DNA of 36,949 nucleotides from the IMG/VR virus record IMGVR_UViG_3300032257_000003; one strand, given 5' to 3'. The translations under genes and the position numbers were made by a program. Shown here in pieces: positions 1 through 36,949 of this stretch. The notes under the pieces were generated by a model. The model saw only the letters and a program-made list of their open reading frames with translations. It was not told where the DNA came from and did not search any database. Position 1 is the first letter of the stretch. Each line of letters opens with the position of its first letter. The stretch comes from an uncultured virus (IMG/VR IMGVR_UViG_3300032257_000003) (lineage: Duplodnaviria; Heunggongvirae; Uroviricota; Caudoviricetes).

Positions 1-71
1 TTCAACTGCGTGTTATTACATAAGGCGCAGTTCAATAGCTTCCATTAACCAACAATCAAAGGGTTACAGCC

Positions 72-563
72 ATGAATGATGATGATAAGCGCAGTTCAAA
101 TAAAGAAGTGCACCTGGTTAAACCTTCTAGTAAGACAGATCAGCTAGGGGTGGGGGGTAGGCATAAGCAAAGTCAACCCTCTTTTGAGGTAGGTGGGTAC
201 CTAGATATATGCAATATTTCTGATTTTGATTTTTTGGCGTCGACTCGTAAAAGTGACCCGAGAATTAAGGCGCTACACGATATGTATGTAGGTGAGGAGT
301 GGATACAGTTTGCTGAAATTGTTGGTTATGAGTCTTTTATGGTTTTATGGATGAAATTTGGAGAAGAAAATAACTCCAAATGCTTATATGTACCTACTTT
401 ATCAAAATATGTGCGATATCAACGAAACCTATTAATACTAAAGCTTTTCGACGAAGGTTATAGGAGCAATCAGATTAAAAAACACATAAAGAGAGAATTA
501 TGTGAGGACATAAGTATTCGCCACATAGATCGTATTTGTTTAAAAAGTAAAATGAAACGATGA
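72..563 (+). CDS. Mor/C-like late transcription activator
   Basis: C-terminal LYVP...RYQRNLLILKLF..G...ISIRHIDRI pattern resembles Mu Mor/C; lies upstream of the late genes. Confidence 0.7.
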   Translation: MNDDDKRSSNKEVHLVKPSSKTDQLGVGGRHKQSQPSFEVGGYLDICNISDFDFLASTRKSDPRIKALHDMYVGEEWIQFAEIVGYESFMVLWMKFGEENNSKCLYVPTLSKYVRYQRNLLILKLFDEGYRSNQIKKHIKRELCEDISIRHIDRICLKSKMKR

Positions 564-2185
564 CTGATAAAACCGCAATAATATATGCCCGTGTTAGCTC
601 AGCTAAACAGGCAGAAGAAGAATTACCCATATCTAGCCAGATTGAACAGTGCAGAAAGAAGGCTGAATCTTTAGGTGCAAATATAATTAAGGTTTACTCT
701 GATGAAGGTATTTCAGGTAGCTCTGATAAACGCCCAGCATTTCAAGATGCGATGTTATTTTGTGAAATTGAACCACCAACATACTTAATTACCTGGTCAA
801 GTTCTCGCTTTGCCAGAAATAAAGTTGATGCAGGGTTTTATAAAAAACGTTTAGCAACAGCTAACGTGAAAATAATGTATGTATCTATGGAAGTTGATAC
901 AGACACTACAGGAGGCTGGTTATTAGATGGTGTTATGGAAATTTTTGATGAGCTATATAGTAGGCAGGTAAGTGCTGATACAAGGCGTTCACTAATTAAA
1001 AACGCTAAAGATGGTTACTGGAATGGAGGGCGGGTGCCTTATGGATTCATAGCAGCTAACGATGTTGAAAACCCTAAAAGAAAACGCTTAGCTCATAATC
1101 CTGATGAGGTCGATGTAGTAAGAAAAATATTCGATTTAAAAATGAATGAAAATATGGGTGGTAAATCTATTTGTATTTGGTTGTCAGAAAACGGTTATAA
1201 ATACAGAGGTTCAACCTGGAAGGTTTCAACAGTTCAAAGTCTCTTAAGAAATAAACTGGTCATAGGTAAAACAACATTTGGCAAACGTGATTCAAATAGA
1301 AAAATAAGACCGAAAGAAGAATGGATTATTGTTGATAGTCATAAACCCATTATTGACTCAGTTACATGGGACACAGTACAAAAAATAATGGATTCACAAA
1401 CAGACCCAGAAAGTAATGGTAGCCCCAAAAGCCTGCACACATTCACAGGGCTCTTAACTTGCGGTCAGTGTGGTTCATCTATGCATACTGAAAGTGCTAA
1501 GGGTAAACTGAAAAGGTTTTATTACTATAACTGCTCGGCGGCTGCTAAGTATAAAAAACATAAACCAAGGCGTATTAACTCAGATGCAATGGATAAATGG
1601 TTATTGCAGGTAATTTGTGAAACGATATTTTCAGAAGAAAACTTAACAGAGATAATTAATAGTCTATTTGATATTGCTGGTACATGGTTATATGAGAAAA
1701 ATAAAAGATTAAGTAGTGCAGAAAGCAGGCTGTTATCTTTAAAACAAAAACAAAATAACTTATATGATTTATTGGAACTTCATGGGTTAGATGCGCCAAA
1801 TCTGGGTGATTTATCAGAAAGGCTAAAAAACAATAACGAGAAAGCTAAGATAATTGAACAGGAAATAGCAATAATAGACGCTGAAACACCTCCGGTAATA
1901 GAGAAAGCGTCTAAATCAACCATTAGAGAGGTATCTAAGTTTTTAACAGAATTAATTATTACTATGGAAAATCCCAAGAAGGTAAGGGCCCTCTTGGGAA
2001 CATTCATTGAAAGCATCGTTCTTAAGGATACTTATATTACGGTTAACTATAACCCTAATAGCCTGATAGACCGGACTAGTGCCGGTGTTCTCAGTGACGT
2101 TGTATGGCTCCCCGAGCAAGGCCTACTGGGAACACTATCAGTTAAATTCAGATTACCTTCAACATTTCATAAAAAAGCTGCTTAA
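560..2185 (+). CDS. Large serine recombinase (integrase)
   Basis: IYARVSS catalytic motif, DEGISG, SRFARN, GGRVPYG recombinase domain, CGQCG...YYYNC zinc ribbon and coiled coil; ATGA overlap with upstream ORF. Confidence 0.95.
   Translation: MTDKTAIIYARVSSAKQAEEELPISSQIEQCRKKAESLGANIIKVYSDEGISGSSDKRPAFQDAMLFCEIEPPTYLITWSSSRFARNKVDAGFYKKRLATANVKIMYVSMEVDTDTTGGWLLDGVMEIFDELYSRQVSADTRRSLIKNAKDGYWNGGRVPYGFIAANDVENPKRKRLAHNPDEVDVVRKIFDLKMNENMGGKSICIWLSENGYKYRGSTWKVSTVQSLLRNKLVIGKTTFGKRDSNRKIRPKEEWIIVDSHKPIIDSVTWDTVQKIMDSQTDPESNGSPKSLHTFTGLLTCGQCGSSMHTESAKGKLKRFYYYNCSAAAKYKKHKPRRINSDAMDKWLLQVICETIFSEENLTEIINSLFDIAGTWLYEKNKRLSSAESRLLSLKQKQNNLYDLLELHGLDAPNLGDLSERLKNNNEKAKIIEQEIAIIDAETPPVIEKASKSTIREVSKFLTELIITMENPKKVRALLGTFIESIVLKDTYITVNYNPNSLIDRTSAGVLSDVVWLPEQGLLGTLSVKFRLPSTFHKKAA
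2085..2135. other. Candidate attP inside the integrase 3' end
   Basis: 11-bp inverted arms GTGTTCTCAGT / ACTGGGAACAC (1 mismatch) around a 29-bp spacer containing TGGCTCCCCGAGCA, the reverse complement of a tRNA-like 3' end. Confidence 0.6.
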
Positions 2186-2229
2186 ACAATTACTTATACT
2201 AGTTTAATGGATGTGCATTTAATAACCTA

Positions 2230-2255
2230 AGACCATAACGCCCCTTATTATGTCT
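2230..2255 (+). promoter_or_regulatory. Late promoter / activator-binding motif, copy 1
   Basis: AGACCATAACGCCCCTTATTATGTCT followed by a T-tract; recurs at 8576 and 11304. Confidence 0.7.
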
Positions 2256-2280
2256 GTATTTTTTTAACAAAATACAGCAT

Positions 2281-3225
2281 ATGGGAAAGCCTCGTTTATT
2301 ACCGTTAATTGAAGTTTATTTTAAGTGCCACTCTTGTGGGCATGATTTTAAGGCTGTGCCTGGTGAAACAGTTGAGGCCCCTGATTGCTGGTGGCACCCG
2401 TTTGAATATTTCTGTAAATGTGAAAAATGTGGTGATGATGCTATTCAGCATGGCCGTGAGGTTGGTTTATTAAAGGCTCATGCCATGGCCACAGGGCCGA
2501 GAACTGCTGAAGGTAAGGCAGCTTCTGCTAAGAATCTTGAAGGCCACCCTACACCTGAAGAAACAAACCAGACCCGCTTTAATGCTTTAAAGCATGGGCT
2601 TTATGCTCAAACTGCAACATATTTTCCCGCCCGTCCTGGTAAATACGCTATTTGTGAAGCTTGTAATTATCGTGGGCATGAATGCACTGAAGGTTCAGAC
2701 GATAACCCACCTGCATGCTTAAGGCGTGTTGAACTGTTCATGAAACATCAGATGGCTTTTGATGCAAAAGACCCGGGCATGTTAATGAATTTGCGCTCTG
2801 GAACCCAGGCAGCTATTCAAGCCATGATTGATGAAATGATTATGACGATTGCCGCCGATGGTGGGCCGCGAATTAAATCTGTTGAGTGGTACCACGATAA
2901 AGATGGTGGTTTTCATTTGGCTAAATATAAAGATGACAAAGGTGAACATCATCAAATTCATAAGTTAGAAGAACACCCGCTTTTAAAGCGTCTAATTGAT
3001 TATATAGCTAAAAATAACCTCACACTTTCTGATATGGGTATGACACCTAAAGTGCAAGAAGATCAGGATATTTTAAGAGGTAATTTAGATAATGACGAAA
3101 AGGAAAAAGAATCAGCTAATGAATATATGAAGAGTATAGAGCAGGGGCAAAGCAACTTACTCAAATTGATTAGCAATAGTTATGATGAAAAAGATGTTGA
3201 AAATGCGGTGATTGTCGATGGCTGA
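2281..3225 (+). CDS. Probable terminase small subunit (atypical, Cys-rich)
   Basis: Directly precedes and overlaps TerL; TGPRTAEGK...NALKHGLY motif; CxxC pairs. Confidence 0.6.
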   Translation: MGKPRLLPLIEVYFKCHSCGHDFKAVPGETVEAPDCWWHPFEYFCKCEKCGDDAIQHGREVGLLKAHAMATGPRTAEGKAASAKNLEGHPTPEETNQTRFNALKHGLYAQTATYFPARPGKYAICEACNYRGHECTEGSDDNPPACLRRVELFMKHQMAFDAKDPGMLMNLRSGTQAAIQAMIDEMIMTIAADGGPRIKSVEWYHDKDGGFHLAKYKDDKGEHHQIHKLEEHPLLKRLIDYIAKNNLTLSDMGMTPKVQEDQDILRGNLDNDEKEKESANEYMKSIEQGQSNLLKLISNSYDEKDVENAVIVDG

Positions 3226-4906
3226 GCGCGTAACAGCGGCACGCCGTGTTCAACTGCAAAATGTTGCTGAGCGTGAGATAAATCGTTACCAGGGCAACCA
3301 CGCAATGTGGCATAAGCATATACATAATATTGATTTAGATTCTGTGCAAATTCTAAAAATGAATGAAATGGATACGCACGCTAATACCATAGATTTCAGC
3401 TCACGGCGTACAGGTAAAACAGCTTGCAAAGAATTATATAACCTTGAATACAACACATGTAATGCAGATCAGGAACTAGGCATAGTTGCTCCCCGTGAAG
3501 CACAGTCTATTACTAACCTAAATTATCACATGGATGCCATAAGGCGATCAGAAATACTCAGCTCATTTTTGATGTTTAAAAATGGCCGTGCTCAAATCAG
3601 TGACACTAAATATGAATTTATGAACAGAAGCAAAGCGTCTGCTTTTGGCATAATGGCCCAGGTTGATGGTGGTGATTTAACGGTGGCTTCTTTAGAAGAA
3701 GTTGACGATATGCCAAAAGATCGTTTGTATTCTCGTTTTTTATTAATGCTAGCTTCAACCAGGCGATTAGGGGCCAGTAAAGAAAGTAAAAATGACCCTC
3801 AAATAAGAATAACAGGTGTATTTAAGGGTGCAGACACACTCACTGAATTAATAGAAACAGGCAGTTATCATTCACTTGCATCATATAAAGGCAAAGCCAT
3901 TAGAAATGTTTTGCAGGAAATGATAGATAAAGGCTGGCTAAATGCCGATTGTGTTGACCTTGAAAATTATAGATTCCCTATACCCATACTGCACGCAATG
4001 AACGGCATTAACCTGGGCATTATTAATGAAAGTGCTATTAGTGATTTAAAAGCAGGTTTGTCTGATGATGAAGTTACCCGCCAGCTGCTTTGTGTAAACA
4101 CATCATCACGAAACTTAATATGGGAAATTTATCTACGTAGAGCTCTGCAAGTTGGTTTGCAAGCCGGCCTTGAACTGGCCACACCTTTACCAGGTGAACA
4201 TTATAAAAAACGTGGTTTAGTTTCATTTGGTTATGATCATTCTGGGCACGGTGAAAATTTAACATCATCAAAATATGCATTTGTCGTGCTTGAACAATTA
4301 GGCAATTTTAGCGTGCCTGTCTTTGCAAAAACATGGCCACCTGGTACAGATGAAACAATTGTTGAACGTGATCTAGTGGGTTTCTGGCGTTACTTTGACC
4401 CAGATATAGCTAATGGTGATGCGTTTGGCATTGGCATGATGACCACCTTGAATGATGATTTATATCGCTTAGGTTTAACCACTGTAAATCGTTTAACCAT
4501 TGGTGATGGTGAGTCAACAGCATCTACCTGGGGTGAATGGCCATTTAGCCCAATGCGGTTTGAAGGCATGATAAAACATCAAATGGCAACCACTGTAAAA
4601 ACAAGCTTTCACAATGCACAAGTAGCATTGCCTTACATTGATGATAATGATTTAGATAACCCAGAAACAGAAGACTATCGTCTTTTATTGCGCCAGTTGC
4701 TCAACATCGTGCCAGAAGAAACCAGCAAATCTTATTCAAGTTACAAGATGGCAAAAAAATCAGTAGGTGATGATTTGTTTGACTCATACATGGCAGCTCA
4801 ATGGGGTTTAACAACCCGTGGCGTCAATATTATTCCTACCGCCATAGTTTTAGGCACAAGTACACGCGCCCAGCTTCTTGGGCAGCAGCAAGTTATAGGA
4901 GGTTAA
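3218..4906 (+). CDS. terL: Terminase large subunit
   Basis: Walker A SSRRTGKT, Walker B ASLEEVDD, nuclease motifs FGYDHSG and GDDLFDSY; ATG 3218 preferred over TTG 3212. Confidence 0.88.
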   Translation: MAERVTAARRVQLQNVAEREINRYQGNHAMWHKHIHNIDLDSVQILKMNEMDTHANTIDFSSRRTGKTACKELYNLEYNTCNADQELGIVAPREAQSITNLNYHMDAIRRSEILSSFLMFKNGRAQISDTKYEFMNRSKASAFGIMAQVDGGDLTVASLEEVDDMPKDRLYSRFLLMLASTRRLGASKESKNDPQIRITGVFKGADTLTELIETGSYHSLASYKGKAIRNVLQEMIDKGWLNADCVDLENYRFPIPILHAMNGINLGIINESAISDLKAGLSDDEVTRQLLCVNTSSRNLIWEIYLRRALQVGLQAGLELATPLPGEHYKKRGLVSFGYDHSGHGENLTSSKYAFVVLEQLGNFSVPVFAKTWPPGTDETIVERDLVGFWRYFDPDIANGDAFGIGMMTTLNDDLYRLGLTTVNRLTIGDGESTASTWGEWPFSPMRFEGMIKHQMATTVKTSFHNAQVALPYIDDNDLDNPETEDYRLLLRQLLNIVPEETSKSYSSYKMAKKSVGDDLFDSYMAAQWGLTTRGVNIIPTAIVLGTSTRAQLLGQQQVIGG

Positions 4907-4910
4907 CCCC

Positions 4911-6308
4911 GTGGAACTTTACGACATTCAAAGTAAATATATAAAACTAGGCATAGGTGACTTAGGGCGCACTGGCAAACAGGCTATGTATGAAAGCCAG
5001 GGCTTTACACCAGGTGTAACAACAGAGCGTGGTAGCCGCGCAACACTAGAAAATAGTGTTAAATATTTATATCGAATGATGTGGACAGACCCCGAACTTC
5101 ATCAATCTATTTTAGATTTGCGCTTAATGGATAAAGCAGACGGTCGGGTTAAAAAAATACATAACAAAATGTCACGCACAGCGGTTAAAGGTGGATTACG
5201 TTTAAAAGTTGAAGGTGATAACAAACGTATTATTAAAATATGGAAGCAGTTTGTTAAACGCCTTAATTTAAACAGACAAGAAAAACTTGAAAGTGATGCT
5301 AAGGGTTTAGTGATGGAAGGCAACCTACCACTGCAGTGGGTTGTTGGTGATAACAACACCATTGTTAATTGTGTGCGCATGCCCAGTGAAACCATCATGC
5401 CAAACGTTACAGAAAACGGTGTATTTAAAGACCCAAATCACGCATATACACAATTTGATTTAACAACCGGCAATGAATTAGCAAAGTTTTCACTCTGGCA
5501 ATTAACGCTGGTTAGACTTAGCCCAGATAATTATGATGACATGGGTGCAATGGGCCGACCTTATTTAGATGCAACTCGCAGCGTCTGGAAAAAACTCTGC
5601 ATGACTGAAGAAGATTTAGTTATTCGCAGACGTGAACGAGCACCATTAAGAACAGCCCATTCATTAGAAGGCGCAACAACAGAAGAACTCCAGCTTTATA
5701 AAGAGCAAATTGAAAACGATCAAAAAGAAATAACCACTAACTATTATATGAATAAAAAAGGTGCTGTTGATGCTGTGCAAGGTGATGCAAACCTTGACCA
5801 GATAGCAGACGTTAATTATTTATTAGATACATTCTTCGCAGGCTCACCCGCACCAAAAGGCTTATTTGGTTATGTTGGCGATTTAAGCAGAGACATATTA
5901 GAAGACTTAAAACGTGATTACTTTGAAGAGATAGATGCACTTCAAGACACGCATGCCTTTGCTTACCAGTTAGGGTTTCGCCTTGAACTTTTACTGCACG
6001 GCATTAACCCAGACGCCATTGAATATGAAGTTAAATTTGCAGAGCGCAGAACAGACACACCAAACCAACGTGCAGACCATGCACTAAAACTGCAGGCGTT
6101 AAATGTGGGCAATAGAATAGTGTGGGAGGCAGCCGGCTTAAATACTGATGATGTGCTGGCAGCCAAAAAAATAGAAGCTAACAGTAATGACCCTTACCCA
6201 AACGATGAAGAAAGTGACCATGGGCCAAACAGTAAGCCCACGGTAAAAGTAACACCAGGTAATGAGCGTAAAGGTGATAGCGGCACAACAATTAATAATA
6301 AAGGTTAG
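4911..6308 (+). CDS. Portal protein
   Basis: 465 aa between TerL and MuF; GRPYL and SPAPKGLFG portal-like segments. Confidence 0.8.
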   Translation: MELYDIQSKYIKLGIGDLGRTGKQAMYESQGFTPGVTTERGSRATLENSVKYLYRMMWTDPELHQSILDLRLMDKADGRVKKIHNKMSRTAVKGGLRLKVEGDNKRIIKIWKQFVKRLNLNRQEKLESDAKGLVMEGNLPLQWVVGDNNTIVNCVRMPSETIMPNVTENGVFKDPNHAYTQFDLTTGNELAKFSLWQLTLVRLSPDNYDDMGAMGRPYLDATRSVWKKLCMTEEDLVIRRRERAPLRTAHSLEGATTEELQLYKEQIENDQKEITTNYYMNKKGAVDAVQGDANLDQIADVNYLLDTFFAGSPAPKGLFGYVGDLSRDILEDLKRDYFEEIDALQDTHAFAYQLGFRLELLLHGINPDAIEYEVKFAERRTDTPNQRADHALKLQALNVGNRIVWEAAGLNTDDVLAAKKIEANSNDPYPNDEESDHGPNSKPTVKVTPGNERKGDSGTTINNKG

Positions 6309-6310
6309 AT

Positions 6311-6517
6311 ATGCAAATAACGATAACAGCTGGTTACTGGTTAATCCCATTACTGTTAACAATAATTTCATTTTTTATAGCTAATGATTATAAAAAACAT
6401 AATTGTGGTTATATTAATTGTGGTTATATTAATTGTGATTTTGAAGGGCTCATAAGATTTTTAATAGCCATTATTTTTTCGTTAATTGTTTGGCTTATAT
6501 GGGCGTTGCTTAATTAA
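6311..6517 (+). CDS. Small two-TM membrane protein
   Basis: Two hydrophobic helices; AT-rich; tightly packed between portal and MuF. Confidence 0.6.
   Translation: MQITITAGYWLIPLLLTIISFFIANDYKKHNCGYINCGYINCDFEGLIRFLIAIIFSLIVWLIWALLN
6400..6437 (+). repeat. 15-bp tandem repeat, 2.5 copies
   Basis: TAATTGTGGTTATAT x2 + TAATTGTG, encoding NCGYI-NCGYI-NC. Confidence 0.9.
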
Positions 6518-8235
6518 TGAAAATAACACTAGCCAATAACCCAAGAACAACAACCAGCTCAGCCATAAGTCGTGCATCTAGCAGCGCACGTTCAAATATG
6601 AACCGGTTAGACAGATCTGCATTAAATGATCTTGAACAAATTTATAGAGCAGCAGCTGCAGATATACGAAACACTATAGAGTCTTTTGCCGGCATCGATG
6701 GCAACTTGCGGCTAAATAACTTACAAGACATTCAAAATCAGGTTAATAATATTCTAGGGCAAATAACTGACAACCGTGATGCTCTGCTTAATAATAATTT
6801 AGAGCAAGCCGCTGTGTTAGGTACCCAGCCATATACTGGCGCAGTAGATGGCAGCACCTTAGTGCGCGTGGCAGATGATGCCGTTAAGTTCACCCACTCC
6901 TTTATGGGTAAAGATGGATTGCAATTATCAGATAGATTATGGCGCATAGATAACCATGCTCGTGAAGTAGTTGGCGGAGCCATTCAAAGCTCAATTATTC
7001 AGGGGCATAGTGCTAGTCAGGCCACAAATAATCTTTTAAATAATGGAGCACCTGTGCCGGCTGCATTAAGAAATAAAATTGATAATGCAAATGCCGGCAC
7101 GGTTGGCCGAATAGCATCAAGGTCATTATTAACGGGCACAGGCTCACCCAGACATAATGCAATGCGTGTGTTTCGCACTGAGTTAAACAGGGCCCATGGT
7201 GAGGCCTACATGATGTCAGGTGAAGGCACTGAAGATTTTGGCGGCTGGCGTTATTTGCTCAGCCCACGCCACCCGGAGCCAGATATTTGTAATATGCATG
7301 CCCGTGTAAACAAACACGGTTTAGGGGCCGGTGTTTACCCGAGCCGAAAACGCACACCGTGGCCAGCTCACCCCAACACATTAAGTTATGTTGAAATTGT
7401 TTTTAAAGATGAAATAACGGCAAATGATAAAGCAGAAAAAATTAATAGAATCGACTGGTTAAAACAACAGCCGTTAAATATTCAGCGCGGCGTGCTCGGT
7501 GCGCCTCAAAAAGTAGCTGCTTTAAATAGAGGCCTGTTAGTTGAAAATGAAATTAGCACGCCCTGGCGAATATTAAAAAAACGTTACGAGAAAAAAGGTA
7601 TATTTGCAGCAGATTTAAAACTGGTTAACCCAGTAAGCACAACAGTAACCCATACAGATGAAGCTGTTAAATATGTAGTAGATAACGGCCTAAGCACAGG
7701 CAATGAACACCTGGTTGCATTTGACCAGGCAACCGGCAAAGAGTTAATTAAAAAAACCTCTCACTCAGTTAACCATGTAAGCTTTACCTTAGAAGAAGTA
7801 TCACTTATTCGAAGAGGTGATAGAAGCATAGAGCTCATACACAACCACCCATCGAGCTCTTCACTTTCTTACCCTGATTTAAAAATGGCTAGTCACCCTG
7901 GTTCTGCAGTAATAACCGCCGCCGGGCATGATGGTTCTGTTTTTAGCGCCCGTGTAAGCAGTAATTTTCAAACCATGAGTAATATAGAGCCATATATAAA
8001 TAAAGACGTAACAGACACGCTATGGTCAAGAATAAACACAGGTGCCATTACCCGTGAACAAGCAAACACGATACATTCACATGTTCAAAACGTAGTTGTA
8101 GAGCGTCTAGGTCATATGGATTATGAAGCCACTTTTAATAATGGAATAGTAGGCAGAACCCTAAATGATATAGGTGATGATATAATGCAAAGTATCTACA
8201 CCGATGTTGAAACCTTATTTGTTGAGAAATTATAA
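6517..8235 (+). CDS. MuF/SPP1 gp7-like head protein with C-terminal JAB/MPN-like domain
   Basis: LSDRLW, RVFRTELNRAH, DIC...GVYP...PAHPN MuF motifs; extension with E397 and H442-N-H444-P...S451-x-x-D454. Confidence 0.82.
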   Translation: MKITLANNPRTTTSSAISRASSSARSNMNRLDRSALNDLEQIYRAAAADIRNTIESFAGIDGNLRLNNLQDIQNQVNNILGQITDNRDALLNNNLEQAAVLGTQPYTGAVDGSTLVRVADDAVKFTHSFMGKDGLQLSDRLWRIDNHAREVVGGAIQSSIIQGHSASQATNNLLNNGAPVPAALRNKIDNANAGTVGRIASRSLLTGTGSPRHNAMRVFRTELNRAHGEAYMMSGEGTEDFGGWRYLLSPRHPEPDICNMHARVNKHGLGAGVYPSRKRTPWPAHPNTLSYVEIVFKDEITANDKAEKINRIDWLKQQPLNIQRGVLGAPQKVAALNRGLLVENEISTPWRILKKRYEKKGIFAADLKLVNPVSTTVTHTDEAVKYVVDNGLSTGNEHLVAFDQATGKELIKKTSHSVNHVSFTLEEVSLIRRGDRSIELIHNHPSSSSLSYPDLKMASHPGSAVITAAGHDGSVFSARVSSNFQTMSNIEPYINKDVTDTLWSRINTGAITREQANTIHSHVQNVVVERLGHMDYEATFNNGIVGRTLNDIGDDIMQSIYTDVETLFVEKL

Positions 8236-8408
8236 TGAATACTGATTTTTTAATGATAGACCCACCCGTTACCCCATATTCAAAACCTGAAGACATTGAA
8301 AAATGGCTTAAAGAGCTCAAAACACTTGATAAAACTGAAGAGGTCGAGATTCATATAACCCAGGCAAAAGAGTGGCTAGACAGATCAAAAAAAGAAGGTG
8401 ACAAGTAA
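8235..8408 (+). CDS. 57-aa protein, candidate immunity partner of the MuF extension (not in ORF track)
   Basis: MNTDFLMIDPPVTPYSKPEDIEKWLKELKTL...; TAATG coupling at both ends. Confidence 0.7.
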   Translation: MNTDFLMIDPPVTPYSKPEDIEKWLKELKTLDKTEEVEIHITQAKEWLDRSKKEGDK

Positions 8409-8584
8409 TGCAGCCAGCAACTACACCTTATGCACAGGTTAAATGTGAATGCGGGCACGTGGTTTATGATGGTGAGGCCATTAAATCAAGGTGTGTTAAA
8501 CCAGGCAAAGTCACTAGCGTAGCACTATGTAAATGTAAGCGCTGGGTAAGTGTGCCTATTTGTTTAAAACCACTTAGACAATAA
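8408..8584 (+). CDS. 58-aa zinc-ribbon protein, Mu Com-like (not in ORF track)
   Basis: MQPATTPYAQVKCECGHVVYDG...ALCKCKRWVSVP; TAATG coupling. Confidence 0.65.
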   Translation: MQPATTPYAQVKCECGHVVYDGEAIKSRCVKPGKVTSVALCKCKRWVSVPICLKPLRQ

Positions 8585-8601
8585 AGCCCCTTATCATGTC
8601 T
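8576..8601 (+). promoter_or_regulatory. Late promoter / activator-binding motif, copy 2
   Basis: AGACAATAAAGCCCCTTATCATGTCT followed by a T-tract. Confidence 0.7.
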
Positions 8602-8641
8602 TAATTTTTTTATTAATTTAAACTTACCGAACAAGGTTAAC

Positions 8642-8672
8642 AAGCCCGGTTGCTGAAAGCACCGGGCTTTTT
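8642..8672 (+). terminator. Intrinsic terminator-like hairpin
   Basis: AAGCCCGG-T-TGCT-GAA-AGCA-CCGGGC followed by T5. Confidence 0.7.
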
Positions 8673-8687
8673 AAATGGTGATTTATT

Positions 8688-9110
8688 ATGGATTTTCCAA
8701 TTTTCAACCCGACAAAATTAGTATCTGGATTATTTAAAGTTGGGGACAAAGAGTACGAACCAAGATGGTTTAAAGCTAATAATGATGGAACAGTGCATGT
8801 TGCTGAAAGGGTCAAAGGTACAGCATATGGTGGAAAAGATGTTTTTGGCACTACAGCACTGGCTGCTAATGCTATTCCATTTCAAGCTGATACAACCGGA
8901 GTTAGTGTTACAAATTTAGACGGAGTTAATCATCTGGATATTGCACAGGGCGTTGATGAAGATCAATGCGTAACAAATTTTCTTGCGGGAGTTGTCACAA
9001 CAGTTCTACCAGGCAAAGCAGTAATAGATGGTAAGGCTGAACTTGCCAATTTTTATCTGATTGTTGCAGATACTCTCGCTGTTTCTGCCAATCATAGGCA
9101 GATAGTGTAA
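8688..9110 (+). CDS. Hypothetical protein
   Basis: 140-aa ORF with GGTGA SD; TAATG-coupled to the next gene. Confidence 0.7.
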   Translation: MDFPIFNPTKLVSGLFKVGDKEYEPRWFKANNDGTVHVAERVKGTAYGGKDVFGTTALAANAIPFQADTTGVSVTNLDGVNHLDIAQGVDEDQCVTNFLAGVVTTVLPGKAVIDGKAELANFYLIVADTLAVSANHRQIV

Positions 9111-11227
9111 TGGTTGACGTTTATATAGATTTAAACTGTGCTGACAACACGGGAACAACTGAAAGCCCTTATTTTACGGCTTTACTGGGTGTTTCTACTA
9201 ATGGCTATCAAACTGTGTCAGGCGGAAGCGGGGCGGGAACATTAGCCAGTGGGGATACTTTGCATATTGCGCCCGGCACTTACTCGGCTTCAGGTCAGTT
9301 AGGTGGCGTAAATTATAGACGGTATATTAAAGTTTATGGCGTTGTTAAGTATGATGGAACTAGCGCGGGTGACGTTCACGGTATTGCTGCGCAGTTTGCA
9401 GGCTGGGTGATATTTCAAAAAGGTACAACTGATGCGATGTTTTATATTCAAAACTTTACATCAAACAATAAGCAAATGATGTGGGGTACACCTGGAAGAT
9501 TTCAAGCAAAAGAATTGCCTATAGTTGTAACTGATTGTCCGCTTGCTGATGCTATTCGAGTTTTTGATTCTGGAATATATGACGACCCAGAGCATGAATT
9601 CAATGTTTTAATTCTAAATAATATTAGACACGGCGTTTATGCTGACGGTAGCGCGTTATGTACATTAACAATTAATAATCTTTTCACAAATAAAGTAAAT
9701 AGAGATTTATATCTTGTTGCGGGCCCTCATATTATAAATGTAAATCATTCTTTGCAGGGCAGATCATACGGTTATCATGCTTATGGTGAAGCGGCATGGG
9801 CTGGTACTGCGACATTCAATAATTGTTTATCTATTGGCGGTGCTGCACCTCAGCATAATATTAACCCATTTAATAAGCTAACAGGTACAGGGACAGTAAA
9901 TCTAAATAATTGTTTTGTTGCTCCTTCTCCTAGATTTGCTAATACTACTTTTCAAACAGTTAATTCAAATGTAACTCTCGATCAGCCTATTTTAAGAAAT
10001 GCGTTTATGGAAGGCTCTGTAAGTTTCAATATCGATGATTCAAAAAATGAAACGGCTTTTTATGCGTTAACAAGTGAATGTAATGCAAGAGGCTTAAAGT
10101 GTGGATGGGCTATTGACTGGCATAATAGAGATATGGATGCGGCTAAGTGGGTAGCCGCAAAAGCAGCAAAAGAACAGGGGCATGACTTATACATACATAC
10201 CACGCACTCAGCCAATATGGGTAATCAGTTTGCTTTTCGTGTTATATACACAGGTCTAGGATTAGCAGCAAGCCTTGATATAGATGGTGACTCATTAACA
10301 ACAACGGTTGATGCAGCTCAAGACTTGAATGTGACTCTATCAGACTATGACAGTGTTATTGATTTGGTTGCTTTTTTTAATACACAAGCCGATTATAGTG
10401 CAGAAACGTTCGATCAAGACACAGTTCGTTCTGGTGTCAATTTGGGCGCTACTGCGGTTAAATATGCGGGCGAGCCAAGTACAGACATGTTTGGTACTCA
10501 AAATAAACCAGATATTAAGACCTCAGCAGTAGATATTGCTTATAACTCTAATTTATTCTTTACTAAACAAATTACTGAAAATAAGAATACTATATTCGCA
10601 AATACAGGGTATATGCCAACTAGCATGGTTTACCCGGGTGGAGAACAGACTAATGCACTTCAAGAAACAATTGAGGGTTATGGTGTTGCTATAGCAAGGG
10701 CTACATTGCCAGTATCGGGGCAGGAAAAATATTACCCAGATGATATTGACCCGCTTAATATGAGTTCATGGCCTATAGGGTATATCGCGCCTGGAACAGA
10801 CAGCGAAGCGGTGCGTAGGCAAAAGCTAATTGGTTTCTTTGAATGGGTGAAAGTCTCAGGTGCTAAGGTAAATTTGTGGGAGCATGGTTTAGTTGCTTAC
10901 TCGCAGGCTGAATGGGCCGTGGTGTTAGATGCAGCGGTTGAATGCGGTATACCTGTTAAAACTCTCACAGAGCAAGCTGTCGATATGCGTAAAGGCACTC
11001 GAACAGTATCAAGCGGACGAATCACTTATTCACAAGAAATGATTGAGCCGTGGATAGCTTATTGTTATGCGTTTGAGTTTATAAATGGCTTTAAAGGCGA
11101 ATTTTCAGGATTGAATTTGCCAGGACCAAATAAGCGCGGTATAGACGGTGAGTTGTTTTCAAATATTGATGTAACAATAGGACCTAAGCAATCTAAGAAT
11201 GGCGCATTTTTCCCCACTAATGTCTAA
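9110..11227 (+). CDS. Beta-helix (pectin-lyase-like) protein with polysaccharide deacetylase (CE4/NodB-like) domain
   Basis: VYIDL..G...PY and GDTLHIAPGTY beta-helix start; CE4-like motifs FNIDDS, GHDLYIHTTH, MVYPGG, LWEHG; no signal peptide. Confidence 0.7.
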   Translation: MVDVYIDLNCADNTGTTESPYFTALLGVSTNGYQTVSGGSGAGTLASGDTLHIAPGTYSASGQLGGVNYRRYIKVYGVVKYDGTSAGDVHGIAAQFAGWVIFQKGTTDAMFYIQNFTSNNKQMMWGTPGRFQAKELPIVVTDCPLADAIRVFDSGIYDDPEHEFNVLILNNIRHGVYADGSALCTLTINNLFTNKVNRDLYLVAGPHIINVNHSLQGRSYGYHAYGEAAWAGTATFNNCLSIGGAAPQHNINPFNKLTGTGTVNLNNCFVAPSPRFANTTFQTVNSNVTLDQPILRNAFMEGSVSFNIDDSKNETAFYALTSECNARGLKCGWAIDWHNRDMDAAKWVAAKAAKEQGHDLYIHTTHSANMGNQFAFRVIYTGLGLAASLDIDGDSLTTTVDAAQDLNVTLSDYDSVIDLVAFFNTQADYSAETFDQDTVRSGVNLGATAVKYAGEPSTDMFGTQNKPDIKTSAVDIAYNSNLFFTKQITENKNTIFANTGYMPTSMVYPGGEQTNALQETIEGYGVAIARATLPVSGQEKYYPDDIDPLNMSSWPIGYIAPGTDSEAVRRQKLIGFFEWVKVSGAKVNLWEHGLVAYSQAEWAVVLDAAVECGIPVKTLTEQAVDMRKGTRTVSSGRITYSQEMIEPWIAYCYAFEFINGFKGEFSGLNLPGPNKRGIDGELFSNIDVTIGPKQSKNGAFFPTNV

Positions 11228-11303
11228 CTTATAAATATATTACCGATATAATAAGAGTAGTTAAATTGTTAATTATTTTACAAATTATGGGTGTTTATTA
11301 TAA

Positions 11304-11329
11304 AGACAACAAAGCCACTTAAGTTGTCT
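11304..11329 (+). promoter_or_regulatory. Late promoter / activator-binding motif, copy 3
   Basis: AGACAACAAAGCCACTTAAGTTGTCT followed by a T-tract, upstream of the capsid gene. Confidence 0.65.
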
Positions 11330-11380
11330 CAATTTTTTTTATAAATTATAACCTACCAAAAAGGTAAATGGTTTTAAGCC

Positions 11381-11419
11381 AAAAAGCCGGGTAAGACGAA
11401 AGTCTGCCCGGCTTTTTTT
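11381..11419. terminator. Intrinsic terminator-like hairpin, possibly bidirectional
   Basis: A5-GCCGGG-TA-AGAC-GAAA-GTCT-G-CCCGGC-T7. Confidence 0.8.
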
Positions 11420-11443
11420 ATTGCTTATTAAGAGTAATTTTTT

Positions 11444-14008
11444 ATGCGTAAAGCACAAATTTACAAACTTGAGTCAGCAGCCCCGGATGGGGTGCGTCGG
11501 TTTTGTGGTGATGTTGTTTCCCTTGCTGAGGGTAAAAAGGTTGTCACGGTAACGGTTACCCGGACGGGTAAGTTTTACGACCCACGTTATGGCGAGTTTG
11601 AAATTACACCCACCATGTTAGATAGCATGGTTAGTAACTTTAAGAATGATGCTTATGGGCAAAAAATTGTTTTAGATGTTTCACACAATGCAAGTAATGG
11701 TGCTGCTGGATTTTTCCAAAAGTTATTTGTCGATAGGGGCAGGCTTCGTGGGCAGGTTGAACTCACTAAATATGGTATTGAAGCAATAAAAGAAAAAGGT
11801 TTTATCTATGTGTCTGCTGAGTTTCATGACAATTTTGTTGATAACGAAGCCAGAAAAGAGCATGGGCCAACTTTATTAGGCGCAGGCTTAACGCCTCGCC
11901 CCGTTATAAAGCATTTAGACCCTATTCAATTATCTGAAGAGACTTTAGGCACCGTGCCTACCTATTTATCGAACCGTATTGAAAAAATTATTAACGAGGA
12001 CATGAACATGAATTTAAAAGAATTAATGGCAATGCTGCGCAAAAAACTAGGCGCATTCAACCTTGCAGAACATATTATGACGCAGTTAATCAACACGTTT
12101 GAAGGTGTTGCAAAAAATGCTGCGAATGAAGATATTCAAATGACGTTAATGGAAGCGTTTGTAGACCAGGGAAAAATTCTGGCTGAAGAGCTAGAGAAAG
12201 GCAATAAAGACATTAAACTTGATTTTTCTGGCCTGGACATGGGCACAAGCTTAAGTGCTGATGATGTGGCTAAAATGTTAGCTGAACATGATGAAAACCG
12301 CACAAAAGCACTGGCTAAAACTCAGGAAAGTTTAAACGCTAATGTTGAAGCATTCACCACACAGCTTAGCGAAGCCAAAGAACTTGAAGGCGCACCAGAA
12401 GATTTACTTAAAACACTGGGTGAAGCGGCTAATTTAATTACTGCAACAATGACACATGACCAGGTTAAATCACTGGCAATGCAGCAGATTGCATTAGGTC
12501 AACAATTTGTCGTGCAGTCAAAGCTACAAGGCATGGGTTACAACAACGCACCTGCAGGCAGTGTGCATTTAAGCGTTGATGATTCAAACAACATTAACAA
12601 ATTACAGCAAGGCATTATTGATGGCTTAAAAGGCACATCAAATCATGCAAATGGTTTAATTCACCTTTCTGAAAAACTACACCCATTCTGTGAAAAAGTG
12701 CTGGGTGAGTTTGACCGCATGCATGCGCCACAACTTCATCACGAAGCCAAGTTACTGGCAGGTGGTGAGAGCTCAACCAGTGATACAAGCTTACCTGTAG
12801 GTTTTCAACGCACGGTAATTCGTGAAGCACTATCAGACACCAATGTTTTACAGTTAGTGCAAACGCTTACTGATTTTGGTGCAACAGGCACAACCAATAT
12901 ACCTTATGAAACACGTGATACCAGCAACGTAACAAATGATGGTGTGGTTTATGAGGGCAACGCCATTCACCGTGCCAGCGTTTCACAAGAAATGGATCTG
13001 GCCTACATCTTGCCAATGAAAATTGCATTCTTAATTTCAAATGAAGTAATGCATTTTACACGAGCAAGCGCCATTAACTGGGATGCCTACGCCCGAAACG
13101 TAGAGAGCAACGCCCGCGTTATGCGCGAGTTAGTAGCCCGCCGCATTTGTAACGAGTTGCAACGTGCAGCCGACGCTTACAATGCAGTTGATATTTTAAA
13201 TGAAGATTTAGATGCTCAGCTCACAGGCTCTGTTAGCACAGTTAAAACAGCGCAATTTCCCATTGTTCGCCAACATCAACAACGCGATTTAAAAGGCAAC
13301 GCGGTGGGCGCGGCTGAAAATGCAATCACTATTCAATTAAATGGTGTTGCCATTAATGAATATAACGGCACTAACACACAAAGTGCCGGCACATATTACC
13401 GGGTAACTAATTACAACCTGGGCTATGTTCAGTTTGTTTCAGAATTGGGTGCGGCGGTAACGCCTGCAGCCACGGCCGGTGCTGACGATATCAGTTACAG
13501 CTATGCAACCAATGTCGAAAAGTTTGACCTTGATAATGGTTCAACTGAAATTGGCAAACACTTAAACGGTTTGCTTCGTGCAGTGGGTAACCGTAAAGCG
13601 TTAATGTCATCAGACCGTTTTGTGCTGCCTAACTTTGGCTTAATGAGCCCAACACTTAATAACACCATTACCAATGCTGATAACTTTGAGGCTCAATCTA
13701 AGCGTGATGGCTCAAACACCAATAATGATGGTGACCTTGAAATGGTTAAGGGCGTTTCTTCATTCGGCACCAATGCTCCTGGCATTGATATGGGTGATGA
13801 ACGAATGATTCTAGGCCAACGTGGTGTGTTGACTTACACCATTGCAAAACCATTTGTAACCAAGCAACCATTTGAAGCGGTTGACTCAAACGGCAATGCA
13901 ATTGGCAAGATGCAGGCTTACGGTGAAGAGTACAGTGCAATTAAAGTGCCCACACCTATTCGTAACCGCCTAACGTCTGTGCTTGCTTACAGTGTAACTG
14001 GCCGTTAA
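11444..14008 (+). CDS. Fused Mu I-like prohead protease / scaffold / major capsid protein
   Basis: N-terminal LDVSH..AAG, YVSAEF, LLGAGLTPRP protease motifs; helical charged middle region; C-terminal capsid-like region; no other capsid candidate. Confidence 0.85.
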   Translation: MRKAQIYKLESAAPDGVRRFCGDVVSLAEGKKVVTVTVTRTGKFYDPRYGEFEITPTMLDSMVSNFKNDAYGQKIVLDVSHNASNGAAGFFQKLFVDRGRLRGQVELTKYGIEAIKEKGFIYVSAEFHDNFVDNEARKEHGPTLLGAGLTPRPVIKHLDPIQLSEETLGTVPTYLSNRIEKIINEDMNMNLKELMAMLRKKLGAFNLAEHIMTQLINTFEGVAKNAANEDIQMTLMEAFVDQGKILAEELEKGNKDIKLDFSGLDMGTSLSADDVAKMLAEHDENRTKALAKTQESLNANVEAFTTQLSEAKELEGAPEDLLKTLGEAANLITATMTHDQVKSLAMQQIALGQQFVVQSKLQGMGYNNAPAGSVHLSVDDSNNINKLQQGIIDGLKGTSNHANGLIHLSEKLHPFCEKVLGEFDRMHAPQLHHEAKLLAGGESSTSDTSLPVGFQRTVIREALSDTNVLQLVQTLTDFGATGTTNIPYETRDTSNVTNDGVVYEGNAIHRASVSQEMDLAYILPMKIAFLISNEVMHFTRASAINWDAYARNVESNARVMRELVARRICNELQRAADAYNAVDILNEDLDAQLTGSVSTVKTAQFPIVRQHQQRDLKGNAVGAAENAITIQLNGVAINEYNGTNTQSAGTYYRVTNYNLGYVQFVSELGAAVTPAATAGADDISYSYATNVEKFDLDNGSTEIGKHLNGLLRAVGNRKALMSSDRFVLPNFGLMSPTLNNTITNADNFEAQSKRDGSNTNNDGDLEMVKGVSSFGTNAPGIDMGDERMILGQRGVLTYTIAKPFVTKQPFEAVDSNGNAIGKMQAYGEEYSAIKVPTPIRNRLTSVLAYSVTGR

Positions 14009-14031
14009 TCACACCCATCACAAATAAACCG

Positions 14032-14059
14032 AATTACCCGCTTGTTTAAGCGGGTAATT
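14032..14059. terminator. Post-capsid stem-loop (terminator or mRNA stabiliser)
   Basis: Perfect 12-bp inverted repeat AATTACCCGCTT-GTTT-AAGCGGGTAATT. Confidence 0.65.
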
Positions 14060-14073
14060 TAGAGGTAAAAACC

Positions 14074-14667
14074 GTGAAAAAAATCCCTTACACAAATAAC
14101 AGCAAAAGCATTCAACATATTGGTAATAAAACAATATGGCCCGGTCAAACACGTGAAGTTGATAAATCATTACTTGATTTACCAGGTAAAGATAAAGCCA
14201 AAAACACTGACTTAAAACCCGTAAGCAATAGTATTAAAGACATATTAAAGCTTTCAGTTTCTGATTTTTCTGCAGCCCTGCCCAGTTTAAGCACTGAAGA
14301 TTTAGATGCAGTTGAGGCAGGCGAAAAAGCAAAATCTACACCACGTGTAGGCGCGGTTAATGCCGTTGCTGCAGAAAAACTCACACGTGCAAGCCAGTCA
14401 GTTGAAGGTGATAAATCAGCTGATGAGTTTTCTGACCTGGTTAAGCTTATGGATGATGCAGAGCTTGCAGAACAAGACTACCCAGCTGAAAGCGTTTATT
14501 CAGCCATTGTTGATGAAGAAAGACAGTCACGTGAAATTATAGTATTTAAAGAAGAATATGCAGCGTTTGACGCTGAAGAACTTGAATCTTTAAAGGCTGA
14601 TTTTTCAACACTGCCAAATTATCTAACAGCAATTGATGAATTAATTGCAGCTAAGGCAGAAGCGTAA
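14074..14667 (+). CDS. Acidic head-associated hypothetical protein
   Basis: GAGGT SD and GTG start; follows the capsid gene. Confidence 0.7.
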   Translation: MKKIPYTNNSKSIQHIGNKTIWPGQTREVDKSLLDLPGKDKAKNTDLKPVSNSIKDILKLSVSDFSAALPSLSTEDLDAVEAGEKAKSTPRVGAVNAVAAEKLTRASQSVEGDKSADEFSDLVKLMDDAELAEQDYPAESVYSAIVDEERQSREIIVFKEEYAAFDAEELESLKADFSTLPNYLTAIDELIAAKAEA

Positions 14668-14885
14668 TGAATGAAATACTCATAACTTCATCATCGTTAA
14701 CCATGGCGTTTGCCGTGTTAGCGATTGTACTGGTGCTAATGGTGCTGCGTATATTTGACGTAGTAACAGGCACCCCGTTTAGTTCAACTAAAAAGGTAAT
14801 TCAAGATGATGCTAAAGCAGCTGCTGTTTACTATGGTTTGCGTTTTCTGGGTGTCTGTTTGCTGGTCGGGCAACTCTTTTCCTGA
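14667..14885 (+). CDS. Probable holin
   Basis: 72 aa, two TM helices, immediately before the endolysin. Confidence 0.6.
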   Translation: MNEILITSSSLTMAFAVLAIVLVLMVLRIFDVVTGTPFSSTKKVIQDDAKAAAVYYGLRFLGVCLLVGQLFS

Positions 14886-15372
14886 CCACTACGATACGCA
14901 AATAAAAAAAGCCACTGAGCAATATTTACCAGGCGTTGATTGGCGTTTGTTAAAAGCCCAGTATTTTCAGGAAAGCCGCTTAAAAACAGATGCGGTTTCA
15001 CCTGTAGGGGCTACAGGTATAGCGCAATTTATGCCAGGCACCTGGGCTGACGTTTCAAAACATCTGGGTTATGAAAAGTTAAACCCTCGAATGGCCCAGC
15101 CCGCTATTCTGGCCGGTGCTTACTACATGTCAAAAATGCGGCAAACATGGCGAGCACCAAGGGCAGAAGCAGACAAACATAGCTTAGCTCTGGCCAGTTA
15201 TAACGCTGGAGCGGGCCATTTAATTAAGGCCCAAAAACTATGTGGTGGTGCCAATGCATATGCAGACATTGCCCGTTGTCTGCCTCGGGTTACTGGCAGG
15301 CATAGCCGAGAAACTATTACCTATGTGAAGCGTATATGGACGTATTGGACACAAATGGTAGTAGCAGGCTAA
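14806..15372 (+). CDS. Endolysin, SLT lytic transglycosylase
   Basis: QES catalytic Glu, AVSPVGATGIAQFMPGT, ALASYNAG, ETITYV; hydrophobic N-terminus; exact start uncertain. Confidence 0.92.
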   Translation: MMLKQLLFTMVCVFWVSVCWSGNSFPDHYDTQIKKATEQYLPGVDWRLLKAQYFQESRLKTDAVSPVGATGIAQFMPGTWADVSKHLGYEKLNPRMAQPAILAGAYYMSKMRQTWRAPRAEADKHSLALASYNAGAGHLIKAQKLCGGANAYADIARCLPRVTGRHSRETITYVKRIWTYWTQMVVAG

Positions 15373-15872
15373 TGCCTAAAGCCGGTATATGGATTGCCGC
15401 ATTAATTGCGCTGATAGGCTCAGCGTATTATATCGGCCGCACGGATTGCACTAATTCTTTTAATAAAAAAGCACTCGATGGTATGAGTGGAATATTTGAA
15501 CAGCAGGCGCAAATTGAACAAGAAAATTTAATAATTCTTGATGAATTAATAACTAAAGATGCACATCAAACAATGGTGCATGAGGCAATAAAAAGTGAGC
15601 GCGAAAAAACTAAAAATAATCCTGCTATTCATATTACCCGTGGTGATGTGCGCTTGCTCAACGCCAGCCGTAGTAACAAGAGGCCTGACACTATCAGTCC
15701 CGCCCTCACTGTTAGTGAAAGGGGAGCCGCTTCCACTGTTACCGAACAAACCCTTATCACAGCAGACATTGAGTGTGCAGAAAAATACAACACCTGTAAC
15801 AAAAACAGAAACGCATTAATTGACATTGTTAACAATTATAAGAAGAAAACAAATGACATTATCTGCAAGTGA
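15372..15872 (+). CDS. i-spanin (Rz-like)
   Basis: N-terminal TM helix then coiled coil; TAATG coupling at 15372. Confidence 0.75.
   Translation: MPKAGIWIAALIALIGSAYYIGRTDCTNSFNKKALDGMSGIFEQQAQIEQENLIILDELITKDAHQTMVHEAIKSEREKTKNNPAIHITRGDVRLLNASRSNKRPDTISPALTVSERGAASTVTEQTLITADIECAEKYNTCNKNRNALIDIVNNYKKKTNDIICK
15595..15819 (+). CDS. o-spanin (Rz1-like lipoprotein) embedded in the i-spanin gene
   Basis: Signal peptide ending VMCAC, Pro-rich mature part, +1 frame inside Rz. Confidence 0.7.
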   Translation: MSAKKLKIILLFILPVVMCACSTPAVVTRGLTLSVPPSLLVKGEPLPLLPNKPLSQQTLSVQKNTTPVTKTETH

Positions 15873-16092
15873 TGAAAACTTTATAAAACTAAACCGGCCA
15901 ACCATAGCCAGGCATAGTTTTAATGCAGGCACTATTTACATATTAGTTGCAGAAACCGCACGTTTAATTTCAGCAGCTGGCGGCATTGAATTAGTGGGGG
16001 CCTCAGTTGCAATAGCTTCTGTTTTATACGGGCCCTCAGTTTGGTATATGGGCATGCGTACAGTTGATGGATTTAGTGAGAAAGGTAAGTAA
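15853..16092 (+). CDS. Small membrane protein (holin/antiholin-like)
   Basis: Hydrophobic segments; lies in the lysis cassette; ATG 15853 preferred. Confidence 0.5.
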   Translation: MTLSASDENFIKLNRPTIARHSFNAGTIYILVAETARLISAAGGIELVGASVAIASVLYGPSVWYMGMRTVDGFSEKGK

Positions 16093-16394
16093 TGAGCGCT
16101 GAAATTGCATTAATTGACCAGAAAGTGGATCTATTAACCGAAAACGTAACGGGTATTAATGCCGAACTTAAAAAGGTTAATGAATCACTAACTCATTTAA
16201 TAAGAATAGATGGTGATATTCGCAGGATAGAAGAAAAAACAGACAGAATAGGGCTTGAAAATGACGATCATGAGAATCGTATTAGAGCAATGGAGACAAA
16301 GAGCGGGAAACTTTTTGAGCGCATTGTTGGCCATGTTATATCTGTCTCTGCTGGTGCTGTTGTGGTTTATGTCATCATGAATGGAGCTCATTAA
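16092..16394 (+). CDS. Coiled-coil protein with C-terminal TM (XhlA-like / lysis accessory)
   Basis: DHENRIRAME coiled coil followed by a hydrophobic tail. Confidence 0.55.
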   Translation: MSAEIALIDQKVDLLTENVTGINAELKKVNESLTHLIRIDGDIRRIEEKTDRIGLENDDHENRIRAMETKSGKLFERIVGHVISVSAGAVVVYVIMNGAH

Positions 16395-17022
16395 AATGGG
16401 CTTAATGGATCAAACATCATTAGTTGCAGACCTTAAAAAAATGCTCAAATCATCTGCTGAAAAATTTGAATTAGATGATTCAGAATTTATAAGGCATTTA
16501 GATTTTGCGTTAGGTGATGTTTCACGTGTGCGCCCATATCGATTAATTGGGGCCATAACACTCATACCTGAGCAAGGTGAATACCCTGCCCCTGTAGATT
16601 TAATTAAATTAGATTTTCCATTATGGGGCAATGCAGAGCGGCGCATTCGCAAACCCTGGAATACCAATTACCCAGGGCTGGCACCCACAGTAACAGTGTT
16701 TGGCTCAGGCGCTACAAAAATGATTTCTATATCACCGCCACCCACGGCCGCACAAATTATCAGTTTAGGTGATCAATATAAATTTTATTACAGTGCATTA
16801 CACACTATTGGTGCAACGGCTGAAGAAACTACGGTTGATGCAGCAGATAGAGATTTATTATTAATTAGAGCTCTGGCCCAGGCTATGAATGAGCTTGCCG
16901 CACGTGGCGTTACTCAACCCATAAAGTTAGGTGGCTCGGGTGTTGGTGCCATGCCAAAAAATGGCACACCTGCAGCCCTTGCTGAAGGCTTAATTAAACT
17001 GTTTGAGGGCATGGCGTCATGA
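16381..17022 (+). CDS. Probable head-tail adaptor
   Basis: Size and position before the HK97 gp10-like gene. Confidence 0.55.
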   Translation: MELIKMGLMDQTSLVADLKKMLKSSAEKFELDDSEFIRHLDFALGDVSRVRPYRLIGAITLIPEQGEYPAPVDLIKLDFPLWGNAERRIRKPWNTNYPGLAPTVTVFGSGATKMISISPPPTAAQIISLGDQYKFYYSALHTIGATAEETTVDAADRDLLLIRALAQAMNELAARGVTQPIKLGGSGVGAMPKNGTPAALAEGLIKLFEGMAS

Positions 17023-17534
17023 GTAGCATGGAGCTCACTATTGATGCTAATAAATTGCAAAAAGCAATATTAAAAGCACCAGATAAACTAGAGGCCAATT
17101 TAAGTAAAGCTATTGAACGTGTTACTCAGGAAATGGCACGTAGTGCAAAACGTCATGCACCTAAAGCGTTTAGCATTTTGGTTAATTCTATACGAGCAAA
17201 AAAAGTTGCTGTATTAGAAGGGCAAGTTGCACCCGGTGTTAATTATGCTGAAGCGGTAGAACGTGGCACAGGTATTTATGGCCCTGCCGGTACACCTTCA
17301 GGAAAAATGCCACCCTTAAGCAGCATTGAAGACTGGGTAAAAGTAACGGGTATAAGGCCCCGTGAAACCGGGCAAACACAACGTGATGTCGCCTGGTTAA
17401 TAGCCAGAAAAATTGCATTAACCGGCACCAAACCACAGCCCTATATGCAGCCGGCATTTGATGAAAATAGAAAACGAGCTGAACAGCGCATTAACGACGC
17501 CATTGATAAAGCAATTAATGAGGCAGGTGGTTAA
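17019..17534 (+). CDS. HK97 gp10-like tail completion protein
   Basis: AKRHAP, YAEAVERGTG, GTKPQPYMQPAF motifs. Confidence 0.8.
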   Translation: MSSMELTIDANKLQKAILKAPDKLEANLSKAIERVTQEMARSAKRHAPKAFSILVNSIRAKKVAVLEGQVAPGVNYAEAVERGTGIYGPAGTPSGKMPPLSSIEDWVKVTGIRPRETGQTQRDVAWLIARKIALTGTKPQPYMQPAFDENRKRAEQRINDAIDKAINEAGG

Positions 17535-17978
17535 ATGGGCCCAACCGCATTAGACAGACTTGATGACAGACTTGATGCCATAGAGGCGGCATTAGTTGTT
17601 GCCATGCCTGCACGCATTATAAAACGTGAAATGCTGCATTATGACGCGCACACAGTGGCCGAACTTACAGCCGGCGTATTAATGCTTACTTCACAAGGTG
17701 AGGGCAGCTATAGCGAAAGCCTGGGCATGGTGGCAAAAGAAGGCACACAAAAATTATTAGTTATTGGGCATATTAAATTGCCTGAATCGGCAACGGGTAG
17801 AGATGTAGAAACCGCTGAAATAAATTTTATAGAAGAGCTTAAATCAATGCTTCGTACAGGCGTGCCGGGTTTGAGTTTTAAATTAGTAAATGTTGAACAA
17901 TCGGCACAGTTAGAAAAACCTTACGGCTGGTTTGTTGCCTCAGTTAACGCAGGGCCACCACAAGAAAACACGTATTAA
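17535..17978 (+). CDS. Probable tail terminator
   Basis: 147 aa directly before the tail tube gene. Confidence 0.55.
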   Translation: MGPTALDRLDDRLDAIEAALVVAMPARIIKREMLHYDAHTVAELTAGVLMLTSQGEGSYSESLGMVAKEGTQKLLVIGHIKLPESATGRDVETAEINFIEELKSMLRTGVPGLSFKLVNVEQSAQLEKPYGWFVASVNAGPPQENTY

Positions 17979-17994
17979 TTAAGAGGAAAATACA

Positions 17995-18741
17995 ATGGAA
18001 CAATTTGAGAGCAAATATTTTCGAGGCCAGGGCAAAGTGTTTCTGGCAGACCGTGACGCTGCAGGCCAACCAATGGGTTTAACCTTTATTGGTGATTTAA
18101 CTTCTGCTGATATGACACCGCAAATAGATAAAGAAGAGGTTATTGAAAACGTAACCGGCACTAATGCAGTGGCAGCAAGCTGGCCTACAGGCACTAAATA
18201 TAATTTAAGCATAGCCATGCGATCTGTTAAGAAAGAGCACTTAGCCATTGCATTACAAGCAGACCTGGCAACCAAAATTGCAGGTACTGTGACTGATGAA
18301 TCACATATTGCCTATGACGATAAATTAGTTGCACTTGCACACAACAAAATAAGCGCTGTTGTTGTAACTGATGCAGCCGGCACGACTACATATGCGGCCA
18401 CTACTGATTATATTGTGCATGCAGATGAAGGCATGATTGAAATTTTATCAACCGGCACCATTGTTGATGCAGCGGTGATATTGGTTGATTACAGCTATGC
18501 AGCACAGGGCCACTTAACTGCAAACCCAACTAATACAGATAAATACCTGGTATTTGCGGGCAAAAACTCAGCTGATAATGACAAGCAAGTGCGCTGTGAA
18601 ATTTACAAAGTTAAATTAGATGCCAGTGTGCTTTCAATGATTACGGCCAATGCTGCTGATATGACGCTAACAGGTGAAATTGTGCTTGATTCACTACGCG
18701 CGGCGGGTGATCAATTTTATGGCTGGAAGCTTGAATCTTAA
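17995..18741 (+). CDS. Major tail tube protein
   Basis: YFRGQGKVFLA N-terminus, strong GAGGA SD, position before chaperone and tape measure. Confidence 0.85.
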   Translation: MEQFESKYFRGQGKVFLADRDAAGQPMGLTFIGDLTSADMTPQIDKEEVIENVTGTNAVAASWPTGTKYNLSIAMRSVKKEHLAIALQADLATKIAGTVTDESHIAYDDKLVALAHNKISAVVVTDAAGTTTYAATTDYIVHADEGMIEILSTGTIVDAAVILVDYSYAAQGHLTANPTNTDKYLVFAGKNSADNDKQVRCEIYKVKLDASVLSMITANAADMTLTGEIVLDSLRAAGDQFYGWKLES

Positions 18742-18789
18742 TTAATAATTCTAATGGATCTAATTTTTAATATTTTACAGGTGAATAAA

Positions 18790-18966
18790 ATGAGTATTGA
18801 TAAAAAAGTGAGTGTAAAACTGCTAGACAGCACCCACCAACATGCTGGCACTGATTATACAAAAGGCGATGTTATTACCTTGCGTGAAAGTCAGGCAAAA
18901 AAATTAATTGATTTAAACAAAGCCGAATTATCAAAAGGTGAAACCAGTGACAAATCAACAAACTAA
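18790..18966 (+). CDS. Small tail-region protein
   Basis: HQHAG..Y..GDVI...QAKKL pattern seen in small virion-module proteins; ATG 18790 preferred. Confidence 0.55.
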   Translation: MSIDKKVSVKLLDSTHQHAGTDYTKGDVITLRESQAKKLIDLNKAELSKGETSDKSTN

Positions 18967-19357
18967 TGAAGCGGCTGTTTTATTTCCTGATATGGAGCTA
19001 AGCATAAAAGATGAGCTTATTACCGTTAGGGAATTTAGCTTTTTACAGGGCATAAAAACCCAGGCTATTGCAGCTCCATTCATAAAGGGCTTATCTGCTT
19101 TTTTTGATGATGAGAATGAAGCCACTTTTGAAAAAATGCAGGCAGTTTTCTCTGTGCATATTGAAGCACTTATTGAATTAATGGCTATTAGCACAGGTAA
19201 AAGCGAGCAATGGATATCTGAGTTAAATGATACAGATGGCCAGGCATTGTTAATGACTTTCTGGAGTGTTAACAAAGCTTTTTTTATAAATCGTCTGCTG
19301 CTGAAGGGGATGCAAGCTCAACAGGTGCAGGCCTCGGACTCATCTTTAGCAGGCTAA
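18938..19357 (+). CDS. Tail assembly chaperone (gpG-like)
   Basis: Between tube and tape measure; FWSVNKAFF at the slippery site. Confidence 0.8.
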   Translation: MKPVTNQQTNEAAVLFPDMELSIKDELITVREFSFLQGIKTQAIAAPFIKGLSAFFDDENEATFEKMQAVFSVHIEALIELMAISTGKSEQWISELNDTDGQALLMTFWSVNKAFFINRLLLKGMQAQQVQASDSSLAG

Positions 19358-19539
19358 TTGAGCATGGCCACAGTAAGCAGACGATTGAAAGTTATACCAG
19401 CCGGCAAATAAGCCTTTTTTTTGAGCAGGCAGAAAGGCAGAAAGCACTTGACAGAGCTGACAGATTAGATGATTTAAGCCTGTCATTTTCAGGCAAATTA
19501 AGCGAAGCAGCAGCGGAAATTAGAAAAGCATATGGCTGA
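19279..19539 (+). CDS. -1 frameshift extension of the chaperone (gpGT-like; not in ORF track)
   Basis: T_TTT_TTT at 19279-19285; -1 frame open to TGA 19539 (...RLIEHGHSKQTIESYTSRQISLFF...) with no ATG of its own. Confidence 0.75.
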   Translation, partial: FFYKSSAAEGDASSTGAGLGLIFSRLIEHGHSKQTIESYTSRQISLFFEQAERQKALDRADRLDDLSLSFSGKLSEAAAEIRKAYG

Positions 19540-21598
19540 TAATAAAGAGTTTTTAATTCGTGTTAAAGCAGATATTAAACGGGCCACTAAAGACCTGAAA
19601 ACAGTCTCGTCTGAAATAAGTAAAACCAGTAAGAGCTCTGCTAGTGCAAAAACTGAGGTTAAAAAATTAGGTGAAGGATTTGATTTTTTAACTAAAGCGG
19701 CCGGTGCATATTTTGCATTTGATATATCAAAACGACTTGTTTTACAGGCAGATGCTTATAATGTTTTACAGCAACGCATTAAAACAGCAACCAGAGAAAC
19801 AGGTGATTATGTAAAAGTCTCACAACAGCTGTTTGATGTTACGCAAGCCAATGGCACCCAGTTAAAAACCACGGTTTCACTCTTTCAAAATTTAGCCCGT
19901 TCAGCCCCTGAGTTACAGGCCACTAATGATGAAATGATACAGCTAACTGATTTGGTTCAGCAGTTGGGTATTATTTCTGGTGCCAGTGAATCAAGCCTAA
20001 ATTCTGGTTTATTACAGTTTAGCCAGGGTTTATCTGCAGGTGTTTTTAGAGCAGAAGAGTTTAATTCATTATTAGAAAATATACCTGAAGTAGCCAACCG
20101 CATAGCCAAAGGCATGGGTAAAACAACAGGTGAACTAAGAAAAGCGGTTGTAGATGGTAAGGTTTTATCTAAAGACGTATTTGAATCATTGATAAAGCAG
20201 GCCCCTGAAATAGCTGACCAGTTTAAAGAAATTCCCCTTTCTGTTGAACGCGCTGGCACAAGCTTAAATACCAGCCTGACTAAAATGGTGGCTAAATTAG
20301 ATAAATCATTAGGCTTAACGACAAGCATTGCTAATGCTATGAATTCATGGTCACAGGCCATTGATAGGCTAGACGGTAACCCATTAGTTGAACAGCGTGA
20401 AGATTTAAAGAAATATCAAGATGAACTTAAACACACGACTGAGCAGGTAAACATATTAAAGGCCTCATTAAGTGAAAATTCGACACTTGCAGAAGATGGC
20501 CGTGCTGCGCTTGAATTTGGGCTTATTAATATATCTTCAGCAGATAAATCAGCAAAATTATTAGATGATTTACAACAGCGCGTAACTGATATTCGTTCAA
20601 AAATGCAGAAGATTATTGATGATGTTACTGCACCTGAAGCCACTGCAGGCATAGAAAAAACTACAAGCAATGAGCCAGCTATTGACCCCAAACAGTTAGA
20701 AAAAATTAATGCTATTAATGATGCGTTAAAACAGCAGGCTGAAACATTTGGTAAAGCATCTGAGGAAGTTGCTCTTTATAAATTAGAACTGCTGGGTGCT
20801 GATGAAGCACAATTACAGCTTGCACAAAATACAATTAATACAATTGATGCACAAAAAAAAGCAAATGATCTTTTTCTAGAAGCTGAACAAATTTATAAAG
20901 ACACCAGAACAGAGCAAGAGCAATTAGCAGCCAGCCTGCAAAACCTTGATTCATTATTAGAAAAAGGCGCTATTGACTGGGATACATATTCACGGGCTGT
21001 ATTTAATGCTAATGAAGAGTTTGACTCACTCGCTGATGCAGGTGATAAATCAATGGATAAATTGATTGCGGCAACCCGTGGCTGGGGTGCTCAGTTTACT
21101 AACACCCTTGCTGATATGGTTCAGCAGGGAAAACTTGATTTTAAATCATTAGCCGATTCAATTATTAATGATTTATTGCGCATAATGATTCAACAACAAA
21201 TAACCGCCCCTTTGTTTGCAGGGTTACGCATTCCCGGTTTTTCTGCAGGCACAAATCACACAGGTGGGCTTGCTGGCACAGGGCCAAGCAAACTTGTTAA
21301 CCCGGCGGTTTTTTTGAATGCGCCTAAATATCACACTGGTGGTTTAGCCGGTTTAAAAACCAATGAGGTGCCAGCCATTTTAGAGCGTGGTGAAGAGGTG
21401 CTTACCCGTAACGACCCAAGGCACCAATTTAACCAGGGCGGGGGCAGCGTTAAAGTAGAAATTGAAAACAAGGGCACGCCTTCTGAAATTAACAGCGCTG
21501 AAACGTCTATTGATGTTGATGGCATGGTGGTTAAAGTGATTATGGATGATCACCGCAGAGGCGGCCCCATTCGCCAACTTTTTAAAGGGGGCAGCTAG
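19532..21598 (+). CDS. Tape measure protein
   Basis: QFSQGLSAGVFRAEEFNSLLEN tape-measure domain; DFKSLADSII and HTGG..EVPAILERGEEVL C-terminus. Confidence 0.92.
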   Translation: MADNKEFLIRVKADIKRATKDLKTVSSEISKTSKSSASAKTEVKKLGEGFDFLTKAAGAYFAFDISKRLVLQADAYNVLQQRIKTATRETGDYVKVSQQLFDVTQANGTQLKTTVSLFQNLARSAPELQATNDEMIQLTDLVQQLGIISGASESSLNSGLLQFSQGLSAGVFRAEEFNSLLENIPEVANRIAKGMGKTTGELRKAVVDGKVLSKDVFESLIKQAPEIADQFKEIPLSVERAGTSLNTSLTKMVAKLDKSLGLTTSIANAMNSWSQAIDRLDGNPLVEQREDLKKYQDELKHTTEQVNILKASLSENSTLAEDGRAALEFGLINISSADKSAKLLDDLQQRVTDIRSKMQKIIDDVTAPEATAGIEKTTSNEPAIDPKQLEKINAINDALKQQAETFGKASEEVALYKLELLGADEAQLQLAQNTINTIDAQKKANDLFLEAEQIYKDTRTEQEQLAASLQNLDSLLEKGAIDWDTYSRAVFNANEEFDSLADAGDKSMDKLIAATRGWGAQFTNTLADMVQQGKLDFKSLADSIINDLLRIMIQQQITAPLFAGLRIPGFSAGTNHTGGLAGTGPSKLVNPAVFLNAPKYHTGGLAGLKTNEVPAILERGEEVLTRNDPRHQFNQGGGSVKVEIENKGTPSEINSAETSIDVDGMVVKVIMDDHRRGGPIRQLFKGGS

Positions 21599-21957
21599 TG
21601 GCATTTCCTGATTATGGTCAATTTTTACTTAAAGGTTTTAGTGAAAGCCCTGAATCACCTGTTGTGCGCACAGAAATGGAAGATGGCTATGCCAAAGAAG
21701 GCCTGGTTAGAAGCAGAGTATTAGTGCCCAGGTCAGTTACTTATTTTTATACGTTATCTGAATACGCTAACTTTAAAACATGGTTTCAGGCAGAAGCTAA
21801 AGGCGGTTTGTTTTTTGACTGGGTAAACCCGGTTGGTGGTGTTGTTACCTCAGTGCGCATGAAGCAAAGCATTTACTCAACAAAATTTGTTAATCAAAAC
21901 AACGGTAAAGAGCTGGCTGCTGAAGTGAGTTTTATTTTAGAGAGCTGGGAGTTTTAA
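21598..21957 (+). CDS. Distal tail protein (gpM-like)
   Basis: VVRTEMEDG, FFDWVNP; follows the tape measure. Confidence 0.7.
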   Translation: MAFPDYGQFLLKGFSESPESPVVRTEMEDGYAKEGLVRSRVLVPRSVTYFYTLSEYANFKTWFQAEAKGGLFFDWVNPVGGVVTSVRMKQSIYSTKFVNQNNGKELAAEVSFILESWEF

Positions 21958-22430
21958 TGCCTCGTAATGTATCGAATAATTATTTAGATGCGGTTATTAG
22001 TAATGCGAAAGAACTGCCACTTACCTTGCTTGAAATTACACATGCTGGTTTAACTGTGCCGGTAAGAGTGGTTAATGACACGCAAGATATAACCGTTAAT
22101 GGCGATGTTTTTTCTAAAATGGCATTTCGTGCCACCCTGCCAGATGATTTAAGCAAGGGCCAGCCTAGGGCGCGTATTGTTATAGATAATATTGGCCATG
22201 AATTAACCGACTGGATAGAAAGCACGGGTGGTGGCAAAGATGCACAAGTCAGGTTAATGCAGGTGCTCAGATCAGACCCGAATGTTTTAGAAATTGATAT
22301 AACACTAGGCCTTGATGATGTGAATATGACTCAAATTGAGGTAAGTGGAGAATTAAGTTTTGATGATATTTTAAACAGGCCGGCTGTTACGGTTAATTAC
22401 AGGCCTGAAATTGCGGGTGGTTTATTTTAA
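21957..22430 (+). CDS. Minor tail protein (DUF1833 / gpL-like)
   Basis: LLEITH..PVRVVND, IVIDNIG, YRP..GLF. Confidence 0.75.
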   Translation: MPRNVSNNYLDAVISNAKELPLTLLEITHAGLTVPVRVVNDTQDITVNGDVFSKMAFRATLPDDLSKGQPRARIVIDNIGHELTDWIESTGGGKDAQVRLMQVLRSDPNVLEIDITLGLDDVNMTQIEVSGELSFDDILNRPAVTVNYRPEIAGGLF

Positions 22431-22834
22431 TGGCGCACTTACAAAACCAACCGGCAAAACATTGGGCTGAAAAATATATAGGCATTACTTATAAAGAAAA
22501 TGATTGTGCTGAGCTGGCCTTACGAGTGCAAAAAAATGAATTTTCTAAAATTATAGATTTACCGAATCATCGTGAAACAGGTATACGTAAGCTTTCAAAT
22601 CAAATTCAGAATTTACAAAGTGATTTTGCAGATAAAACCTCACAACCTGTAGAGGGTGATGCTGTTCTGATGCGCAGCAGAGGGCGCATTAATCACATAG
22701 GTATTTATTGCTTTATGAATAATGAAGCGTTTGTTTTACATGCCATGAGAAATGCAGGCTGTGTGTGTTTACATAAGTTACGAGAGTTAAAAAACATTGG
22801 TTTAGATTTAGAGGGGTTTTATAGATGGAAGTAA
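22430..22834 (+). CDS. NlpC/P60 tail tip peptidase (gpK-like, no JAB domain)
   Basis: YIG..Y..DC, GDAVLM, HIGIY, VLHA. Confidence 0.85.
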   Translation: MAHLQNQPAKHWAEKYIGITYKENDCAELALRVQKNEFSKIIDLPNHRETGIRKLSNQIQNLQSDFADKTSQPVEGDAVLMRSRGRINHIGIYCFMNNEAFVLHAMRNAGCVCLHKLRELKNIGLDLEGFYRWK

Positions 22835-25800
22835 AACCCGAGTTAACTAATTTACCTGTGCCTTTTAGGCCTACACCTAATTTGGTTTATAGCCCACACC
22901 CAATAAGTGCCGCTACAGACAGGCAGGTGCATTGTGTGCCGTTTTTGCCCAGAGAATCTATATTAGATTATTTAATCAGGCTTAATATTAAATTTACGCA
23001 ACCGGTTGCGCTTTGCTTAAATGACAAACGTATTAAACCTGAATACTGGCAAAACACCTACCCTAAAACAGGTGATGTAATAACCGTTAGAGCCATAGTG
23101 CAAGGTGGTGATGAGGGGTCGGACCCTTTGCGCATAATATTAACAATTGGTGTGCTTGCTTTATCATCTGGCACATTGGTTGGTGGCTGGGCGGCTGTTA
23201 TGGGTGCGGGTGCTGCTGGCCCAGCACTGGTTGCTATTGGTGGCATGTTATTAGTTAACGCATTAGTGCCTACACCTGAGCCACCTGATTTTGGTGATAA
23301 CACAAGCCCGACTTATTCTATTACTAATGGTTCAAACCGTGCGCGGTTGTTTCAGCCACTGCCTTTAGTTATGGGCACACATAAAGTGGTGGCAGATCTA
23401 GGGGCTAAGCCGTTTACTGAAATTAGGGGTGAAGATCAGTTTTTATATCAAATATTTAATTTTGGTTTAAGTAATGTAACTTTAAGTGATTTTAAAATTG
23501 GTGATACACCCACCACCAGTTTTGATGATGTAAGCATTGAAGAAACAACAACATCAAACTATAACCTGACTTCTTTTCCTGCAAATGTAGACACCGTTCA
23601 AGGCGGCACACTTGAACTTGATGGCACATGGGTTCAGCGCACTACCTCAATAGATACAACGGCAATTGGCATTGATATATCAGGGCTTATTTTTTACAGT
23701 GATAAAAAAAGGGGCATTGTTACATTAAGAGTTGTTTTGTTATTTGAATATCGTTTAGTTGGTTCGGGTACCTGGCTAAACCTAACGAGCTGGACAATTG
23801 ACAATGATGATAGAAACCCTTTTAGAGGCGGCTCAAAATTTAACGTGCCAAGTGGTCAATATGACGTTAGGGCAAGATATGTTAGTGCGGCTATTCCTAG
23901 AACTTTTTGTTCGTATGATGATTTTATTGAAGAAACAGTATGTAATACAGTTGAAGTAGCTGTTGACCCAGAAGCTGATGATAATGCAAGTGCGGTTGTT
24001 AATTGGAGTATTTTGCGTAGTTATCAACCTGATACCTCAGATTATACAGGGCAAAAAAGAGTGGCTATTAGCATTAAAGCTAATGGTCAACTACAGGGCC
24101 AGATAGAACAGTTCAATGCTATTGCTAGTGCACGTTGCCCAGTGTGGACAGGCTCAGCATGGGTAACTCAGGCAACCAGTAACCCGGCATGGTGGTTTTT
24201 ATGGTTTGCCAGGGGCGATTTTTCAGGCTCATTGCGTTTATATGGTGCGGGGTTACCAGATGCGAGAATTGATATTGCAGCCATTCAAGCGTGGGCCGTG
24301 TGGTGTGATGCAAAAGGTTTAACTTTTGATGCAGTTATTGACAGGGCAATGAACTGCCAGCAAGTGCTGCAGTTAATTGCACGTTGTGGCCGTGCTGCAC
24401 CTACATGGGCAACAGGTAAATTAGGCGCGGTGTGGGATGCAGAAAACCAGTCACCCGTTACTGTTTTTGGTATGGGCAATATAGTGCGCAATACTTTTCA
24501 GGTAAATTATTTAACCGGGCGAGTTGCAGATGAAGTTATTGTTAATTTTATAAACCCAAACAATAACTGGCAGCCCGACACCGTGCGCTCAACTGTACCC
24601 GGTGTAACCAACCCACAAAACCCGGTAACTATTGATTTATTTGGCTGCACCAGTGAAATAATGGCCGGCCGTGAAGCTAATTTAATTGCAGCAGAGCAAG
24701 CCCATAGACGCCGCCAAATTAATTTTGAAACAGATATGGAGGGCATGGTTGTTCAGCGGGGTGATGTGTCTGTTCTGAGCCATGATTTAACAACATGGGG
24801 GGTTTCTGGCCGTTTAATAAGTGGCACCACAACCGTGCTTAGACTCGGCCGTGAAATTGAAATGACACCGGCAATAACTAACTATATAGGTGTTAGAGCA
24901 CCCGATGGAAGTTATGATGTTTATAGCCTGTTTTATGCAGGCGGTTTACGTGATGTTGTAACACTTACCAGCCCATTGCCTTTAGCCCCTGATAATGATT
25001 TAAATCACCGCCCTGAAGATTATCTTTTTGTGTTTGCTCCACAGGCAACACCGGGCAAGTTAGTAAAAATAACGGATATACGCCCACTTTCAGCAACTCG
25101 CGTTAAAATCACGGCAACAGATGAAGGCCCCGCATATTACTTATCTGAATTTAATAGTTATACCTATATACCAGGTGCAAATTTTGGTTTAGATTTACCG
25201 TCTATTTCGGGTGTAATTTTTAGCGACACATTAATTAGAATTGGTGCTGGTTTTGGTGTGCGTGTTGGTGCTGTTTGGGATGTTGTTGGCCAATATGGTA
25301 GCGCAACAATTAGAGCGGCAAGTTATGGCCAGCCATTAAAAGAAATTGGCAAAACGATTGGCAGAAGCTTTCAGTTTGACTGGAACGCTGAGGGTAATAT
25401 AGATATTGAAATAACCCTGGCAAATTTAAAGGGTCAGTTTGGCTCTAATAGCCGATTCACTAAAACCTATGTAATTCAGGGTAAATCTGCGCCACCTTCA
25501 GATGTAACAGGTTTTCAGGCTTCTCAGGTTGGTGAAGCCGTAGTTATGCACTGGAATGCAGTGCCCGATATAGATGCATCGGGTTATGATATTCGTTACG
25601 GCCCAAGGGGTAACAGCAGCTATGCAGATGCAACGCCTTTCACAGAGATAACAAAAGGTACCAGTCTGACAACAAAAGATGTGCCACCAGGTGACTGGAC
25701 AATTTATATTAAAGCCGTTGATACAACAGATAATAAAAGCCTTAATGATGTGAGCTCTAATGTTAATTTTATTAGTACATATGACATTATTGACCAAGTT

Positions 25801-26442
25801 GACCAGGCACCTGACTGGTTAGGTACAGTCGTTAATTTTGTTAAGCGTTGGGATGGTACTTTAGTACCTTCAAGCACTTCAAATAATGCAGCCATAGGCT
25901 GGCGCGTATTTGATGAATTTGTACCAGATCCCGCTTTAAATTGCAGTTACACAGCACCTGAGCAAGACATTGGCTATGATGACACTGTGCGTATTTGGGG
26001 CAACGTAATTTCAGCATTAGGCCCTGGTGAGATTGGCAAGGCAGACCCTAAAGTTTCAGTTGATCATAGATTATCAGCGGGCAGTTATGACGGTTTTGAA
26101 GGCTGGACAGTGGGCAATATATTTTGTCGGTTTACTAAACAAAAATTAACGCTTGATACTAGCGTAGGGCTGGCCTACATCAGTGAGTTTACACCTACTG
26201 TTGATTTATTAGAGTGGAAACAAAAACTTAAAAACATTGTAATTGACCCGGGCGGCACAACAGTGCCATTTGATAAACAATTTCATACAGTGCCATTTCC
26301 CATTACCATCTTTATGGTTGATGGCAGCCTGTTAAAACCATTTATTACCAATATTACAGAGCAGAATTGTTTAATTAATGTTTATGATAACGCCAACACC
26401 TCAGTTGGCGGCACCATAAGCGCAGAATTTGAAGGGGCTTAA
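22825..26442 (+). CDS. Tail tip / host specificity protein (gpI-like + TipJ fusion)
   Basis: N-terminal beta-grasp-like segment ending VQGG; SNPAWW, GDVSVLSH, FnIII-like PPSDVTGF. Confidence 0.9.
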   Translation: MEVKPELTNLPVPFRPTPNLVYSPHPISAATDRQVHCVPFLPRESILDYLIRLNIKFTQPVALCLNDKRIKPEYWQNTYPKTGDVITVRAIVQGGDEGSDPLRIILTIGVLALSSGTLVGGWAAVMGAGAAGPALVAIGGMLLVNALVPTPEPPDFGDNTSPTYSITNGSNRARLFQPLPLVMGTHKVVADLGAKPFTEIRGEDQFLYQIFNFGLSNVTLSDFKIGDTPTTSFDDVSIEETTTSNYNLTSFPANVDTVQGGTLELDGTWVQRTTSIDTTAIGIDISGLIFYSDKKRGIVTLRVVLLFEYRLVGSGTWLNLTSWTIDNDDRNPFRGGSKFNVPSGQYDVRARYVSAAIPRTFCSYDDFIEETVCNTVEVAVDPEADDNASAVVNWSILRSYQPDTSDYTGQKRVAISIKANGQLQGQIEQFNAIASARCPVWTGSAWVTQATSNPAWWFLWFARGDFSGSLRLYGAGLPDARIDIAAIQAWAVWCDAKGLTFDAVIDRAMNCQQVLQLIARCGRAAPTWATGKLGAVWDAENQSPVTVFGMGNIVRNTFQVNYLTGRVADEVIVNFINPNNNWQPDTVRSTVPGVTNPQNPVTIDLFGCTSEIMAGREANLIAAEQAHRRRQINFETDMEGMVVQRGDVSVLSHDLTTWGVSGRLISGTTTVLRLGREIEMTPAITNYIGVRAPDGSYDVYSLFYAGGLRDVVTLTSPLPLAPDNDLNHRPEDYLFVFAPQATPGKLVKITDIRPLSATRVKITATDEGPAYYLSEFNSYTYIPGANFGLDLPSISGVIFSDTLIRIGAGFGVRVGAVWDVVGQYGSATIRAASYGQPLKEIGKTIGRSFQFDWNAEGNIDIEITLANLKGQFGSNSRFTKTYVIQGKSAPPSDVTGFQASQVGEAVVMHWNAVPDIDASGYDIRYGPRGNSSYADATPFTEITKGTSLTTKDVPPGDWTIYIKAVDTTDNKSLNDVSSNVNFISTYDIIDQVDQAPDWLGTVVNFVKRWDGTLVPSSTSNNAAIGWRVFDEFVPDPALNCSYTAPEQDIGYDDTVRIWGNVISALGPGEIGKADPKVSVDHRLSAGSYDGFEGWTVGNIFCRFTKQKLTLDTSVGLAYISEFTPTVDLLEWKQKLKNIVIDPGGTTVPFDKQFHTVPFPITIFMVDGSLLKPFITNITEQNCLINVYDNANTSVGGTISAEFEGA

Positions 26443-26444
26443 TT

Positions 26445-27296
26445 ATGGTTGCAACATTTGAACAACCTAACCATGTAACAACACACCCGGATGCAACGGC
26501 TTATAAAAATGCCATTGAAGCATCTATTAAAGTAAACCATGAGGTGGCCGGGCAGTTTGCACCGCATGAGGCGGCTGCGCCTGATATGACAATTGTAGTT
26601 GATGATGGGCGTTTTATGTATGCAGGTGGTCTGGTTATACAGCCACAACAAACAACGGTTGCTTTTGTGGCACCTATTAATAACCCTAGAATTGATAGAG
26701 TAGTTATTGATAATGTGACGGGTGCCATTTCTATTGTTTCTGGTGTAGAAAATGTCGCGCCTGTGGCACCGGCTATACCTATAGGAAAGCAGCCTTGTTG
26801 CCAGGTGCTCTTAATAAATACTCCTGCTACAACTGTTATTACAAATACTATGATTAGTGATGAGAGAGTTGGGCCCTCAGATAATGGTTTTGAAGCTGGA
26901 AACTGGACGCCAATTTTGATAGATAATAGTTTTACCGATGATGAAGGCCAGACATACAGCGAGCAAACAGGTCATTATATGAAAATTGGGAATATTGTAT
27001 TTATCTCAGGCGTTGTCTGGCTGAATTCATTAGGCGCGCTTTCTGCAGCAGGTACCTGCCAAATTAAAGGCTTGCCGTATACTTCAAAGTCGAACAGCAG
27101 GCCTGGTGGAATAAATTGTAATGCTGGTGGTTCGTTAAATATTACAGCTGGCACGAACATATCTGGAGAGGTAGTGGCTGGATCTAATAGAGTGGCACTC
27201 CATTTATGGAATAGTTCTTTAGGCACTATTGGGTTAACAGTTGGTCAGTTTTCAGCTGGTGGTCTTATAAATTTTCATGGGCACTATTTCATTTAG
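26445..27296 (+). CDS. Tail fibre / receptor-binding protein
   Basis: NPRIDRVVID N-domain; EAGNWTP...GHYMKIGNIVF...GLPY head-domain pattern. Confidence 0.75.
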   Translation: MVATFEQPNHVTTHPDATAYKNAIEASIKVNHEVAGQFAPHEAAAPDMTIVVDDGRFMYAGGLVIQPQQTTVAFVAPINNPRIDRVVIDNVTGAISIVSGVENVAPVAPAIPIGKQPCCQVLLINTPATTVITNTMISDERVGPSDNGFEAGNWTPILIDNSFTDDEGQTYSEQTGHYMKIGNIVFISGVVWLNSLGALSAAGTCQIKGLPYTSKSNSRPGGINCNAGGSLNITAGTNISGEVVAGSNRVALHLWNSSLGTIGLTVGQFSAGGLINFHGHYFI

Positions 27297-27501
27297 GCTT
27301 ATTTTAATTAAATAAAATATGAGAAGCGCAGCATCATTACCCAAACGAGTTATAGACAGGAGAAATTCCCAACCTATACTCAATTAAATAATAATATCGT
27401 CAATAATGACGAATTATGACAAAAAATGATAAGTTCTGATTCAATGGATAAATAAAGCACATGAGCAGTCGAAGTCAGTAAGAATAATAAGGAATTAACA
27501 A

Positions 27502-27699
27502 ATGACTGGCAGCTCTGAAAATATAGTTAATTTGCATAACGTTAGAGATAGTCATAATCATAATGAGCAGGCATTAAGTGCCATTGCCATAATGAGAAAA
27601 AGAAAAAACATTAATGATATTAAAGACCCTGAAAAGCGGGTCGTTTTATTGGTAGAGTGGAGACTTGAAGCTGAAAAATATTGGTCAGAATATTGTTAA
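27502..27699 (+). CDS. Hypothetical protein
   Basis: 65 aa with TAAGGA SD. Confidence 0.6.
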   Translation: MTGSSENIVNLHNVRDSHNHNEQALSAIAIMRKRKNINDIKDPEKRVVLLVEWRLEAEKYWSEYC

Positions 27700-28176
27700 C
27701 TAGTCAAAATCATCGTCTGCTTTATTGCTGTTAATCAGCGGCTTGCAGACGGTGTAATTTGCTTCAGCCAAATTTAACCAGGCATTTCTAGTTGCGCCTT
27801 TCTCGCTTCCTAATGTTGAATCAAACATAGAATAGACACCCGCTTGCATTTTTGATGTGCCATTAGTTTCTGTAATGATGATTCTACCTAAAACAATGCC
27901 ACCAATGCCCCCTGAATCTGGGCCTGCATATATATCACAAAATAGCTGATTAGCTGATTTATCAAAGCATTTATCAAGGCCTATGTTAATAGAGTTAACT
28001 CTGTGTCCACAACGCCTGAAACCTTCAAGCAAATTAATTTTAACGGTTGCTAACGGAAGTTTGTATTGATTTTCAGACCAGGTAAAATCGGTTTCTTTTA
28101 GTTGCCCGGCTGGAATCATGCATGATGTTAATGTGATGATTAATGAAATTGATAAACTGAATTTTAAAAGAGTCAT
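27700..28176 (-). CDS. Lipoprotein, possible superinfection exclusion factor
   Basis: Signal peptide with LTSC lipobox; AGGA SD before ATG 28176; co-oriented with the repressor. Confidence 0.7.
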   Translation of the reverse strand: MTLLKFSLSISLIITLTSCMIPAGQLKETDFTWSENQYKLPLATVKINLLEGFRRCGHRVNSINIGLDKCFDKSANQLFCDIYAGPDSGGIGGIVLGRIIITETNGTSKMQAGVYSMFDSTLGSEKGATRNAWLNLAEANYTVCKPLINSNKADDDFD

Positions 28177-28214
28177 ATTTGCGTCCTGTGCCACTATTAG
28201 TTTTGTGATATCGC

Positions 28215-28403
28215 TTAGTTGTTGGCTTTATAAACCTGAGTTACATATTTAGTAAAATTGTCTGTATCAGCAAAATAGTTAGGATATGCATTTTTTAGAT
28301 CTCTAAGAGATTCTGCTGATACTAGAACTAGATTTTTTGGCGAATCGTCTCTGTATTTTTCTTCACTTATATAAACCCATTTAATATTGTATTTATTTTT
28401 AAG
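28215..28403 (-). pseudogene. Start-less fragment resembling the C-terminus of CapRel-type RelA/SpoT-domain proteins
   Basis: Open frame ...YISEEKYRDDSPKNLVLVSAESLRDLKNAYPNYFADTDNFTKYV...; no ATG/GTG/TTG in frame. Confidence 0.65.
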
Positions 28404-29195
28404 TTATATAGCATCAAGCGTCATTAACAAAATTTCTTTAGTTATTGTTTTAGTATGTGTACGTAACATGTTTTTATAAAGCGCGGCAATAACTCGGCTT
28501 TTTTGATCGGCATCGAGTTTAATCTGATCTTCAGTACACGTTTCTTCTGTGTATGAAATAGCTAGTTTTAATAACTCTAAATTGATTTTTGCAGGTTCTT
28601 TTTCAGATGAATCATATAGCTGTGATTCGCCTTTAAATGATTTTGATTCAAAATTTAAAAGGGCATCTTCAGCATTACCAATTATATCCTGGTTACCCAT
28701 TTTCCCTGCATATAATCGGCGCATTGTAAATTCATCTAATGCTATTTCACTAGCTGCAATGGGTTGCATTTTTAGAGTGGACAGGGTTTCAGGCCCAATA
28801 GGCCCAGCGATAATTTCAACAGCGGTGTAACTAAATTCGTTTTTAGAAACCTGCATAACGCAAGGCAAGGTAAGAATAATTGCCGGATAAAGTGGGTTGT
28901 TTAATACCACAATTTGCCAGCCTTCATCTTCTATATGTGTGCTTAAAAGCTGGCTTGTTTCATCGTCTGTAGTGGCGTGATGCACCATATAAGGTTCACC
29001 TGAACCATTTAACAACCAGGACAAAGACACGTTTTCAGCCTTACTGATAGGAATTAATTTTTCAGGCCCTAATGTGTGCCCGTTTTTTATTCTGGTAACG
29101 TCAGCGGCCTTTAAACCAATGCTTTTAGCCCATGGCGTCATTTTCCTTTTGCCGAGAATATAGCTGATCCGGCCAAAAAACGTATTATTTATCAT
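28404..29195 (-). CDS. CI-like repressor (XRE HTH)
   Basis: WAKSIGL..VTRIKNG...NVSLSWLLNGSGEP; divergent from the early operon; start at 29195 or 29225 uncertain. Confidence 0.8.
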   Translation of the reverse strand: MINNTFFGRISYILGKRKMTPWAKSIGLKAADVTRIKNGHTLGPEKLIPISKAENVSLSWLLNGSGEPYMVHHATTDDETSQLLSTHIEDEGWQIVVLNNPLYPAIILTLPCVMQVSKNEFSYTAVEIIAGPIGPETLSTLKMQPIAASEIALDEFTMRRLYAGKMGNQDIIGNAEDALLNFESKSFKGESQLYDSSEKEPAKINLELLKLAISYTEETCTEDQIKLDADQKSRVIAALYKNMLRTHTKTITKEILLMTLDAI

Positions 29196-29264
29196 ATTAT
29201 TTATTTGACAAGTATGATTTATCATACTATTGTTTATACAGTAGTTAATGTAATACATATTACA
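29181..29264. promoter_or_regulatory. Lysis-lysogeny switch: rightward sigma70 promoter with operators
   Basis: TTGACA(29205)-17 bp-TATTGT; palindrome AGTATGAT-TT-ATCATACT (29211-29228) and degenerate copy (29181-29198); TGTAATA-CA-TATTACA (29249-29264). Confidence 0.8.
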
Positions 29265-29278
29265 CCAAGGACTTAGTT

Positions 29279-29491
29279 ATGAATACAGAGCAGAAAAAAG
29301 AATCAGTTACACGCGCATTGCGTATGCCAGCTGAACTTTCAGACAAGTTAAATAAAGTAGTAAAGCGTGAGCGCCGCAACTTTAACCAGCAAACCCAGAT
29401 TTTTATTGAAGATGGCTTAGCGGCATATGAGGCAAAACAAGCCAAAATTAAAGAAATTGAAGCGAAGTTAGAAGAGGAGAAAGTAGCGTGA
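29279..29491 (+). CDS. Arc-like ribbon-helix-helix repressor
   Basis: ALRMPAELSDKL...ERRNFNQQ pattern. Confidence 0.8.
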   Translation: MNTEQKKESVTRALRMPAELSDKLNKVVKRERRNFNQQTQIFIEDGLAAYEAKQAKIKEIEAKLEEEKVA

Positions 29492-30132
29492 ATACTTTGA
29501 ATGATATTCAAATAGCGGTGCTTGAAGACGATAAAGCAGAAATAAATACATATCTTCAAGAGCTCGATCGTAAAACAGAAAGCAAGATGTATTTGCAGGC
29601 TGCTGAACATTGTGGATTCAAAACAGTTGAACTTCATGGACGCAGATTCGCTATGAGGGCCGAAATAGCCACTGTTATGGGGTACAAAGACGAGTCTGGT
29701 TTGCGCAAGTTATGCCAGAGATACGATTTAGAGACCCTGTCACCCGCATCATTCGGACAAAATGTCCGGAAGTTAATTTCAAATGAACTCGGCTTACACC
29801 CTAAGGATGGCCGTTCTGTTTTAGTGACATGGGATGTTTTTTTACTTGCGGGCATGGCAGGCACTACCGATGCAGCAAAGCAGATAAAACTGTATTTGTT
29901 AAAAATGGAAAAAGCGGGGCGTGTTGCTAGTGGGGTTGTTGATGGTGCAAACCGGCATGATACCGGTATAAATCGGGTTGAGAAAATAGTAAAAATTGTT
30001 GATAGAGCAACCCGTATACCTGACATATTTGCAAAAAACAATATGTATAAACTTTTGAATAAAGAACTTGCTGGCATTGTTAGGTTGCCAGTGCAAACAG
30101 AGCTATTGCCTTCTGACGAAAAAAGTAGCTGA
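29488..30132 (+). CDS. Antirepressor-like (BRO-N-type) DNA-binding protein
   Basis: EIATVMGYKD...LRKL, FLLAGM...AAKQIK; follows the Arc-like gene. Confidence 0.55.
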   Translation: MNTLNDIQIAVLEDDKAEINTYLQELDRKTESKMYLQAAEHCGFKTVELHGRRFAMRAEIATVMGYKDESGLRKLCQRYDLETLSPASFGQNVRKLISNELGLHPKDGRSVLVTWDVFLLAGMAGTTDAAKQIKLYLLKMEKAGRVASGVVDGANRHDTGINRVEKIVKIVDRATRIPDIFAKNNMYKLLNKELAGIVRLPVQTELLPSDEKSS

Positions 30133-30144
30133 TAAGTAATAAGT

Positions 30145-30254
30145 GGGCTAACAAGAGTTACAGCTCCTGTTAGCCCTGTTGAGGGTACTGGCTTGAACAC
30201 CGTTTCTCCTCCCGCAATAGTTTAATCATTGCGAGAAGAGCTTACCAGTGCCTT
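30145..30254. ncRNA. Candidate structured RNA
   Basis: Two 13-bp hairpins plus an enclosing 10-bp stem. Confidence 0.4.
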
Positions 30255-30290
30255 ATTTAATTTCTACGTGAATAAGGGGCGTTTTTCACA

Positions 30291-30755
30291 ATGTCACATA
30301 AATCAATTAGTGATATAGACCAGGCAAAGCACGATATTGTGCATGCTGGCAAGTTCACACCTAAAGAGCTCGCAGAGCTTACCAGCATTTCATATGGCAC
30401 CTTGTGTAATAAGGTGCACGTTAAATCACCTAACCATTTTTTAATGGTTGATGAATCATTAAAAATTCAAAAAATTCAAGATGTGCGTTATTTAATTGAG
30501 GCCGAATGCCGTGAGTTAGGTGGCGTTTATATTCAGGTGCCTGATGAAATTCATAATACCTCTGATGTTGATTTAATTGCCGCCTGGGCGGCATGGCATA
30601 AAGACACAGCAGAAACCTGCACAGCTATTAGTGAAGCATTAAAATCAAAATCAATAACAAAAGATCATTTGAAAAAAATTCGTAAAGAAATGTTTGAAGA
30701 TTTTCAACGCGAATTAGAGCTATTTCATCGAATGGAGGTGCTTTGTGATGAGTAA
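30291..30755 (+). CDS. CII-like regulator (CP76 family)
   Basis: ELAELT..YGTLCNKV..NHFL...CRELGGVYIQVP. Confidence 0.8.
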   Translation: MSHKSISDIDQAKHDIVHAGKFTPKELAELTSISYGTLCNKVHVKSPNHFLMVDESLKIQKIQDVRYLIEAECRELGGVYIQVPDEIHNTSDVDLIAAWAAWHKDTAETCTAISEALKSKSITKDHLKKIRKEMFEDFQRELELFHRMEVLCDE

Positions 30756-30960
30756 CAGTCCATTAGCAATTACGCCACCAGAAGCATTAAAAAATCAAGG
30801 CATTACCCAGGCAAAAGACAACATACCAGAAGGTAAAGAGGTGTGTGTGTCTGGTTCATTAATTTTTCAATTTTTTAGCAAAGAACTACAAGCGCGATTT
30901 ATTAAAGGTGGCCAGCATGGCAACACAAATGAGTCTGCCAGGGTTAAATCTGGCAAGTGA
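30745..30960 (+). CDS. Hypothetical protein
   Basis: GGAGG SD; overlaps neighbours. Confidence 0.55.
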   Translation: MMSNSPLAITPPEALKNQGITQAKDNIPEGKEVCVSGSLIFQFFSKELQARFIKGGQHGNTNESARVKSGK

Positions 30961-31111
30961 TGAAGTGGCGCTACGTAATGCCTGGGCAAGTGTGCCAGGT
31001 GTTAATAAGAGCGACTTCAATTCTAGGGTTGAGTTAGGTGCAATTCGAATTTGTTTAGTTCGTATTGCCGAGGCACAGATGAAGAGGGCTAAAAAATGTC
31101 AGCGAAATTGA
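30917..31111 (+). CDS. Hypothetical protein
   Basis: AGGTG SD before ATG 30917. Confidence 0.55.
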   Translation: MATQMSLPGLNLASDEVALRNAWASVPGVNKSDFNSRVELGAIRICLVRIAEAQMKRAKKCQRN

Positions 31112-31446
31112 TAAAAATAATAGCAACAAAAATGCCAGCTAAGAAAAATAAAACTATGCGGGCATGGGTAAAAGCGAACGAATTGGTTGAACAGGGGCAA
31201 GGTATTACATTTTTCCCGTATTTTTGTAATGAAGGTAGCCACTATTCTTTGCATTTGTTCTTTTTTAGTAAAAACAAGCAGAAAAATATTGAAGTAATAA
31301 ATGGGTGTTGGGTTAAAGACTACATATTTAAAACAGGCGTTAAGTTGTTACCTATGGCTGTTTCATATTCTGATGATGGTAGACCTACAGCTGTTTTAAT
31401 AGAGTTTTCAATAGTAAGCACATTAGAGAGTTTATTTTCAAATTAA
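31096..31446 (+). CDS. Hypothetical protein
   Basis: Operon packing; GAGG SD. Confidence 0.6.
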   Translation: MSAKLIKIIATKMPAKKNKTMRAWVKANELVEQGQGITFFPYFCNEGSHYSLHLFFFSKNKQKNIEVINGCWVKDYIFKTGVKLLPMAVSYSDDGRPTAVLIEFSIVSTLESLFSN

Positions 31447-31471
31447 AGGTTAAGCCGAAGGAGGTAAGCCA

Positions 31472-32080
31472 ATGAGTTATTCAAGAAAACAGTTTGAACG
31501 TTATTTGACAGAAGATGATGAAAATAAACTTTTTAAATATGTGGCTAAGTTTGCTGATGTTATGTCACGACGAGATTATGCGTGGATGGGAATATTGAGA
31601 CAAAGCGGAATGAGAGTTAAAGCAATGTCTCTATTTACCGTGAGTGATGCACGTAAAACATTATCTACGGGTTATTTTCATATCAGGGCTGAAACCAATA
31701 AAGGCTGTAAAGCGCATACATGCAGAGCCAATAAAAAAGCATTAACACATTTACGGGCTTTGTTATTGATTCGGCTTGAAATGGGGTATGTTGAGTTACC
31801 AAACAAGCCGTTGGTTATGAGTAGAAATCATAAAGGTTTGAGCATTCGCAGTTATCAGGAGCGTATGAAGCATTGGCGAATTGCTGCAGGTTTAGGCTGT
31901 GATGCATCACCGCACTGGTTTCGTCACACATTGGCAAAACGAATTATTAAAACATCTGTTAGCCGTAACCCATTAGCTATTGTGCAGGTAGCTCTTGGGC
32001 ATTCATCTATTACCAGTAGTGGCGTGTATACCATGCCAGATAAAGAAGAAATGGAGCTCAGCATGGAGGCTGCATCATGA
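31472..32080 (+). CDS. Tyrosine recombinase, catalytic domain only (FimB/FimE-sized)
   Basis: SGMR, K, HWFRH, LGH, catalytic Y in GVYT; 202 aa; GGAGG SD. Confidence 0.9.
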   Translation: MSYSRKQFERYLTEDDENKLFKYVAKFADVMSRRDYAWMGILRQSGMRVKAMSLFTVSDARKTLSTGYFHIRAETNKGCKAHTCRANKKALTHLRALLLIRLEMGYVELPNKPLVMSRNHKGLSIRSYQERMKHWRIAAGLGCDASPHWFRHTLAKRIIKTSVSRNPLAIVQVALGHSSITSSGVYTMPDKEEMELSMEAAS

Positions 32081-32292
32081 GTTTAAAAACAGCTGATGAT
32101 ATTTCAAAAACAATAACTGATTCATTAGCGGCATTATCAATTGAAAGCACAGGTAACGTTTCTGCTGCATATTGTCACGGCTATTTTAAATCATATGTAG
32201 CGTCTTTTGTTGCTGGGCTTCCAGGTAAGTATCGAAATGAATTTATTTACGATTTAAAAAATATGGCGGTTAATAACAATGGAGCTGATTAA
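32077..32292 (+). CDS. Hypothetical protein
   Basis: ATGA coupling. Confidence 0.65.
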   Translation: MSLKTADDISKTITDSLAALSIESTGNVSAAYCHGYFKSYVASFVAGLPGKYRNEFIYDLKNMAVNNNGAD

Positions 32293-32602
32293 TACAATTC
32301 AAAAGTGCCCTGTTTGTGATGGTTTAGGTGAGAAATATAACGCTGACTGGAACGATTATATACAGGCCTGCACACACTCAGGTTTATGTGGTTATGTTTC
32401 GCATGCTATGCATCAAACAGAGTTTTTTAAGGGCAGAGGTTATAAGGCAATACCTAACGTTATTGAGCCTTGTGACTGCTGTGAAGGTGGTGGGCGAGTA
32501 GTTGGTAGCATCACATTAAACGATTATTACAAACTGCCTGCTAAAACCGCTTCCGAGCTCGGGTTTAGCAGGGTTAAAAAAGTAAGCTCGGGACGGCTTT
32601 AA
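32279..32602 (+). CDS. Protein with DnaJ-type CxxCxGxG zinc motifs
   Basis: CPVCDGLG and CDCCEGGG. Confidence 0.65.
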   Translation: MELINTIQKCPVCDGLGEKYNADWNDYIQACTHSGLCGYVSHAMHQTEFFKGRGYKAIPNVIEPCDCCEGGGRVVGSITLNDYYKLPAKTASELGFSRVKKVSSGRL

Positions 32603-32622
32603 AGCATGGTCATGCTTTAAAG
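32597..32622. repeat. 26-bp palindrome
   Basis: CTTTAAAGCATG-GT-CATGCTTTAAAG, perfect 12-bp arms. Confidence 0.9.
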
Positions 32623-32624
32623 AT

Positions 32625-32719
32625 CTGGTAGACCTGGACATGTGCTAATAGCGAACCTCCTGCGTGTCTTATAACCAGTTTTAATAAGGGAAAACCGCAA
32701 GGCGAGTACCTTTTATTAA
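32625..32719 (+). ncRNA. Candidate structured RNA with GNRA loop and loop-E/sarcin-ricin-like motif
   Basis: TTAATAAGG-GAAAA-CC-GCAA-GG-CG-AGTA-CCTTTTATTAA, preceded by a CTGGT...ACCAG-closed stem. Confidence 0.45.
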
Positions 32720-32736
32720 TCAGTGGAGAAAATATT

Positions 32737-32964
32737 ATGAATATTGAAGTTTATTACGCTTTTACAGCTGGCCTTGCATATGCATACATAGGCCTGATGG
32801 TTTTACTTATGTCTATGGAATCTGCAGATAGAGCCGTTGAATTGTGGGTTGATGACAGTTTATTTAAGAGCTTGTTTTTGCTGCTTACATGGCCAATAAG
32901 CATAACGTGTTTGTTGTGTGTTGCCTGGTTCAAAAAAATTGGCAGATATCTTAGTGGCTACTAA
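32737..32964 (+). CDS. Small membrane protein
   Basis: Two TM helices; GGAG SD. Confidence 0.65.
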   Translation: MNIEVYYAFTAGLAYAYIGLMVLLMSMESADRAVELWVDDSLFKSLFLLLTWPISITCLLCVAWFKKIGRYLSGY

Positions 32965-33226
32965 AAGTACGTGCTATTGGTCGCCTGACCATGTTCAGGC
33001 GAAACCTATAGTTCGTTTAGTTAGTGATAAGCGTCGATATGTATATGTTGATGAGTTACCCGACACTAAGAAAACTAAATTTTTAGCCGCGGCTGAAAAA
33101 TTGAATAAAAAATATCATGACGTTATTGAAAATGACGCTCTGTTACAGGCTTTAAAATCACACTTCAACGCTTCGTTAGTTGTGCAGCAAAGCGCATTTG
33201 ATAGAGCGATGAAGACTAACAAATAA
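32954..33226 (+). CDS. Hypothetical protein
   Basis: Operon packing; GTG 32954 preferred over 32918. Confidence 0.55.
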   Translation: MATKSTCYWSPDHVQAKPIVRLVSDKRRYVYVDELPDTKKTKFLAAAEKLNKKYHDVIENDALLQALKSHFNASLVVQQSAFDRAMKTNK

Positions 33227-33300
33227 AACCAGCACACCATAACTATATTTTGTTCTCGTACTAAGTAGGTGGGTGGTTTTTTTAATAATAGGAAAGTGAA

Positions 33301-33600
33301 ATGAGTGATTTAACTAATGAAATTAAGAGCCAACAAAGAGTAGCGGCTGAAAACGTTATTCTTTTAGATTTGCGTAAAAAAGGTCTGCTTGAAGATAACC
33401 AAATAATAAGGCCGGTTAATGGCTCCAAGATGGCTAAGGCTAAAAATGACTGGTTTGCATCAAAAGTAGGCCAAAGCTGCTTGAAACCTGAAATTTTATA
33501 TAACCCTGAAGCGGGTCAAAAATACTTAAAAGAGAGGTTAGAAGCAGCCTTTATAGCAGGTGCACAGGCATCAATAGCTATATTGGGTGCAAGAAAATGA
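33301..33600 (+). CDS. Hypothetical protein
   Basis: AGGA SD. Confidence 0.65.
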   Translation: MSDLTNEIKSQQRVAAENVILLDLRKKGLLEDNQIIRPVNGSKMAKAKNDWFASKVGQSCLKPEILYNPEAGQKYLKERLEAAFIAGAQASIAILGARK

Positions 33601-33908
33601 AACGTCTAATTTTAATAATTTTAGTTGCCTTGGTATTTATCTTTTCATTTTTTCACCCATGTTCAGCTAAGGCTAATGGCTATTATGTATTTGGCGGTGC
33701 CTTTGCTTATAACGATGGCGATAATGGCACAGAACCAGATTATGACGGTTTAAGCCCAAATGGTTATTTCGGTATTAAATACATGTATGAATTTGATGAT
33801 TTTATATATGTTCAGGCAGGGCTAAAACATGAAACTAGCATGTCATATCGTGAGGTAGGTTACGGGTTTAACGGTGTTTTTTTTGATGTTAATTTAAAAT
33901 TATTCTGA
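33597..33908 (+). CDS. Small exported, outer-membrane beta-strand-type protein
   Basis: Signal peptide ending AKA, alternating Gly/aromatic strands, terminal Phe. Confidence 0.55.
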   Translation: MKRLILIILVALVFIFSFFHPCSAKANGYYVFGGAFAYNDGDNGTEPDYDGLSPNGYFGIKYMYEFDDFIYVQAGLKHETSMSYREVGYGFNGVFFDVNLKLF

Positions 33909-33916
33909 GGTTTATC

Positions 33917-34459
33917 ATGAGTGTTTATGTTGATGAAATAAGATTTGTTACAGAACAGTGTTGTAATTGTGGTGTGCCATTTGCAATGACTGAAGATTTT
34001 AGACGTAGACGTTTAAACGATCGTAAATCATTTTATTGCCCAAAAGGCCACGGTCAGTCATACACAGGAAAAACAGAAGTTCAGAAATTAAAAGATCAGT
34101 TAAGCCTTAAGCAAGATCAGTTGAATGTGCAGACAGGTAGAGCAATGATTCTTGAAAATCAGCTTGACGATATAGCTAAAACGTATAAGAGAGTACGTGA
34201 ACGAATCAAAAATGGTGTTTGTCCATGCTGCAACAGAACGTTTGAAAACCTACTTAATCACATGAAGAGTGAGCACCCTGATTTTGGTTCACATGAAATA
34301 TTAAAATCACTTCGTTTGGCTTATGGCTTAACACAGTCAGCACTGGCCACAGAGGTAGGTGTTTCAGACGGCTATGTTTCTTTATATGAAAATAACAAGC
34401 CTTTACCTGAATACGCTGAGCAATTACTTAAATCATGGGTAGAAGCTAATGCCGATTAA
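33917..34459 (+). CDS. Zinc-binding / coiled-coil / C2H2 finger / XRE-HTH protein
   Basis: CCNCG..CPKGH; CPCC..F..L..H...H; LRLAYGLTQSALA..YVSLYEN. Confidence 0.7.
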   Translation: MSVYVDEIRFVTEQCCNCGVPFAMTEDFRRRRLNDRKSFYCPKGHGQSYTGKTEVQKLKDQLSLKQDQLNVQTGRAMILENQLDDIAKTYKRVRERIKNGVCPCCNRTFENLLNHMKSEHPDFGSHEILKSLRLAYGLTQSALATEVGVSDGYVSLYENNKPLPEYAEQLLKSWVEANAD

Positions 34460-34718
34460 TTTACCGTCATGTTTTAAGAGAAAGCTGGGTGTTAATGCCT
34501 GTGTAGAAAACTGCCCTGTTTCTAATGAGTGTTATGGGCTGGCACCTGACAAAGAGTTATTAAATTGCAGTTGTGGCAACAAAGCCACTTCATGGTTTGA
34601 GGGCCAGTGGATTTTATGTGGTTGTAATGGATGTGGTAAAGCGGCCGCCTCTACTAGTATTGAAGCGGCTTATTCTGATTGGAATAATATTATAGATATA
34701 GTAAATGGTGATTTATGA
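34449..34718 (+). CDS. Lar-like restriction alleviation protein
   Basis: LLNCSCG...CNGCG...EAAYSDWN. Confidence 0.55.
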   Translation: MPINLPSCFKRKLGVNACVENCPVSNECYGLAPDKELLNCSCGNKATSWFEGQWILCGCNGCGKAAASTSIEAAYSDWNNIIDIVNGDL

Positions 34719-35005
34719 GTAATTTAAAAAGAAGAAAGGGAGAGATAATAGATTTTATTTTTGAGCTGCTTGAAAATAATTATGAAATCAATCGTGATAA
34801 ATACTTATCTTGTAATGAAATAGTTGAAATACTTAATGAGAAAAAGTCGAGTGTACAAAGCGCACTAACCAGAATGAAAGAGCAGGGCGCACTTTCTCAT
34901 AAGTCAGGCCCTAATCGAAGCAATTTATATCAACACAAGCCTGCTGGTGCTAATGCGCCACTCCCTGGTATTTGGAACCCGGTTGTTAATATGGAAACGA
35001 TTTGA
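34715..35005 (+). CDS. Winged-helix DNA-binding protein
   Basis: EIVEIL..KSSVQSALTRMKEQG. Confidence 0.6.
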   Translation: MSNLKRRKGEIIDFIFELLENNYEINRDKYLSCNEIVEILNEKKSSVQSALTRMKEQGALSHKSGPNRSNLYQHKPAGANAPLPGIWNPVVNMETI

Positions 35006-35035
35006 TTTAATAAAGCAATATCAAAGGAGTAGTGA

Positions 35036-35284
35036 ATGAGTAAAGAAATAGCGCTAGAAAAGCTAACTGAGTACGCTAAGAATAATTTGAAAGACAATCA
35101 GGAATTGTGCTCAGTTTTATTTTCATCAGAAAACATACTAAACGGGCGAATTGGATTACCTGTGCAAATTAAATATAAGCAAACGGCTAGGACTGGGCGA
35201 GTAACAATCAAGAAAGACACTATATATTTTTACCCGCCATTTGACCCGTTTACAGGTGAGTCAACCTCCGATATTAAGGATTAA
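35036..35284 (+). CDS. Hypothetical protein
   Basis: AAGGAG SD. Confidence 0.65.
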   Translation: MSKEIALEKLTEYAKNNLKDNQELCSVLFSSENILNGRIGLPVQIKYKQTARTGRVTIKKDTIYFYPPFDPFTGESTSDIKD

Positions 35285-35286
35285 CA

Positions 35287-35454
35287 ATGCTAAAACTAAC
35301 CTTCTCACTAATGGCGTTATTGCCTTTACTTATTGCCGTACTTCAAAGATACGGCTTAAAGGTTACCTGCTCATTAATACCTTACATAGCTGGTATTGGC
35401 GCTATAGGTTTAATGGGTTTACTTTTAACAATTATTTATGAGGTGTGGGTGTGA
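35287..35454 (+). CDS. 55-aa two-TM membrane protein (not in ORF track)
   Basis: TAAGGA SD 6 nt before ATG; MLKLTFSLMALLPLLIAVLQRY...; GTGA overlap with the next gene. Confidence 0.6.
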   Translation: MLKLTFSLMALLPLLIAVLQRYGLKVTCSLIPYIAGIGAIGLMGLLLTIIYEVWV

Positions 35455-35699
35455 ATATTATTGATAAGAAAGCAGCAATGAATTTAATAAGAAGCATGTC
35501 TGATAATGGGCCTATTCTTCAGTTTATAGATTCTTTAATTGTAACAAAGAGATTGTCTATGCTTGTAAGTGACCCTTATTCAATCAGGATTGATTTTGTA
35601 AGACAGCCTGATGTTTATGATTTTTCGTCAATTGCTAAACAAGAAAGTTACCAGTCACTAAACAAAGGTAAATTAAGTAAAAAGGCTCGTAGACAATGA
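35451..35699 (+). CDS. Hypothetical protein
   Basis: GAGGTG SD; GTG start. Confidence 0.55.
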   Translation: MNIIDKKAAMNLIRSMSDNGPILQFIDSLIVTKRLSMLVSDPYSIRIDFVRQPDVYDFSSIAKQESYQSLNKGKLSKKARRQ

Positions 35700-36025
35700 A
35701 TAACATGACAGATGAAGAACAAAAAGCTTTCAATATTTCCTGTGCTGAGTATATGGGGATAGAGTACAGAGAGACACCATGCGGTTCTTTTGGCGTTGTC
35801 GATGTAAATTTCAAACCTGCCACTGCCAGCAACGACCTTGATCGTGTGATTGAGAAGATGTTATCTGAAAAACTAGTAGAAGAAGTTTGTATGTCTGTAA
35901 CTGAAGGAGAATACATGTGTACTTTTTTAAAAAGTAAATTTACTGGAATAGGTCACATACAACCATCAATGAGACAGGCAAAGACCAAATGTATAGAACA
36001 TGTATTGAGGGGGAGTAGATCATGA
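35696..36025 (+). CDS. Hypothetical protein, NinX-like
   Basis: FKPAT..ND..VIEK pattern; ATGA coupling. Confidence 0.5.
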   Translation: MNNMTDEEQKAFNISCAEYMGIEYRETPCGSFGVVDVNFKPATASNDLDRVIEKMLSEKLVEEVCMSVTEGEYMCTFLKSKFTGIGHIQPSMRQAKTKCIEHVLRGSRS

Positions 36026-36225
36026 GCAAATGGGTAAATGTTACAGTTATTGCTGTAAAAGAATTAATGATTGAAATCGAAGATAGCCAAACAGAAGACG
36101 ATGCCATGAGGCTTGCATGTGATGAAATTCCTGATGGTGATGAATTTGGGGCTTTAGATGTAGAAAGTGAATCTATAGACGCATACAAACGACATGCTGA
36201 TTTAGTTATCAGTCTTAAGGGGTGA
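36022..36225 (+). CDS. Small acidic hypothetical protein
   Basis: GGAG SD; ATGA coupling. Confidence 0.6.
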   Translation: MSKWVNVTVIAVKELMIEIEDSQTEDDAMRLACDEIPDGDEFGALDVESESIDAYKRHADLVISLKG

Positions 36226-36228
36226 GGT

Positions 36229-36507
36229 ATGTTAAATAAAAAAGCAATAAGGAAACTTGTTTTAGAAGGCCGTAGCGACGAGGTAAGAGATTTGCTTTTG
36301 TGTGACTCACAAATAGTTATTATTCAGAACATAAAGCAATCTGGAATAATTACAGCAGCACAATTAGCTGATGATTTATGTATTAGCGTTCAAAACGCAT
36401 CATCGAAGCTTACTAAATTATCAAAGTCTGGGTATTTAACACGTAAATCAAGAACAGCTGAGAGTGGCGGTATTGAGTTTATTTACTGGTACGGGGCAGA
36501 GGTATGA
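36229..36507 (+). CDS. Winged-helix (MarR-like) DNA-binding protein
   Basis: ITAAQLADDL..SVQNASSKL..L..SGYLTR. Confidence 0.7.
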   Translation: MLNKKAIRKLVLEGRSDEVRDLLLCDSQIVIIQNIKQSGIITAAQLADDLCISVQNASSKLTKLSKSGYLTRKSRTAESGGIEFIYWYGAEV

Positions 36508-36851
36508 AGACTATAACTAAAAAACCATGCACATCATGTATCCACTCTCGCAAAATTGGCTATACGTATTATTGCCATAGAGCGGCGTATATTGAAACCA
36601 GTCATGTAACAAATCATTCCTATACTGCAAATGTAATTGATTGCTATATCGAGAGATACAAAGGGTGCAAAGGTAAATACTTTAAAGGCAATATTAAATA
36701 CAGATTTATTATGTGGATTTACAATAAACTCACACATAAAACCTGCAAAACCTGCGGCTACAGAAACAAAATAAACGGTCACTGTACATTAAACCAGTTA
36801 AGTAAAAAGGTTGATGATGATTTTAGCTGTAATGAATATAAGGAGAGATAG
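36504..36851 (+). CDS. Cys-rich hypothetical protein
   Basis: Two CxxC...C...C clusters; ATGA coupling. Confidence 0.6.
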   Translation: MKTITKKPCTSCIHSRKIGYTYYCHRAAYIETSHVTNHSYTANVIDCYIERYKGCKGKYFKGNIKYRFIMWIYNKLTHKTCKTCGYRNKINGHCTLNQLSKKVDDDFSCNEYKER

Positions 36852-36949
36852 ATGGCTTGCAAATGTATAAATATGTGCGGTTATGGTGACGATAGCTGGG
36901 GCAAGCATCACCATGTTAAATGCGAAAAGTATGAAACAGAAAAGCACTC
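36851..36949 (+). CDS. Partial hypothetical protein, runs off the window
   Basis: AAGGAG SD; MACKCINMCG... has no stop in the window. Confidence 0.5.

Follow-up and report, generated by a model that had tools for sequence, protein, structure and literature searches.

INTRODUCTION

Serine integrases are widely used as genome-engineering tools and are the standard example of recombinases that depend solely on a separate protein, the RDF, for their direction. Archaeal integrases of the SSV1 type, which are tyrosine recombinases, have attP within the integrase gene and integrate into a tRNA gene; their gene is split in two and no new short end is formed. The integration target of phage Mx8 is a tRNA gene as well.

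According to a review (PMC6070905), attP of Mx8 lies inside the integrase coding sequence and integration generates a recombinant gene whose 3' end is new; its product is not an inactivated integrase but one with changed properties and specificity. For the integration-dependent immunity of mycobacteriophage BPs (clusters G, I, N, and P), PMC4557955 describes attP in the repressor gene, with integration removing a C-terminal extension. The long viral form of this repressor has an ssrA-like tag and undergoes degradation, whereas a stable, truncated and active repressor is made by the prophage; an A135E change stabilises the 136-residue protein, and the BPs integrase has a C-terminal proteolysis signal as well (same source). 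In JC1, attP is located 41 bp upstream of the serine recombinase and integration occurs in rimO.

Here, we analyse a locus from an uncultured virus (Caudoviricetes; IMG/VR record IMGVR_UViG_3300032257_000003), for which the complete stretch of 36,949 nt is referred to as the window. Mx8 IntP/IntX and BPs, both tyrosine-recombinase systems, are its closest precedents. An initial annotation had placed attP inside the gene of a serine integrase, had named the 3' end of a tRNA-Asn gene as the target, and had predicted that integration exchanges the integrase C-terminus; we are confident that site, target, and C-terminal swap are as described.

RESULTS AND DISCUSSION

The integrase gene and its neighbours

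Judged from its domains and predicted fold, ORF 560-2185 is a large serine integrase. It and the other genes relevant to the locus are:

560..2185, + strand: int, large serine recombinase (LSR), free-phage form, 541 aa (Pfam, AF2, Foldseek)
72..563, + strand: Mor-like helix-turn-helix protein, its stop overlapping the int start (ATGA)
2281..3225, + strand: first gene after attP, followed by terminase-like and portal genes; marks the other prophage end
28404-29258, - strand: CI-like repressor candidate, 26 kb from attP and untouched by integration

The LSR has the Pfam domains Resolvase, Recombinase, and Zn_ribbon_recom (PF00239, PF07508, PF13408), and its ORF ends with ...WLPEQGLLGTLSVKFRLPSTFHKKAA, as initially annotated. 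The resolvase catalytic domain (PF00239, E 2e-24, residues 6-153) carries the serine nucleophile: R11 and S13 are invariant in both of our alignments, A1 and A2, and V12 shows the same invariance in A1, with conservation of at least 90% in A2. In the AF2 model (mean pLDDT 83.8), the recombinase and zinc-ribbon region has an inserted coiled coil with long helices at residues 359-411 and 415-440. Foldseek matches the protein to full-length serine integrase-DNA complexes (9y66, 9dxd, 9rah, 9iu2, and 4kis), with E values between 6e-24 and 1e-12 for the integrase-DNA structures of the SPbeta-type, phiC31, Bxb1, and LI enzymes.

A megablast search of window positions 1-6000 against phages gave no match, and a single-protein scan of viral contigs gave no integrase match; relatives were reached only through alignments. 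The sole cultured phage with a full-length relative of the LSR is the Microcystis phage vB_MaeS-yong1 (39% identical), in which the LSR is preceded by a 'middle operon regulator' ORF that is 32% identical to the Mor-like protein. A Mor-like gene is located directly 5' of int in 25 of 40 loci. It is also present in LSR-less relatives, with a homologue of the 2281 gene right after it, and by this gene order it is a backbone gene outside the integrase module. The Mor-like ORF was dropped as a candidate RDF because it occupies the same place in relatives devoid of the LSR. Scans of 33 ORFs agree with the initial statement that no RDF gene is recognisable, which is a weak point since, to our knowledge, the RDFs of serine integrases have no common signature.

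Integrated and free forms of the phage

Both forms are represented among metagenome contigs. A 2754-nt contig from run X1 spans positions 150-2903 unbroken and thus has the attP form. A 1769-nt contig from run X2 matches positions 364-2115 with 0 mismatches and then continues with CCTGGACTCGAACCAGG, the reverse complement of a tRNA T-arm (attL). Contigs from runs X2 and X3 match from position 2103 onwards and have non-phage sequence before it (attR). Runs X1 and X2 are possibly source samples of the window and hence not independent, which is immaterial to seeing both forms. As the match to the phage ends at 2115 in the attL contig and begins at 2103 in the attR contigs, the crossover occurs inside 2103-2115.

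The position of attP within the integrase gene is borne out by the attL and attR contigs of this phage and by relatives. Dozens of relatives agree with this phage's metagenome contigs in that the 3' end of tRNA-Asn is the target and that the KKAA tail is replaced by antisense-tRNA codons, so that the integrase ORF acquires a new C-terminus upon integration, as in Mx8. The junction peptide had been misjudged: it was expected to resemble WLPEQDSN, but the actual reading is WLPDLDSNQ.., with the crossover before the third base of the E519 codon. Recombination of attP with attB, presumably by this LSR, is seen through its products, the attL and attR sites of this phage and of relatives.

Integrated relatives were located and their attL and attR sites mapped, with tRNA-Asn(GTT) overlapping the int 3' end in antisense orientation in 23 of 39 genome loci. 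The anticipated difference between free and prophage integrase ends is seen: prophage integrases end with WLP..(G/D)SN..D before the stop codon, and the orphan tail reads ..LLGT..LPxRFx(K/R)(K/R)AA up to its stop. Far junctions were found 40-45 kb away in four of the five genomes searched and not found in the other one. Homologues of ORF 2281-3225 are immediately inside the far junction in all four prophages examined. The orphan tail is intact and AA-ended in three of the four prophages with a far junction; it is degenerate in a Polaromonas prophage.

Of 119 loci, a match-anchored parse recognised the integrase end in 92; the remaining 27 are outside the classification. Among viral records, 25 of 31 tRNA-type ends are at most 100 nt from the record end, compared to 4 of 34 free-type ends. 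When the target is tRNA-His or tRNA-Arg, the LSR end changes too (WGG before the stop, or WRP..); the LSR of vB_MaeS-yong1 has a WRP-type end without AA.

Structure of the attachment site

The elements of the site are:

2086..2134, unstranded: attP, 49 bp, axis 2110 (opposite tRNA G71), from arm covariation in 38 distinct sites, with the phage's own junctions inside
2086..2097, unstranded: P' arm (ACTGAGAAC-type), which also codes for the conserved V-x-S of Int and remains with int in attL
2103..2115, unstranded: 13-nt block common to attP, attL, and attR (TATGGCTCCCCGA; on the tRNA strand TCGGGGAGCCA plus TA), from contig junctions
2105..2107, + strand: TGG codon of W516, antisense of the tRNA CCA end; W516 is invariant in A1 and A2
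2123..2134, unstranded: P arm (GTTCCCAGT-type on the tRNA strand), which also codes for the conserved LLGT of the tail and passes to attR

The inverted arms that had been noted in int are present at 2085-2095 (GTGTTCTCAGT) and 2125-2135 (ACTGGGAACAC), being complementary at 10 of 11 positions with 29 nt between them, as is the spacer sequence TGGCTCCCCGAGCA at 2105-2118. By itself, this inverted repeat is within chance (9 comparable pairs in 501 nt in the same scan), and the reality of the site therefore rests on the comparison with relatives. In 38 distinct free-form sites of relatives, a single symmetry axis stands out, which is the base opposite tRNA G71, corresponding to 2110. The mean number of complementary arm pairs is 9.5 at this axis and at most 4.2 at every other axis tried. 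At the arm positions with a distance (d) of 13-24 from the axis, Watson-Crick pairing amounts to 55-97%, and compensatory changes are present at d15 (TA 20, CG 9), d18 (CG 20, TA 5), d21 (TA 29, GC 6), and d24 (GC 29, AT 3, TA 3). There is no symmetry at d4-12, exceptions being two near-constant pairs at d3 and d5. With 49 bp and arms 13-24 bp from the axis, the site is a short attP (~40-50 bp) with two symmetric half-sites.

The P' arm is present after the tRNA CCA in every prophage, and the P arm is seen at the far junctions of four prophages. The register of the W516 codon matches that of the tRNAs. As the axis falls on a single base (G71), the central dinucleotide is GG or GA, and the crossover is most likely at G70-G71/A72, on the symmetry axis. 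In phiC31, attP is contacted by the linker and the zinc-ribbon domain at about +-13-27, and at attB the latter domain is 5 bp closer. In attP, the GGTTC motif occupies d20-24; in the tRNA T-loop, it occupies d15-19. Five host flanks show no conserved arm on the B' side of attB. Identity between attL and attR is as short as 7 bp.

A terminator-like element is found further upstream within int:

1972..1999, - strand (tRNA strand): terminator-like hairpin inside int, ~105 nt past CCA, with an 11-pair stem followed by TTTTCC

Two terminator-like sites occur in 3 kb compared to 2.3 in shuffles, and thus the hairpin is not significant alone. Such a hairpin is found in 21 of 91 relatives, against 6 of 91 in a control stretch.

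The 23-residue tail

Integration removes the following codons from int:

2114..2185, + strand: tail codons E519-A541 plus stop, removed by integration (this phage and relatives)
2135..2152, + strand: tail residues 526-531, predicted beta-strand (AF2)
2171..2182, + strand: K538 K539 A540 A541, basic patch and C-terminal Ala-Ala (tail survey)

In 107 distinct free-form tails, the AA end is found in 76 and a terminal A in 91, with 31 tails lacking AA; the background is 21 AA-ended ORFs among 466. Length variants of the tail retain the AA end. Among the 28 distinct AA-ended DNA tails, every one of the four Ala codons is found at each of the two Ala positions and every stop codon occurs, which argues that the tail is selected as protein. 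Two basic residues precede AA in 14 of these 28 (RR 6, KK 5, RK 2, KR 1). The LPxRF motif, which is at least 25 nt beyond the arms and outside attP, is conserved as protein. From these sequence comparisons, we consider it highly probable that the tail is under protein-level selection, and a protein-level function very likely.

C-terminal tags listed in PMC8138137 are AANDENYALAA (ssrA), ..MGVAA (RseA), and RRKKAI (MuA). The window's integrase ends with HKKAA and thus has the free C-terminal Ala-Ala and basic K/R patch of ssrA/ClpX tags. It lacks the hydrophobic third residue from the end (the L of LAA): few tails end with LAA or VAA, and the residue before AA is mostly K or R rather than the Leu of ssrA, which counts against a degron. 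The same applies to the assignable free-form tails of the WRP type (L087, L134) and the WGG type (L167), which have no AA, and to the finding that the tail is not simply disordered: AF2 predicts a strand at 526-531, with a mean pLDDT of 77 (521-530) and 81 (531-540), the linker 505-520 being below 50. With this predicted strand, a structural role would be at least as good a fit as a pure tag, if not a better one. For the tail, roles as a degron or in directionality are plausible, and we hold the degron role itself only tentatively.

Proposed mechanism

We favour, as fairly probable, a combined reading in which the int site and swap go along with a tail that is a functional peptide, most likely a C-terminal proteolysis tag. 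Recombination joins attP, situated in the final codons of int, to the host tRNA-Asn(GTT) gene at its 3' end, and the terminal bases of this tRNA come from the phage. In the prophage, int runs antisense into the tRNA and ends ~10 codons on, at a stop codon complementary to U35 and U36 of the anticodon plus A37. The tail E519-A541 is stranded as an orphan at the other prophage end, beside the packaging genes, and excision restores the full int gene. As a functional peptide, the tail would combine a docking strand, a basic patch, and Ala-Ala-COOH, and most likely would expose the integrase of the free phage to proteolysis through its C-terminal tag (ClpXP-type). In that case, the Int produced upon infection or excision would have a short life, and the prophage form, with its Asp end, would be untagged.

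An extension of this mechanism, which we consider unlikely, is that the swap constitutes a self-contained commitment or directionality switch without a dedicated RDF. Int-541, with its tail docked and AA-tagged, would be integration-proficient and short-lived. The prophage Int of ~528 aa, with no tail and an Asp end, would be stable and would have a different competence on attL x attR. Excision would restore the unstable form, by which re-integration would be blocked.

Alternative explanations

The swap could be real while the tail exerts catalytic control instead of serving proteolysis, which we rate as rather improbable. Strand 526-531 would dock on the recombinase/zinc-ribbon/coiled-coil body, the docked tail would bias the enzyme to attP x attB, and the tail-less form would differ on attL x attR; the latter might need less RDF help or might stay inactive until excision is triggered. 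In phiC31, RDFs bind at the base of the coiled coil. This is consistent with the ordered strand after a low-confidence linker, with the conservation of LPxRF as protein outside attP, with the lack of an RDF-like gene accompanying the LSR module, and with the precedent of Mx8, where the integrase is altered in its specificity and not inactivated (PMC6070905). Weak support comes from a co-fold of residues 150-504 with 505-541, in which at least 71% of contacts are common to the three runs and the pLDDT of the partner is at least 52. Its score was 0.50 (best of three controls, 0.00), which is in a band that the tool rates more often wrong than right: 116 of 157 solved complexes attain the mark, as do 2 of 215 mismatched pairs, and scores of up to 0.60 comprise 18 of the 157 solved complexes plus both passing mismatches. 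Docking also leaves unexplained why length variants of the tail keep their AA end. That same persistence of AA-COOH, despite free synonymous change and in tails well above the ORF background, argues against the swap being a mere by-product of a compact module in which attP just overlaps the gene end and neither C-terminus is regulatory. The LLGT part of the tail forms the P arm and is indeed under constraint at the DNA level for that reason, and the AA end is absent in some lineages, but LPxRF is conserved although it lies past the arms; we consider such a by-product very unlikely.

A further candidate for the tRNA-Asn integration is a tyrosine recombinase encoded two genes upstream in relatives (just outside the window here), in which case the serine recombinase would serve some other role. 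A single-protein scan of viral contigs with this protein retrieved only itself and one relative, so that alignments were required. Tyrosine recombinases are encoded in 36 of 36 complete related viral records searched, and among the 30 genome loci with enough flank, 25 have one of ~340 aa with an intact catalytic set at most 3 kb upstream of the LSR gene. tRNA 3' ends are the classic targets of tyrosine integrases, and the short minimal attL/attR identity would suit such an enzyme. However, 22 relatives have this neighbouring tyrosine recombinase together with the Mor-like gene and without the LSR, and tRNA-Asn is found in none of these. A loose core-plus-arm motif of the attachment site occurs in 36 of 43 LSR-bearing loci but in only 2 of the 22 LSR-less relatives (both GGTGCCA-type and chance-like). 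Locus L006 has an LSR-tRNA-Asn junction and no such tyrosine recombinase within 10 kb upstream. In addition, covarying arms 13-24 bp from the axis correspond to the geometry of serine-integrase sites, and it is the LSR end that shifts with the target. The attachment site thus travels with the LSR gene and not with the neighbouring tyrosine recombinase, whose involvement we regard as extremely unlikely.

Comparison with known systems

A literature search, with most subscription journals outside its scope, revealed no serine integrase whose gene contains its attP or which integrates at tRNA-Asn; the papers on VarioGold, Paracoccus, and JC1 proved unrelated. In the large and environmentally widespread family described here, the integrase gene has two natural forms, before and after integration, which differ by a conserved, translated tail. 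Both half-sites of the DNA, the 3' end of a tRNA, and the C-terminus of a protein are overlaid in the same 49 bp. The natural attB consists of the T-arm and acceptor end of tRNA-Asn, which are nearly universal; as the target of a serine integrase, it is unusual.

The LSR shares its domain set and fold with the integrases of phiC31, Bxb1, SPbeta (SprA), and Listeria LI/A118. As in these canonical serine integrases, attP is ~50 bp long with symmetric outer arms, and the zinc-ribbon motif is 5 bp closer to the centre in attB. In the canonical cases consulted, however, attP is beside the gene and the integrase is unchanged by integration, whereas here attP is inside the gene and the target is a tRNA. 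The SSV1-type systems have attP in the integrase gene and a tRNA target in common with this locus, which gains a new short end instead of being split. In BPs, the repressor is split and the integrase is a tyrosine recombinase; here, attP is in int, so that the serine integrase itself is split and the CI-like repressor stays untouched. Mx8 Int is a tyrosine recombinase, while the gene at the junction described here encodes an LSR and the replaced piece has 23 residues with a conserved AA end. As the junction gene codes for a serine recombinase, the locus works like Mx8 but is not a member of the Mx8 family.

Integrase gene and attachment site

560-2185, + strand: large serine recombinase ORF (int), 541 aa, ending in ...VVWLPEQGLLGTLSVKFRLPSTFHKKAA
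2086-2134, axis at 2110: attP, from symmetry and covariation in 38 sites

In the ORF at 560-2185, Pfam recognises Resolvase, Recombinase, and Zn_ribbon_recom domains. Its AF2 model (mean pLDDT 83.8; 66 sequences as input) resembles structures of full-length serine integrases bound to DNA (SPbeta-type 9y66/9dxd, phiC31 9rah, Bxb1 9iu2, LI 4kis), and we therefore assign it as a large serine recombinase (LSR).

The initial annotation had proposed an attP within this gene, based on inverted arms and the spacer between them. The arms are present (2085-2095 vs. 2125-2135, 10/11 complementary), as is the spacer TGGCTCCCCGAGCA at 2105-2118. The inverted repeat alone is unremarkable (9 similar pairs within 501 nt). 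Alignment of 38 distinct free-form sites (integrase with its original tail) on the tRNA CCA revealed a sole outstanding symmetry axis at the base opposite G71, which is window position 2110, with 9.5 complementary arm pairs vs. at most 4.2 elsewhere. At distances of 13-24 bp from this axis (d13-24), 55-97% of the 38 sites are complementary, and d15, d18, d19, d21, and d24 show compensatory changes; at d4-12, they show no symmetry except for a near-constant T-A at d5. Axis and arm covariation thus place attP at 2086-2134. The attP arms double as V-x-S and LLGT codons, and CCA, read in antisense, supplies the invariant Trp codon.

In phiC31, the recombinase domain contacts attP at ±4-15 and the zinc-ribbon domain at ±17-27, the latter lying 5 bp nearer the centre at attB. 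GGTTC is found at d20-24 in attP vs. d15-19 in the tRNA (G52-C56), a site geometry that fits serine integrases. On the B' side of attB, no conserved arm was found among the host flanks and contigs compared.

The database homologue P0001 is identical to the window integrase over residues 1-525, and its five differences all fall in 526-535 (window 2135-2164), immediately beyond the P arm. The pattern resembles a mosaic breakpoint located at attP, with the tail seemingly part of the neighbouring packaging module; att-site exchange among related phages is one possible cause.

Integration into tRNA-Asn genes

Integration at the 3' end of tRNA-Asn, with a resulting change of the integrase C-terminus, had been predicted, and is borne out by integrated relatives. 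An opposite-strand tRNA-Asn(GTT) overlaps the integrase 3' end in 23 of 39 genome loci, and past each tRNA CCA the phage DNA continues with ...ACTGnGAAC, which provides the V-x-S codons. Far junctions, searched for in five host genomes as the other arm joined to GGAGCCA, are located 40-45 kb off in four of these; in the fifth, none was found. Read in the integrase frame up to the stop codon, they encode WLPEPSLLGTINVPMIEFKRKLPSRLVKAA (Alteromonas), WLPEQGLLRTTVAAFDLPSRFIRAAA (Pseudogulbenkiania), and WLPENVLLRTTHAAFNLPPRFTRRAA (Paludibacterium), while the tail is degenerate in Polaromonas. Homologues of ORF 2281-3225, the first gene after attP, are adjacent in 4/4, followed in 2/4 by homologues of the terminase-like ORF 3212-4906. 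The prophages thus represent genomes of the window type, opened within the integrase tail. Because the orphan tails are kept intact, the tail swap is reversible in principle.

The best 120 homologues (identity 40-99%) share a common sequence through an invariant W-L-P and then split into two classes. Long-class ends read WLPxxxLL(G/R)T...LPxRFx(K/R)(K/R)AA, and short-class ends, with ~13 residues fewer, are WLPGTGSNRRPSD, WLPDLDSNQGQTD, or WLPDQGSNLGPAD. Read on its antisense strand, the tRNA T-loop sequence GGTTCGA(A/G) encodes (G/D)SN; Asn-type forms stop at TAA, which is complementary to U35, U36, and A37, and the last residue of prophage forms is Asp, set by the tRNA sequence. Relatives overlapping other tRNAs have integrase ends to match: WRPEQELNL for tRNA-Arg(CCT) in locus L016 and WGG for tRNA-His(GTG) in L026, each followed by a stop codon. 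WGG ends also occur in L024 and L143, and WRPKLDSN.. ends in L128 and L135, the latter overlapping a tRNA-Asn. Among viral records, tRNA-type ends lie <100 nt from the record end in 25/31 and free-type ends in 4/34, the integrase end having been recognised in 92 of 119 loci (27 left unclassified).

Two arrangements deviate. In L022 (~11537-11590), a tRNA-type integrase end overlaps only the 3' 47 nt of a tRNA-Asn, from the anticodon loop on, with AT-rich DNA before it; the same tRNA gene was probably the insertion site of a second element. In L039 (10001-12044) and L206, the LSR runs opposite to the Mor-like gene and/or the packaging genes, suggesting that the integrase module has been rearranged or inverted.

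All forms were also recovered for the window phage itself when contigs of the microbial-mat metagenome runs X1-X3 were compared with window 1-4000. A 2754-nt contig from X1 (depth 28) is unbroken across 150-2903 and represents the attP form. A 1769-nt contig from X2 (depth 11) has 0 mismatches over 364-2115 and then continues with CCTGGACTCGAACCAGG, a T-stem and T-loop in reverse complement. This contig represents attL, where the integrase reads WLPDLDSNQ... after the common W-L-P, so that the anticipated difference in C-termini applies to the window phage as well as to its relatives. Contigs from X2 (276 nt) and X3 (300 nt) match from 2103 onwards, after non-phage ...GGTTAACGAGCCTTTTTAGAA, and represent attR. 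The sole block common to attP, attL, and attR contigs is 2103-2115 (tRNA strand: TCGGGGAGCCA plus TA), and the crossover is therefore within it. X1 and X2 are possibly source samples of the window assembly, which does not affect the existence of both forms. Both X2 contigs extend exactly 17 letters further, which fits an assembly with 31-letter words and a 13-nt core common with the empty attB path; unoccupied attB sites are thus probably also present in X2.

Thus, attP is located within int, the target is tRNA-Asn, the tRNA 3' end is restored by phage bases, and the integrase tail is swapped upon integration.

Serine or tyrosine recombinase

72-563: Mor-like gene, helix-turn-helix
31472-32080: tyrosine-recombinase-like ORF, 202 aa, a shorter second tyrosine recombinase that is usual in relatives

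Tyrosine recombinases are encoded in all 36 related viral records searched. One of ~340 aa, with its catalytic set intact, is found in 25 of 30 genome loci with enough flank, ahead of the Mor-like gene and the LSR. Searching with this enzyme retrieved 81 loci: 53 have an LSR downstream, 22 have none, one (L206) has it elsewhere on the opposite strand, and 5 are too short. Most of the 22 LSR-less loci run from the tyrosine recombinase through the Mor-like and 2281-like genes to the terminase; in one of them (L177), a tRNA-Val lies 640 nt upstream of the gene. The ~340-aa enzyme was considered as the tRNA-Asn integrase and rejected. A tRNA-Asn was found in 0/23 loci without a downstream LSR, and a loose core-plus-arm motif occurs in 36/43 LSR-bearing vs. 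2/22 LSR-less loci, where both matches are GGTGCCA-type and look like chance. L006 has the LSR-tRNA-Asn junction and no such enzyme within 10 kb. Since motif and tRNA-Asn follow the LSR, and the L006 junction exists without the tyrosine recombinase, the site belongs to the LSR module. The genes for the tyrosine recombinase and the Mor-like protein belong to the backbone, and the window's ~340-aa gene would be expected just before position 1.

The integrase tail

Among 107 distinct free-form tails, 76 end with AA and 91 with A; 7 more end with VA. Tails with inserted sequence keep the AA end (e.g., ..ISPAA, ..KPALAA, ..CGQSAA). The DNA of 28 distinct AA-ended tails encodes the last Ala as GCA (9), GCG (8), GCT (6), or GCC (5) and the penultimate one as GCG (11), GCC (9), GCT (7), or GCA (1), and all three stop codons are used. 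The background of AA ends in the same loci is 21 of 466 mechanically called ORFs of at least 150 aa. The AA frequency, the free synonymous codons, and the low background indicate that the AA end, and LPxRF outside attP, are selected as protein; we consider a neutral tail very improbable. The prophage forms end in Asp, and acidic C-terminal ends generally resist ClpXP. We infer that the tail confers on the free-phage integrase a property missing from the prophage form.

As to that property, we tentatively rank first that the tail may be a C-terminal degradation signal, by analogy to ClpX signals listed in PMC8138137 (ssrA AANDENYALAA, RseA ..GVAA, MuA RRKKAI). Against a pure tag, the third-last residue is mostly basic, 31 of the 107 tails lack the AA end, and it is missing from the three WRP- or WGG-type free-form tails (L087, L134, L167). 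Also against a pure tag is the AF2 model, in which residues 526-531 form a strand and blocks across 521-540 have mean pLDDT values of 77 and 81, following a low-confidence linker (505-520). Ranked second, and rather unlikely, is that the tail could be a docking element tuning activity or direction, possibly alongside degradation. Co-folding of 150-504 with 505-541 weakly supports docking, scoring 0.50 vs. 0.00 for the best control, with contact agreement of at least 71% between runs and partner pLDDT of at least 52; the mark is reached by 116/157 solved complexes and 2/215 mismatched pairs, but passes scoring ≤0.60 comprise only 18 solved complexes plus both passing mismatches.

Antisense hairpin and other features

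1972-1999, - strand (tRNA strand): terminator-like hairpin inside int, ~105 nt past CCA
28404-29258, - strand: CI-like repressor, lysogeny control region
30291-30755, + strand: CII (CP76)-like activator, lysogeny control region
33917-34459, + strand: further HTH protein, lysogeny control region

In relatives, terminator-like sites occur within 200 nt after CCA in 21/91 distinct sequences vs. 6/91 in the next 200 nt, and in some cases the P' arm itself folds into the hairpin, 6-17 nt after CCA. Such hairpins could stand in for the tRNA terminator moved to attR, limiting antisense transcription into int. The remaining window genes code for siphovirus-type head, tail, tape-measure, and J-like fibre proteins. 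As a genome, the window is incomplete: a 100%-identical virus record (L168 18548-18927) runs 380 nt past 36949, and a contig from X1 (record 1) reaches 440 nt upstream of position 1.

Comparison with known systems

This resembles Mx8, whose attP is located in int, so that integration gives the gene a new 3' end and altered properties (PMC6070905), and the integration-dependent immunity of BPs, where integration removes an ssrA-like tag, there from the repressor (PMC4557955). The latter report also describes that A135E stabilises the 136-residue BPs repressor and that the BPs integrase, too, bears a C-terminal proteolysis signal. In the full-text literature searched, mostly outside subscription journals, we found no description of a serine integrase that targets tRNA-Asn or whose attP lies within its own gene. 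Mx8 and BPs use tyrosine recombinases, unlike the serine integrase described here, and the split gene is the repressor in BPs but the integrase in the window phage. Structurally, a serine-integrase version of the Mx8/BPs logic is well supported.
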